From: an uncultured Methanosarcinaceae archaeon
GTDB lineage: Archaea > Halobacteriota > Methanosarcinia > Methanosarcinales > Methanosarcinaceae
NCBI GenBank assembly: GCA_963847185.1
Contig: CAWJYV010000002.1
Location: 32,001 to 96,000 of the forward strand
Length of the DNA: 64,000 bases
Reading direction: 5' to 3'
The position numbers were made by a program, and so were the translations under genes. This document shows, piece by piece, positions 1-64,000 of the stretch; the first letter of the stretch is position 1; the number at the start of each line of letters is the position of its first letter. The notes under the pieces were generated by a model, which was given only the letters and a program-made list of their open reading frames with translations, made no database searches and was not told the DNA's origin.

Positions 1-1740
1 ATACTTTTTAAGTTTTTCTTCGGGAGGCATTGTTGAACCTGCAGAGAGGTAGTCAATGTAGTTTTTGTTAAAAGTTTCCGGTTTTTCCTTATATTGTTTG
101 AAAAGGGCAAGAGTTATTGCCTTTGAAATCGCGTAGTTGAAAGTGTAATAGTTGCTCGTCAGGTAGATGTGGTTAATATAAGTCCATTCCGCAGAATCTT
201 CAGTGTAATACTCAACTGATTCACTCCTGTATTCTTTAGAGAGGTCTGTCCAGAGGACATTTAGTTCAGCTCCACTGAGCTTCCCTTTTTCAGCATATAA
301 CTGGTGTGCTTTATATTCGAATTCAGCAATCATGGGCTGGCGGGTAAAATAATTCTGATACTCCCCTATATGCTGGGCAAGCATAGCAACTGCGGTTTCC
401 TTATCAGAATTTTCTATTATATAGTCAACAAAGAGTTCTTCGTTGAAAGTAGAAGGAACCTCCATTTCGTAGATCTGACCTGTACAGTAAAGATAATCTA
501 CGGAGTTGCCCATCAAATAGAAATTGATTCCATGCCCAAGTTCATGAGTAAGGGTCTTCTGGTCACTGATAAGGCCATTATAGTTGATAAAGATCAGAGC
601 CGGAGCCTTTAAGGCATAGAGTCCGTAACAGTAACCTCCTGGCTGCTTTCCATGTTCAGGGTCAGGATAAACGTCCACGAAATTTCCAGTTACAGTATTT
701 AAAAAGATTTCGTTAAATTTGGGATCCATCCCGGAATAGGACTTCTGGATTTCCTTTAAAGCATCTGTATAAGTATAATTTTTATCAGGTTGATCAATCA
801 ACTGCAACATAAGGTCATATGGCTTGAGCGTTTCAATCCCGAGTTTATTTCTCCTAAACTCGTTATAATCTTCAAATATGCTCTTTCTCTCCTTAAAAAC
901 CGCATTCATATCATTAATCTGATCTTTCGTGAGATAGAAACCGTAGAGACTCGATTCGTAATAGTCCGGGTAGTTTAGCTCTCTTGCAACAAGGTCATCA
1001 AGTCGGGTTTTTTCAGAATAGAGAGAAGCCATCGAATCAGACTCGTTTATCAGGTGATAAAACCTCTTATCGTAGCATCTTTTCCTGTTTTCCCGGCTCT
1101 TGTCTATTGAAAGCAGAGTATTATAGGACTGGGAATTAACTGAAAATTCCTCTCCATTCTCAAGAGTTATCTTTCCTGCCATAGTGACTTTATTGGTGAT
1201 CTCAGAAAGAGCCTCAGTCTCCAGCTTCATGCGCTGATTTTCGAGATCTGCCAGATATACAGCCTGAGCTTCATTCATTGGCCTGTGCTCTATAAACCTC
1301 ATATAAGTTGCTTCAAGATAAGCCCTATACATCTTAAGTTTTGGCTCTTCGGAAAAGAGTCTGTTCCACTCCTCTTTATTTAGAGAGGTCAACTTCACGG
1401 TTGCAAATGCGTTAGCCTTTCTATATTCGGTAATCAAATCCTGAGTATTCGCAAGAAGAGAATTAAAAAACTGCTCATTCACATTTTTGCTGAGCTGAGT
1501 ATAGGCATAAACATACAGAACCTCAATGGACCTTGAAAACTCCTTATCAGCTTCCAGATATCCAAACAAAGAACCCCCGGACAAATTCTCAAACTTAACA
1601 CGGAAAGTCTCGTTTATTTCTTTTGATTTCTTTTTTAATTCCTCAAGCTTTTCCAGAGCATTTTCTCTGCTGCTGAAAAGGTAGGAATTGTTCCATTCCG
1701 TAGTAACCTCATCCGGATTAATCTCTTTAAATTGTCCCAT
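1..1740 (-). CDS. pepF: Oligoendopeptidase F (M3B family); 3' end runs off the window
   Basis: Not in the ORF track because its stop lies outside the window. The minus strand from ATG 1740 reads MGQFKEINPDEVTTEWNNSYLFSSRE..., with the zinc motif THELGHG near 530-550. Confidence 0.88.
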   Translation of the reverse strand, partial: MGQFKEINPDEVTTEWNNSYLFSSRENALEKLEELKKKSKEINETFRVKFENLSGGSLFGYLEADKEFSRSIEVLYVYAYTQLSKNVNEQFFNSLLANTQDLITEYRKANAFATVKLTSLNKEEWNRLFSEEPKLKMYRAYLEATYMRFIEHRPMNEAQAVYLADLENQRMKLETEALSEITNKVTMAGKITLENGEEFSVNSQSYNTLLSIDKSRENRKRCYDKRFYHLINESDSMASLYSEKTRLDDLVARELNYPDYYESSLYGFYLTKDQINDMNAVFKERKSIFEDYNEFRRNKLGIETLKPYDLMLQLIDQPDKNYTYTDALKEIQKSYSGMDPKFNEIFLNTVTGNFVDVYPDPEHGKQPGGYCYGLYALKAPALIFINYNGLISDQKTLTHELGHGINFYLMGNSVDYLYCTGQIYEMEVPSTFNEELFVDYIIENSDKETAVAMLAQHIGEYQNYFTRQPMIAEFEYKAHQLYAEKGKLSGAELNVLWTDLSKEYRSESVEYYTEDSAEWTYINHIYLTSNYYTFNYAISKAITLALFKQYKEKPETFNKNYIDYLSAGSTMPPEEKLKKY

Positions 1741-2049
1741 AACCTTAACTCCTTGATAACTAAAACCTATAACTGAGCTGTGACTCAATTGTGCATATAT
1801 GACTAAAAGTTTTACATACATGTGATTGAGAATATATCAGGACTGGTTCATATCAATCTAATGTTCAAAAATAATATCATAAAATCTGTTAAAATTAAAA
1901 TAAGGGTTGGATTATTTATACTTGCTCTCTCATTAAGTATTTTAAAAAAGATGACTTTTTAGAAAAAGGTAAGTTATATGAACGCTAGGAGAAATCACGG
2001 AATCCCTGCCCTTTTTATTTTTCATCCCAATTTTAGGTCAGCTTATAAA

Positions 2050-2095
2050 GGGACATCTGTTCAAAGCACTGTGGGACATCTGTTCAAAGCACTGT
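2050..2095. repeat. Perfect 23-bp tandem duplication (gggacatctgttcaaagcactgt x2)
   Basis: Two identical adjacent copies at 2050-2072 and 2073-2095. Confidence 0.9.
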
Positions 2096-2315
2096 CCATC
2101 TGATAGCTTTCATAATCACTGGACCAGTGCATATTATAGGGATCGGAATTTTAATATGGCTAATCATATGGATCTGGCAGATCTAGAATCCTACAATAAA
2201 ATGTATATGTACACTCTTTACCCAGAAAATTTCTTAAAAAAGGAGAGTTTATGAGGATATTTTTCCTCTCATGTCAGAGATAAAAGAGTAAATTTTTTTA
2301 TATAATCCAAAAAAA

Positions 2316-2723
2316 TCAGAGTATCTTTTTCCCGGCTTCTGCACCGGATTTGCACTCGTAAACTTCAGAAACCTTCATAATTGCAAGGGCTTTTGCAGGG
2401 TATCTGTCTCCCATGCTTTTGACCATTTTGTACATCTTTTCATAATCTTCCCCATCGGTCTTTACCTCAAAGTCTCCTTTTATCTGGTAGCAGCCTTTAA
2501 CTTCGGGACCCCATACGTAAATTGCTCCCCTCGGGTTTTCTTCAAGGTTCTGGCGGGTCTTATAAAAATAATTGTCTGCAATCCAGATTGTTTCCCCATC
2601 TTCCTGGAGCTTGCAAAAGCCGATAGGTACAACGTTTGGCTCTCCGCTTTTAGAAGCGGTTGCAAAGGGAAAAACCCTCATTTTTGCAAAGTCTTCTCTC
2701 ATCTGGTCGTTCAGTTTTACCAT
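2316..2723 (-). CDS. Pyridoxamine 5'-phosphate oxidase-like FMN-binding protein
   Basis: Motifs ATASKSGEPNVVP and KTRQNLEENP of the FMN-binding split barrel; lies downstream of pdxST. Confidence 0.85.
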   Translation of the reverse strand: MVKLNDQMREDFAKMRVFPFATASKSGEPNVVPIGFCKLQEDGETIWIADNYFYKTRQNLEENPRGAIYVWGPEVKGCYQIKGDFEVKTDGEDYEKMYKMVKSMGDRYPAKALAIMKVSEVYECKSGAEAGKKIL

Positions 2724-2885
2724 TTAATTACCCCTTTATAGAATCAGTTTTTATTAATATGGCTGCAATCACTATATAACTTTGAAGCATCAACAGAAAA
2801 AGGTCAAGAAAGTTTATTCAGTTCTATATTAATGAAAAAAGGGGTAAGAAAAGGACCGAAATTTAGTCCGAAAATATGTAGAATC

Positions 2886-3497
2886 TTAACAATTGAAAAT
2901 CTTATCCAGGAAATACTGGTGGATTCTAAGGTCCTCGGTTAATTCAGGATGGAAAGAAAGAGCCAGCACATTTCCCTGCTCTGCAGCAATTATCAGATCA
3001 TCAAGTTTTGAAAGTACACGCACATCAGGTCCACAGCCTACAATTGCAGGAGCCCTGATAAACACTCCGGTAAAAGAAGAATCGAGAACATCAACTTTAA
3101 GTTCTGCCTCAAAAGAATCCCTCTGCCTTCCAAAAGCGTTCCTGTTAACTCTCGTATCCATAATTCCAAGCAGTTCCTGACTTGTTTTTTCTACCTGTTC
3201 ATCCCCTTCCTTTGCAAGCACAATCAACCCTGCACAGGTCCCAAGAATAGGAACTCCCCTCTCAACCGCAGCCTTAATCTCTTCCGCAATTCCCTCACGG
3301 GCCAGCAGCCTGCAAAGCGTAGTACTCTCCCCGCCAGGAATCACAATCCCACTGCATACCGGAACAATTCCCTTATGCTTTATCGCAACTACCTCTGCCT
3401 CTACCCCTCTTTCCTTAAGGGCTCTTCTTAAAGCATCAACGTGCTCAGAAACCGCTCCTTGAATAGCGATTACACCTATCTTCATAAAAAACACCAT
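2886..3497 (-). CDS. pdxT: PLP synthase glutaminase subunit
   Basis: Motifs IPGGESTT, GTCAGLI, RNAFGRQ, FIRAP and FHPELT. Confidence 0.97.
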   Translation of the reverse strand: MVFFMKIGVIAIQGAVSEHVDALRRALKERGVEAEVVAIKHKGIVPVCSGIVIPGGESTTLCRLLAREGIAEEIKAAVERGVPILGTCAGLIVLAKEGDEQVEKTSQELLGIMDTRVNRNAFGRQRDSFEAELKVDVLDSSFTGVFIRAPAIVGCGPDVRVLSKLDDLIIAAEQGNVLALSFHPELTEDLRIHQYFLDKIFNC

Positions 3498-3760
3498 TTT
3501 CAGAAAACTTTTTAATTATTGAATCAAAAAATTGAAAAAATCTAATTGATTTTTTCTTACAGTCCTGTAAGAAGTATCTATTTTTAAGAATTAAACTTGT
3601 TTGTGTAACTGAAATTAAATATAATTTCCCTAAATTACCCGCTTGAAAAAGCGAAAATGAAATTTACTTCCCCAAATTAGTCCTCTTGAACGTAGTGAAA
3701 TTAATTTAATCTCTCAAGGTCAATCCAATTAGGGAAGTTAAATAAAATTCTAAGCCATAA

Positions 3761-3848
3761 ATTAGTCCTCTTGAGCGAGCAAAGCGAGTGAAAAGGACCG
3801 CGTACTCCCGAGGCGCAATTCGGGCGAGGCGCAATTCGGGTATCTCCC
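3761..3848. repeat. GC-rich REP-like intergenic element with an internal tandem repeat (gaggcgcaattcggg x2)
   Basis: attagtcctcttga occurs at about 3677 and at 3761; aaaaggaccg also occurs near 2849; the tandem gaggcgcaattcggg spans about 3810-3840. Confidence 0.55.
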
Positions 3849-3865
3849 GTCGGGATTTTGGCTGT

Positions 3866-4762
3866 TTACCACCCGCGTTCCTGGAGAGCTTCTGCAGCAG
3901 GGATCATATCTGCGCTGATGCCTTTCATGCCTGCACCCACGCCTTTTGAGATTTCTGCTAGTTTTGCAGGGTTGTCAAAGTTGTTGACTGCTTCAACAAT
4001 TGCCTTTGCCATCTTTTCAGGGTTTTCGGCTTTGAAAATTCCTGAGCCCACAAAAACTCCGTCTGCTCCAAGGCGCATCATAAGTGCTGCATCTGCAGGA
4101 GTTGCAACTCCGCCTGCTGCAAAGTTTACTACCGGAAGGCGCTGCATTTTTGCGGTTTCGACAACAAGTTCTATAGGAGCTTCTATTTCCCTTGCAACCA
4201 GAATGAGTTCTTCTTTGGTTTTTCCGGCAAGGGCACGGATTTCTCCCTGAATCTGCTTCATGTGCTTTACTGCCTGGCTGACATCTCCTGTTCCGGCTTC
4301 TCCTTTTGTCCGGATCATGGCTGCCCCTTCATTAATTCTGCGAAGAGCTTCTCCAAGGTTTCTGGCTCCGCAGACAAAAGGAACGGTAAACTGTGTCTTG
4401 TCTATGTGGTAGTAAGGGTCAGCAGGGGTCAGGACTTCTGATTCGTCCACCATGTCAACGCCAAGGGCTTCTAGAATTTCAGCCTCTACGAAATGTCCGA
4501 TCCTGGCTTTTGCCATTACAGGTATTGTGACCGTATCAATGATTTTTTGAACGATTTCAGGGTCTGCCATCCGGGCAACTCCCCCGGCTTTCCTGATATC
4601 TGCAGGGACAGCCTGAAGAGCCATAACGGCAACTGCTCCGGCTTCTTCTGCGATCCGGGCCTGTTCGGGAGTTGTAACGTCCATGATCACACCCCCTTTC
4701 TGCATCCGTGCAAAGCCCCGCTTGATAAGTTCGGTCCCGTGTCGTAATTTTTCGAAGTCCAT
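3866..4762 (-). CDS. pdxS: PLP synthase lyase subunit
   Basis: Motifs [29 protein letters not shown] and [13 protein letters not shown]; probable start MDFEKLR at 4762. Confidence 0.97.
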
Positions 4763-5381
4763 GAATGTCATCCTCTCTGTTTTCATCTGCTTTTAAGGTA
4801 TATGCCGTGGGAACCCTTTTAAGAGTGAAACGGCCATTTAGTTATTTCTATTAATTGCAACCAACAGGTTACGATTTCAGTTTAATATATCTACAGCGAA
4901 TTGTGAATACGCTCAATAGTTAAAAGCATTATTTAAGTTATTCCTTAATGAAAGAGTACAGGAAAAATTAATTTGTAAAGATTTAAAATTTATCTTAGTT
5001 TTCCAATAATAAACCGTATTTTTTGCACCTGTTAGATCAATCCCTATTTTTAAAACCAATAATACTACAGACCTTACTGCAAATATTTGCTATTTTTTGA
5101 ACTTTAATTTTGCAGTATGATAATTACTATTTCAGTCTTCATATAATATATATGATTCCTATTATTTTTTATATATAAAGTTTCCTCTGGATCGAGGAAC
5201 AATAAGGGGTTTAAGTATTCCAGAATTATCGGAGCATGAAATTATAATAGGATTCGGACACAGAAATAGACACACCTCAACACTATGCTTAAACTTTCTA
5301 AAAGGCCGGATAAAATACTGGTCCTAAAAAATATCTAAAGGGCCGAATTGAACTTTTTAATAACTTTATGTTATTACCCAG

Positions 5382-6430
5382 TTATTCCACCAGTGTTTTT
5401 AAAGGCTTATAACCTTCATCATCTCTCGCATAGAGACCAAGCTTTGTACAGACAGCTACTGAAATCCAGATTGTAAATGAAGGAATAAAAGTTTTTATAA
5501 ACTCAATTAACGTGAAGTTAAGGTAACTAATTGCTCCTGAAACTTCAAACATGGTATTCAGAAAGACGGAAGATACTCCAAATAACACAAAAGCAATAAA
5601 CATTCTTGAAGTCCTCTGCATTGCATTTCCCGCGTTATCTGGTAACCCTTTTCGTATAACAAGAACGTATGCAAGATTCGTCCCGAGGAAAAATCCTGCT
5701 GCATCGGGACTTATTAAAGATAGGGCTGTGAGAAGGATAGGGATGACAAACATAAAGGAATAAAAAAGCAAATTCTGGAGTCTGAATGTGAATTCAAAAC
5801 TTTGTTTTTCAAAAAAATCACCTTTCAGAGAGCTATTCAAAAAATGAGTAAATATTATAAGGGAAATTAACCCCACAGGTGGCTCCTCCCAGTACATCTC
5901 CCAGAAAATGTCTTCCCAGATACATTCTCGAAAAAGCCATAAGTATGATCGCTAAAGGGGTCATTTTTTTTATCATTCTACTGTTAAAAAGAGTGGAAAT
6001 TCCTCCCCAAAGCGCAGCAGTCAGTGCAACATGTCCTGAAGGAAAACCAAAAGGGGAGTGCATAAAATTTATCTTGAAGACGAAAGGCTTCAAGGATCTG
6101 TTTATCAGGAAATTGGAATATACCTTCAGGTCCATTTCCACTAAAAAGTGAAGTGTTTTTTATTCCATACTCCAGATTAACAACTCTATTATCTACAAAA
6201 TCCGGTCTTGGAAAAGCGATTAAAGTTTTCAGGGTCTCGGTAATCATCCCTGTCCACAATAATAGCTGAAATAGAAGAAAACCTTTTTTAAAATCGATAC
6301 CGAAAGTAATCATAATTATCAGGACAGCAAAGAAAGAAGAAGATCCCATACTGGTTATCAAAATCATAAGCAATGTAAGCCATTCATTTCCAAGGGATTG
6401 CAGGTAGAGAATAGGTTCAGTCTGAAACAT
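5382..6430 (-). pseudogene. PAP2-family membrane phosphatase split by two frameshifts (possibly sequencing errors)
   Basis: Three overlapping ORFs carry the PAP2 motifs in order: KTLIAFPRP (5984-6430), then FPSGH and SRMYLGRHFLGDV (5833-6141), then the C-terminal TM segments (5382-5897). Confidence 0.8.
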
Positions 6431-6719
6431 CTGTATAGCTCCCAGAAAAGACCTTTTTCTGGACTTGATACTTGATTATAGAATTTAATTTCATTCTCAG
6501 AGGCGGGCAAAATTAAAAGCTTTTTCTTATTTTTTTGAAGTCTTTTGATCCAAAAAAACCGGTACTTGAAAAATCTGCTTTTTAGCTATTGATATTACAG
6601 GAACTAGCAGTTGTGCAAAATACGATTATCAGGATTACTTTTTTAAAAAAACGAATCCTTATTATTATATCCTATGAAATATAAATCATTATTTTATATA
6701 CTGAGTTATACCTGATTGA

Positions 6720-6820
6720 TTTCCAGTTAATTTTCGGTTAATTTTCAGTAAATTGAGGGTAATTTCCAATTAATTTTCAGTTGATTTCAGTTAAATTAGA
6801 GGTAATTTCCAGTTATTAAG
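6720..6820. repeat. Degenerate ~11-bp periodic repeat (ttttcagttaa-like)
   Basis: Successive units ttccagttaa, ttttcggttaa, ttttcagtaaa, tttccaattaa and ttttcagttga upstream of the dienelactone hydrolase gene. Confidence 0.55.
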
Positions 6821-6941
6821 ATAGATTCAGGTTTGAGAAAAACTCAGATATGAAAAGAATATACAGGAATTTCTCTTATTCCGGAAATAGAATACTACAT
6901 GTGTACTAAATTTTCTGACATAAATATTGCGAGGGGGTTAA

Positions 6942-7781
6942 ATGAATTTAATAAATAAGCTACTTTTGACTTTGCTTATTGTAGGTTTACTTGGAACTTT
7001 AGGTTGTGCATATTCCTCTAACTCTAACCGTGAACTAGCTTTAGAGGCAGAGACTGATGATATGGAAGCTGCGGACAGTACGGTTCAGATCCAGACTGCC
7101 ACAGTCAACATTACGACTGAAAACCAGACTTATCAGGCCTATACCGCAGCACCAGCTGCAGAAGGGAATTTCCCTGCCATAGTACTTATTCATTCATTTA
7201 AAGGGTTTGAACATGGCTATCAAAAAATGGTAGACGAAATGGCTACCGATGGATATGTTGTAGTCGCTCCTTTCTGGCAGACCTATTCCCAGTCTCCATC
7301 TGATGCAGAAGTAGGAGCTCTCATAAAAGGAAGTCTGGATTACCTTGAAGAAAGGAAAGACGTTAATTCCGATAAAATGGGTCTGACTGGATTTTGTGCA
7401 GGGGGAAGGTATACGATGCTGTTCTTACCCCAGATAAAGGATTTCAAGTCTGGAGTTGCATGGTATGGTTTTCCTTACACAGGCGGAACTGATGTCCAGC
7501 CAGAAAAGCCTTCAAACCTGATTGTTCAGCTTGATGCGCCTCTGCTTATGATACATGGCAGCCAGGACCAAATAAGTAATGTCTCAAGCATATACAAGTA
7601 CGCAGGAGAACTTGACGCAGCAGACAAGTATTTCGAACTGAAGGTTTACCAGGGAGAACCTCACGGTTTCATGATTACAGAAAGAGGAGATCTTTCGGAA
7701 AGTTTTGTTTCACAGGATGCATATAAGGAAATGATAGTTTTCTTTGACAGGACGCTGAAAAATTCAGCTCATAATTTCTGA
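6942..7781 (+). CDS. Dienelactone hydrolase family protein, probably a lipoprotein
   Basis: GFCAGG nucleophile motif, HGSQD and HGF motifs; N-terminal hydrophobic segment ending LGC. Confidence 0.9.
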   Translation: MNLINKLLLTLLIVGLLGTLGCAYSSNSNRELALEAETDDMEAADSTVQIQTATVNITTENQTYQAYTAAPAAEGNFPAIVLIHSFKGFEHGYQKMVDEMATDGYVVVAPFWQTYSQSPSDAEVGALIKGSLDYLEERKDVNSDKMGLTGFCAGGRYTMLFLPQIKDFKSGVAWYGFPYTGGTDVQPEKPSNLIVQLDAPLLMIHGSQDQISNVSSIYKYAGELDAADKYFELKVYQGEPHGFMITERGDLSESFVSQDAYKEMIVFFDRTLKNSAHNF

Positions 7782-8045
7782 AGGCGTATTTAACCTAACT
7801 AATCAGAATCTAAGTAATTTGCCGTTGTAAAAAACCACTATATGCATTGAGTGCTTTTTCATGTTTATTTGAGCACATATATATTTTTATTCAATCAAAA
7901 AACTTTTTTTTGAATCTAATACCTAATTTTCATTATTCCAGGATGTGAAGATAACTTTGGAATTCTTGAATACGATTTTTCAAAAAAGGAATATAATCCC
8001 AATTATATATTATTAAATATAAACTTGCGCCAGGAACAGGAACCT

Positions 8046-9254
8046 ATGGTAAATACTTTCCCACATTGGAATCGGCCTTCTTCTTTCCTATTCTCTGGGC
8101 TTTAAAGGAAAAAAAGATTAGCTTTAGTGCTTCTTTCTATACTTCCTGACCTTGATTATTTTACCTATTCCGTATTTACTCTCATCATCCATAGCGTAAG
8201 CCATGAAACCCGAAATCAACTTTTCTACCTGTTCGGCCACAGGGAGTTTACACACTCGATTTTTTTGCATTCCTAGTAGCACTTTTCATATGGGTAAAAA
8301 CTAGAGACAAGCGTTTCACTTTTGGAGGATTTCAGGCCGTTTTCCTGCATGTTCTGATTGATTATACGACAAGTGCAAAATGCGTCCCTTCTATCCGCTC
8401 AGCACAAATGAGTCAGCTCTCAGAGCCATTTATCCCTTTGATCCGGTAGTAAATATACTTCCTCTGTTTCCTCTTTTCATCGTGACTGCCCAATATTTGA
8501 AAAACAGGCGTTGGTGGAGTCTTAAAAGTAAAGACAAAAGGGATTTGAGAATAGGAAATAGACGGAGTATTAAAAGTGAGAAATGGAGAATAAGTGAGAA
8601 ATGGAGAATTGGAAGTGAAATCTGGACATTAAATGCAGGGATATTTGGAGCATTAAAAGCAGAGACATAGTGAACAGAAATTGAGTAGAATAAATGTTTT
8701 TCATGGCTTTGTAAAAGGGAATGAAAGAAACTTTACGCCTCCCTAATATTAGCTCTCCTTATCTGGGTTACAATATTGCCAGTTGCAAAAACAGTTCTTT
8801 TAGACCATATTTCTGATACAGAGGGAGCCAGAATAAGTTACAAGAACACCTATCCTGTATCCCCTGGAAAGTTCCTTGCAGCGTATCCGCACGATGCTAC
8901 CCATTATAAACTTCTGGAACTAAGCTACTGGTCAGGAATCGAAAAAAGCTTTTATGTCGAAAAAGTTTCAGTAACAGGTAATATTCCTGACGCTTCTGTT
9001 CACGCCGGAAAAGCCGGAAAGCTCTATAGTAACTCAGTACCTCAGGCAATTGATTATCCTGTTTATGCAGTTTCCAAGGAAAAGGATTAGTAACAGTTAT
9101 TTTGAGCGATGCCAGAAATCCATACGTTGATAAATGGCCTTATTTCGATACAGTTTACAGGTTCGTTTTTGACAGGAAAAACGGAGAGTATGAGGTTTAT
9201 GAGAGCCATTATGGGAGAGCGGAAAAAAAGCTTGACAAGAACTACTTTGAGTAA
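8046..9254 (+). pseudogene. Degraded paralog of the YdjM-like metal-dependent membrane hydrolase at 10494
   Basis: Fragments (MVNT..., LPDLDY, GHREFTHS, MRPFYPLS, SPGKFLAAYP, IDYPVY) are collinear with the 350-aa ORF. It has several frameshifts and stops and a purine-rich repeat insertion at about 8520-8690. Confidence 0.85.
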
Positions 9255-9398
9255 CTCAAATAAAATAGAATGAATTAAATATAATTTCAGTTCTGATAAA
9301 AAAGTGTTATTTCCGATTACCTTTAAAATAAAAAAGTAATTGGAAAATATAATCGGATGAGATAAATCTGAAATAAGCCGTTTAAAACAAAATTTTAA

Positions 9399-10010
9399 TT
9401 ATTTCCGCATTTTCTTGAAGTAATTGTCGATTTCTTCCCAGTTTACAATATTCCAGAACGCTTCTATGAATTTTGCCCTGTCATTCCTGTAATCAACATA
9501 GTAAGCATGTTCCCAGGTATCCAGAGCCATAATTATCGGATAATCAGGGACCACGTTTACATTATGCTTCTCTATCTGCATAATCATGAGCCTTTCTGTG
9601 TCTTTACAGTAAGTTAATGCCGCCCATCCTGATCCCTCCACAGTTGATGCAACCTGGGAAAACTCCTTTTTAAATCTGTCAAAGCCTCCGAAGTTTTCTT
9701 TGATTACTTCAGATAACTCCCCAACAGGTTCTTTGCTTGAATTGCTTGCAGGGGTCATCTCCCACCAGAAGTAATCGTGAAGAACATGCCCTGCAAGGTT
9801 AAAAGACAGGTTTTTTGCAGCTGCCTTATAATCAAAGTCAGTTCCTTCTTTCCTTGCTTTATCCATCATCTCTATAGCTGCATTTGCGTTAGTCACATAA
9901 GCCTGATGGTGTTTATCGTGGTGTAGCCTGAGTTGCTCTTCGGAAATATAAGGTGCCAGATCTCCATATCCATATTTCAAAGGCGGTAATTTGTATAAAC
10001 CTTTAGCCAT
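9399..10010 (-). CDS. sod: Fe/Mn superoxide dismutase
   Basis: Motifs LHHDKHHQAYV, GHVLHDYFW, GSGWA and DTWEHAYY; probable start MAKGLY at 10010. Confidence 0.96.
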   Translation of the reverse strand: MAKGLYKLPPLKYGYGDLAPYISEEQLRLHHDKHHQAYVTNANAAIEMMDKARKEGTDFDYKAAAKNLSFNLAGHVLHDYFWWEMTPASNSSKEPVGELSEVIKENFGGFDRFKKEFSQVASTVEGSGWAALTYCKDTERLMIMQIEKHNVNVVPDYPIIMALDTWEHAYYVDYRNDRAKFIEAFWNIVNWEEIDNYFKKMRK

Positions 10011-10493
10011 ATTATCTACCCTCTTTATAATCCTCTTATAATCAACTGGTTTCACAAAACTTGTTCAAGAGTCTGGATCCAAATACAAATCTATACTTTC
10101 CAGTTAAAGAGATCCCGAAGATATCCTGAAGAGATCCAAAGAAATTCCATTACAAGTTCTGCCCTGCTAACCAATTTTCCCCTTAACTCTGTTAACAGAA
10201 ATACATCTTCAAAGTGCTCTGTTACAAACGATTTTGTCGCTAAACGCTTTTCGCTGTGAAGCACTCTACTTTAAGCTTCTTCAAACACATATCAAATTGC
10301 GTCTGGCAATTCAAATGTAAAATATAATTATACATCGAACCTATTTAAAGTTAAAAGATACTACTTATAGATATTTTTGAAGAAAGGTATTTAGAATATC
10401 CATCAAATATTTGACGTATTAAAAATAAAACATAAGTAAAAAGAAAAAATAAAAATGAAATAAAAGAAGAAAAAAAGTTTTTCAGGACAAAAA

Positions 10494-11546
10494 ATGGTAA
10501 ATACACTCTCCCATCTTGGTGTCGGCCTTCTGATCGCTCTTGCCCTTGGCTTTAAAGGAAAAAAGCGAAATACTCTGGCTTTTCTGGCAATTCTTCCTGA
10601 TCTTGACTTCATCCCATACATTCTGTTTGCCATTGTCAGCGGAAGCGTGAGCCATGAGACACGAAACCAGCTTTTTTATCTGCTAGGCCACAGGGAATTT
10701 ATGCACTCAATTCTTTTCATTTTGCTTGTCGTGCTTTTTATCTGGCTTAAAACAAAAGACCGTTTATTTACAGCTGCCGGTTTTGCAGCTATTTTTTCCC
10801 ACAGCTACCTTGATTACGCCACAAGCTGGAAAATGCGTCCCCTCTACCCTTTCAGTACAGATGCATCCATTATGGGAGCCATCTACTTCTTCGACCCGCT
10901 GGCAAACCTAATTCCCCTGATCCCTGTCTTTGTTTTACTCGTAGCCTTTATGAAAAACCGGGGGAAATGGAACGGAAATTTCAACAACTTCTGTACTTTT
11001 GTCACGCAAAACAGGAGCAAATTCTATTTCACCCTCCTTATTGTGCTTCTGATCTGGCTAACAGTTTTGCCTGTGGCAAAGTTATTCCTTGTGAAAAATA
11101 TTTCTGATAGCGAGGGCGCAAAAATCAGCTACCAGGACACCTATCCATCTTCTCCCGGAAAATTCCTTGCAGCGTATCCCTACAACTCTACACATTACAG
11201 GATTATGGAAGTAAGCTACTGGTCAGGGATCGAGAAAAGCGATGTTGTCGAGATAATTTCCGTGACCGGTCACATTCCCGATGCTTCAGCCTATGTTGAA
11301 AGAGTCGAAAAACTCTATAGCACAGCTGTCCCACAGGAAATCGATTATCCTGTCTATACCGTCTCGGAAGAAAACGGTTCGGTAACTGTTGTGTTGAGCG
11401 ATGCAAGAGATCCGTATGTTGAATACTGGGCTTATTTCAAAACAGTTTACAGGTTCGTATTTGATAAAGAAAGCGGGGATTATGTTGCCTATGCTAGTAT
11501 GCAGGAGGAGAAAGAGGAGAAATTAGAGGAGAATTGGTTTGAGTGA
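10494..11546 (+). CDS. YdjM-like membrane-bound metal-dependent hydrolase
   Basis: Motifs LSH, LPDLD, HREFMHS and SHSYLD, plus several TM helices. Confidence 0.85.
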   Translation: MVNTLSHLGVGLLIALALGFKGKKRNTLAFLAILPDLDFIPYILFAIVSGSVSHETRNQLFYLLGHREFMHSILFILLVVLFIWLKTKDRLFTAAGFAAIFSHSYLDYATSWKMRPLYPFSTDASIMGAIYFFDPLANLIPLIPVFVLLVAFMKNRGKWNGNFNNFCTFVTQNRSKFYFTLLIVLLIWLTVLPVAKLFLVKNISDSEGAKISYQDTYPSSPGKFLAAYPYNSTHYRIMEVSYWSGIEKSDVVEIISVTGHIPDASAYVERVEKLYSTAVPQEIDYPVYTVSEENGSVTVVLSDARDPYVEYWAYFKTVYRFVFDKESGDYVAYASMQEEKEEKLEENWFE

Positions 11547-11612
11547 AAAATCTCGGGAACTATAACATTTTTTGAATATTTTATTGTGTTCTATACTCAA
11601 TTTAAAGAGATA

Positions 11613-14574
11613 TTATTCAAATTTAAAGTCACTTAATTCACAATTCCAGAACCAAGGCAAATCATCCAATGAAAAGCCAATAAAATCTTCGTCACGAGAA
11701 ATAACTCCTAGATTTTTAGCTTCTTCCCAATATAGCTCAACTTCTTCACAAAATTCCTGAAAGACTTCAGGGTAACATTTTAGAATTCCAATTAGCATAT
11801 AATTAACATTATTACTGTCATCCAATCCATGTTTCGTTCTAAAAATTGATGAAAATGCTATGTTAAATACATGCGACAAACAATTATCTATATGGTTGAT
11901 TAATAGTTTTATTGCCTTTAAAGAAGCATTATCTTTTGGTACTTTGCCATTTAGAAGTCTTTTAAAAAATGGATGGCGAGCATTGTAAATTACCCTATCA
12001 AAATCCTCAATAAAATTTGGCGGGTAAACAAAAAGTGGTGCCTTATCTAATAAATTACTATGCATTTGATAGGTGAACTCATTATGTGAAATGGAAAAAA
12101 TACCTTCATCTATTCTATCATTAGAAAATGCTTCAATTACTAATCCAGGAATGGAAGTAATGTAAAGTTCGGAAGAATTTCCTAAGATTCTATGTAAAAA
12201 CTCACTTCGTTGCTCTGCACCTTCGTCTTCATGCATCAAAAGAACTGTTTTTGCACCAACAAGGCGTCTAGCTTCATTTAATAAGATTGCATCAGGTATT
12301 TTCTTAGACCAGTCATTGAAGTAAGTAATTGCTAAACTTCTTGTTTTTATATTTTTTCATTGTATTATATACTCTTTGCCCATTATCCGAAATAGTTAAT
12401 AAAGGGACGTAGTTAGAAAAAAGCTTTTGCATGATATTTTCAAATTCTTCTTCTTTATAATCAAAGCCTAGTTCTGAGAATCCTTTAGATAAACTCAATA
12501 TATGATATTCCATCAGTTCATTAATATTTTTAACATATCCTTTAAATGAGTATGAATCTTTACTTGTTTCTAAATAGTTCTCTAGTTCTTCTAGAATACT
12601 TGATTGTATTTTACCAATTAGCTTTTTATACTTTTCATCCTCTACTAAATCCGACCTATTTGGTGATAAAGACAATTTAAAATTATCTGAAAGGTTTATT
12701 GACGCTTGAATACTATGAAATAATCTTTTAGGTAAGAGTTTTTGAGAAGGGATTGCAAATCCTCTCTGGGCAAAAATATTATCTCTATTTGGTGTAGGTT
12801 GAATAATTTGCAATTTACCTTTAATACCTTCTTTTTCGTCATCAAATATAATTTCAAAATATTTTTTCCCACTTTTTTGATCTTTATAATTTTTTCTTTC
12901 TCCTGGCAAATAAGGCTTATATGTCTCGATTTTCTCACTTGTCTCAATAACTATTGGGTACTCTATAAAAGGAGCAATCTCCGATATTTTTTCAACTAGT
13001 GATATGGAAGAGAAAGGATGATTAGATTTCAGCGATAGAGTTATTTTATTTCCAATGTAAACACGAGAAGACGGCCTTTGAACAAAATAATCATAAGCAG
13101 TTGGAATTTCAACGTTTATTGGGGCAGGTGGATTCAGTGGGTCGAGTGGCTTTCTTCTACTTTCGACTTTGAAACTGGAAGCTACCATAAAAACGGATAG
13201 AATACCTATTCCAAACTCACTAACTGGGTCAATTTCTATGCCGCTTGTGCGGCATTCTGAACTATTGTAGTAACTTCTTCCAATTTGCAAAAAATAGTTT
13301 TCGAAAATATCCTTATCCATTCCAATTCCATTATCTTCAATAATAAGTTCGTCACCTTTCAAAGTAATCTTAATGAATGGTGAGAATTGATTTCCTTCTT
13401 TCTTTTCCATTGATTCTCGGTAACGAACAGCATCTACTGAATTCTGCAAAAGTTCGCGGAGAGTTAAAGTAGGATCTCCATATAATCTCTCTCCCATTAA
13501 AAGATCAATAACTCGATGAAAATCAAGTTTAAAATGGAAATCAGAATAGATATATTCGCCATTAGATCTAATGTTCTCTTTTGTGACTGGTTTTAATAAA
13601 TCTAGCCTATATATTTCTGCTAAGTCATCTTTATAGCGTGACGTTAAAAGGATACTTTCTTTACGTTCGGTTTCTATCATGTCAATAAATTCACGAAGTG
13701 TACGTTCATAGATAGGATGTTCACATTCTGCTTCTATACTGATTTCTTTTTGAGATATTTTACATCCAATGATTGAGAGATGTTTATTCCACTCCTTGAC
13801 GCTTGTTTCATCCTTTGGATCAATAAAATCAAGTAGACATCTGGGTGTACGTTCTGGATCAAGATCTAAATTATCAGCTAAGCGAAGTATTACAGACAAA
13901 TACTGCACATTAACATTCTGATCTTTAACCAGAGCATCACGGCGCCAACGTCTTGTATCGTAAAGATCTCTTACGGGCAAACCGTGACTATCACATACTA
14001 CTTGAACTAATTTATAATATGGAACCCCTTTCCATGATATTGGTGTCTTTTTCAACCCATATTTTTCTTTGATTAGTTCATTAGAACGTTCTACATGTTT
14101 TCTACGGAGAAATTCAGTAAAAAGTTTATCTTCAATAAACGTTGCTAAACGATGATCTCCACTCTTTTTTGCTTTGTCAAGTTTAAAGCTTAATTCTTCA
14201 TTAGAAACGAGAAGCTTAGCAAATTCGGAATTATTCTTAATGATTTCTTCTCTTTCATCCTGTGAAGCTGTCATTCCTATATCATGAAGATATGCAGCGT
14301 AAATGAGTATAGACAGCTCGATAATGTTTAAGTGATCAAGCGTATCTGAGGGTATTATTTTTCCCATATGTTCAACTACTTTTGCACTATGGTTAGCATT
14401 ATGCAAAGTAAATTCAGGCATGTTTTCAGGAATTCTTTCAAGTAAAGGAGCTATCTCACGGATAACTGAGAATATATTTTCCGAAATTTCATGTTCTCCA
14501 AGCAAATCTTCTTTTTCAAGAAGCTGTTGAAACAGAACTGTTTTCTTCAATCTTTCAATAGCAGTTTCAGGCAT
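11613..14574 (-). CDS. HD-domain + Hsp90-like GHKL ATPase fusion of about 990 aa, split by one frameshift near 12355
   Basis: HD motifs FTLHNANHS, YLHDIGM, CDSHG and LRLADNLD; GHKL motifs LRELLQNSVDA, IEDNGIGM and SEFGIGILS. Removing one A from atgaaaaaat joins the 753-aa and 208-aa ORFs (MKNIKTRSLAITYFNDW...LMHEDEG). Confidence 0.85.
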
Positions 14575-14740
14575 TTACTTGCTCCATTACTGTTTGCGAT
14601 TCTTTTTGACATATTACCTGATTAATTTTTTGTTTTTATCTTGGAATGTTGATCACATTTCCACTTAATTTAAGTATATGCCGCCTGCTCCGCAGTCGTA
14701 TGGTAGACTGTTCTTAAGATTCATCGAAACTCAAACCGCC

Positions 14741-14876
14741 TCCATTTGGATTCGGTTAACGAATTTTATGCACAACTTCGGATACCACGTGTAGTGATTT
14801 TCCAAGAGAATTCTCTTAGATATTGCATAAAAATAGCATTTTTTGACTTTTTGTTCCTTAACCGAATCCAAATGGA
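14741..14876. mobile_element. MITE-like element (136 bp) with 19-bp perfect terminal inverted repeats
   Basis: tccatttggattcggttaa (14741-14759) is the reverse complement of ttaaccgaatccaaatgga (14858-14876). There is a further internal inverted pair, ttttatgca/tgcataaaa. Confidence 0.7.
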
Positions 14877-15419
14877 TGGCTATCAGGTCCTGCATTTGCT
14901 ATTTAAAATAATGGTTTTTCTGTTGTTGATTTCATACAATGGTTTATTGTATCCTGAAATATAGTGTTGTCATTTTTACTCGCATTTACTGTATCCCAAT
15001 AAACAGATAAACACCACCAGCTATCAACAATACGCGTATCAGCGTATCCGGTTCCCGATAATACACTATATCTACCTGTTTTCTTAACATAATGTCCAGT
15101 ATCTGGATCGGAAAGCCGTCCTGTTTCTTTTATTTTCTCATTGAACTTACTTGCCACTACAAATATAATTTCCCATTTATGTAGATTTATAATCAAGATC
15201 TATTTCCCAAGATACAAGTTCTTTTTTGAGAGTTTTACTCGTCTTTATTCATACAATCAAAATAAATATATCAAAGAGTTCTTGTACAGAAATTTATCAA
15301 AAGAAAGCTTCTGAAGAGCTGTTGATATTATAACAAGGTTTTTATATTTATCGAATATATAAATACGCACTGGTATGCTTAAGCATATCAGTTAAACGGC
15401 ATACGGGGGAGTAATTGAA

Positions 15420-16670
15420 ATGATTAAATTTGGAACAGTAAAGTCAGCGTTGCTAATGGCATTTATTGGAATGGTAATAATTGGAATGGTACAGCCCATT
15501 GCTGCGATGGGACAAAGTTCATCCAGTGAAATGGAACAGGATAATGAAAGAGATTCATATGAAGGGCAGGATTGCAAGGACTCTTCACATAATAAAACTA
15601 TGATGATGAAAGAGGGGTCCGAAAACGAAAAGATGATGCATTGTTGTATGATGCATGGTATGATGGGAGAAAGCTCAGAAAATAAGACTATGATGCATCA
15701 CTGCATGATGCATTGTATGATGCACGGTATGATGGGAGAAAGCTCAGAAAATAAAACAATGATGCATGGTACGATGGAAGAGAAAGCAGCTAACGAAAGC
15801 TGTTGCATGGCTAAAATGGATGAAAATGCCAGTATGGAACAGACCGAGAATGAATGCGCCATTTTCTGGCTGAAACAGGCCATTGAGCTGCACAAGATGC
15901 ATCTTGAGAATCCTAGCATGGCGACCAATGAATCTCAGATAGAACTTATGAATCAGATGAAGCAGGCCTACAAGCTCATCCCAGGAGAAAGCGCGGCTAT
16001 GGGAATGCTGTGTCCATCCAATGAAAGTATGGCAATGGGAGAGAAATTAACCAAAAAAGAGAAAATGGACTGTATGATGGGAGAGAAGTCGGGCAAAAAA
16101 GAGAAGATGGAATCCATGATGACGGAAGGGAAAGAAGCTAAAGAAGAGAAGATGGAATCCATGATGATGGAAGGGAAAGAAGCTAAAGAAGAGAAAATGG
16201 AATCCATGATGGAAGGAAAAGAAGCTAAAAAAGAGAAAATGGAATCCATGATGATGGGGGGGGAAGCAGCTAACGATAGCTGTTGCATGGCTAAAATGGA
16301 TCAGAATACAAGTATGATTCAGGCCAGGATGGACTGTGCCTGTTTCTGGCTGAAACAAGCCGTTGAGTTGCACAAAATGCATTTAGAGAATCCAAGTATG
16401 GCAACCAATGAATCTCAAATAAAGATGATGTGTCAGATGATAAAAGCCTACGAGTTGATTGTAGGAGAAAAAATGACTATGGAGTTGACGGATGAAACAA
16501 TGAATGATGAGTTAGAAGGATGGATGAATGAAACGGAAGAAGACCGGTTGGCAGAATGGACGAACAAAACAGAAGACGAAAAGTCAGAAGAATGGATGAG
16601 TGCAGCAGTAGATATCGAGTCTACAAAATCAATGGATACAAAAGCAAGCAATGAATCTTCAGCATGTTAA
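15420..16670 (+). CDS. Secreted Met/Cys/His-rich repeat protein, candidate metal-binding protein
   Basis: Signal peptide ending QPIAA; a gggggagt RBS; MHCCMMHGMMG and KEEKMESMMMEG repeats; a duplicated ~68-aa domain (AANESCCMAKMD...FWLKQAIELHKMHLENPSMATNESQ). Confidence 0.8.
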   Translation: MIKFGTVKSALLMAFIGMVIIGMVQPIAAMGQSSSSEMEQDNERDSYEGQDCKDSSHNKTMMMKEGSENEKMMHCCMMHGMMGESSENKTMMHHCMMHCMMHGMMGESSENKTMMHGTMEEKAANESCCMAKMDENASMEQTENECAIFWLKQAIELHKMHLENPSMATNESQIELMNQMKQAYKLIPGESAAMGMLCPSNESMAMGEKLTKKEKMDCMMGEKSGKKEKMESMMTEGKEAKEEKMESMMMEGKEAKEEKMESMMEGKEAKKEKMESMMMGGEAANDSCCMAKMDQNTSMIQARMDCACFWLKQAVELHKMHLENPSMATNESQIKMMCQMIKAYELIVGEKMTMELTDETMNDELEGWMNETEEDRLAEWTNKTEDEKSEEWMSAAVDIESTKSMDTKASNESSAC

Positions 16671-16990
16671 GAGGTTATCAGCACACATAATAAGATAAAA
16701 TAACTCGTAATTAGAAAATAGGGTTTTTCCTACTTTTATTTTTTAGCTGCTTGTACGAGCATACTAATCAAGTGATTGTCAGATAAGCTCAGTACAAATT
16801 TAGGGATACCGACAGTTTAGATTAGCCTGTATTGGTCGATCTAATGAGATAAGGTCTATGGTTGAACACCGGAAAATACGGAAAATATTGTCAGAGAGTT
16901 AAAAAGAGAAATAATAAGTGAAATTCTTTCTGGCAAGAGCCACAAACACTGCATAGATCAATAAAACATGAGAATATAGGGGGAAACATT

Positions 16991-17200
16991 ATGGAAACTG
17001 GAAGTAAAGCAGAAGCCGCTCCTATGGAAATGCAGAAGATGTTAAAAGGTATAAACTATCCTGCAAAGAGGAGTGATATTATAGGGCAAGCAAAGAAGAG
17101 TGGCGCAATGAATGTTGTGCTATTGCAGAAGCTTGGTATGCTTCAAGATAAGGAATACGCCAGTGCTGAGGAAGTTCTCAAAGAACTTGAAAAAAGATAA
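16991..17200 (+). CDS. DUF2795-like small protein
   Basis: The pattern LKGINYPAKRSDII...AKKSGA...LQDKEYASAEEV is typical of DUF2795; good RBS. Confidence 0.8.
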   Translation: METGSKAEAAPMEMQKMLKGINYPAKRSDIIGQAKKSGAMNVVLLQKLGMLQDKEYASAEEVLKELEKR

Positions 17201-17489
17201 ATTTGTTCTTAATCAAATAGCTCTGGCCAGTGACTGTACTCAACTTTATAATTTGGATTGGGAAACTCAATATAACTGGATGTATAGCAGGCGATTGGAC
17301 TATTATTAGATCAGGCACAAGGGGGCTCGTCGAAAGTTCAAAAGCAGATTTGGAGAAGCTTCTTAAGGATGGGAATGTGTTAACATCACTTAAATAAATA
17401 CACGTAGCCAGTCCCTCGGTAGCTAATCATTTTTAAGCAGATCTGCACTACCTTTCTTTTTTACTGCACTATTTTTCAATCGATTTTCA

Positions 17490-17561
17490 AGTCAGAAGTG
17501 AGAATCGAACTCACATAATTCCGGGTTGCAGCCGGAAGCATAGCCACTCTGCCATTCTGAC
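17490..17561 (-). tRNA. tRNA-Cys(GCA), divergent and AT-rich, no encoded CCA
   Basis: Minus-strand sequence GTCAGAA TG GCAGAGTGGCTATGC T TCCGG CTGCAAC CCGGA ATTAT GTGAG TTCGATT CTCAC TTCTGAC T. It has a perfect 7-bp acceptor stem, 5-bp anticodon and T stems, a GCA anticodon and a U73 discriminator. Confidence 0.9.
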
Positions 17562-17756
17562 ACATATCCAGTTTATACATTCGTGTAGCAGATATTTTAT
17601 TATTGTCAGAACTATATTTAGTATTGCTAATCAGTAGAAGAGTTACTTTGATTGTGGATAGGCAAATTCTCGTATTAAAGAAAAATTCGTTGAAGATGAG
17701 TTTTTTTAACAAAAATATTATAAAATAATGCACATAATAAACATAATTTTAGATTT

Positions 17757-17981
17757 ATGTCGAAAAGATCTGATCTCATTATAATAGATTCATGCTCTAA
17801 GTTGTACTTTAGGAGGAGGCCTGTAAATCAGGCAAGCTTTGTAGAAAAAGCGGCCCTGGTTACTGCCTTATTGCTAGATTTGGTGATCCTATTTGCGCTA
17901 AGATTTATGTTGGAACCTTCACTTGACATAAATTTAGTTTCAGAGCAAGAACCAGATCCAGTTATGGTAACTGAAATATGA
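17757..17981 (+). CDS. Small hypothetical protein with one TM helix
   Basis: Hydrophobic stretch AALVTALLLDLVILFAL; the start is uncertain. Confidence 0.35.
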   Translation: MSKRSDLIIIDSCSKLYFRRRPVNQASFVEKAALVTALLLDLVILFALRFMLEPSLDINLVSEQEPDPVMVTEI

Positions 17982-18091
17982 GGAACTTTGAAAAAAGGCA
18001 CTATTAGGGGGGGGTTTAAATTAATAAAGAATTAAAGCGAAGTCAACAGACATCAGATAAAAAGATATCGGATATATACACAGGTCTACTT

Positions 18092-18994
18092 TTGCTTTTA
18101 ATTATTGGTGGCATTGCTCTGGCGTACGAAAACTGGATAGGCCATGCCCTGATAGCTATCATAAGCCTGATGCTGATAATTTATGTTATTACTACCGGTG
18201 CCATGCTTAGAGGAAGGATAAAAAGAAGTCCAAGAAATATCTTTAAACTTCATAGAAGGAGTGGCATTTACTTTGGAGCTTTCATCCTGGGATTATTCAG
18301 CTATGGTTTGTCGATGAGGCTACATCATGGAGAAGCAATACTATCCTCTGTTCACGGAAAACTGGGGCTGATTATCCTTCTCATTGTAATTATTCAGGTT
18401 ATCCCAAGTCTGATTTTAAAAAATAGAGACAGGTATAGAGGATTGCACAAAATAGCGGGATACACTCTGGCGCCAATTATATTCATTAACGCAAGTTGGG
18501 GCCTGTACAATGGTGTAATTGTCGGAACAAAGAACGTGGTTCTCTTTCATTCCATCTCTGGAGGCCTGGTTGCCCTTGTTCTTGTCTGGGTACTTCTAGA
18601 AATTAGATATCCAATAGACAGGTCACTAACCAGAGTCAGGATAGCAAGTTATCTTTCAACACTTCTGGTAACCGCTGGGTGCTGGATAGGGGGAGGCTAT
18701 AACTATTTAACGTCCTATGGTTCCGAAGTAAAACCCGTAATTCTGGCAGGTCCTTCTCCCTGGGCGCACGAGATTATAATGGAGGCAAAAGAGCACATTT
18801 TTGTCTTTCTGCCTATAATCGCACTCACCCTGTCAATTACTCTATCCATTTTCGACAGAGATTCTTTTCTGAGTGATGCTAAGCTCAGGCAAGCTCTTAC
18901 AATAATTGCGTTTCTGGCACTTTTCATGGTGCTGTTTATGTTCCTGATGGGAGCAATTATTTCAAACGCTGGACAGATTGGAACGGAGGCTTGA
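18092..18994 (+). CDS. Polytopic His-rich membrane protein with a cytochrome b561/DUF4079-like N-terminal half
   Basis: About 9 TM helices with His at GH, LHRRSG, SVHGKLG, GLHKIAG, FHSISG and WAHEIIMEAKEH. The frame stays open upstream to an ATT at 18020 behind a G-rich RBS. Confidence 0.7.
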   Translation: MLLIIGGIALAYENWIGHALIAIISLMLIIYVITTGAMLRGRIKRSPRNIFKLHRRSGIYFGAFILGLFSYGLSMRLHHGEAILSSVHGKLGLIILLIVIIQVIPSLILKNRDRYRGLHKIAGYTLAPIIFINASWGLYNGVIVGTKNVVLFHSISGGLVALVLVWVLLEIRYPIDRSLTRVRIASYLSTLLVTAGCWIGGGYNYLTSYGSEVKPVILAGPSPWAHEIIMEAKEHIFVFLPIIALTLSITLSIFDRDSFLSDAKLRQALTIIAFLALFMVLFMFLMGAIISNAGQIGTEA

Positions 18995-18995
18995 G

Positions 18996-19313
18996 ATGAA
19001 GAAATCAGCAACTTTCATCGCATCAGCTACAATTGCCGTATTTTTAACTGGCTGTATCATTATTGCCCATGATCGATCAGCCGATTTTAAACAATTTCTG
19101 GTAACACTTACGGGCCATCATTGGACATCAGTAAGCTTAATAATTATAGTACTATTTGTCTCATTTTCAGGGCTTCTGTTGGGTTCGAAGAGCGTAAGAA
19201 GAGCCCTGAGAGTGTATGATGTAAGGTTGTGGTCAACTGCTCTGATGTCCGTGACTCTACTCATGATGTTGGTAATCTTTGCTGAGTTAGTCGCTCGCTA
19301 CCTATCTGATTGA
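18996..19313 (+). CDS. Small membrane protein (3 TM, GHHW motif)
   Basis: ATG lies 1 nt after the previous stop; hydrophobic; motif TLTGHHWTSVS. Confidence 0.7.
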   Translation: MKKSATFIASATIAVFLTGCIIIAHDRSADFKQFLVTLTGHHWTSVSLIIIVLFVSFSGLLLGSKSVRRALRVYDVRLWSTALMSVTLLMMLVIFAELVARYLSD

Positions 19314-19832
19314 GATTCATGTGCAGGACCGAATCTGACAAAAACGACTTAATGCTATGAGTTTCTCATCAGGAAAAGTTACATCCCGCACTCAGCAGCC
19401 ATAATGCTACTGAGAATCACGGTTTTTCTTTATTGCTTTATGTTACTCTTTAATTATTTCGTTAATTATCACAGTTCAGGGCACATAGTCGTAAAGAACT
19501 TGAAAATTTACATTGAATGTAAACGTACTTTAACTTTACACTAGATGTAAAAATGCTAGAGATTTGGATGTGTCTCATCGGATACTCGGACAAGGCACAG
19601 GTAGATAACAGGCAGCATACCCAAAGCATGCAATGAAAAATTTTATCCCAAAGCTGGCGGGACAGGCAATAGAAATCGACAAAAAATTAAGAATGAACCG
19701 TGAAATCAAAAACTCAACACTAACTTGCTTCAATAATGATGGCTCAAATCAAGAAGCATGTCTATCGATATCAATCCCCTGCGATAGATGCAGAAGATAT
19801 TGTAAATGAGGATATTTTCTAATATTTCGACA

Positions 19833-20504
19833 TTACAACTTGCTATTTACCCCTTTCAATATTCTTCCAGCTCCACGTAATATGATTTCTTCCTTAATTA
19901 TTTTGATTTTATTTCTGCGAAGTAATGCTTCAAAGTCGTATTTAATAAAATTTTTGTAGTATTCGGATTCATAAAGAGCAATAATATGATAAATTAAAAA
20001 CTTACCAATCTTGTTTTTGGGTAAATAATAATCGACTATTATTATGGTTCCTTTTGGTTTGGTTACTCTGACCATCTCTTTCAAGACTTTTTCTCTTATA
20101 CTCAAAGGCATATCATGTAAAGCAAACGATACAGAAGAAATATCAAAACTATTATCCTCAAAGGGTAGTTTTGTTGCATCAGCGACTTCAAATCTCACAT
20201 TTCTTAATTTATTTTTCCTTTTAGCCACTTTAAGCATGGATTCGGAAAGGTCGATCCCGACAACTTCGTAATCATTTTTCGCAAATGCAAAGGCCTGTTG
20301 TCCAGTTCCCGCGGCAACGTCTAATATTTTGGAACCTTTCTGGGCATTTGTAAAATTAACTACTCTATCTCTGACACTGGAAAAAGGTACGACAATAGCA
20401 TCATAAAAAGGAGCCAGTATAGAAAACACCTTTCTTACAAGTAAGTAATACTCCTTTTCTTCATCAGTTAAGTTTTCTACCATAATTTCTCCCTCAACAA
20501 ACAT
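19833..20504 (-). CDS. Class I SAM-dependent methyltransferase (UbiE/COQ5-like)
   Basis: Motifs ILDVAAGTG, GIDLSESML, ADATKLPF and EMVRVTKPKG. Confidence 0.9.
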   Translation of the reverse strand: MFVEGEIMVENLTDEEKEYYLLVRKVFSILAPFYDAIVVPFSSVRDRVVNFTNAQKGSKILDVAAGTGQQAFAFAKNDYEVVGIDLSESMLKVAKRKNKLRNVRFEVADATKLPFEDNSFDISSVSFALHDMPLSIREKVLKEMVRVTKPKGTIIIVDYYLPKNKIGKFLIYHIIALYESEYYKNFIKYDFEALLRRNKIKIIKEEIILRGAGRILKGVNSKL

Positions 20505-20706
20505 TTAACGCTTTCATAGAAAATAGAACTAATCTCATTTGAAAACTTCAAATTTGCCGCTATAAATATATCCTAAAAATCAGTCTCATTAACTGAGTTT
20601 ACGCAAAGAATTTGTGGCAAACCGGACATATATTCGTTTAATCCTACAGTATTCCATAAAATTATTATGTCAAATCATTCAGTAAAAATTAGATGGAGAT
20701 CAAAAA

Positions 20707-20913
20707 ATGACTCAAGGAACCATAAAAGTTGAAGGCATGTCCTGCGGGCACTGCCAGATGGCGGTTAAGAAAGCAGTTGAGGCTGTGGAAGGGGTACAGA
20801 AAGCAGATGTGAACCTTCAGAACAAACAGGTAGTTGTTGAATACGACGAAGGGAAGGCAAACCTTGAAAAATTAAAGGCTGCGATTAAGGAAGCTGGGTA
20901 TGAACCCCTGTAA
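20707..20913 (+). CDS. copZ: Copper chaperone (HMA domain)
   Basis: GMSCGHC motif in a 68-aa protein upstream of CopA. Confidence 0.92.
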   Translation: MTQGTIKVEGMSCGHCQMAVKKAVEAVEGVQKADVNLQNKQVVVEYDEGKANLEKLKAAIKEAGYEPL

Positions 20914-21033
20914 TAGGCGATCTTACTCACAGTGACATTATTTCCAATAGTTTTTAAAGGATTATATACTAAAAATTACAGATTTTATCATATGGGTAAA
21001 GTGCTTTTCAAAAAAAGAGCTGCTTTTGCGGGG

Positions 21034-21287
21034 GTGAACATATCGGGGAGACAACATTCATAGTAGACGACATGGTCTGCAGGTACTGCAAGGACATGAT
21101 TACCAGGCTCGTTTCCTCTATCAACGGGGTTTCACGAGTAAACATAAGTATTCCTGACAGGACAATAAATGTAGCCTATGACAGTCGGATAACTGATGCA
21201 TATGTCATACGGATGACCCTGATTAAAGATGGGTATAAAAATATAAAAGAGCCCGATAAAATACTATTAAAAGCCGGGCAGTCCTGA
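21034..21287 (+). CDS. Second stand-alone HMA-domain protein; N-terminus apparently frameshifted
   Basis: The ORF frame extends upstream as ETTFIVDDMVCRYC, giving an MxCxxC motif. GTG 21034 joins this frame if one G is added to the gggg run near 21045. Confidence 0.7.
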
Positions 21288-21312
21288 AAAATCTGGATAG
21301 GCGGCACATCCG

Positions 21313-24211
21313 ATGGAAGTTACTATAGGAGTCTATGGCATGACCTGTGGTCACTGCCAGAAAAGAGTAGCTGATGCTATTTCTTCGCTTGAAGGAGTGG
21401 AATCCACTAATGTGGATCTCGAATCCGAACGCGCCATCGTTAGTTTTGACCCTCAAAAAGTAAGCCTTGAGGATATAATAGCAGCTATTCATAAGGCAGG
21501 GTACTCAACTGAAAGTGAAAAGGAAGTTCAGGTAAAGGATCAAGCGGCGCCTTCAGCCAGTAAAGAGCCAGAAAGCACGGTATTAGAAACAGAGATCCCT
21601 GAAGCTCCGAAAACTTCCAAAACTTTAGATACTGCAAAAATTACTTCAGGAGCGCCGGAAGAAGCTTCTCAAACCTGTTCTCTAAATGACACATGTAAGC
21701 TGGCAGAAGAAGGCTCTCAAATCCCAGGTCAGAAACCAGGCCTGAAGGAAATTACTCTTGGAGTCTCGGGTATGACCTGCTCGGCCTGTACCGCAAATAT
21801 TGAGAGAGTATTGAAGAAAAAAGAAGGCGTGGGTTCAGTAGTCGTGAATCTGGAGCTTGGAAAGGCAAAAGTCGGTTTTGATCCCGCTCTTATTTCTCCA
21901 AAGGAAATCGAGGAAACTATAGAATCCATAGGATACAGGGTAGAAAAGGATAGGGTAACTCTCAATCTTGAGGGGATGAGCTGTGCATCCTGTGCTGCAA
22001 ATATTGAGAAAATCCTTAATAAAACAGAAGGTGTGATCTCAACTTCAGTAAATTTCCCTCTTGAAAAGGCAGTTGTAGAATTTGATTCCACCCGCATTTC
22101 TGTCAGGGAAATTATTGCTGCAGTTCAGCGAATAGGTTATGGAGCATCTGTCAGAGCTGAGACTGTGGAATATGAAGACAGAGAACAGATGTTTCGAGAT
22201 GCTGAAATTCACAGGCAAAGAAATAACGTGATTATTGCTGCCGTGCTCGGAATTCCAATATCCCTGGGAAACATGAGCATGATGTTTCCTTTCCTCTCTC
22301 CTTTTGTACCTGCTTTTCTTACAGATCCTATTGTGCTTTTTATAATGTCTACTCTTGTAATTCTCTTTCCTGGCAGGCAATTTTTTGTAGGGACTTTCAA
22401 AGGTTTCAGGCACGGCGTAACAGATATGGATCTGCTGATTGCAGGTGGTACAGGATCGGCCTACCTTATAAGTGTAGCAGCAACATTTTTTGATCTGGGA
22501 CCTGGATATGACACCCTTTACTACGATACAGTAGGTCTTCTTATATTTTTCATCGTACTTGGCAGATACCTTGAAGTAAGGGCAAGGGGCCGGACTTCGG
22601 AAGCTATCCGAAAACTGATGGGACTCAGGGCAAAAACCTCCAGAATCCTTGTAAATGGCGTAGAAAAGGACGTTCCTGTGGAAGAAGTAGTAGTTGGGGA
22701 CGTTGTTATTGTCCGGCCGGGAGAGAAGATTCCAGTTGACGGAATTGTTGTAGAAGGTAATTCTGCCGTGGACGAGTCAATGCTTACCGGCGAAAGTATT
22801 CCGGTAGAAAAAGGTCCCGGAAGTACGGTTATCGGGGCTACGCTCAATAAAACAGGATCTTTTAATTTTCGGGCTACGAAAGTCGGAGCTGATACTGCTC
22901 TTGCCCAGATAGTCAGGCTTGTTGAGACTGCTCAAACCACAAAAGCCCCTATACAGAGAATTGCAGATGTATTTGCTGGCAACTTCATAATAGCCGTGCA
23001 CATTCTTACCCTACTAGCCTTCCTCTTCTGGTTTTTCATAGGTTACTGGCACTATGGTGTATCGGTAGATATGGAAGGAATCAGTCCATTCCTTTTTTCT
23101 CTCCTTGTGGGCATTACTATACTTGTAATCTCATGCCCTTGTGCAGTGGGGCTTGCAACTCCTGCGGCCATTATGGTAGGTACAGGCAGAGGTGCGGAGA
23201 ACGGAGTTCTTATAAAAGGTGGGGAAGCTCTTGAAATGGCACACAAACTTGACACTATAGTTTTCGACAAAACAGGAACCCTCACGGAAGGCACTCCAAA
23301 ACTCACAGATTTGTTTGCATCCCCCGGTCATGAAGAGAAAGAGGTTCTTTTTATAGCTGCAACAGCTGAGAAAGGATCGGAACATCCCCTGGGAGAAGCT
23401 ATCGTAAAAGGAGCTGAAGAAAGGAACATTAGCCTTGAAAAGGCTGAAAACTTCCAGTCCGTTCCAGGGAAAGGAGTAGAAGCTTATCTTGAAGGAAAGA
23501 GAATTTTGCTCGGCACTCGCAAACTAATGGAAGAAAATAAAATTCCCTTTGAGAAACTTGAGCCCAAAATGCGTGCATTTGAAGAAAATGGGAAAACCGC
23601 AATGCTTGTAGCTCTCGATAATGAAATCGTAGGTATTGTTGCAGTTGCCGATACCCTGAAGGAAAACTCCAGGGAAGCAGTTGAGACCCTGAAAAAAATG
23701 GGAATAGAAGTTGTCATGATCACCGGAGACAATGCTAGAACAGCCAGTGCAATAGCAAAAGAAGTGGGCATCCCGAGAGTGCTTGCCGAGGTGCTTCCAG
23801 AGGATAAAGCAAATGAAATAAAAAAGCTGCAAGCGGAGGGCAAGCTTGTTGGGATGGTGGGTGACGGCATTAATGACGCTCCTGCATTAATTCAGTCCGA
23901 TGTGGGAATTGCTATGGGAGCAGGCACGGATGTGGCAATGGAATCTGCAAAAATCGTACTTATAAAAAATGATCCCGAGAGATGTAGTCGTATCTCTTAA
24001 GTTGAGCCGGCTTACTATAAGCAAGATCAAGCAAAACCTTTTCTGGGCTTTTGGATACAATACTATAGGCATTCCTATTGCAGCTGGAATTCTTTACCCC
24101 TTCTTCCATAGGATCCTTATCACACCTGAACTTGCTGCCGCTTTCATGGCATTAAGTTCGGTTTCAGTAACTACCAACTCCCTGCTAATGAAAAGAAGCA
24201 AACTTAAGTAA
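21313..24211 (+). CDS. copA: Cu(+)-exporting P1B ATPase with 3 HMA domains; one frameshift near 23975
   Basis: Three GMxCxxC motifs, TGES, CPC, DKTGT, SEHP and GDGINDAP. The C-terminal YN and MALSS motifs lie in the 23969-24211 ORF, joined by removing one C from gatcccgaga. Confidence 0.93.
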
Positions 24212-24252
24212 CCTAGTCAGATAATTTTAGAGTTTAAATATGGAGCAGTCAT

Positions 24253-24516
24253 ATGGCAAAATTCGTATCCGCGGACAACATACCCAGAGTGGCGTTTCTA
24301 TCAAGTGTTGCCACGTCGATTGTGCTTGTGAGCCTTTTTCTTATTGGGGCCCTTTTAACAAATCTTTCCCGTAATGAGGCGGCCTATACCCAGGTTGACA
24401 TAGCTGCAGGCTCAATTTTTGTTTTTGTAATCACCATGATAATTTCACTGTCCCTCTGGCCTAAGGTTATGGATCGGCTTGAGAGTGGGAAGAAAAGTGA
24501 AGAAATTTCACAGTGA
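24253..24516 (+). CDS. Small 2-TM membrane protein
   Basis: Two hydrophobic helices; ggag RBS; directly downstream of copA. Confidence 0.7.
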   Translation: MAKFVSADNIPRVAFLSSVATSIVLVSLFLIGALLTNLSRNEAAYTQVDIAAGSIFVFVITMIISLSLWPKVMDRLESGKKSEEISQ

Positions 24517-24759
24517 TCCATGAATGTATTATTTATATAACTTTTATAAAATTGCACTTCCTCAAGATAATTATGCTAAAATAATTATTTCCCACTATAA
24601 CCCATTTAAAGAACAGTAAAATTGGGTAATCTTATACGGAGAAGCACTGATCTAATATAGTGAACTTTTTAATATATCATAATAGGGAACTTTAATACAC
24701 CATTAGATATCATATCAGATCAGTTATTTTCAATAAATTTTAAGATCAATAACTTAAAG

Positions 24760-25098
24760 ATGAGTGTTTGTATGAGGGAATCTGTCCGAAAACTTGGGCT
24801 CATAGGAGCAGGCCTCTGGGCAATGACCGAAGAAAGAATAGATGAGCTTGTAAAGGACCTGGTTGATAAAGGGGATATCAGTAAGGAAGAAGGTAAAAAA
24901 GTCATCCAGGATATGGTGGAGGAAAGCAAAAAACAGAGGGTTGATCTTGAAAAGAAAATCTCTGAAAAGATTCAGGATACTGTCTCAAAAGCAGATGCCT
25001 TTGCCAAAAAAGATGTGCAAGAACTGGAATCAAGGATAGATGCCCTGGAAGAAGAAATCCGAAGGATTAAGAACAAAGAAAAGATGTTTTTTAAATGA
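24760..25098 (+). CDS. Phasin-like (PHA granule-associated family) coiled-coil protein
   Basis: Pattern LIGAGLWAMTEERIDELVKDLVDKGDISKEEGK...ELESRIDALE; the start may be the Met at 24772. Confidence 0.8.
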   Translation: MSVCMRESVRKLGLIGAGLWAMTEERIDELVKDLVDKGDISKEEGKKVIQDMVEESKKQRVDLEKKISEKIQDTVSKADAFAKKDVQELESRIDALEEEIRRIKNKEKMFFK

Positions 25099-25150
25099 AA
25101 ACTATTTTTTAAGTGAGTTTTCACTTATTTTCCATTTTGACACCTTCGAT

Positions 25151-25426
25151 TTAGACTTTTTCTATCTCAACGTCTTCGATTTCTATATCCTCACCAAGAC
25201 TTACATTTTCAAGTAAGTTGTCAAGGCCTTCCATATCTGAATTAAGCTCATTGATTTCTGCCGGTGTAAGGCCAGTTAAATTTTCGGAAGAGTTATTTCC
25301 AGTCTCATCAACATCAGGATTTACTCCTGTGTTTTCTGCTTTTGATGCATCGTTCCCGACACAACCTGACCCTGCAAGCCAGACAAATAAAACTAATATT
25401 ACGAGCAGGTTAGCGAGTTTTGCCAT
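25151..25426 (-). CDS. Small acidic lipoprotein
   Basis: Lipobox-like signal MAKLANLLVILVLFVWLAGSGC; ggagg RBS upstream of 25426. Confidence 0.75.
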   Translation of the reverse strand: MAKLANLLVILVLFVWLAGSGCVGNDASKAENTGVNPDVDETGNNSSENLTGLTPAEINELNSDMEGLDNLLENVSLGEDIEIEDVEIEKV

Positions 25427-25500
25427 TTTCTGCCTCCTCAACTTTATGATCCTTCTCCAGCGAGAATTCAATCTTATCTCCGAATTATTTTTGTTTCTCC

Positions 25501-26601
25501 TTAAGAAGCGGTCTGTTCAATGACAAGAGTGCCATTTGCAATTGATGAGTTATTGTCAGTATAGGTTACACTTTTAGTATCGTCAAAATCGATTTTTAAG
25601 TCACTATCAATACTAGTTATATTAGTTAACACAGTATTATGCATTTTAAATTCATCGAAGAGCTCTCTAAGTATTTTATTTGCTTTATTGATATCAGTGA
25701 GAGACTGACGCAAGTAATTATTTGCAGTTTTCATATCTTCCTTGGTGACATTATCAGAGCTGTAAATAGAATCTGCTTTTTCTTTCTTTTCCTGTGCAGA
25801 TCTGATATATGAATTATAAGTGGTAAGCTTGGTTTCAATATCTGAGGTTTCAGCTCCGGTTTCGTTCAGTTTCTCTAAATCAGTTTCAAGCTTTTTAGAA
25901 AGGATTTCGGATTTTTCAAGAAATTCTCCGATTTTTTCACTGACAATCTCTCCTGAACCCTCAAGACTAATTTTCCTTGCATCATCCCAGGTTTCACGTA
26001 CAGATCTGATCGTAACCAGAAGCTCTTTCTGACTGGAAGCATTCTTAACTTCTGCCTTTTCAGCTTCAAGCAGTTTAATCCTTTCGTCTATGGCAGCGAC
26101 TTTTTTGTCTGTTCCACTGCCATTTGAAGCTTCCATGTTGCTTTTTACAGTTGAAAGGTGAGCTATCATGTAACTGATGCTTGCGTTAAGGTAATTCTTT
26201 GTAGCATTTAAAGCCTCTTCAGAATTAAGGTTAAGTTTTCCGGTCTGGATATTGTTTTTTATTTCCAGGAAATCTTTTTTTGCTTCCTGATATTCCTTCT
26301 TCTGGAGCTGGAGTTCTTCTTTTATTTCGTTCTTATCTTGTTTTGAAATTTTTTTCTGGTTTTCTATCTCTAGATTATCCTGAAGTTCTTCCGGTTCCGG
26401 CTCAGAGCCGTTGCTACCATTTTCACTTTCATTTTCACCTGTGTATGTATCCCCTGAATTTTCGCGCATGTACTGATTATGGTTTCCATTTCCCTGCTCA
26501 GAAGAACCCTTAGCAGCCAGGGCACTTCCCGACAGTACACAAAGTAATGTTAATATGATAGTGAAATAAGCCAGATATCGTACGATTCGTATTTTTTTCG
26601 T
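25501..26601 (-). CDS. Secreted coiled-coil protein; the signal peptide lies upstream of the ORF-track start
   Basis: The frame extends without stops to ACG 26601, reading (M)KKIRIVRYLAYFTIILTLLCVLSGSALAAKGS..., just after a gggggaag RBS. Confidence 0.75.
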   Translation of the reverse strand, partial: TKKIRIVRYLAYFTIILTLLCVLSGSALAAKGSSEQGNGNHNQYMRENSGDTYTGENESENGSNGSEPEPEELQDNLEIENQKKISKQDKNEIKEELQLQKKEYQEAKKDFLEIKNNIQTGKLNLNSEEALNATKNYLNASISYMIAHLSTVKSNMEASNGSGTDKKVAAIDERIKLLEAEKAEVKNASSQKELLVTIRSVRETWDDARKISLEGSGEIVSEKIGEFLEKSEILSKKLETDLEKLNETGAETSDIETKLTTYNSYIRSAQEKKEKADSIYSSDNVTKEDMKTANNYLRQSLTDINKANKILRELFDEFKMHNTVLTNITSIDSDLKIDFDDTKSVTYTDNNSSIANGTLVIEQTAS

Positions 26602-26817
26602 CTGACTTCCCCCTTTTGGAAGCTATAATATAGCTGTATTGGAGTAAAGAGAATATAAGCATTCTTTCAGAAATGAGCTTAGTTGATGAGCGTAGGTAAT
26701 AATTTAAACTTGATAGAACCTCTGTTTTCTTGATAAAACTTGAATACGCCTTTGTGACAACTGAAATTTCTTTGATGGAAAGTAAAAGATTTATGTCATA
26801 AACCCATTTAACATTTC

Positions 26818-27972
26818 GTGAATTTTAGAAATCTTTGCAGGATCGCCTGTGTTTTCTTTTTCCTTATGTTTTTTCAGGGAAATTCACTAGCGGCCACAAT
26901 TCACGGGACAGTCTATGAGTGGAATAGTTTCACACCTCTTAATAATTCAGTAATTGAAATTAACTCTACTCCGGTACAATCTTTTGTTGCAACGGATGCA
27001 GAATACACCTTCAACCTTACTCCAGGGACCTATTTGATAACTTCTAACTATTTTGAAGGGAACAAACGAGTTTACACAACTAAGGATGCAGTTGTGATTT
27101 CAGATGACGGGGAATATGTTCACGACCTTCTCATGTTTCCAACTTATGAAGAGGAACTCCTGGAACCAGAAGAATTTGAAGTTCCAGACATGAATATTGA
27201 AGCGACATCACCCACAGATGTCACAACCATAGCTCAGGATAACCATCAAACTACCTTTTTAGTTTCCGCTCTCCTGGCCTTAATAGTTCTGTTACTGGCA
27301 GTCTATTTCTTAGGAAAAAGACATAGAAAAAATCCAGGTATGATATCTGGTCCCCCAGGAGAAAATGAAGAGCTAGAAACTTTGCAAGCCGATAGTACTG
27401 TGCCGGACTCGGAATTTTCAGACAATATAAAAGCCGATTCTGTAGAGAGCCCTGCTGAAACCGCTGATATAAGTCAGGAGTCATCTGCAATAAATCCGGA
27501 ATTACCCCCAATAAACTCTGAGTCGTCCGCAGATATTACTGAAAAGGTAAATCATTTAGCTGACAACACTGAAAAGGTAAATCATTTAGCTGACAATACT
27601 GAAAAGGTAAATAATTTAGCTGACAAAAATAAATTTGTGCAGCAAACAAAGCATCATAATCCAGATAGATGGCGTTTTCCCTTCTCAAGTAAAGAGAATA
27701 AATCGAATTCCGACACCCACAAGAATTCCAGAATCAATCTTCCAGAAGACCTCAAAGAACTCCTTGAACTGATCAGAAATAGCGGAAACAGAATTACCCA
27801 GAGAGAAATCCGGAAAAAATCTCCCTATTCTGAATCCAAAGTCAGCCTTATGCTTTCAGATCTGGAACAGAGAGGTCTGATTGAAAAGTTCAAAAGAGGA
27901 AGAGGGAACATAATTCGTATTCCTGATAAGCATATCCATAAACAAACAGAAAATGAGAGTAAGAAGGAATAA
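26818..27972 (+). CDS. Membrane-anchored winged-helix protein (extracellular beta domain, TM, linker, C-terminal wHTH)
   Basis: Signal peptide, ATIHGTVYEW beta-sandwich start, TM helix, and C-terminal LPEDLKELL...ITQREIRKKSPYSESKVSLMLSDLEQRGLIEKFKRGRGN. Confidence 0.8.
   Translation: MNFRNLCRIACVFFFLMFFQGNSLAATIHGTVYEWNSFTPLNNSVIEINSTPVQSFVATDAEYTFNLTPGTYLITSNYFEGNKRVYTTKDAVVISDDGEYVHDLLMFPTYEEELLEPEEFEVPDMNIEATSPTDVTTIAQDNHQTTFLVSALLALIVLLLAVYFLGKRHRKNPGMISGPPGENEELETLQADSTVPDSEFSDNIKADSVESPAETADISQESSAINPELPPINSESSADITEKVNHLADNTEKVNHLADNTEKVNNLADKNKFVQQTKHHNPDRWRFPFSSKENKSNSDTHKNSRINLPEDLKELLELIRNSGNRITQREIRKKSPYSESKVSLMLSDLEQRGLIEKFKRGRGNIIRIPDKHIHKQTENESKKE
27538..27627 (+). repeat. In-frame 30-bp tandem repeat x3 (TEKVNHLADN)
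   Basis: actgaaaaggtaaatcatttagctgacaa repeated three times with minor changes. Confidence 0.9.
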
Positions 27973-28232
27973 GGAGAAGAGGTACTTTACATAATCTCTT
28001 TTGAAAAACCATAAATAGTAAATTATATAACTAAATTCATCCACTAAACAGCAGAAACGGTTAATAATGTTTGAAAGATAAGGCTCCAGACATTTTAATA
28101 TGCCCTTTTTGCTTTCTTACGCCCCGGAATTGCTTTCTTATTTATAATGATTACTTACCGAATATTGCTTGAAATGTATTATAAATTACTATTTAAACTG
28201 CACAAGGTATTATAAACTTCACGAGGGACAAC

Positions 28233-28736
28233 ATGCGAATTTCCATGGATATTGAGCTAAAGGATGTGCCCGGGCAGATGCTTTTAGCCCTCCAGCCTCT
28301 TTCGGAATACAAAGCTAACCTGATAACTGTTTTACATCATCACCAGAAAAGGACTCTCCGAAAAACAGTGCCGGTACAGCTTGTACTTGAAACTACGCCT
28401 GAAAGCATTGAAACAATAAAGGCTAAACTTGAAGAGAATGGGATAAGGGTTGTAAGAGTAGGAGAACATCGCTTCAGAGAAAGCATAAATGTGGTCCTTA
28501 TAGGGCACGTAGTCCATACCGGAATCCAGGATACGATTGATGAGATTGACAGAACTGGATTTGCTGAGGTTGTGGATCTTTCCCTATCCATGCCAGGTAT
28601 TAATCTTCTCACTTCAGCCCTCATAAGAATCGACGCTGTGAGCAAAGAGCATCTTCAAAAAGCGCTTGATATCCTGAAAGACGTCTCGGCAAAAAAAGAT
28701 CTGTTGATGGTGCTTCCAATAGATATCCAGGCATGA
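28233..28736 (+). CDS. ACT-domain amino-acid-binding protein associated with homoserine dehydrogenase
   Basis: ACT motif ELKDVPGQML and VVLIGHVVHT; directly upstream of hom. Confidence 0.85.
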   Translation: MRISMDIELKDVPGQMLLALQPLSEYKANLITVLHHHQKRTLRKTVPVQLVLETTPESIETIKAKLEENGIRVVRVGEHRFRESINVVLIGHVVHTGIQDTIDEIDRTGFAEVVDLSLSMPGINLLTSALIRIDAVSKEHLQKALDILKDVSAKKDLLMVLPIDIQA

Positions 28737-28761
28737 TAAGAATAAAAGGAGATTTGGAAAA

Positions 28762-29766
28762 ATGAAAACAGTTTGCTGTTCGATTCTTGGATTCGGTGCA
28801 ATTGGACAGGGTGTAGCCGAGGTACTCCTGACGAAAAAAGAGTACCTTAAGAGTATCGGGCTCGAAGTAAAGGTTATTGCTGTTGCAGATTCAAAGGGTG
28901 CTACTGTTAATCCTGAAGGCGTAGATCTTGCCGATTGCCTGGCCCGCAAGAGAATAAGCGGTACGGTAGCCCTTGAAGAAATCACAGGACTCGAAGTAAT
29001 AAAATCCATAGAACATGAGCTGGTAATCGAGACCACTCCAACAAATATCGAGACAGGAGGGGCAGGACTCCAGAATATGCTTGCAGCTTTCCAGACAGGA
29101 AAGGATGTCATTACTTCCAACAAAGGGCCTCTTACCCTGAAGTACAGAGAACTTATGGAAAGTGCAAAGGCAGCTGGATCACATTTCAGGTTTGAAGCCA
29201 CTGTCGGAGGGTCGATGCCTATTATCAATCTGGCAAACGAAGCTCTCGCAGGCAATAGAATTAAAAGTATCAAAGGAATCCTGAATGGAACATGCAATTA
29301 TATCCTGACAAGAATGCTGGAGGAAAGGGCAACTTACAATGACATCCTTGTGGAATCCATGCAGCTTGGAATTGCAGAAACCGACCCGACATATGATGTG
29401 GAAGGAATTGATACTGCCTGCAAACTGGTGATTCTTGCCAATGCAATCTTCGGACTCAATGCCACTTACAAAGACGTTAAAATTACGGGAATCACAAAGG
29501 TAACGCCTGAAGCCCTGGAGATGGCTTATGAAAGAGGGCACGTAATCAAACTTATAGGTGAAGTTAGCAGGGAAAGAATCCATGTAGCCCCAAGGCTTGT
29601 ACCCATTAACCATCCTCTTGCGGTTGGAGGAACCCTGAATGTCGCATCTCTGGATACCGAACTCGCCGGGGAAATCACAATTACCGGAAAGGGAGCAGGC
29701 CCACTTGAAACAGCAAGTGCTATTCTTAGTGACCTGATTGAAATTTACGGGGCCGGTAAGAATTAA
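28762..29766 (+). CDS. hom: Homoserine dehydrogenase
   Basis: Motifs GFGAIG, VITSNKGP, FEATVGGSMP, GILNGTCNYIL, DVEGIDTACK and GAGPLETASA. Confidence 0.96.
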   Translation: MKTVCCSILGFGAIGQGVAEVLLTKKEYLKSIGLEVKVIAVADSKGATVNPEGVDLADCLARKRISGTVALEEITGLEVIKSIEHELVIETTPTNIETGGAGLQNMLAAFQTGKDVITSNKGPLTLKYRELMESAKAAGSHFRFEATVGGSMPIINLANEALAGNRIKSIKGILNGTCNYILTRMLEERATYNDILVESMQLGIAETDPTYDVEGIDTACKLVILANAIFGLNATYKDVKITGITKVTPEALEMAYERGHVIKLIGEVSRERIHVAPRLVPINHPLAVGGTLNVASLDTELAGEITITGKGAGPLETASAILSDLIEIYGAGKN

Positions 29767-29849
29767 AATTCAATTGGAAATTCTCTTACTGGAATACTTA
29801 CTGAATACTACTTGCGAAAAAACAATAAAAGAAAAAATCTGTGTGGACT

Positions 29850-31556
29850 ATGACAAGCTTCAGGGAATTTGCAGAAACCTGCCAGGCAATTGAAAAAATC
29901 TCGAGCACAATTGACACCACAAGTAGAGTTGCCGATCTCCTTAAGAGAGTTGATGTAGAAGAGCTCCCCCTTGCGACTCACTTTATTATGAGTGAGGTTT
30001 TTCCTGCCTGGAGTGGAGAACAGCTGGGAATTGGCACGAGTTTACTGTATGTTTCCCTCTCGAAAGCCTCAGGAATGTCTATAAAAAGCATAGAATCTCT
30101 GATTCGGACTACCGGGGATATAGGGGATACTGCGCTTCTTATTTTGAAGGAAAAACGGAAAAATCAGGTTACTTTCTCTTCTTTTCTTGAAGAACAGCCA
30201 GAACTCTCAATAACGGAAGTTTACCAGCGTTTCAAGACGGCTTCCGAAGCGACTGGAAAAGGCTCGCAGGAAGTTAAAATCAAGAACCTTCAGTTCCTCT
30301 TTACCTCCTCGACCCCAAGGGAAGCAAAGTATATTTCCAGGCTTGCACTTGAAGAGCTCCGCATAGGAGTAGGGGAAGGAGTTGTAAGAGACGCTATTGC
30401 AAAAGCCTTTTCTGTGCCTGCAGACATTGTTGAACACGCCTTCATGGTTACAAATGATCTCGGCATAGTGGCTGCAACTGCCAAAAAGGGTGGAACAGAA
30501 GCCCTGGGAAGCCTGGGAATTGAAATCAACCGTCCAATAAAAATGATGCTTTCACAAATCAGCCCTGATATCGATGCAGATATTAGAGATATGAAAGAGG
30601 CTGCAATAGAGTGGAAATTCGACGGAGCGAGGGTCCAGATCCACAAAAATGGAAATTCAGTTAATCTTTTTTCACGAAAACTCGAAAACGTCACGAATTC
30701 CCTTCCTGATCTTGTTGAAATAATAAGGAAACACATAAAAGCCGAGTCTGCAATCCTTGACGGAGAAGCCGTTGCTGTAGATGAAAATGGGAAGCCTAAA
30801 GCGTTTCAGGAAATCCTTAAACGTTTCCGGCGCAAATATGATGTTGAAGAGAAAATGCTTGGAATTCCCATCCAGCTCAACCTTTTTGACATCATGTACC
30901 TGAACGGAAAAACCCTGATTGACCTCCCTCTTCTTGAACGTAGGAAAGCACTTGAGTCCTGTGTTGAGAGTTCTGTTGAGGATTCAAAATCCATCTGCGT
31001 GGACAGACAGGTGATAACCGGAGACCTCGCAGTTATGGATAAGATCTACAGGGAAGCCTTAAAAGCCGGGCACGAAGGCGTCATGGTCAAAAATCCTAAT
31101 TCTGTTTATTCTCCTGGCAAACGCGGCAAAAACTGGCTCAAGAAAAAACCCCTTATGGATACTCTCGATCTTGTAGTAGTGGGAGCTGAATGGGGTTTTG
31201 GCCGCAGGGCAAACCTGATAGGCTCTTACACTGTTGCCTGCTATGATCCTGACACTGGTAGATATTTACAGGTAGGTAAAGTCGGTACAGGTCTTAGCGA
31301 TGATCAGCTAAAGGAGCTCACAGAAACACTTTCCGGCTTAATGGAAGGCGGAGAAGCAGGCGGAGTGTTTGCAGTCAGACCAAAACTTGTTCTTGAAATA
31401 GCCTTTGAGGAAATCCAGAAAAGCCCCAATTATGATTCTGGCTTTGCACTGCGCTTCCCTCGCTTTATCAGCATCAGGGATGATAAAGACCCCGAAGAAG
31501 CCGATACGATCCAGAGGGTAGGCCGCGTATACAGCCAGCAGTTGAAAAGGATGTAA
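29850..31556 (+). CDS. lig: ATP-dependent DNA ligase
   Basis: Motif [11 protein letters not shown], plus ILDGE, FDIMY, EGVMVK, WLKKK and LRFPRF; probable start MTSFREF. Confidence 0.96.
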
Positions 31557-32000
31557 TAGTCCATCTTGAGTAGCCTGATTAATGACTTCTGTCGGCGATT
31601 TTATTCCCAAGGCAGGATCAGGCTAAACCTTAAGTGCTCTTAAAGTTAACATAATCCGCCTCAGGTCATGCGGAGTTTGAATCTACTGTGGAAGGTTTGC
31701 TTGTACTCCACATTCAAAAAATGCTTACTAACTTTCTTATATACATTTATTTCTATGATTAATTTTCATCACTCAGATTAACATTAATTAAACCGATCAG
31801 CTTTTTCATCTATATAATAAAGTTTCAGAGTTTGATACATATCAGGAATTTTAGCATCATTTTAGCAGGCGATCTGAATTTTCTTCCTTTCACTGGACCA
31901 TAAAAATTACAAAAGTGATATCACTCTGTGTGACCACCAAAAGATAAAATGATATATTGTATAAGATAAATTCAATAAGAAAGTAAGAAAAAATATGTAG

Positions 32001-32843
32001 ATGCGGCGACAGGAAATGAACGGCTTTGGAATTTATAATAAAGCGGGAGATAATGTCCAGGCGATATATAGATCAAGACTTCTAATAGAGATACTTTTAT
32101 CATTGAACGAAGGAGGCAAAAAACTTTCCCAGCTGCGTGAAATCACCGGAAGTGCGTCTCAGGCTATTATTCCAAAGCTCAGGAAACTGGAAGCAGATCA
32201 TCTGATCGAAATAAAAGATCGCGAGTACTGTCTAACCTCAACAGGAAAAATTGTGGCTTCGGGAGTAGCTAACTCTTTTGCAACAGTTGGAACGATTAAT
32301 AAATTCAAGCATTTCTGGGCCAGGCACTACCTTGAAGGAATTCCCAGTTCCCTGCTAAATGAAATCGGATGCCTTTACGAGTCTGAAGTCCTCAATGACA
32401 GGGGTATGAAGATTCTTAATGTATATAGTAATCAAATAAAAGTGATTAGAGAAGCAGATCATATATATGGCATATCGTCTGTTGTAACCGAAGGATATGC
32501 TGATTCCATCACTGAAAGAGTGAGAGAAGGAATCCCTATTGAACTAATTGTTCCACTTCATGTAGCAGAAGAATTGAAGCAATCGCCTTATTTAGAAAAA
32601 TTGGCGATGCTGAAATACTGTGAGAATTTCAAACTAATGCTTATGAGCGAAGACATTAAAGTTGGGCTTATTGTTACGGATAAATGCCTGGCCTTAAGCC
32701 TGTACAAAAAAAGCGAAATTGAATACGACATAACTACAGGTTTGTTTAGCTCTGATCCGAAGGCTATTGAGTGGGGAAAAAAGCTTTTTGAGTATTGTAA
32801 GATTCGCTCAGAAGCGAACTTACATGATAGTTACACGCATTGA
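32001..32843 (+). CDS. Winged-helix transcriptional regulator (Methanosarcinales DUF1724-type)
   Basis: N-terminal wHTH (LSQLREITGSASQAIIPKLRKLE), HFWARHYLEGIP and a C-terminal AIEWGKKLFEY. Confidence 0.85.
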   Translation: MRRQEMNGFGIYNKAGDNVQAIYRSRLLIEILLSLNEGGKKLSQLREITGSASQAIIPKLRKLEADHLIEIKDREYCLTSTGKIVASGVANSFATVGTINKFKHFWARHYLEGIPSSLLNEIGCLYESEVLNDRGMKILNVYSNQIKVIREADHIYGISSVVTEGYADSITERVREGIPIELIVPLHVAEELKQSPYLEKLAMLKYCENFKLMLMSEDIKVGLIVTDKCLALSLYKKSEIEYDITTGLFSSDPKAIEWGKKLFEYCKIRSEANLHDSYTH

Positions 32844-32859
32844 TGAAACTTTCAAAAAC

Positions 32860-33489
32860 TCAAACATACTTGAACAGATCATCCCTTTTCATTTCATGCA
32901 GCCTGTCCCGAAGCAGACTCTTTAAGGCTTTGAAGTCTCCTTTTTTGGCGCTAATCGGAGCTATCAAGTGCTTCCAGTTCTGCCATGGTGGCTCAAGTCC
33001 AAGACGGATAGAAACCTCATCAAGAAGAAGATCATACTCATTTTCTTTTACTTTGTCCATCTTGTTTGCAGCGATAATAGTGTCAATGCCTATTTCCCTC
33101 AGGAAATCAAACATCTCAATGTCTACAGGAATTTGATCCTTCAAGTCCCAGCGGTCAACTATTTGCGGGAAAACCGGACCGTCTATTACAAGGACCCCGA
33201 TTTTGATCCTTTCAGCATTTTTTTCGATATAGCGTATTGTTTGGTCTTTTACAATATCCTGCTTCCTGTCTTTTACTCCGCTCATGAACCCGAAACCCGG
33301 CATATCCGTGATCAGCAGGTCCGAAGCCTGGGCGTGTCTGGGACGCAGGGTAACACCTGGGCGTTTTCCTACCCTAACTTTTGCCCCGAAGAGCTCCCTC
33401 AGGAGAGAGGACTTGCCTACATTTGAACGTCCTACGAAAATAATTTCAAGGTTTATGCCGCTTTCAGCTGCAGTTTTAGTTGTTTCCAT
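32860..33489 (-). CDS. engB: GTP-binding protein EngB
   Basis: Motifs GRSNVGKSS, PGVT, DMPGFG, NKMD and ISAK. Confidence 0.93.
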   Translation of the reverse strand: METTKTAAESGINLEIIFVGRSNVGKSSLLRELFGAKVRVGKRPGVTLRPRHAQASDLLITDMPGFGFMSGVKDRKQDIVKDQTIRYIEKNAERIKIGVLVIDGPVFPQIVDRWDLKDQIPVDIEMFDFLREIGIDTIIAANKMDKVKENEYDLLLDEVSIRLGLEPPWQNWKHLIAPISAKKGDFKALKSLLRDRLHEMKRDDLFKYV

Positions 33490-33499
33490 TATATTTTAC

Positions 33500-33600
33500 C
33501 TCATTTGCCTCTCCGATCTTTCCCCGGGAATGTATACTGAAATCATAAGCACCTTTTCTCTCACGGTATTCGGCTGCAAGTCCCACTCCATTTTGAACAT
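33500..33600 (-). repeat. Degenerate copy of the DHH gene 3' end, with an internal deletion, immediately upstream of engB
   Basis: ctcatttgcctctccgat at 33500 matches 43285. tcataagcacc...cggtattcggctgcaa (33543-33579) matches 43461-43497. Confidence 0.85.
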
Positions 33601-33875
33601 AATACAGTTAGAACCTGCATCCTATTATTGCCGTGAATTTTAGAAGTAGATGATAATCAGGAAGGTCTTAAAGATGACATTTTGATGATAGAATACTTAG
33701 ATCCTATATAAAATTCCCTTACTTCTTAGTACCATACCTCCTCCAAGAATGATTCTAAGGCTATATGAAAGGTTCAAAAATCCAGCGAATAGTTTTGGTA
33801 TTCTTTGAAAGTCTCGTAAAGCCGTAAATATCCAGACTTAATACAGGAAAAAGTAAAAGATGGAATTACTGTTTT

Positions 33876-34244
33876 TTAAAAACTGAATAAATTAGTCTGT
33901 TTCCTCTCTTCCGGAATATTCCAGCCATTCAAATTAAAAATGTCTAACGCAATCCGTCTAGCTGTGATATTACCGTCTTCATATCTCTTAACTACATCCG
34001 GCCTTTCAGCCAGATAAATTAGAACGTTCCCATGACAAGGAGACGGAGAACACCAACACGCAAGAGTTTTATTATCAAGTGTTCCAAGGTCATTTAAGAG
34101 CCTGTTATTTTCTAGAAGATAGAAAACATATTTCCAAATTACGAGTAATCTACTCTTCTCAGAATTCATTTTGAAGGGGTTACCCCATTTAGATTTTCTA
34201 TCAACGCGTACATGCAGCCCAGGAACACAAGACGTATTATGCAT
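33876..34244 (-). CDS. DUF4326-like protein, a family common in viruses and integrated elements
   Basis: Motifs VRVDRKSKWGNPF and LDNKTLACWCSPSPCHGNVL. Confidence 0.8.
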   Translation of the reverse strand: MHNTSCVPGLHVRVDRKSKWGNPFKMNSEKSRLLVIWKYVFYLLENNRLLNDLGTLDNKTLACWCSPSPCHGNVLIYLAERPDVVKRYEDGNITARRIALDIFNLNGWNIPEERKQTNLFSF

Positions 34245-34270
34245 GTTTAGAAGAGTTGTCCCATTGATGT

Positions 34271-34633
34271 TTATCCCTCAGTCCCTTCGCGTCTCATATG
34301 GGTGGGTTGGCCTCCATGTGCTGCCTTCTCAAGCGCGTTTATCTGTTCTGCTAGCTCGTTAAGCTGTTCATGAAGAAAGATAAATTCAGCTGTTCGTTTC
34401 TGTAATTCATCTCCTTGATCTGTGTCCTTCTTTGATTCTTTTTCCAACTCTGCCAAATTCTTGATAATATAATCGCAAGTGGGATTCGGACAGGTCCAGC
34501 CAGATTTGACAAAACGTTGTTTCCCGTCTACTAATTCACGGATGTAATTTCTTTTAAGGTATTCACCACATTTCGGACATATTGGTTTAGGAGTTGCCCC
34601 CTTTTGTCCCTGCCTTCGTTTTGGTTCAGTCAT
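34271..34633 (-). CDS. Zinc-ribbon + coiled-coil protein
   Basis: CPKC...CPNPTC motif followed by a helical C-terminal segment. Confidence 0.7.
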   Translation of the reverse strand: MTEPKRRQGQKGATPKPICPKCGEYLKRNYIRELVDGKQRFVKSGWTCPNPTCDYIIKNLAELEKESKKDTDQGDELQKRTAEFIFLHEQLNELAEQINALEKAAHGGQPTHMRREGTEG

Positions 34634-34784
34634 TATTTACTCTCGTAAATTTTTCTTTACCATATCTCGTAAAGTCGTTTTTCTCTTCTGTTGCATTGCT
34701 TATTTCTTCTTCCCATAGGACTCAGTTATGTCCTCTTAAATCGCCTCTAATTCAATCCTAATTTTAGTAGATCTTACTAGCCAT

Positions 34785-34997
34785 TTAATCTAATTCAATT
34801 AAATTATGGATCAATAATAAGGCTGCTACCTCATTTAGTGTCAATTTAAGTTCTGACTTTCCATGAAATAATTCATCGTGGATCGCAATTAAATACCTTT
34901 TATTCGGCGGAATATACCAATAAGGATGTGATAAAACTCCATTTTCGTAGATTAATGCCAGTTCATCTATTTTAGCTAAAACAGTCTTTCGATCCAT
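34785..34997 (-). CDS. Small hypothetical protein (70 aa), the first gene of the integrated unit
   Basis: gaaggga RBS; a second, pseudogenised copy at 42985-43094 supports a real gene. Confidence 0.7.
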   Translation of the reverse strand: MDRKTVLAKIDELALIYENGVLSHPYWYIPPNKRYLIAIHDELFHGKSELKLTLNEVAALLLIHNLIELD

Positions 34998-35255
34998 AAT
35001 CCCTTCGGCTAATAATTCTTATGGTGTCTTAAGTTACTTTATAACTAATAAACGTCCTTTGACATTAAGTTTCTCTTTTGGATTAATATTTCTCCACTTA
35101 ATACAACACATTACTTGATTTCCCAAAAATAGAATTTTTCGTAACTATTCAGTTAACGGAGTTAACAAAAATTTTATATTACTTCTTTCAGAAAACAGGA
35201 GAATTTCTTTAAGTTAAGTTCAGGAAGAGAATAATAAAACTGCATCAAGGAGTCT

Positions 35256-35371
35256 TTATATCGCTTTCAGCTGCAGTTTTAGTTGTTTCCATCAATTTTC
35301 CATCATATCTTCCTCATTTGCCTCTCCTATCTTCTTATCAAAATCTCCTATCTTCTTATCAAAATCTCTGA
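35256..35371 (-). repeat. Second copy of the DHH 3' end / engB 5' end junction, including a 21-bp tandem duplication
   Basis: cgctttcagctgcagttttagttgtttccat at 35262 equals the engB start at 33459. ctcatttgcctctcc is at 35313, and tctcctatcttcttatcaaaa occurs twice. Confidence 0.88.
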
Positions 35372-35372
35372 C

Positions 35373-35487
35373 AGGCTGTCTGAGAATTATTGCCAGTAAT
35401 ACAAAAATGCTGAACAGAAAGCAAATATGACCTTAAAATCAAAAAAAAGGAATTCTGTAATTATCTCTGGTAATTGTCGGCCAGCCT
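35373..35487. mobile_element. MITE-like element (115 bp) with imperfect TIRs
   Basis: aggctgtctgagaatta matches the reverse complement of taattgtcggccagcct at 14 of 17 positions. Confidence 0.55.
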
Positions 35488-35803
35488 CTTTAGGGTGGGG
35501 TAGCCGTACGCAATTTGATTTTCTACAATAGCCTACTTGGGTTAACCTTGCGCTGACATACAAAACTGATTAATAAGCATGGGGGTACTACTGCACACTA
35601 AGGCTGACCAGATTAGAAATTAAATGAGAATATGCACAAGATGCATCCCAATTGCAGGAAATGTGCATCCAGTTCTTTACAGGAATATGGGTTTCTCAAG
35701 GCACGAAGCCTTTTCACTTCTTAGGATGGTATGGAAGCTGCCTGAAAGAAACCTGTAATACCGGATGTAAAATTGAGGGATTTACTACTTTGACCGTCGT
35801 CAC

Positions 35804-36895
35804 TTATTTCCCAAACAGATAGGGTGAGAGCTTAGCACTTATCAAAGCAGCTACGACACCAATAATTATCCAATCTAGATTCGTAGAAGGTTGTCTTAGT
35901 AACATAGATATTACAAAACTAAGTATACCAAACACAATTAAGGCAACAATAGCTACAGCAATTCCCTGTTCAAGCCAAGAAGATTCTTCTGTAGGAGTAG
36001 GAGATGATATATTTGGACTTTTAAACTGGCCGAAGGCAAAAGAACCATATCCTGTATTTACCGTGTCTGTAACTTTATTAGTGTCAGTGTCAATTACAGA
36101 AACAATGCCATCGGAGTTAACCACATACACTTTTGAGCCATCAGGATTAGCGATAACTTCAAAAGGATTGTTATCTACATCCACAGTGGCTGTAACTTTA
36201 TTAGTGCCAGTGTCAATTACAGAGACAGAGTTGCTGCCCCAGTTCGCCACGTATACATTTGTTCCATCTGGCGTAACTGTTAATCTGCAAGGAGTATCCC
36301 CTACCGTTACACCGGCTGTAATTGTGTTAGAAGCTATATCTATTAGAGAGACCGTGCCGTTTAAACAATTCGTTATGTATAGCATTTTCCCATCTGGAGT
36401 TATAGTAATTCCATGATGATGAGTATGTCCAACAGGTCTCTTATTCGTAACTTTATTCGATTTAGTATCAACTATATATATATTATAATCATTTTCGTCT
36501 TCATCTACTACGTATACATTTTTCCCGTCTGGACTGACTGCAATTTCCCCAGGGCTCTTTCCTACTTTTACTGTGGCTGTAACCTTATTGGTTGAAGTGT
36601 CAATCACAGAAATAGTGCCACTGCCAGTGTTTGCTACATATACTTTTTTTACATCTGGGCTGACTGCAATTCCAGAAGGATATTTTCCTACATCAATTGT
36701 AGTCGTAAACCTGTTGCTTGAAGTATCAAACACAGAGACAGTGTCGTTTTGTGGATTTGTAAAATACATATAGGAAGTTGCTGATGAGGTGTTCTGCGCA
36801 GAAGATACTGATACAGCAAAAGGACAAATAATTAAAAATAAAAGAAGGATCATTGAAACTAAAACGATTGAATATGGGCTTATTTCTTTCTTCAT
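35804..36895 (-). CDS. YVTN-type beta-propeller surface protein with 2 C-terminal TM helices
   Basis: Signal peptide; repeats of type PxGIAVSPDxxKVYVAN...VSVIDT; FGQF closure motif. Confidence 0.9.
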   Translation of the reverse strand: MKKEISPYSIVLVSMILLLFLIICPFAVSVSSAQNTSSATSYMYFTNPQNDTVSVFDTSSNRFTTTIDVGKYPSGIAVSPDVKKVYVANTGSGTISVIDTSTNKVTATVKVGKSPGEIAVSPDGKNVYVVDEDENDYNIYIVDTKSNKVTNKRPVGHTHHHGITITPDGKMLYITNCLNGTVSLIDIASNTITAGVTVGDTPCRLTVTPDGTNVYVANWGSNSVSVIDTGTNKVTATVDVDNNPFEVIANPDGSKVYVVNSDGIVSVIDTDTNKVTDTVNTGYGSFAFGQFKSPNISSPTPTEESSWLEQGIAVAIVALIVFGILSFVISMLLRQPSTNLDWIIIGVVAALISAKLSPYLFGK

Positions 36896-36920
36896 TTGCT
36901 CTCACACATCAATATGAATT

Positions 36921-37128
36921 TTTTCGATATTAGTATAATTAATCGAAGTATATACAAATTTAGTAACCATATTTTAAATGTATTCAATTAATCCATATTT
37001 TTATAAAAATTCTGAAAATATTCGTTTTCGATATTAGTATAATTAATCGAAGTATATACAAATTTAGTAACCATATTTTAAATGTATTCAATTAATCCAT
37101 ATTTTTATAAAAATTCTGAAAATATTCG
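36921..37128. repeat. Perfect 104-bp tandem duplication
   Basis: 36921-37024 and 37025-37128 read identically (ttttcgatattagtata...gaaaatattcg). Confidence 0.9.
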
Positions 37129-37236
37129 AATTTTGCAGCTATGACTTATTTCAGAGGTTAATGGAAGAAGCACTATTTGCAGCAGATGAATACAAGATTC
37201 TGATGTAGTGGAATAAGATCATAAGGTACCGAAGCT

Positions 37237-38280
<1,044 letters not shown>

Positions 38281-38625
38281 AAATTTTAAAGAAAAGTGAT
38301 AAGCATTTCACCCTAAATATCCATGTTTTGGAGAGGGTTAAAGCTGGGGAAAAATTAGTTTTGGAGGGGCAGATTAAGGATTAAGAGGGGTTAAATTTTA
38401 ATTATGGAGGTTAGGGGCTAAGTTTTAAGGTTAAGGGCTAAAGAGGAGAATCTACATTATATGCACCTAACCTTATGTACTATCTGACAGTCCCTGTTGA
38501 AATTTTTTACCTATGTCAAACCAAATTAGTTTTGACTCATTATAAGCTCTAATTACATTTGCTCTGGTGAGAAGCTATCAAGAATATATTCCATAATTAA
38601 TTTGCCATGACACTAGGCTTAATGA

Positions 38626-41600
38626 TTATCCTTGTTGTTCTATTCTCGCTCCGCGATCTAATAAGAATTGTAATAATGTTTGCTTTTCCTTTTGGTCCTG
38701 TCCAGAACATTTAATCTCTTGATAAAGCCCAGAAGCTCCCTCTATCTGCATATCCTGACAGTTCGTTTTTGAGATTAAGTTGGCTATACAATGTTGAATT
38801 TTTAGGTTTTCCGTATCTATTTCTAATATTTGAATCTTTGAATTATAAAGAATTGCGAGAAAACGACCGTCAAAACTAATCTTCTGATCTCGGATAAGTT
38901 GCTTAATTTCCAATAATGTAACCATTTTATTTTTATTTAGATCATGTAATGTCAATTTTGCACGGCCTGTCATTAATTCTTCCAATTCTCCCAATTCTTC
39001 TTCTATATCAATTATATAAGATCCGTCTGGACTCAAACTAAATCTATGTTCATGATTTTTAAAATCAAGTGAATAAATTGGTTCAAAATTAGGATAAGTC
39101 CAAACTAAAATCTTGCGATTTATATCTTCATATTTTTCAGAAAATCCATTATAAGTTATAGTTGCTCCAATGATATCCTGATTCGCGGTCATTTGAAGAT
39201 CATAAATGTTTTTTGCATCTTTTACAACAAAAGTGGAGATAAGATCTTGGTTTTCCCAGTTCCACGTTCTAATTTCTCCACCATATCCTGTTGACAATAC
39301 CAATTTTTCATCATTTATTGGATATGCCGCATTGCACCATCCAGGTTGAGCCTCAAATGAAGATAATTCAATACCACTTAAAGCATCCCAAATTTTGAGA
39401 ATTCCTGTTCCTCCATGACTTGATGAGATGTATCTTCCAGATAGTGAACAATATAGATTATTAGTCATCTTTACAGGCTCGCAATTTAATGATTTACCTG
39501 TCTTAACATCAAAAATAAGAATACTATCTTTATTAAATGAAGTAAGTGCGAAAAGGTCTGTATGAGTAATCTCGCAAATCATACCATATAAATCAGGATA
39601 GTCGATTTTAGTTTGAAAGGTAGAAATTAGTTGACCTGTTGATGCGTTCCAAATCCTAATGCTGCCATCACTTACATATGCTACTATACGTTTTCCATTA
39701 TTACACCAAGTGAAATCCCTTATTTCGGGGTCATCTATCCGAATCCCATCCAAAATGGAATTTTTTAGATTTGTGCGAAGTAATAAATTACCAGAGAGTT
39801 GAGAATTTGTTAAGTTACAATCATTCATTTTTGATTCAATCATGCTACATTGGTGAAAAAAAGAAAATGATAAATTGCTGCAATTAATATTGGCTCCATT
39901 CATATTACATCTTGTCAAATTAGAGTGAGATAAGTCACTCCCGATCATACATGAATTTTCAAAAGAGCAATCTGTGACTCTACACTCTTGAAGACATATT
40001 TTCTCAAGATTAGAAGATGTAAAATCACAATCCTCTAAATTTGCACCCTTTAATATAGTATTAGCTAAATCAATTCCTGCAAAAGATTTTCTTTTCGTTT
40101 GCATTAATGAAGCCGCATTTCCACCAGTGTAATTAATGGATTCCAAGCTTTTGTCACGTGTAAAATAAATTAGATTCAATAATTTTTCAGTAGAACTATT
40201 CGATAGCATCTCACGCAAAAATTTGTAGACTGCTCCCATCTGTTCATGTGTAAGAGGAATCAGACCAAAAACGTCTGTTAATTCAGTAATATTTTTTGCT
40301 TTAAAGGGTATAGAACATTTTTTTCCATCTGTTCCAAAATAAGTCTTCGAAAAAACTTCATCTAATATATCTAAATCTAATGTAAATTTCAATGCCACAA
40401 AATATTCAGCTAGGCTTTTATGTGCAAACTCATAATAACCAACAGCGTTTCGATGTAAAAGTGTTTGATTACGTAAATCAAAGTCCCAAGTGTCAAGTTC
40501 ATGCTGATCTTTTATACTTTTGCCAAAATAAGTTTGTATTCTTTCAGGGATTAATTTATAGTTAATACTCAAATTCCCGGTTTTGATCATCTCCCATGCC
40601 AACTCACACAAGAAATATAATTTATCAGTAGTTGTTGTAAATGTGCGCTTTGTCTCAATGTTGCGTAAAAGTAGCTTGTTAGTAGCATAAAGATAAACTT
40701 GGGCTTGGTTTTCTAGTATATCCTCATTTACTTCATCTAAAGCTGCTAGTAGCAACTCTATAAGAAGTGGTTTTCGTGCCATAGCAGCTAAGTTTTCTTG
40801 ATTCAATATCTTGTCGGCAACAATAGATCCCTGCTTATCTCCTCTCTGCTTGATAATAACATCACGTATTTGATCATCGTTAAAATGTTCCAAGTAAAGT
40901 ACCTCAAACTTAGGTGGAGACAATACAATAGTACTTCTCCCATACTCTTTTCCAGTTAGTATTTTTTCGGATTCTTTTGCCCACCTAAAGTACTCAGTTC
41001 TGCTAGTGAGTATCACTTTACTGTTATCATCTACCAATTCGGCTAATTCCCAAAAATTATCCACTACAGTTTGGTAATCCACCTGTCGAGCCATTTCATC
41101 GAAACCGTCTAAAATTAGAAGCAATTTCCCTTGACGATTCATTTCTTTAAAGGCATTGTAAGCGCTCCCAACAAACGGCAGTTTGTATTGTTCAAGCAAT
41201 GCATCATTTATCAGTTGTTGCACTGTAGTAGCTTTATTAAAATTACGCAGAGTGATTAGTAATGGGAGTCTTTGTTTAACCGGATCTTTAAGATAGCGAT
41301 TGAGCTGAATATAAGCATAGTGTCTACAGAACCAAGTTTTTCCAGTACCGAATTCGCCTAATAACGAAATATGGGTTTTTCCTCTCTCCATTAACCAGTC
41401 ATCTATATAGCTATCTAGACTCGAATATTCTTCCCTTGCCTCTCTTTCATCTTCAATTTTCTCTTTATAGCAACCAATATCAACGTACAGCTCTGGAATG
41501 TGTTCTTTTTCTACCAAAGATTTTAAGGTATCAAAATACTGTCCCCATACTTTTTGTCTCAAAAATTCGTTAAGTGTGAAAACTTCGAAAGCATTGTCTT

Positions 41601-42864
41601 CGCTAGCACGTACTCTAGCGCTTTGTGAAACACGTTTATCACTGATCAACCATCCCTGCGGGATTCTTCGATTGAGTAACCCATCTAGATCGTTTACGTC
41701 TTTCTCGCTAATCTCTCCCCCAATACATCTTATTAGCAAGTTCTGCTTAAAGGGATTAACCGTTTTGATATCTACAGTTCTTTCATCAGAACGGTTGAAC
41801 TCAATTACTTCAAATTTAATAACTTGTAGCCACATTTTGACTTCATCAGCCAGAGATATTAAAGGATCATTGCATTTTTGAAGATTCTCTAAAATGCCGG
41901 TTATTTCTATAGGTAATTTTTTCGAATAATTGTACTCTTCGACTTTCGAATCATTATCAATTAGAATTTGAATACTTTCTCTTGACAAAACATCCAATAA
42001 TACTTGGTTTTTGCTTTTAAAACCCTCGATGTATTCTTGCTGTATTAGTAAACCGTAGTTCCTCATGTCTTCTGGATGAAGTGCTATTTTCAGAAGTATG
42101 TGGTTTTTATCACTGAAGCTGATAGTAGTAAGGTTGTGAAGCCACCAATACAAACTACTGTGCGGATCAAATGAAAAATTTAATACAGTATCTATGGATA
42201 CTCGATTACTATCAATATCCAATTCGTCTGAAAAACGTAAGAGTGCAGCAACCAACTTTTTTCTCATTTCTATGTGGAGAGTAAAATTACTTGCACAGCT
42301 TGTTATTGGTAATTTGGAGTGATATTTGCACACATCCATTAAGTCTGAAATAAGAGTGTAGTGAACTGTTTGAATTGCAGGGCCAAGATTGGTTTTACCT
42401 GTTGTATATGCATATGAAATCCAAGCAGCAGATAGAAATTGGTGATTTTTTCGGATAGAGTTTTGTTCTTCAATGCTGTAGTTACTCGCAACTTTCGCAG
42501 TAAAATCTACTTCGAATTCTGCACCAAGTTTTTCTGCTTGCTCTTTTATTTGAGGAAACTTTACTACATCACACTGCATTCCTATATCATGTAAATAAAT
42601 GCCAGCAAGGAGAATATACATTTCATACTCAGTTAGTTCTTTACCGCCATTTACTTCTAATAATTTATCTGCAAAGCCTACTAGTCTTTCACAGTGTTTA
42701 TTTCCATGATCTGTATAATTTCGTACTATTCGTGGAGTATCTTCACTCCACAGTTTCTCCATAGATTCACGAATTAATCCCAGACTTGTGCGTAAATTTC
42801 TATTTTTAATGTATTTTTCGATGAGATCTACTTCAGCATCTGTGAACTCGGCCAAGAAAGACAA
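38626..42864 (-). CDS. HD domain + Mrr-like REase-fold domain + NACHT NTPase + pentapeptide repeats + WD40 (STAND/NLR-like)
   Basis: HD motifs YTDHGNKH, YLHDIGM, CKYH and LRFSDELD. Walker A GEFGTGKT, Walker B LLILDGFDE, VILTSR and FAHKSLAEYF. Pentapeptide repeats (LKGANLEDCDFTSSNL) and WD repeats (SDGSIRIWNASTG). Confidence 0.88.
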   Translation of the reverse strand: MSFLAEFTDAEVDLIEKYIKNRNLRTSLGLIRESMEKLWSEDTPRIVRNYTDHGNKHCERLVGFADKLLEVNGGKELTEYEMYILLAGIYLHDIGMQCDVVKFPQIKEQAEKLGAEFEVDFTAKVASNYSIEEQNSIRKNHQFLSAAWISYAYTTGKTNLGPAIQTVHYTLISDLMDVCKYHSKLPITSCASNFTLHIEMRKKLVAALLRFSDELDIDSNRVSIDTVLNFSFDPHSSLYWWLHNLTTISFSDKNHILLKIALHPEDMRNYGLLIQQEYIEGFKSKNQVLLDVLSRESIQILIDNDSKVEEYNYSKKLPIEITGILENLQKCNDPLISLADEVKMWLQVIKFEVIEFNRSDERTVDIKTVNPFKQNLLIRCIGGEISEKDVNDLDGLLNRRIPQGWLISDKRVSQSARVRASEDNAFEVFTLNEFLRQKVWGQYFDTLKSLVEKEHIPELYVDIGCYKEKIEDEREAREEYSSLDSYIDDWLMERGKTHISLLGEFGTGKTWFCRHYAYIQLNRYLKDPVKQRLPLLITLRNFNKATTVQQLINDALLEQYKLPFVGSAYNAFKEMNRQGKLLLILDGFDEMARQVDYQTVVDNFWELAELVDDNSKVILTSRTEYFRWAKESEKILTGKEYGRSTIVLSPPKFEVLYLEHFNDDQIRDVIIKQRGDKQGSIVADKILNQENLAAMARKPLLIELLLAALDEVNEDILENQAQVYLYATNKLLLRNIETKRTFTTTTDKLYFLCELAWEMIKTGNLSINYKLIPERIQTYFGKSIKDQHELDTWDFDLRNQTLLHRNAVGYYEFAHKSLAEYFVALKFTLDLDILDEVFSKTYFGTDGKKCSIPFKAKNITELTDVFGLIPLTHEQMGAVYKFLREMLSNSSTEKLLNLIYFTRDKSLESINYTGGNAASLMQTKRKSFAGIDLANTILKGANLEDCDFTSSNLEKICLQECRVTDCSFENSCMIGSDLSHSNLTRCNMNGANINCSNLSFSFFHQCSMIESKMNDCNLTNSQLSGNLLLRTNLKNSILDGIRIDDPEIRDFTWCNNGKRIVAYVSDGSIRIWNASTGQLISTFQTKIDYPDLYGMICEITHTDLFALTSFNKDSILIFDVKTGKSLNCEPVKMTNNLYCSLSGRYISSSHGGTGILKIWDALSGIELSSFEAQPGWCNAAYPINDEKLVLSTGYGGEIRTWNWENQDLISTFVVKDAKNIYDLQMTANQDIIGATITYNGFSEKYEDINRKILVWTYPNFEPIYSLDFKNHEHRFSLSPDGSYIIDIEEELGELEELMTGRAKLTLHDLNKNKMVTLLEIKQLIRDQKISFDGRFLAILYNSKIQILEIDTENLKIQHCIANLISKTNCQDMQIEGASGLYQEIKCSGQDQKEKQTLLQFLLDRGARIEQQG

Positions 42865-42984
42865 CTCCTACAGAGCTACTGTGTAGAATCTTATATATAC
42901 ATTATTAAATTTAGTTTTGTGTAGTTTTTGGGAATGGACAATTTTGTAGAATAGTCGAAAGATATAAGTTAACTTTTAGCCTTT

Positions 42985-43094
42985 TTTAAATTCCTTTTGT
43001 TCGGGGGGATATACAACTAAGGATGTGATAAGATTGCATTTTCAAAAATTAATGCTAATCCATCTATTTTGACCAAGACAGTCTTTCGGCCCAA
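42985..43094 (-). pseudogene. Truncated paralog of the 70-aa ORF at 34785-34997
   Basis: Reads MGRKTVLVKIDGLALIFENAILSHP*LYIPPNKRNL. About 81% identical over a 124-nt ungapped hand alignment to 34891-35014, with upstream similarity continuing to about 43187. Confidence 0.85.
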
Positions 43095-43285
43095 AATCCC
43101 TTCGAGTAATAGTCATTACACTTCTCCAAACTTCTTTTATAACTGATAAATACTATTAAGATTCTCTTTTGGATTAATGTTTTCTCTTTATATTCTTTTA
43201 TTAGCTCCTTTATCCAGTCTTTTAAAGTCGCCATTACGTTTAATCCTGGGAATGAATTTGGCAGGGAACTTATATCATATTTTAC

Positions 43286-44260
43286 TCATTTGCCTCTCCG
43301 ATTCTTTTTATCAAAAGCTCTGAGGAAAGACTGAAGGCGTTTTTCGGGGATACGGGCTCCTGCTGCAAGAGGATGTCCTCCTCCGCTTCCTCCGAACTTA
43401 GGAGCAACAGAGCGGAGCAGACGGTTTATGTCAATTTTCCCTCGGGAACGGATGCTGAGATCATAAGCACCTCTTCTCTCGCGGTATTCGGCTGCAATTC
43501 CAACTTCCTTTTGACCGTACGAGGCTGCATAGATTGCGGCTTTTGAAATGGAGTTATTCGTATTTACAATATAAGCGCTATTTTTCAGTACTTCGACATT
43601 TTCTTTAACAAAAATCCGGACCTTTTCCTCTTTAAGCGCAGCTTCCCTGGCAAGTTCAAGAAGGCCAGAGATGTTCGAAGGGATAATATCATTTGAAAGA
43701 GGAGAAAGCAGATCTCTTTTAAATTCGTAATCTCTCCCTTTGTGAATAATTGCCTGAATGAGAGTGCCTGCCTGGAAGTATAGACTTCTTTTGTCCCAAT
43801 CCCGAACCCAATTCTTTACATGAGGCGTGTTGTCACAGAAATCCCCAATAGCTCCGTAAATTGCTATCCTTCGCATGTCCCGGCTTAATTTCTTCTCAAA
43901 TACTCTGTAGGTCAGCTCGGAAGAGCATGTTTCAATATCATGGTAGAACCACTCTTCCTTCCTGCAGCTTTCCGGAAGCGGATGATGGTCAATGTAGTAA
44001 AGGTTGCATTTTTCAGCAAATTTATTTAGTACTGAATAGAGTTCTGAACAGTGCCGTTCATCAATTGCAATATCGCAGACAATGAGGGTTTCCACGTCTT
44101 CTATAAGATTTAATTTGTCAAGAAGATTGACAGGGCTGGTAAAATATACATATGCGTCCGGATAAGCTGTTTTTGCAATTGCACCGGAGCAAATCCCATC
44201 CGAATCTCCATGGGTAAAAATCAGAGTTTTCTCATTGAGCCGATTCTGGATGTCTTTCAT
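43286..44260 (-). CDS. DHH-family phosphoesterase with a DHHA1 domain
   Basis: Motifs HGDSDG, CDIA, IDHH and GGGHPLAAG. The last codons probably carry a +1 indel, since the duplicated copies read KKIGEANE. Confidence 0.9.
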   Translation of the reverse strand: MKDIQNRLNEKTLIFTHGDSDGICSGAIAKTAYPDAYVYFTSPVNLLDKLNLIEDVETLIVCDIAIDERHCSELYSVLNKFAEKCNLYYIDHHPLPESCRKEEWFYHDIETCSSELTYRVFEKKLSRDMRRIAIYGAIGDFCDNTPHVKNWVRDWDKRSLYFQAGTLIQAIIHKGRDYEFKRDLLSPLSNDIIPSNISGLLELAREAALKEEKVRIFVKENVEVLKNSAYIVNTNNSISKAAIYAASYGQKEVGIAAEYRERRGAYDLSIRSRGKIDINRLLRSVAPKFGGSGGGHPLAAGARIPEKRLQSFLRAFDKKNRRGK

Positions 44261-44305
44261 GTTTTACTTCCTTTTTGTTGAGAGCCTTTGATTCCTTTCC
44301 TGTAG

Positions 44306-44435
44306 GAGCCTATCCCAAAACCTATTTTTTTCCATATCTATAGGAATTTCATAATTACTTTCCTGATCAGTAGCTCAATTAAATATTTTTAAGTTGAGAT
44401 TCAAAGAAGTAGTTTTTGAGTTTTGGGATCAGCTC
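44306..44435. mobile_element. MITE (130 bp) with 16-bp TIRs and a TAG target-site duplication
   Basis: gagcctatcccaaaac matches the reverse complement of gttttgggatcagctc at 14 of 16 positions; tag flanks both ends (44303-44305 and 44436-44438). Confidence 0.78.
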
Positions 44436-44661
44436 TAGTTGTAATGAGAACTTAAATCTAAAAGAAGCTTGCATTAATCTTTTGTTTTCCTGAAACCTGG
44501 GGGAAAATAAAGTCAGAGATTAAATGTGATTAAACAAAAAGTAAAGAAGGAAATTAAGTAAGGAAGTAAATAAATCTCAGGTCAAGCGGTATAAATGAGA
44601 AAAATAAATGAGAAAATAGATGTTCCTGAGCCGGAAACATCCAAAATCCCACTGTATTTTT

Positions 44662-46303
44662 TCAAACTCTTCTCTTTAGCAGGAGGCCTGTAACCGTCAG
44701 AAGCCCTGCAAGAGCACAGAAGAAACCGAATCCCGGGATCGAATCATCTTCTGTACTGGCTGTCTGCGCCAAACCGGCAGATCCATTTGAATCTGATGAT
44801 CCATTTGCATCTGAGGATTGGTTTGAATTTGAGGACCCGTTTTTCTCCTGAGAAGATCCAGTTATTCCTCCTGGCTGCGTACTGTTTCCTTCCAGGGAAA
44901 TTGGTACTCCTACGTTAATAACAGAAGCGTTGGAATAGACCTCTCCTGAGTATTTATCAAGATCGATAAAACTTGCTTTGCAGGCAGGAAGCTGGATTTC
45001 TCCTTCTTCATCTATCCGCATGATGTAACTTATGGTTTTTGAACCCCCTCCACTTGCAAGGACCTGCCTGAAATCTGTCTCTCCACTTATTAGTTTAGCT
45101 TCGGAAGGTAAAGTATCGGTTACTGTTACGTTTGCATTGACATTTCCGGTATTCTGTGCCGTAAGCGTCACATTCAGCTCCTCCCCGGGACTTAGCTGCT
45201 GCTTATCAACAGTTTTTGTGACTATGATGTTAGGCCCGTAAACTTTGAAAGTTCCCGATATATTGGAGCTTATTACTCCGTTTCCTCCATTAGGAAGAGT
45301 GAAAGTAGCTACAGATGGAGGAAATGTAAATTCTCCAGGAGTTTCCGGAATGAGAATGTACTCGAAAACCTGTTCAGCCAGCTCTCCGGCTTTTAGAGAA
45401 AGCGTTTTGTTAAGTGTTGTGTTTTCCTTAAGGCGCATTCCGGAAATAATTGAATCGTTAAGTGAAATATCATCTATGTCGCAAAGCCCTCTGTTCCTTA
45501 CAGTAACTGAAACATGCACGGTTTCTCCCATATGACAATCGTTGGGAAAAGTTTTTGAGACAATAAGATTCCACATTTTTCCGACTTTTACCTTTTTGGA
45601 ACCTATATACTCATATTCCTTATCCTTTACATCCGACACATGTAATTTTTGCAGTAATGTTATATTCTGTTTCTTCCCACGGAGCAGGTGCTTCGAGTGT
45701 GAGATTGACAGGCTCAAAATCCTCACTTTTAGAGACCTTTGTATCTGTATATTCACTTTTTCCTTTAATTAATTCCATCCCTGCTGTGTCGACTGTCAAT
45801 ATAACATTTTTAGCTTTTGCATCTCCATCATTTTTAGCAGTTATTGAGACATCTATTCTGTCATTAGAATCATATTCATCTTCATCAGTTTCGACCTTTA
45901 TGTCAAAACCTGGTTCTCCTCTTATAGAAATATTAAGTTCTGCGTAAGGATTCTTATTTTGCGTCTTGAATTCCTTGTCGTCCTTGGTGATAGTCTCATA
46001 ATTAGGATCTACATCCTTGGCACAAACCTTTATCTCGTCATCATATACAAGTTCCATTCCTTCAGAAAGCGGAGAGGTCTTCAGTGTTTCTCCATTCTTT
46101 GAAATCGAAATATAAACCATGTCGTCGCTGAAGTCGTCTGCCTTTATTGTATAGTTCTCTTCTGTTACGGAATCTCCCCAATACAGTTTTACTCCACTCT
46201 GTTTCTCTACCCACTCAATATCATCTGCCGCAAGAGCAGTAGTTGAGAGGATTAAAAAGATGAAAATAGAAAGTATTGCAATCAGTGCAATCTTTTTAGC
46301 CAT
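44662..46303 (-). CDS. Cell-surface DUF11/BatD-like Ig-domain protein with a PGF-CTERM anchor; one frameshift near 45635
   Basis: Signal peptide MAKKIAL...ALA; Ig-like repeats (VTLTAQNTGN); C-terminal IPGFG-TM-KRR. The two ORFs join at ITC/DVKDKEY. Confidence 0.85.
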
Positions 46304-46725
46304 AGTTTCTCTTCCTTTTATTCTACATTTTCCATACCGGATACGGACACTGGAAGTACGCATTTTGCCTGTGCATTTTGCCTATTTTTCAATAGATAGC
46401 TTTGGACTAGCTACCTGACAGAATATTTGAAATCGTATTGCATTTTATAAATCTAAAAGTGCCTTCTTGTGTAATTTTAACTTAGGTTTTTCAAATAACT
46501 CATAAATTTTTGGTATTATTCATGGATACATTCATGGATACTTGCTAAAATATTATTTCAATACTCTATAAAGTATTTTGTATGAATATATTTTAATTTT
46601 TTCAATGTTCTGAAAAACATAATGAATTCTGGAGGCAAATTCAGGGTTGTAATTAAATGTTATAAAACCTTAATCTGGAATTTAAAACGAGAAAAATGAT
46701 TCATTCCGGATACAGGAGATTTCCC

Positions 46726-47493
46726 ATGGAACTTGCAAAAATAGTAGAAATTCTCGAAGAGATTGCACCGCCTGAACTTGCTGATAACTTTGATGAGGGC
46801 AGGATAGGATTAATCCTCGGCCTGGAAAATAATGTGGAAAGGATAGCAGTTGCCCTTGATGCTAATCCTTATGTCCTTAAGAAAGCCGCAGAAATAAGAG
46901 CAGATTTGCTGATTACTCATCACACTCTTATCTTCCATCCGATAAATAAAATTTCGAAATCTATGGCAGCTTCTCTCAAGCTTGCCCTTGATAATGGAAT
47001 ATCCCTCTATAGCATGCACACAAACTATGACAGGGCTGAAGGTGGTATTAATGATACTCTTGCAGCAAGGATAGGGCTAAAAAGTATCGAAATTTTAGAA
47101 ATAGGCAGGATAGGGGAAATAGAATCATGTTCTTCCGCTGAACTTGCAGCTCATGTCTCGAAGTGTTTGCAGACTCCTGTCATGTACGCCGGAGAAAAAG
47201 AAGGAATCAGAAGGGTGATGGTCTTTGGAGGTAGTGGCTTTAGAGAAGAATTCCTCGAAATTGCCAGAGCAAACAAGGCTGATGCTTTTGTATCTTCCGA
47301 ACTTAAACATGATATTCTCCGCAGCTATGAAGATCTCTGCCTGATTGACGCGACTCACTACGCCACAGAAAACCCTGGAATGAAGGCATTATATGCCAGG
47401 CTGCGCGAACTTACTGGCATAGAGGTTGAATTCATTGAACAGTCCTCCGGGATCAGGGCAATAGACGGTTCTTACATAAAAGAACAGGGATGA
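46726..47493 (+). CDS. Nif3/YbgI-like dinuclear metal-centre protein
   Basis: Motifs LITHHTL, MHTNYD, GGSG, SELKH and HYATE; start MELAK after aggag. Confidence 0.92.
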   Translation: MELAKIVEILEEIAPPELADNFDEGRIGLILGLENNVERIAVALDANPYVLKKAAEIRADLLITHHTLIFHPINKISKSMAASLKLALDNGISLYSMHTNYDRAEGGINDTLAARIGLKSIEILEIGRIGEIESCSSAELAAHVSKCLQTPVMYAGEKEGIRRVMVFGGSGFREEFLEIARANKADAFVSSELKHDILRSYEDLCLIDATHYATENPGMKALYARLRELTGIEVEFIEQSSGIRAIDGSYIKEQG

Positions 47494-47499
47494 AAGGGT

Positions 47500-47682
47500 A
47501 TGATAGAGAAAAGAAAGGAAGAAAAGGAAAGAGAGGAAGAAAAGATAACAAGTCACCATAAACAAGAAACAACAGGAACCGACCCTTTGGAATTGATGCT
47601 TGAAGAACAGGCAAGAAACCAGGTCCGTTCGGATTATAGGCGCAGTCTGGGCAGTGAATCTCGCAGAAGATATATGGAGTGA
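47500..47682 (+). CDS. Small charged hypothetical protein
   Basis: Starts 6 nt after the nif3 stop; Glu/Arg-rich. Confidence 0.5.
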   Translation: MIEKRKEEKEREEEKITSHHKQETTGTDPLELMLEEQARNQVRSDYRRSLGSESRRRYME

Positions 47683-47748
47683 CTCTTTTTCCAGAGTAGC
47701 TACTCTGAAATAGCTACTATTCATTCTGAGTACGCAGTTTTTCATTGT

Positions 47749-48591
47749 TTATTCCGGATAAGTCTCACCTACAATTTTACTTCCAAGTTTATCAACTCTG
47801 CTTCTGGCATTTATTTCGGCTTCATTCAAACATTTTTCAATATGGTTTTCAATGACATGTATTTCTCCTGGCGCTGACATTGAGGACATAATTATATCCA
47901 GATATTTGTGCTCTTTAAGAACCAAAAAAGTTGCCGGAAAATTAATATCAAAAATCCAGCTCAGACGAAGAAGCTTTACGTCGTTCTGGTTCCTAACGTC
48001 TTCGATTTTTGCCATTCTGTTATTCAGGATATCGTTAATTATGGATCCAGAGCATCCCGGGGTTTCAGGCAGATCGAAGTCGATGGCAGGATTCCTTTCT
48101 TTTTCCGTGTAATCCTCACATATAAGCTTAAGAATATCCAGTTTATCTGCATCTCGGATTAGTTTTGAATAAAAAAGCTGTTCTTTCGAATTTTCAGCAT
48201 ATTCAGGAATTTCCATAAGATTGTGATATTCCACAGCTTTCAGGATAAGATTTTTTTCAGTTAGGGGAAGTCGGGAAAGAATTCCTGTTCTTTTTAAAAT
48301 TTTTACTCCAAGAAGAGCATGATTTTCGGACGCCGAGTCTTTAAATGTTTTATATTTTGCAAACTGTTCAAAGCGCCCCAGGTCATGAAACAGAGCTATT
48401 GTTGCGGCGAGCCTGCACTCTTCCTCCCCTCTTTTTTCAGTTTTTGCAAGTAGAAGGATATTTTCACAAACTCTTTCCGTATGCTCAATTTTCAGCTTAA
48501 TGTTATCCTGGATAAAGGAGTCTGGAGAAGAGAACTGAGCTACATAGTCCAGAAACCATTTTCTGAAAAAATCCAGATCTTCTTTCTGCAT
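47749..48591 (-). CDS. HD-domain metal-dependent phosphohydrolase
   Basis: Motifs KIEHTERV, LFHDLGRFEQ, NHALLG, YHN and RDADKLDI. Confidence 0.9.
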   Translation of the reverse strand: MQKEDLDFFRKWFLDYVAQFSSPDSFIQDNIKLKIEHTERVCENILLLAKTEKRGEEECRLAATIALFHDLGRFEQFAKYKTFKDSASENHALLGVKILKRTGILSRLPLTEKNLILKAVEYHNLMEIPEYAENSKEQLFYSKLIRDADKLDILKLICEDYTEKERNPAIDFDLPETPGCSGSIINDILNNRMAKIEDVRNQNDVKLLRLSWIFDINFPATFLVLKEHKYLDIIMSSMSAPGEIHVIENHIEKCLNEAEINARSRVDKLGSKIVGETYPE

Positions 48592-49054
48592 ATTTTCGCA
48601 ATAGGAACTTCAAACTATAATACTTTGCGTACAAATGAAGCTTATAGATTTAATTTAACTCTAATTTACGAGTATTTCTTAACTTTGGAGTTACAGCAAC
48701 ATTGGTAATTTTATTATCCTTTTATATAGTATTTTCTTACCATGAATTTTTAGACATGTAACACTAATATACTATTACGTAATTATAATGAAAGATCTGA
48801 TGATTTTTAAGAAACTGCATAAATTATATATGTAAGGAACACCCTCAAATTATGTTAGAAGACAGCATGGAAAAATCGATATAACAGTTATAATTATTTG
48901 ATATATGGGCAAAAGGAATTTATTTAGTGAATAATATTCTCTGAATGTTCCCAGTTAAGTGGTCAGGGAGATATTTAGTATAACATTGACTGTAAATTTA
49001 AAACTCTTTGTGAGAAATTTTCGTAGGAACTCATTAGAGTAAACGGGGTATTTA

Positions 49055-52000
49055 ATGAGCTCAACTAAAAAAACTAGTTTAATTGCTAATTTATTCGTCC
49101 ACATTGCTTTCTTAATATGTATTTTTTCAAGTTTTTTACCTGTGGCAGGAGCTATTGCAAACGAAGGATTGGTAATAGGAGATAACGGGACTTTTAATGT
49201 ACTCGATCTTGATGAGGCAATGGGAGAAAATGTGACCTCTGATTTACCAAGTCTTGATGAAGTACTAGCACAGGATCCTGTTTCTGTATCGGGTCTGATA
49301 GATAAAGGCAATTCTCTATATTTCCTGAGAGACTATGACTCATCCATAGGCTGCTATGACGAAGCACTTGAGATAGATTCCAATTCCTCAAAAGCCTGGT
49401 ATGGAAAAGGATGTTCTCTGGCAGAATTAAGAAAACACGAAGATGCAATTAATTCTTATGATAAAGCTCTTGAGACCTTTCCAGCTTCATCTGAGAACTG
49501 GTTTAATAGAGGCAATGAGTTTTATGACCTGAATAAGTATGTGGAGGCTATTAATTGTTATGATAAAAGCCTCACTGAAGACGAATATCTTTCTACAGTA
49601 TGGTTCCGAAAAGCTCGCTCTTTTGAGCAGCTTAATCAAAACCAGGAAGCTCTAACTTCTTATGAAAGAGCTATTGAACTGAGCTCTAATTCTTCTAGTG
49701 CTTTACATCAGAAAGGTATGGCTTATACCAGACTTGAAAAGTATGAAGAGGCAATGAGATGTTTTGACAGAGCCCTTAACATGACTCCTGATGACTATGA
49801 CCTATGGTACCAGAAAGGAGTTATTTTTGATAAGGCCTCAGAGTATGAAACTGCAATAGCTTGTTATGATAAGGCTGTCTCTTATAATCCTGATATGACA
49901 GAAGCCTGGTACAACAAAGGTTTAGACTTTGAGAATATTGGAATGTATCAGGAGGCTCTGACATGTTATGAGTCTGTTCTAATTTCAGGCCCTGAAAATC
50001 TTGGTGCTCTGCAGAGAAAAGGCTCATGCCTTGAGAAGTTGGGAAGAGACGAAGAAGCTCTCCAATGCTATGATCAGGTCCTGAATTATAGCCCTGATAA
50101 CAAAGAGGTATGGTATAGCAAAGGCCGCCTGCTTAATAAGATCGGAAACTACGATGCTGCAATAACCTGTTATGACAGAGCACTTAACCCGGATGCAGGA
50201 ATTATACTGGAAGACATAGACAGTGGCCTGCTTGAAAATCTTCAAGCTTACGAATCCACACTTCCTTCTTACCCCGAAGGACCTGAGTTTAAGTCTCCTG
50301 CGGTTAAGATCTGGTACGATAAAGGGCTGGCATTTGATAAGCTTCAAAACTACGAAGCTGCGCTTGAATGTTATAACAGTGTTACTAAAAACGAATCCGA
50401 ACATGCTGTAGTCTGGTATATTAAAGGGCTTGACCTTGACAGACTTGGAAGATACACGGAAGCTGCGGAGTGCTATGATAAAGCTCTGAATCTAAACTCT
50501 TCATATGCTAAAGTATGGTACAAGAAAGGCTCCGATTATTCAAAAGTTAATGATTATAAAGATGCAGTAAAAAGCTATGACGAAGCCCTTGCTATTGACG
50601 AAAATTATACACTTGCATGGTATGGTAAGGCTTTTGCCCTGGCAAAGATGGGAGAATACGAAGAAGCTCTTGAATGTTACGACAGAGTTCTTATCGTTGC
50701 TCCCTACAGTGCTGAGATCTGGTACAACAAAGGCCTTATTCTTGATCAACTCGAGAAGCCTGAAGAAGCTTCTCAATGCTATAACCAGGCTCTCGTAAGC
50801 AATTCTTCATTTTCCGCTGCTCGTTTCAAGCTGAGCAAAAACACGGATCTTATGTCAACAGAATCTTCATCCCAGCCAGTTGCAAATGATAGCTTTAATG
50901 TCAGTTCGTTAAGGTCACTTTCAGGAGCTTTCTTGCCTTATCTCCTGGACTATGAATATGCTAGCTCAGAAAACCATCCAGACATCTTCAAAAATCTGAA
51001 CTCCTTTGGTCCGGAATTCGGTTATGATGCAGCATGGTATGGGAAAGCTTCGGTATATAGTAAACTCGGAATGTACGAGGATTCCCTTACTTCTTATAAT
51101 ATGGCCCTTTCAATTAATCCTTCACGCAGTGAAGCCTGGTATGAAAAGGGCTCGACACTTGACAGGCTTGGAAGGAGCGAGGAAGCTTTAGAATGTTACA
51201 AGAAAGCTCTGGATCTCGACCCTCAGTCAAGCAGTGCATGGAATGGGATAGCGTCTACTGCAAGCGATCTTGGAAGATCTGAAGAGGCAGTTGGTTACTA
51301 TGATCAGATGCTTGCTCTTAACGCCAGCAATACCGAGGCGCTTTATGGAAAAGGCCTTGCCCTTTCAAATCTTGGAAGATATGATGAGGCTGTCTCCTGC
51401 TTCAGCACTCTCCTTAACTTAGAGCCCGAAAATATTGAGGCTCTTGAAAATAGAGCGCTTGCTCTGACAAAAGCAGGAAAATTCGAAGAAGCACTGACAG
51501 ACTACGATAAAATCCTGGAGCTCCAGCCTGACAATTCACAGGTCCTGGCTGAGAAAGCATCTTTATTTGAAGTGCTTGGAAGATATCAGGAGGCAGCTGC
51601 AAGTTATGAGAAGCTGCTTGAAATTTCTCCAGATAACAGAGAGATAATTTACAGGCAGGGGAAAGCTCTGGAACAAATGGGGGATTTCGAGGCAGCAATA
51701 GGCTGTTACGACAGGATTCTCGAGCTGGACCCGGCGAATATTGATGCTCTTAATAACAAAGGCTTTGCGCTCTCAAAACTGGAGAGATATCAGGAGGCTA
51801 TTGATAACTATAATAAAGCCCTCGAATATGACCCTAATAACGCTGCAGCCTGGTATCTCAAGGGATGTACATATTTCACAATAAAGAGTGATAAAACCGC
51901 CCTAGAGTGTTTCGACAAAGTGATAGAGCTTAAATCTGACTGCATAACGGCCTGGTATAACAAGGGATATATCAATAACGTAATGGGAGACGTTAACGCG

Positions 52001-52576
52001 TCAATCGAATGTTATAATAATGCCCTTGTAATAAACCCCAATGCACCCTCTGCCCTTTATAATAAGCGCTTTGCCCTCTACGCCATAAAGGATTTCGAAG
52101 GAGCTGAATCATGCAAGGTACAGCTCGATTCGGTTGATCCTGGCTTTGTGGAAGCCCTGGAAAAGAGAGGCACTAAATTCTTTATACCCAATACATATAG
52201 AGGCACACTGGATTATTCTCTACCCGCAAGATGGTATGGAGGAGAGGAAGTCTCCTCTGAGAACCTTAGCCTGAACATGACAAATGAGAACGTGACAAAT
52301 GTCCCTCAGCAACCAGAGACTAACTGGGAGTCCTATGAGAATCAGGAAAATAATAGTTCAGAGTATTATCCAGACTCTTACGAAGTCGATTCCGAAGCAG
52401 AAGGAAATATCGACAGCGGGTATTGGGATGATGTTCCAGAATCTAATGAGAGTCAAAACGAAACCGGGGAGTATACTGCCGGATCTGAGGAATATCAGGA
52501 TGAGGGATATACTGATGACTTTGATTCTCAAAACGAAACCGAAAACTGGTCTGTTCCGGAGCCCGATGAAGTCTAA
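49055..52576 (+). CDS. Secreted or membrane-anchored TPR-repeat protein with an acidic tail
   Basis: N-terminal signal-like segment, more than 20 TPR units of type WYxKG...A..CYD.AL, and an Asp/Glu-rich C-terminus. Confidence 0.9.
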   Translation: MSSTKKTSLIANLFVHIAFLICIFSSFLPVAGAIANEGLVIGDNGTFNVLDLDEAMGENVTSDLPSLDEVLAQDPVSVSGLIDKGNSLYFLRDYDSSIGCYDEALEIDSNSSKAWYGKGCSLAELRKHEDAINSYDKALETFPASSENWFNRGNEFYDLNKYVEAINCYDKSLTEDEYLSTVWFRKARSFEQLNQNQEALTSYERAIELSSNSSSALHQKGMAYTRLEKYEEAMRCFDRALNMTPDDYDLWYQKGVIFDKASEYETAIACYDKAVSYNPDMTEAWYNKGLDFENIGMYQEALTCYESVLISGPENLGALQRKGSCLEKLGRDEEALQCYDQVLNYSPDNKEVWYSKGRLLNKIGNYDAAITCYDRALNPDAGIILEDIDSGLLENLQAYESTLPSYPEGPEFKSPAVKIWYDKGLAFDKLQNYEAALECYNSVTKNESEHAVVWYIKGLDLDRLGRYTEAAECYDKALNLNSSYAKVWYKKGSDYSKVNDYKDAVKSYDEALAIDENYTLAWYGKAFALAKMGEYEEALECYDRVLIVAPYSAEIWYNKGLILDQLEKPEEASQCYNQALVSNSSFSAARFKLSKNTDLMSTESSSQPVANDSFNVSSLRSLSGAFLPYLLDYEYASSENHPDIFKNLNSFGPEFGYDAAWYGKASVYSKLGMYEDSLTSYNMALSINPSRSEAWYEKGSTLDRLGRSEEALECYKKALDLDPQSSSAWNGIASTASDLGRSEEAVGYYDQMLALNASNTEALYGKGLALSNLGRYDEAVSCFSTLLNLEPENIEALENRALALTKAGKFEEALTDYDKILELQPDNSQVLAEKASLFEVLGRYQEAAASYEKLLEISPDNREIIYRQGKALEQMGDFEAAIGCYDRILELDPANIDALNNKGFALSKLERYQEAIDNYNKALEYDPNNAAAWYLKGCTYFTIKSDKTALECFDKVIELKSDCITAWYNKGYINNVMGDVNASIECYNNALVINPNAPSALYNKRFALYAIKDFEGAESCKVQLDSVDPGFVEALEKRGTKFFIPNTYRGTLDYSLPARWYGGEEVSSENLSLNMTNENVTNVPQQPETNWESYENQENNSSEYYPDSYEVDSEAEGNIDSGYWDDVPESNESQNETGEYTAGSEEYQDEGYTDDFDSQNETENWSVPEPDEV

Positions 52577-53088
52577 GATTTGTAGAGCTAAAAAGTAAAA
52601 ATTTTTCCGATATGCACTCTAGAATGCATATCGATCTATTTTTCTGAACAATTGAGACAAAACATTATGCTGTTATTTTTATAGATGTGGCATATGTTGT
52701 TTTGCAAGGTCCGTTATTTTCTTGAAATCTCTTTTTTACAGGGTCTCCAGACAAGTTGACGGAGACTTTTCGGTTGATTAACCCAGTATTATCCATTGTC
52801 TTGGTATTGTAAACTGAACACAATATCATAGATTGAATATATTTCCTGATTTATACAGATTTACTAAAAATATTATTACAGTTGTTAGATTTTTATGGCG
52901 AATAATCATGATGAATTTGTGCCATTGGACACTGGAAATTTGAGAAGTCCGCTTAATTTTTTTAATTTGGAACGGATGAGCTCAGCATTTTAGTTCAGTT
53001 TCAGGATTGTTTTCTATAATTGCCGGCTTTTTTATGCTTTTGGGCTTTTTGAGGACAAAAATTCCTTTTTCTGAAAGCTTTAAACCAC

Positions 53089-54318
53089 ATGATGCCTTTA
53101 CCATTATTATCCATGACAGGCAAATCTAATGATACCGAAAAAAGAATTGAGACAGACGTAGTTATAGTCCGCTATGGAGAACTTGCCCTTAAGAGTACAG
53201 GGGTTAGAAACTGGTATGAAAAAATCCTTGTGAAAAATATCTCCTCCATGCTGGATTCCAGAAATATCCCTTACTCCCAGATAAGGCGTGAATGGGGCAG
53301 AATATTTATTGAAACTGCTGATTATCACGCTGCTGAAGCGGCAGCTGACGTTTTTGGAGTTGTTTCAGCTTCTCCGGCGTTAATGTCAGAGTCCAGCCTT
53401 GAGGATGCAGCCAGAGTGTGCGCCTCTCTAGCTCAAGACCTTGTTCAGGAGGGCGAATCCTTTGCTATCAGGGCAAGAAGGAGCGGAAATCATCCTTTTT
53501 CTTCAGCAGACATTGGTAAAGCCTGTGGAGATGCAGTCTGGAGTATACTGGAGGAAGGAGGAAAACGCCCCGGAGTTAACCTGAGTTTTCCTGACAAAGA
53601 GATTTTCGTCGAAATGCGGCAAAAAATGGCTTATATTTATTTGGAGACGTTTAAAGGAGTCGGAGGGCTCCCCCTTGGGACACAGGGCATTATGGTAGTT
53701 CTAATGTCAGGTGGGCTCGACTCCCCTGTTGCAGCCTGGTTAATGATGAAGCGCGGGGTTATGATTATCCCGATCTACTGTAACAATTCTCCTTATTCTG
53801 AGAATGCAGCAAGAGAACGTGCCTTTGATTGCATTCGACAGCTCCAGAAATGGGCTCCTGGATATCAGTTCACTACTTATGAGATTCCTCATGGTCCTAA
53901 CCTTCAATCTTTCATTGCTTCATGCAATCGGAAAAATACCTGTCTTCTCTGCAAACGCATGATGTACAGAGAGGCCTACGAAGTTATGAAAACGGAGGAA
54001 GCAAGTGGAATTATAACAGGTTCCTCTCTTGGACAGGTTGCTTCTCAGACTGCTGCTAACATGCATGCCGAGATTTATCAGCTTGCTATCCCTATTTATC
54101 ACCCTTTGATTGCCTTTGACAAAACCGAAATCATGGATCTTGCGAGAAAAATCGGAACCTACGAAATTTCCAATCGTCCGGCAGGCACCTGTGCTGCAGT
54201 TCCGGAACGTCCCGAAATAGGGGCAAGTTACGACCTCATAGTACTTGAAGAAAAAAAGATGGATATCGAAAATATGGTTTCCAGTGCTTTAAAAGCTGCA
54301 AAAATTCTTAAACTCTGA
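53089..54318 (+). CDS. thiI: tRNA 4-thiouridine synthase
   Basis: Motifs VRYGELALKS, THUMP domain, GGLPLG, PP-loop SGGLDS, CLLCKR and GQVASQT. Confidence 0.95.
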   Translation: MMPLPLLSMTGKSNDTEKRIETDVVIVRYGELALKSTGVRNWYEKILVKNISSMLDSRNIPYSQIRREWGRIFIETADYHAAEAAADVFGVVSASPALMSESSLEDAARVCASLAQDLVQEGESFAIRARRSGNHPFSSADIGKACGDAVWSILEEGGKRPGVNLSFPDKEIFVEMRQKMAYIYLETFKGVGGLPLGTQGIMVVLMSGGLDSPVAAWLMMKRGVMIIPIYCNNSPYSENAARERAFDCIRQLQKWAPGYQFTTYEIPHGPNLQSFIASCNRKNTCLLCKRMMYREAYEVMKTEEASGIITGSSLGQVASQTAANMHAEIYQLAIPIYHPLIAFDKTEIMDLARKIGTYEISNRPAGTCAAVPERPEIGASYDLIVLEEKKMDIENMVSSALKAAKILKL

Positions 54319-54477
54319 GAAAAACTGAAGTTTTTCTCTCAGTTTTATTTCTAACTTGTCAAAAACTTTAAATTTGTCAAAACTTTAAATTTGTCAAAAT
54401 AAACAGACCACTATCTTTCGGTTACTCTCCAAAAGGATATCGATCATTAAATCGATACACTTCTGCTTTCTGAAAAG

Positions 54478-54900
54478 TTATTGCTTATTTGCGTTTTCAT
54501 TAGTATTTTCATTATCTCTTCTTTCGGCTCTATGTTTATGGAGAGCCATTTCTATATTACTGTGCAGATCTTCTTCCTTAAAAGGTTTTGAGATATATCC
54601 TGCAGGTTCTGTTGTTTTTGCCCTCTCTAGAGTCTCATCATCAGTATAGGCAGTCAGATAGAGGACTGGAATTCTAAGTCGGTTTTTAATCTCACGGGCA
54701 GCCTCAATTCCATCCATGTCCCCTTTTAACATGATATCCATCAGAACAAGGTCTGCATTCGTAAGCTCTGCTTTTCTTATAGCTTCCTCACCGGTAGATG
54801 CGGTACCAGGCACAGTGTAGCCAAGATTTTTCAATTTATTCCTTATATTAAGAGCCACAATATTCTGGTCTTCGACAACCAGAATTTTTGCTTTTTTCAT
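54478..54900 (-). CDS. Stand-alone response regulator receiver protein
   Basis: Motifs ILVVED, LVLMDI, DGIEAA, LTAY and KPF. Confidence 0.93.
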   Translation of the reverse strand: MKKAKILVVEDQNIVALNIRNKLKNLGYTVPGTASTGEEAIRKAELTNADLVLMDIMLKGDMDGIEAAREIKNRLRIPVLYLTAYTDDETLERAKTTEPAGYISKPFKEEDLHSNIEMALHKHRAERRDNENTNENANKQ

Positions 54901-54917
54901 TGTATCTCCCCTTGATA

Positions 54918-55950
54918 TTAGATATCCATTTCCGGATAATTAGTTGTTTTCCTTAAATAGATTTTGAAAGCTGTTCCTGAACTTTTTTCAAGTAAGGTTG
55001 TACCTTTCAGTTGCTCAATAAGAATATTTACGAGTTGCAGGCCCACAGAGCTTGTATTCCTGAGATCAATTTTTCCGGAAAACCCAACCCATTGTCCGAA
55101 ACTACCAGTCAATATTGAGTACTTTTGTCAACTGAGCTCTTAAAACCAATATTATTGGTAATATTACTTATATTTTTATTGACATTACTTCCCTCGTTTT
55201 TGGAGAGTTATACGAATTTCCCCTTTTCTTCCTGGAGGAAATGCATGTTTCGGAGAGTTGGATACGAGTTAATTGATAATTATTCTTAAAGGCACTGCTG
55301 TATCCATCTACAGAGAAACCTCTACGAGATCAAGTTACATCCTGACATCACCTTCTTTGACAGTATGAGGCCAAAAAAGGTCTGTTGCCAGTTCTTTTTA
55401 TCTGGCCGTGCATAGATTGCAACCTACAAAATTCTCTTTTGTCGCTATATCCGAGGCTTCTGGATAATTTCGCGAATCCACCTTACTTTTCCATACTCTG
55501 TTTTATACGGTATTCATACTCTATAAGCAGTGGAGGATCATTTATTAGTCTACCCCCTATTTTCAAAAAGTCTTTTCCTGTTTTCAGGAAGGAAAATCTG
55601 ATGCCAATCTATCCTTCCATAAATGAGGCCCTTCTGCTTTGGATCCTGTTATTTCCCCCACACTCCCGCCAACAGAAATTGGGGTAGAATCGAATTCCAT
55701 CTGGAGGGCAATTATCCTGGAATTTTTCATAAACTACTTCTCTGCATGGGTTGCGAAAATAAAAGGGAAAAAGAGGTTACATAGAATAGGAAGTTGTGAG
55801 ATAAATAGGAAGTATAAGAAAGAAAAGTCATCAATGCTACCTGGAGAGTAACACAAAATAAATCTTTTTTCGGGGCTTGAAAAGAAATTACATGGGATTT
55901 TTGTGGCCAGAGGAACAATAACCTCTGGCCATCTGAGGGGGTTATTCTAG
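54918..55950 (-). pseudogene. Decayed sensor histidine kinase (HisKA_2/HATPase type)
   Basis: Minus-strand fragments MDTAVPLRIIIN*LVSNSPKHAFPPGRKGEIRI and GVGF...LRNTSSVGLQLVNILIEQLKG...GTAFKI, with multiple stops and frameshifts. Confidence 0.7.
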
Positions 55951-56599
55951 CGTGGGACAAACCACACTATTTTTTAAAAAGAGTTAATTCTATAAATTAT
56001 TTTGCTATTTTTACACAGTTATAATTTAGATTTCAATCAAAAAACAGTATCATACAAAATTACTTGCCTTAATAAGTAAGAACTTCATGAGTTTAATATT
56101 AAAATAATGAAATAAATTAATTGCAAAGTTAGGGCTTTAAAAATATAATCTGTCATAATTATTCTTAAAAAAGTGGTAGTTATAAATTTGAACTTGAGAA
56201 CATAAAATAAAAAACAAGATCTAAAAGACTATAAAAAACAAGAAATAGAAGAGCATGAAAAAATCAAGATATAAAGGATATATATGCAGAAGTACAGAAT
56301 ACAGAATTTAAATTCTCCTGGTGGACTCTGCGGTCCTGGATACCTCATGTTTTACGATGCTGTTTTCATGTGCTTCTACACGCTTATAGTATACGGATCA
56401 GATTCTGAAACAATAAAATTATTTCTCTTTAATCCATTCAGTACTGCTTTTCTTTATGTTACGAGAGTGATCTCAAAATTGTATTTACCGAAAGTTATTT
56501 TTATATATAAAATTCATGAATTATAAAAGAAAATTATAGAAATCATTTTATAACCCATCATGGAATATTTTTCGTCACTGTCTGTTTACATAGATAACT

Positions 56600-57667
56600 T
56601 TACTTTGTTGCCCCTTTCCCTATAAATTGCCCAATGAAAAGATGGGAACCTTCTACTTTCACCATGGTTATAACAGTATTGTTTTTTGTGTCGATTACAG
56701 AGATAGTACCATCCACGTTCGCCACATATACCTTCGTTCCATCTGGTGTGACTGAAATTCCTCCCGAAGGACGGGTTCCTACAGGCACCGTGGCTATAAC
56801 AGTATTTGTGGCAGTGTCAATTACAGAGGTAGTATTGCTAAAGAAGTTGGCTACATACGCTTTTTTCCCATCTGGACTAACTGCAACTCCCCATGGCCAG
56901 GTTCCTACATCCACCGTGGCTGTAACATTGTTTGTAGATGTGTCAATTACAGAGGTAGTATTGCTAAAGAAGTTGGCTACATATGCTTTTTTCCCATCCG
57001 GACTAACTGCGATTCCCATTGGACTGGTGCCTACAGGCACCGCGGCCGTAATCTTGCTTGTTGCAGTGTCAATTACAAAAAGAGTGCTGTTTAAATTTAC
57101 ATATTCAATATAACCTGTGCTTGCCACGTACACCTTTGATCCATCCGGACTAACTGCAATTCCTGAAGGATAAATCCCTACATTCACTGTACCTGTAACA
57201 TTGTTGTTTGAGGTGTCAATTACAGAAACATTACTATTGCCGCTATTCGCCACATATACCTTCTTTCCTTTAGGATCGATTGCAACCCCAGATGGATTGG
57301 TTCCTACTTTCACCGTATCTATAACAGTATTGTTCTTTGTGTCAATTACAGAGACATCGTTACTGTTATTGTTCGCCACGTACACCTTTGATCCATCCGG
57401 ATTAACTGCAACTCCACAAGGATTGACTCCTACAGGCACTGTGGCTGTAACATTATTGTTTGCAATATCAATTACAGAGGTAGTGTTGTTGTCATAGTTA
57501 GGAATATATGCAAATGGCGCTGCACATGCTATATTTGCAAGTATTAAAAGCGTAACTAACACCATACATGAAATTCCTAGAAGAGCGCTCCCTCTGTATT
57601 TTTCGGTAAATGTCATTTCTTTTATTTTAAGACCCCTCATTTGGTGTTTGATATTATAATAAAACAT
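56600..57667 (-). CDS. YVTN-type beta-propeller secreted protein
   Basis: Signal peptide ending ACAAPFAYI; repeats of type GVAVxPDGxKVYVAN; two near-identical adjacent blades. The true start is probably 57640 or 57616. Confidence 0.9.
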   Translation of the reverse strand: MFYYNIKHQMRGLKIKEMTFTEKYRGSALLGISCMVLVTLLILANIACAAPFAYIPNYDNNTTSVIDIANNNVTATVPVGVNPCGVAVNPDGSKVYVANNNSNDVSVIDTKNNTVIDTVKVGTNPSGVAIDPKGKKVYVANSGNSNVSVIDTSNNNVTGTVNVGIYPSGIAVSPDGSKVYVASTGYIEYVNLNSTLFVIDTATSKITAAVPVGTSPMGIAVSPDGKKAYVANFFSNTTSVIDTSTNNVTATVDVGTWPWGVAVSPDGKKAYVANFFSNTTSVIDTATNTVIATVPVGTRPSGGISVTPDGTKVYVANVDGTISVIDTKNNTVITMVKVEGSHLFIGQFIGKGATK

Positions 57668-58165
57668 ATATATTGATAAATAAATAGATATACATTTAAT
57701 ATTAAAAAGAATTCAAATAAAAAGGGAGCTTTTCTAAATGTTACTCTATTCACCATAATAACCTTTTAGCTCTCAAAATATCCTCAAACTTTGAAAAGTA
57801 CTGGATCCATCAAACAAGCATTTAAGCTTAAAAGGCAGGCTATTAAAATATAAAGCGTTTATTTTCCTTTTTATATAAGCACAAAAAATTAAGTTTTAGG
57901 TAAAGTATAGCTTTCCTATGGATAACGCTTGGAACATATCCGAAAAGAATAGTAATGGTTTATTATAAAAGTTACAGAAGTTCTGTAAAGATTTGTAATA
58001 CAGATTTTTTTGTGGTCATCTGTATTGTCTATTTTAAATGAGTATGGATCAGGACATTTTTTGCATGGATCCATAATGTATCGTAATCAAAGAAAAAAGT
58101 GATAGCAACTAAGTTCTTGGTATGTATCCTGAATTCTAGCCATTTCTTATATTACGTTTGCTATT

Positions 58166-58213
58166 TTATATTATTATTATTATTATATTATTATAATTAT
58201 TATTATTATTTAT
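58166..58213. repeat. Imperfect (TTA)n microsatellite
   Basis: ttatattattattattattatattattataattattattattatttat upstream of the M13 peptidase gene. Confidence 0.85.
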
Positions 58214-58339
58214 TTCTTTTCGAATGTGGATTTCTCGGGAAAGGTCATTAACACAGCAATCTTCCTACCTTAACGAATGTTTTGAGTAATCAAATGAATG
58301 CTGCAACTAAAGACTATAAAGTAGTAGGAGTGAGGGAGC

Positions 58340-60418
58340 ATGGACAAGAAGGGAGTAATTTATTTATTCGCCCTTAGTATCGCACTAATTAACGCTTTAA
58401 CCTTTGTGGCTTTTGGTTCTTTTGAAACTTCGATGAACAATACGAGCACTTCCGGATATGAGAACGGATTCGATCCTGGGAGCATGAATCTCTCAGTAAA
58501 ACCGGGAGACGACTTCTATGAGTATGCTGACGGATCCTGGATAAAAAGCCATCCGGTACCTGCGGACAAATCCAGATATTCTGAATTCGATATAGTAGGT
58601 GACAGAACCGAAGATCGCATTAAAGAAATCGTGGAGAGCGCAGCCAACAATACTTCTGCCCCGGAGGGAAGTCTTGAGCAGAAAATTGGTGAGTTTTACC
58701 GTGTTGGAATGGATAATGCCACCAGGGATAAGCAGCGTCTGGATCCTATCAAAGACAAATTGATGCTGATAGACACCATCTCCAACTCTTCTGATGTCCA
58801 AGCCGTATCAACGCAAATGCTGGATTATGGCATAAATCCCTTATTCTCTATGCGCGCCGTACCAGACAAGAAGAACAGTAAAGTCATAATCGTCTCCCTC
58901 GTTCAGGGAGGTCTGGGTCTTCCGGATAGAGATCTATATTTCAGACAGGACAACGTATCTAACATGACCAGAGAGATATACTTAGCTCACATAGCCAAGA
59001 TGTTCGTCTATCTGGGAGATAGCCCAAAGGTTGCTGAGGATAATGCCAAGACCGTGATGAGGATAGAGATGAGGCTTGCCAACGCATCCTTCAACAACGT
59101 AGAAGAAAATGATGTAGTCAAAACGTACAACAAAATGAGCCTTGATGAGCTTCAGGCTTTTGCCCCGGGCATTAACTGGTTCCGGCTCTTCAGTGACCTG
59201 GGTCACCCTGATGTAGTTGAGGTGAATGTAAGAACCCCGTCTTTCTTTAAGGAGCTGAGTACAGCCCTTCAGGACGAGAGTGTAGCTGACTGGAAGACCT
59301 TCCTGCGCTGGAAACTGATTTTTGCCACATCCCCTTATCTCAGCTCCGACCTGGAGGAGGAGCATTTTAGAGTCACAATGAAAACTCTCAATCAGACAAT
59401 GCAGCCCCGCTGGAAGAGAGTTATCGATGTGGAAAACCGCGCCATGGGTGAGGCAATAGGTCATATCTATGTGGATAGGTATTTTGATCCAAGCACCAAG
59501 GATAGAATGCAGGAGATAGTATCTAACCTGAAGAAGGCCTACAGAGAGAGAATTCAAAACCTTACGTGGATGGAGCCTGAAACCAAGCAGAGAGCCCTCG
59601 AGAAGCTTGAAGTCCTCGAGGTTCAAGTGGGCTACCCAGATGAATGGCTGAATTATTCGGATCTTGAAGTGAAAAATGATTCATATGTAAATAATACCTT
59701 TAGGGCCTCTAAATTCTATTTCCACCATGGTCCCATCGGCCTGGATAGGATAGGCAAGCCTGTAAATCGCAAGCTCTGGTTAATGAGCCCCCAGGAAACT
59801 AACGCCTATGCTTATCAAAGAGAGATAATTACAACCTTCCCGGCGGGCATTCTCCAGCCTCCCTTTTTAGATAAAGATGCCGATGATGCAGTCAGCTACG
59901 GTTCCATAGGTTTCATTATAGGACATGAAATGACTCACCATTTCGATAGTCAGGGAAGGAAATTCGATGCAAGTGGCAATTTGACTGATTGGTGGACACA
60001 AAAGGATGAAGATAATTTCAACAATAGCACGGGAATTCTGGTGGATGAGTACAACAAATTCGAAGTTCTTCCCGGCCTACACATCAACGGCAACCTGACC
60101 CTGACAGAGAACATAGCAGATTTTGGGGGAGTGACAATAGCCTACCACGCCTATAAACTCTCGTCAAAAGGAGAGCCGGAAACGACCGATGGATTCACTG
60201 GAGATCAGAGGTTTTTCTTAAGCTTCGCCCAGGTCTGGAGGGAATCGGACACTGAAGGATACTTGTGGACAGAAGTGCTGACCGAGCCCCACTCACCTTC
60301 CAAGTACAGGGTCAACGGAGTAGTTTTTAACATGCCTGAGTTTTACAAGGCATTCCCTAACGTGAAGCCTGGAGACAAACTATACAAGCCTGAGAGTGAG
60401 AGGCCTGTTATCTGGTAG
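58340..60418 (+). CDS. Secreted M13 (neprilysin/PepO-like) zinc endopeptidase
   Basis: Motifs PGDDFYEYA, NAY, FPAGILQPP, GHEMTHHFD, ENIADFGG and HSPSKYRVNG; signal peptide. Confidence 0.95.
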   Translation: MDKKGVIYLFALSIALINALTFVAFGSFETSMNNTSTSGYENGFDPGSMNLSVKPGDDFYEYADGSWIKSHPVPADKSRYSEFDIVGDRTEDRIKEIVESAANNTSAPEGSLEQKIGEFYRVGMDNATRDKQRLDPIKDKLMLIDTISNSSDVQAVSTQMLDYGINPLFSMRAVPDKKNSKVIIVSLVQGGLGLPDRDLYFRQDNVSNMTREIYLAHIAKMFVYLGDSPKVAEDNAKTVMRIEMRLANASFNNVEENDVVKTYNKMSLDELQAFAPGINWFRLFSDLGHPDVVEVNVRTPSFFKELSTALQDESVADWKTFLRWKLIFATSPYLSSDLEEEHFRVTMKTLNQTMQPRWKRVIDVENRAMGEAIGHIYVDRYFDPSTKDRMQEIVSNLKKAYRERIQNLTWMEPETKQRALEKLEVLEVQVGYPDEWLNYSDLEVKNDSYVNNTFRASKFYFHHGPIGLDRIGKPVNRKLWLMSPQETNAYAYQREIITTFPAGILQPPFLDKDADDAVSYGSIGFIIGHEMTHHFDSQGRKFDASGNLTDWWTQKDEDNFNNSTGILVDEYNKFEVLPGLHINGNLTLTENIADFGGVTIAYHAYKLSSKGEPETTDGFTGDQRFFLSFAQVWRESDTEGYLWTEVLTEPHSPSKYRVNGVVFNMPEFYKAFPNVKPGDKLYKPESERPVIW

Positions 60419-60739
60419 AGTTAATGGAAAAACAAGAACAGAAAAAGGGATATTATAAGGAGGGGGCAATGGCTCCGAAGCCTTTTTATTATCTCAAATA
60501 ATCATTTTTCTATTTATGTATCGTGTACGGAAAAAATAACACTGACTGGATGTTAAGGGTATTTCACTGAAATATTGGTATTTCTGTTCAATTATCTAAA
60601 AAGACCTTTACCTTGTAAAGGATACTTTATTTCTATAAAAAAGGGAAAATAAAAGAAGATCCAAATTTTTTTGAAATCTTTCGTGAAAACTATAAACAAT
60701 ATAGAGCATTATATTTAGGACTATTAAAAAGTTTTTAAG

Positions 60740-60811
60740 TGGACTCGGCGGGATTTGAACCCGCGGCCTTTACGTTGCGAACGTAACGATCTTCCCCTGA
60801 TCTACGAGCCC
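60740..60811 (-). tRNA. tRNA-Ala(CGC)
   Basis: Minus-strand sequence GGGCTCGTAGATCAGGGGAAGATCGTTACGTTCGCAACGTAAAGGCCGCGGGTTCAAATCCCGCCGAGTCCA, with G3:U70 and anticodon CGC. Confidence 0.96.
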
Positions 60812-60873
60812 TTTAAAAAAAAGAGACGTAAAAGATAGTTTTCCCGGACAAATGCCCGGTCACCTTTTCCTCC

Positions 60874-61143
60874 TTAAATGCGGTAGGATTCCAGAACAAG
60901 AACGTTCTCTACGCCCGGAACTTTTGCAAATACCTCTTCTACAACTTCAGATCCGCCTTCTTCGTCGTTAACTATTAATGTCACGATAAGAGCTTTCAAT
61001 CCAAAAGCGATAGGTTCTTCAACGATGTCTCCGTGAAGATCGGCTCCTGCCGGAATTACGTTCTTGAGTTTTTCTTTCAGTTCTACAAGGTCGGTATCAA
61101 CGCTTTCTGGCATGATTTTGATTTTTGTTGCAACGTCACCCAT
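60874..61143 (-). CDS. ef1b: Translation elongation factor aEF-1beta
   Basis: MGDVATKIKIMPES...EEPIAFGLKAL. Confidence 0.95.
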   Translation of the reverse strand: MGDVATKIKIMPESVDTDLVELKEKLKNVIPAGADLHGDIVEEPIAFGLKALIVTLIVNDEEGGSEVVEEVFAKVPGVENVLVLESYRI

Positions 61144-61252
61144 TATTAATTCCTCTTTATTTTTATGATCCTCTTGATCAAATTTATTTCAGATTTCCGG
61201 TAGTATCTCAATGATTCAAGATCTATCTCAGGGATTCAAGATCTGCCTGAAA

Positions 61253-61423
61253 TCAGGGAGCTTTGTAGCCGCACTTGGGGCAGGTATATATGTTACCCTG
61301 CTGTCTGCAGCTTGCACATCTTCCGACTTCTGATCCACACTGAGAACAGGGGAACTTTACATAGCCTTCTTCTACAAGGCGAATTCCACATGAAGTACAG
61401 TATTCAACTTTTTGTGATGACAT
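61253..61423 (-). CDS. Small archaeal zinc-finger protein (HVO_2753/DUF1610-like)
   Basis: Four CxxC motifs (CTSC, CSQC, CASC, CPKC); usual position upstream of ef1b. Confidence 0.88.
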
Positions 61424-61622
61424 TCTTTTTCTCCTTAAAGTTATTTGATATAGCAATTGAATGAGTTATCAGTGAATAAGGTGCTTTCCCGAAGCATTGA
61501 TTTTCCGTCTTCCGAGCACCTTTAATAACAGTATCAGATTTAATAAGCTGAATTTAAACGATGCTTTTTAGATACGCTTTACATACGCTTTGCTTCTTTC
61601 CTAGTCATATACGATATACGAT

Positions 61623-62291
61623 TTAAATATTCCCCTTTACCACTGTACCAAGCACAGGCTTACCATACACTGCCTGAATCACTCTTTCGGGAAATTTCCC
61701 ATTTACAATTAAGCACTCAATTTTGTTTTTCAGAAGAAACTGAGGAAGGACATGGTCAATGCAGCTTGAACAGCTTCCTGTAATATTGGAAGCAGAAATC
61801 TCTCTGACCAGCTCTCCTTCTCTTAATATTCCATCTACATCCGTAGCCTTTACAAAGATCGCACCGAGCTGCACCGCCACCCAGGCTGCAATAGTGTCAG
61901 ATGTCACATCCCATGAATGAGGTAAAGGATCTCTGGTTTTAAGAAGCCTGTAAGGAAAAAGGATAGAAACGCCCTGAGCCAGGTCCGCTATTGACTCCGT
62001 CGCTAAAGCCCTGCTTTTGTCCAGGAGATAGCAGGCGTACTGCTCCATCCCAAGTATAGCCATCCAGTGAGCTGCGTCGGCTCCGAGAGAATACATTTCG
62101 TCAGTTTCTCTTACGGCGTCAGCAAAAATTCCCCCTCCGGGCACAATGAGGACAGAGAAAGGCAGTCTTCCAGAAGCCCCAACTTCCTCAACAAAGGTAG
62201 GACTCTCTGAACCAAATTCTTTTACCAGCCTGCCCACAAGTTCAGGCGCTTCTTTGATTAAGCTCCCTCCTATTTTGACTACCACTTTCAT
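61623..62291 (-). CDS. mfnE: Amino-acid-kinase family protein, methanofuran biosynthesis kinase
   Basis: Motifs VVKIGGSL, VPGGGIFADAVR, AHWMAI, SWDVTSD and TDVDG; clustered with mfnF and mfnD. Confidence 0.8.
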   Translation of the reverse strand: MKVVVKIGGSLIKEAPELVGRLVKEFGSESPTFVEEVGASGRLPFSVLIVPGGGIFADAVRETDEMYSLGADAAHWMAILGMEQYACYLLDKSRALATESIADLAQGVSILFPYRLLKTRDPLPHSWDVTSDTIAAWVAVQLGAIFVKATDVDGILREGELVREISASNITGSCSSCIDHVLPQFLLKNKIECLIVNGKFPERVIQAVYGKPVLGTVVKGNI

Positions 62292-62360
62292 AATTTTTCC
62301 TTTTCAGGCTTTTAATTACTAATATTTTCACTATTCTTTTCGTCATCAGGAACTGGAATT

Positions 62361-63335
62361 TCAGGCATCCAGAAGCCGGGCAGCAGCATATGCTGGAAAA
62401 ACCTTTGAAATCTCTTCTCCCCATTGCTCGGAAACCGAGATGAATTCAAAACCGAGTCTTTCTGCGGCCTCTTTTATCAAAAATTCTCCAAGGCCTGCAG
62501 CTGCAATTCTTTTAAGCCCGTTTCTTTCCGCAACTTCAAAAATCGCTTTAACAAGGACAGAAATCTGTTTATCCTTTACCTGGCATGCTATCTCATATAT
62601 TTCTTCTTCTGTGATTTCTGAAAGATCTGCGCAGACAAGCCTGGCAATCCTTCGCATTGCGTCCGTTTTGCTCCTGCCTGCCCCGTCAGCAGTTTCACAG
62701 GTGTACATATCTTCATTGATTTTGCCAAGTAAAAGATAAGCATCTGCAGTTGTTGCAAAGAGCTCTGAAGCAGTTCTGCACCAGCCGTTTTCGAGCTTCA
62801 CTTTTTCTAAAAGTACGGCAAGGTTTGTCCTGAGGGTGCCTGCATATACAAGTTCACTCCTGTTCAGGCGTTTAAAGTCCGTAAAGCTGGCTTTGTGCTC
62901 CCCTGAAATAATAGGGATAATATCACTTGTAGTACTGCCTACGTCTACAAAGATACAATCTCCCATATCTTTTTCTACCAGTCTGGCTGAAGCTGCCCAG
63001 TTAGCGGCTGCAAGTTCTCTTATGTTGTCAGTTCCGCACTGGAACTTCCCCATATTGTTTACATACGAAACTTTAGAAGAGCCAAACGCAGAATCAACAG
63101 CCTCTATTATAAACCGGATTCCCTGCTCTTTGTTCTCAAAGCAGTCTGCAAGTTCCCCGGTCATGACAACGGCAACCTTTTCAGGGTGAAGTCTCTGTGC
63201 TATTTCCTTTAAGACTTCAGGAAGTCGGGTATCCTTCCAGAGGGGCAGGTAGTGCAGTTCGACAAGTGTTCCGTCCGAGGAGGCAAGCTTAGTGTTTGCT
63301 CCCCCAATATCAAGCCCGATGACTTTAGAATTCAT
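62361..63335 (-). CDS. mfnF: Hydantoinase A-like methanofuran biosynthesis enzyme
   Basis: Motifs GLDIGGANTK, MTGELADCF, AAANW, DVGSTTSDIIPI and TADGA. Confidence 0.85.
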   Translation of the reverse strand: MNSKVIGLDIGGANTKLASSDGTLVELHYLPLWKDTRLPEVLKEIAQRLHPEKVAVVMTGELADCFENKEQGIRFIIEAVDSAFGSSKVSYVNNMGKFQCGTDNIRELAAANWAASARLVEKDMGDCIFVDVGSTTSDIIPIISGEHKASFTDFKRLNRSELVYAGTLRTNLAVLLEKVKLENGWCRTASELFATTADAYLLLGKINEDMYTCETADGAGRSKTDAMRRIARLVCADLSEITEEEIYEIACQVKDKQISVLVKAIFEVAERNGLKRIAAAGLGEFLIKEAAERLGFEFISVSEQWGEEISKVFPAYAAARLLDA

Positions 63336-63413
63336 TTTTATTCTTCCCTCAGAGTATTTTTCAGTTTCTCAGTTCATCCTCATTTTTCTGTTTACTTCCT
63401 ATCTTCATGGATT

Positions 63414-64000
63414 TTAGTGTCCGAAAAGTTCCCCCAGTGCATCTTTTGAAAAGCGGTATTCTCCATCAAGATTTATAGAGTCAGGAAGTTCTCCGAATTT
63501 ATTTCTCAAAAGCAGGTCCCCTATCTCCTCTCGCATAACATGGCTGATCCCGAAAAGTGAGGCTGTAGGTCTGGGATTTACGTCCACTACATAAGGAAAA
63601 TCAGCAAATACAATATCTACGCCAACATATCCGGAACAATTCAGGCATTCCACTGTAGAAATTGCAGTTTTGTAAAGTTCTTCTCTCCAGGGAGTTTGAT
63701 AAGGAGTGAGACTTCCATTGTATTTTACGCCGGAAACTGATGTTTTTTTCTCAGGCCCATCGGTTTCACTTTCTTCCTGCTCAAACTCTATGAACTGACG
63801 ATTTACCGTGAGTGGAAGCGATTTTTTCCCAGAAATGAGGCTTACGCTGAGGTGCTCTCCTTCAATATATTCGCTTGCAATAAATTCTTTATTGCTCATG
63901 AATTCAGTGACAAGATGCGTTGCCTCTGCTCCACAGCCAAATCTGGGTTTGGTAACATACTTTTTACCTTCCTCAGGCTCTTCCGCGATTTCAGGAACTT
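63414..64000 (-). CDS. mfnD: ATP-grasp tyramine-L-glutamate ligase; 5' end outside the window
   Basis: Motifs YVTKPRFGCGAE, EYIEGEHLSVS, GYVGVD and DVNPRPTAS; the frame is open to the window edge. Confidence 0.8.
   Translation of the reverse strand, partial: VPEIAEEPEEGKKYVTKPRFGCGAEATHLVTEFMSNKEFIASEYIEGEHLSVSLISGKKSLPLTVNRQFIEFEQEESETDGPEKKTSVSGVKYNGSLTPYQTPWREELYKTAISTVECLNCSGYVGVDIVFADFPYVVDVNPRPTASLFGISHVMREEIGDLLLRNKFGELPDSINLDGEYRFSKDALGELFGH

Follow-up and report, generated by a model that had tools for sequence, protein, structure and literature searches.

Methanosarcina is a model for two coexisting routes to Cys-tRNA, and it raises the question of how labor is divided between SepRS/SepCysS and CysRS. 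In M. mazei, Hauenstein and Perona reportedly described in 2008 tRNA-Cys isoacceptors that are preferred by different synthetases. The idea considered here is the same, i.e., that the tRNA-Cys species of an organism with both SepRS and CysRS are split between the two enzymes; however, the M. mazei isoacceptors differ in core determinants, and in the excerpted text of a review m1G37 matters for both enzymes, helping SepRS and CysRS alike in M. mazei and in most archaea. The M. mazei transcript used for biochemistry, as far as it is given in an excerpt of PMC4329189, is of the housekeeping type that begins with GCCAAG and carries G37. In M. maripaludis, an excerpt of PMC2330236 lists U73, the anticodon G34-C35-A36, G15 and A47 as elements common to CysRS and SepRS, and G37, A59, G1:C72 and G10:C25 as minor elements of importance to SepRS alone.

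Non-canonical tRNA-Cys has also been described in other settings. Methanogens that use SepRS include species with the discriminator A73 (Methanolobus, Methanocella), G73 or C73 (Perona et al. 2018, via an excerpt of PMC8762117), and partly orthogonal charging has been proposed for these variants (PMC8762117). In 'Ca. Parcubacteria', a tRNA-Cys-bac with A37 next to the GCA anticodon coexists with a G37 tRNA-Cys within one genome (Mukai et al. 2017, excerpt of PMC5424206). Here, an A37 accessory tRNA-Cys isodecoder from within Methanosarcina is reported, in a genome where a relocated copy has outlived the original. Unlike the altered-discriminator variants, this tRNA has the standard U73 and is changed at 37/38, 59 and 2:71; its kinship with the bacterial-type tRNA is confined to the anticodon arm, and its ancestor is an archaeal G37 tRNA. 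No mention of an A37 Methanosarcina tRNA-Cys was found in the excerpted literature on tRNA-Cys and its isoacceptors, including portions of PMC9499178, PMC5424206, PMC4329189, PMC9976931, PMC8762117 and PMC2330236, a scope outside which the primary 2006 and 2008 papers and the supplements lie; the lineage may already have been noted somewhere.

A divergent tRNA-Cys gene and the tRNA-Cys set of its genome

In the whole stretch of DNA that was analysed (64 kb, hereafter the window), ARAGORN placed a tRNA-Cys(gca) of 72 nt with exact bounds at 17490-17561 on the minus strand. Rfam scored the same interval at 58.4 bits against RF00005 (gathering threshold 29; E value 4.9e-10 for the 64-kb window), with the match spanning model positions 1-71. 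The cloverleaf, the 7-bp acceptor stem and the GTTCGA-type T loop place the gene in this family, in agreement with ARAGORN. The first-pass annotation had called this tRNA hidden; it is not, because both standard tools detect it with high scores.

Reading of the sequence showed an acceptor stem, GUCAGAA/UUCUGAC, in which seven of seven pairs are Watson-Crick, a D stem of three pairs plus G13.A22, an anticodon stem of five pairs extended by U26:A44, and a T stem of five pairs with the T loop UUCGAUU, which places U at position 59. The anticodon GCA lies at 17527-17529 and is followed by A37 (17526) and C38 (17525) in the loop CUGCAAC (feature 17525-17529, minus strand). The variable loop AUUAU provides A47 and U48, position 15 is G, the discriminator is U73, and CCA is not encoded, the genomic trailer being TGAAAA. 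As a single sequence, the RNA has a near-cloverleaf as its minimum-free-energy fold (-24.3 kcal/mol, z = -2.47). These results bear out the earlier description of a minus-strand cloverleaf with paired stems, GCA and U73, as well as that of an AT-rich acceptor stem (GTCAGAA/TTCTGAC) and A37. The G15/U48 Levitt pair is likewise present, but is not atypical as had been supposed, because the canonical copies have the identical pair. An 85-aa ORF with a GTG start covers the tRNA on the same strand (17476-17733, minus strand) and is judged spurious, in line with the first reading, from an ORF list and from cross-species similarity that extends only over the tRNA. The window contains a second tRNA, a tRNA-Ala(CGC) at 60739-60811 on the minus strand (Rfam, 67.2 bits).

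The host genome (G000; 4.04 Mb in 10 contigs) contains a tRNA-Pyl and, by ARAGORN, 64 tRNAs, and 10 of the latter are tRNA-Cys: four canonical copies in tandem on contig C8, five divergent copies on C1, and the window copy, which is the most divergent of the ten (57-65% identity to the other nine). All four canonical copies begin with GCCAAG and carry G37, as had been stated for methanogen tRNA-Cys, and they have A59. Of the 16 genera sampled in the family, 15 have this type, with identities of 93-100%, and it is therefore the housekeeping tRNA-Cys. The extra isodecoder proposed for the window is genuine, with A37 against the housekeeping G37, and at 63% identity to the canonical type it is not another copy of the standard chromosomal gene. 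Both types have 72 nt, GCA, U73, G1:C72, G10:C25, G13.A22, G15, U48, a 7-nt D loop and a Watson-Crick 26:44 pair; the last was dropped as a special feature of the window tRNA, since the canonical copies have A26:U44. The housekeeping type differs in G37/A38, A59 and C2:G71, in its own TATA-type promoter without the palindrome described below, and in its span across the family, the window type being restricted to a single genus. A37 after A36 is also found in three tRNA-Ser and in the tRNA-Pyl of G000. SepRS and CysRS are both encoded in this genome; the first-pass annotation had named both Cys-tRNA routes for Methanosarcina.

Four of the divergent tRNA-Cys genes on C1 lie within 1.8 kb (C1:147043-148817), directly upstream of a SepCysS-like ORF of 462 aa (C1:148830-150218, PF05889; locus L045, G000:C1:144000-151000). 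The last of these tRNA genes (C1:148746), 13 nt before the ORF, represents a second A37 lineage. G004 repeats this arrangement of tRNA-Cys and SepCysS-like gene; in G006, a metY paralogue follows the tRNA of the second A37 lineage. The accessory tRNA-Cys at C1:147043 has A33 in place of the near-universal U33 (loop CAGCAGA), and the M. mazei tRNA-Cys sequence in an excerpt of PMC4329189 likewise shows A33. In g14, another genus of the family, a divergent tRNA-Cys with A37 precedes cysS, the CysRS gene, by 29-40 nt in the same orientation, in a pair-like arrangement (e.g., L041, G099:C1:1860100-1868100, with the tRNA at ~4012-4086, and G084:C1:2048139-2048194).

Five RNA-labelled runs contained a small share of matching words, and four of them were compared (X1, X3, X4 and X5). 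A single contig of 105 nt (depth 6.5) from X3, a size-fractionated metatranscriptome, consists of tRNA positions 35-72, three letters and tRNA positions 1-64, with zero mismatches. The three junction letters are TGG on the plus strand, which was assumed, and they read CCA in the tRNA sense because the joint is described on that strand. Since CCA is absent from the genome, the contig represents mature RNA that has the predicted termini and has received CCA, its 3' end having been fused to its 5' end in library making or assembly. These data indicate that a mature, CCA-tailed tRNA of the window type exists; any species with an identical tRNA could be the source. The other runs were rejected as evidence of expression: X1 covers only the DUF2795 gene, and the contigs of X4 and X5, whose depth is mute on transcription, come from the loci of relatives because the flanks of the tRNA differ.

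Home locus, conservation and relocated copies

The window tRNA was matched in 19 of 24 genomes of the same genus (84-100% identity), and in 18 of 19 Methanosarcina genomes of a second draw; 16 genomes from other families within the order gave no match. An intact tRNA-Cys was found by ARAGORN in 19 of 20 fetched loci, and the loop CUGCAAC is constant in all 19 A37-type sequences. The 17-nt anticodon arm was scanned in 185,579 species genomes, one per species, with at least 120 matches. Among the matches listed, at least 31 loci are of the window type (ARAGORN), all in Methanosarcina, Methanosarcinales or Methanosarcinaceae records save two or three with vaguer labels ('Methanobacteriota archaeon', 'metagenome'); at least three bacterial and at least eight viral tRNA-Cys share only the searched arm, and the nearest kin are not these but Methanosarcinaceae tRNAs at the syntenic locus.

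In 19 genomes of the first sample, flank protein comparison and Pfam names gave the home order iscS, iscU, nadA, tRNA, metY, metX, and three further genomes have the same iscSU-nadA/tRNA/metYX order. By Pfam, metY belongs to the O-acetylhomoserine sulfhydrylase family, and metX is an alpha/beta hydrolase with CBS. The home-locus tRNA is on the metY strand, ~80-300 nt upstream of metY, and two TCACAATTGTGA palindromes (exact or with one change) lie within ~70 nt upstream of it. In sister genera, the tRNA-Cys at this locus is 86-90% identical over the core and has G37, with the same D and T arms as the window type; G096 has a GCCAGAA...CUGCAGA tRNA after iscS-iscU-nadA, and G108 a G37 tRNA behind two palindromes and before metY-metX. 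U59 is common to these G37 relatives. The congener G146 has two tandem tRNA-Cys between nadA and metY, of which the first is the exact window sequence and the second combines the GUCAGAA acceptor stem with the G37 loop CUGCAGA. Because sister genera have G37 at the same locus and because of the G146 tandem, the A37 form arose inside the genus, and the simplest reading of the sequences is that a native gene was duplicated and altered within Methanosarcina to give A37/C38.

An alignment of 24 sequences was made from 19 of the A37 type and five G37 relatives, with identical rows (L001, L002, L004, the first L042 copy, L016 and L023) and decayed copies (L020, L027, L031-L033 and L043) left out. 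Across these 24 sequences, 98.2% of stem cells are paired, compared to 29-49% in slid controls, and both sides have changed in 7 of 21 pairs (e.g., A6:U67 to G6:C67 and U26:A44 to C26:G44). The covariation score was reached by 0 of 500 shuffles, in a kind of test that kinship among sequences inflates. Positions 27-43, the anticodon arm, are invariant in 19 of 19 A37-type sequences; variation is seen in the acceptor stem, the D loop and the variable loop. Furthermore, at least four other genomes carry the window tRNA with 100% identity, and their flanks are 78-93% identical or unalignable. The compensatory changes and this identity despite differing flanks show that the tRNA is kept by selection, which supports the earlier view that fully compensated stems speak against random decay. 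Four congeners are without the whole home locus and one without the tRNA alone; the A37 lineage is thus dispensable.

In G000, the home-locus copy (C10:183746-183808) matches positions 9-72 at 89% identity and is truncated at the 5' end, with seven substitutions and one deletion, the latter in the T loop. Two palindromes precede it, and a 43-aa metY remnant and then an intact metX follow. At L027 (G000:C10:173800-193799, with the decayed tRNA-Cys and the metY remnant at ~9947-10296), iscS-iscU-nadA is not upstream of the decayed copy. The home locus of G009 is in the same decayed state. With the home-locus copy decayed, G000 has no intact member of this type other than the window gene.

Outside the home locus, the tRNA was found at seven places in six genomes. 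Some of these relocated copies have neighbors in common with the window, namely a DUF4079 gene in G009 and G024, a Met-rich protein in G003 and a methyltransferase in G001. An upstream block of ~21 nt is recognizable in four of the seven relocated copies (the window, G009, G004 and G001), and the TCACAATTGTGA palindrome is absent from these same four; at the window, none was found in the 100 nt upstream of the tRNA. The block in the window, GAATGTATAAACTGGATATGT, lies at 17562-17582 on the minus strand, and with upstream sequences laid side by side it is common to the relocated copies L001, L022 and L011; we infer that it probably marks a duplicated unit of shared origin. Further upstream, an A/T-rich box, AATAATAAAATATC, at -43 to -30 (17591-17604, minus strand) is a candidate archaeal BRE/TATA element judged by its sequence, and it lies about as far from its tRNA as do the TTTATAT boxes found upstream of the four canonical copies. 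A scan for sigma-70 promoters and terminators was set aside, as the host is archaeal.

The DUF4079 membrane protein (18092-18994, plus strand; Pfam) is a conserved flank of the relocated copy here and in two relatives (synteny with L001 and L004). In other congeners, the DUF4079 gene stands without an adjoining tRNA, and the DUF4079-methyltransferase-CopA neighborhood is conserved across the genus without the tRNA; the ~3 kb that harbors the tRNA together with DUF2795 and the Met-rich gene is specific to the lineage. The accessory island of the first-pass annotation stands as a lineage-specific stretch of 3 kb, but horizontal acquisition of the tRNA is not supported. Neither an integrase nor a transposase turned up in a scan of 27 ORFs from 2.9 to 36.9 kb, which includes those within ~8 kb of the tRNA, and the 23-nt 3' end of the tRNA occurs once in the window with up to three mismatches allowed; neither of the two marks of a mobile-element integration site, an integrase and a direct 3' repeat, was found there. 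A 753-aa protein with HD-CE and GHKL ATPase domains (PF24391, PF13589) is encoded at 12313-14574 on the minus strand, where the local G+C is low (0.30-0.36).

The product of the Met-rich gene (15420-16670, plus strand) has 416 aa, a hydrophobic N-terminus and repeats rich in MMH and CC; translation and composition give 16.6% Met and 3.8% Cys, and it has no Pfam family. A homologue adjoins the tRNA in one other genome (L002). The gene lies near CopA, and its product may be a copper-binding envelope protein. The end of this gene is 820 nt from the tRNA gene, and a three-HMA CopA ATPase lies at 21313-24000 with its start 3.75 kb from the tRNA; the first-pass annotation was accurate on the Cys/Met-rich gene ~0.8 kb away and on the presence of copper genes nearby. 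A functional tie between the tRNA and these genes is without support, however, because tRNAs act in trans and most species carry this tRNA elsewhere; the Met-rich gene is a neighbor with no part in the function of the tRNA.

A palindrome shared by accessory tRNA-Cys and sulfur genes

The 12-nt palindrome TCACAATTGTGA occurs 10 times in G000, against 0.43 occurrences expected from base composition (C1:147020, 148030, 148258, 148470 and 232644; C8:1051384; C9:34177 and 34206; C10:183676 and 183695), and none of these sites is in the window. Four other genomes contain 12, 8, 4 and 3 occurrences, and G012, which is also without the home locus and the A37 tRNA, contains zero. The reversed pattern, used as a control, gave zero in every genome searched. 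The palindrome lies 8-11 nt before accessory tRNA-Cys genes, three of them on C1 upstream of the SepCysS-like gene, and likewise in G004 and G006. It also precedes iscS, metY-metX, a cysK-type PALP enzyme with a hexapeptide-transferase/FeS-assembly protein after it (a cysK-cysE-like order), a ThiS-like protein, a methyltransferase with a tRNA-Thr-ED homologue and, twice, a 95-aa ORF. In G005, it is kept before metY though the tRNA is gone, and the four canonical tRNA-Cys genes have a TATA-type promoter and no palindrome.

From these positions, TCACAATTGTGA is probably an operator, of a cysteine/sulfur regulon that would include tRNA-Cys genes. Three candidates for its regulator were rejected: an 88-aa HTH_24 protein is missing in two genomes that have the palindrome, G014 and G096; the 95-aa ORF is present in G004 only, of five genomes searched; and of a 134-aa HTH_3-like gene that neighbors iscS, G000 has no more than a paralogue with 38% identity. 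Among the titles listed in searches of the literature, no archaeal report on this palindrome and no relevant one on a Methanosarcina cysteine regulator was found. A fuller model, in which the accessory tRNA-Cys set would be under this regulon, its A37 members would feed CysRS, and the window gene would have escaped the control, is tentative and rather unlikely to hold in all its parts.

Charging by SepRS or CysRS and competing explanations

The window tRNA has the GCA anticodon, U73, G15 and A47, i.e., the whole set shared by CysRS and SepRS. Among the SepRS-only elements, G1:C72 and G10:C25 are present, whereas G37 and A59 are absent and replaced by A37 and U59; A37 marks the window tRNA and every one of the 19 lineage sequences. 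In contrast, none of the four SepRS-only elements is missing in the canonical copies. This pattern fits the bias towards CysRS that had been proposed, which is plausible, as does the A37 tRNA-Cys just before cysS in g14, and it is evenly balanced whether the window tRNA would be charged preferentially by CysRS. Against such a bias, the second A37 lineage (C1:148746) ends just before the SepCysS-like gene. Also against it count the benefit of m1G37 for both enzymes in the review excerpts, the presence of U59 in the G37 relatives, and A37 after A36 in other tRNAs of G000. In an excerpt of PMC5424206, M. maripaludis SepRS charged an A37 tRNA-Cys in vitro. Co-occurrence of the A37 tRNA with CysRS (TIGR00435) was dropped as a line of evidence: CysRS is present in 19 of 19 sampled Methanosarcina genomes and in G008, which is without the tRNA, and the co-occurrence carries no signal because CysRS is also present in six of six genomes of the sister genus that keeps G37. 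MiaA, a possible modifier of A37, was sought as PF01715 and not found in the genome; the control was found in 10 of 14 reference genomes.

The explanation preferred here, in which the gene is a functional accessory isodecoder that originated in the genus, was relocated and may be preferred by CysRS, is probable as a whole, and the part of it that describes a real, vertically inherited and relocated isodecoder is very likely. The ancestor would be a second, non-housekeeping tRNA-Cys of the family at iscS-iscU-nadA/metY-metX, behind two TCACAATTGTGA palindromes. Within the genus, this tRNA would have gained U2:A71, the Watson-Crick 26:44 pair, G37A, A38C and one extra base in the variable loop, with conservation from then on. 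The window gene is very likely a duplicate that moved without the palindromes, and in G000 the ancestral copy and the adjoining metY have decayed, with the window gene alone remaining intact. Its RNA would be transcribed, trimmed at both ends and CCA-tailed, and would read UGU and UGC. Because A37 cannot become m1G37 and A59 is missing, the tRNA would be a poorer substrate of SepRS and would be charged mainly by CysRS, i.e., by the direct route with free cysteine.

It is possible, but on balance doubtful, that the gene is instead a neutral, redundant isodecoder that both enzymes charge alike, in which A37/C38 drifted and a relocated copy came to replace a decayed one. The in vitro charging of an A37 tRNA-Cys by an archaeal SepRS, as excerpted, the other A37 tRNA-Cys directly before a SepCysS-like gene, the absence of the A37 lineage from some congeners and the uninformative co-occurrence with CysRS would all suit such neutrality. 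Drift, however, would not be expected to hold positions 27-43 invariant in 19 of 19 A37-type sequences while other regions vary, nor to cluster several changes relative to the G37 relatives in the anticodon arm, and G000 kept its A37 copy and lost the original.

The first-pass annotation had favored horizontal acquisition, and an origin of the gene as a foreign tRNA-Cys carried by a bacterium, virus or plasmid onto an accessory island is now largely refuted and very improbable. The tRNA is genus-wide (19 of 24 and 18 of 19 genomes) with a conserved home locus between iscSU-nadA and metYX, where sister genera have G37 forms that share the D and T arms of the window type and where the G146 tandem provides an intermediate; among the matches listed, the window type is found in records titled Methanosarcina, Methanosarcinales or Methanosarcinaceae and in a few vaguely labelled ones. 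A37 is the usual bacterial state according to an excerpt of a review, the immediate 3-kb context is lineage-specific, and at least eight viral contigs have a tRNA-Cys with the same 17-nt anticodon arm; however, the viral and bacterial tRNAs listed share nothing beyond the searched arm, and neither an integrase or transposase within ~8 kb nor a repeat of the 3' end in the window was found. It is extremely improbable that the window gene is a pseudogene, a duplicate in decay or without expression, even though the ancestral promoter palindromes are absent and no oligo-T run directly follows the tRNA: the stems are all intact, the sequence is 100% identical in at least four genomes with flanks that are 78-93% identical or unalignable, and X3 contains the CCA-tailed RNA. 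The truly decayed copy in G000 looks different, with its truncation, seven substitutions and deletion.

For the preferred explanation, i.e., a relocated, vertically inherited A37 isodecoder, the significance is moderate for the tRNA alone, and it would be higher if the regulon and the division of charging routes were true. A conserved tRNA-Cys without G37 and A59 is a natural probe of the division between SepRS/SepCysS and CysRS. If the regulon were confirmed, it would be an archaeal example of tRNA isodecoder genes that share specific transcriptional control with the pathway of the cognate amino acid, and if the A37 members of the accessory set do feed CysRS under that control, the cell would shift its Cys-tRNA supply between the free-cysteine and the tRNA-dependent routes by sulfur status.
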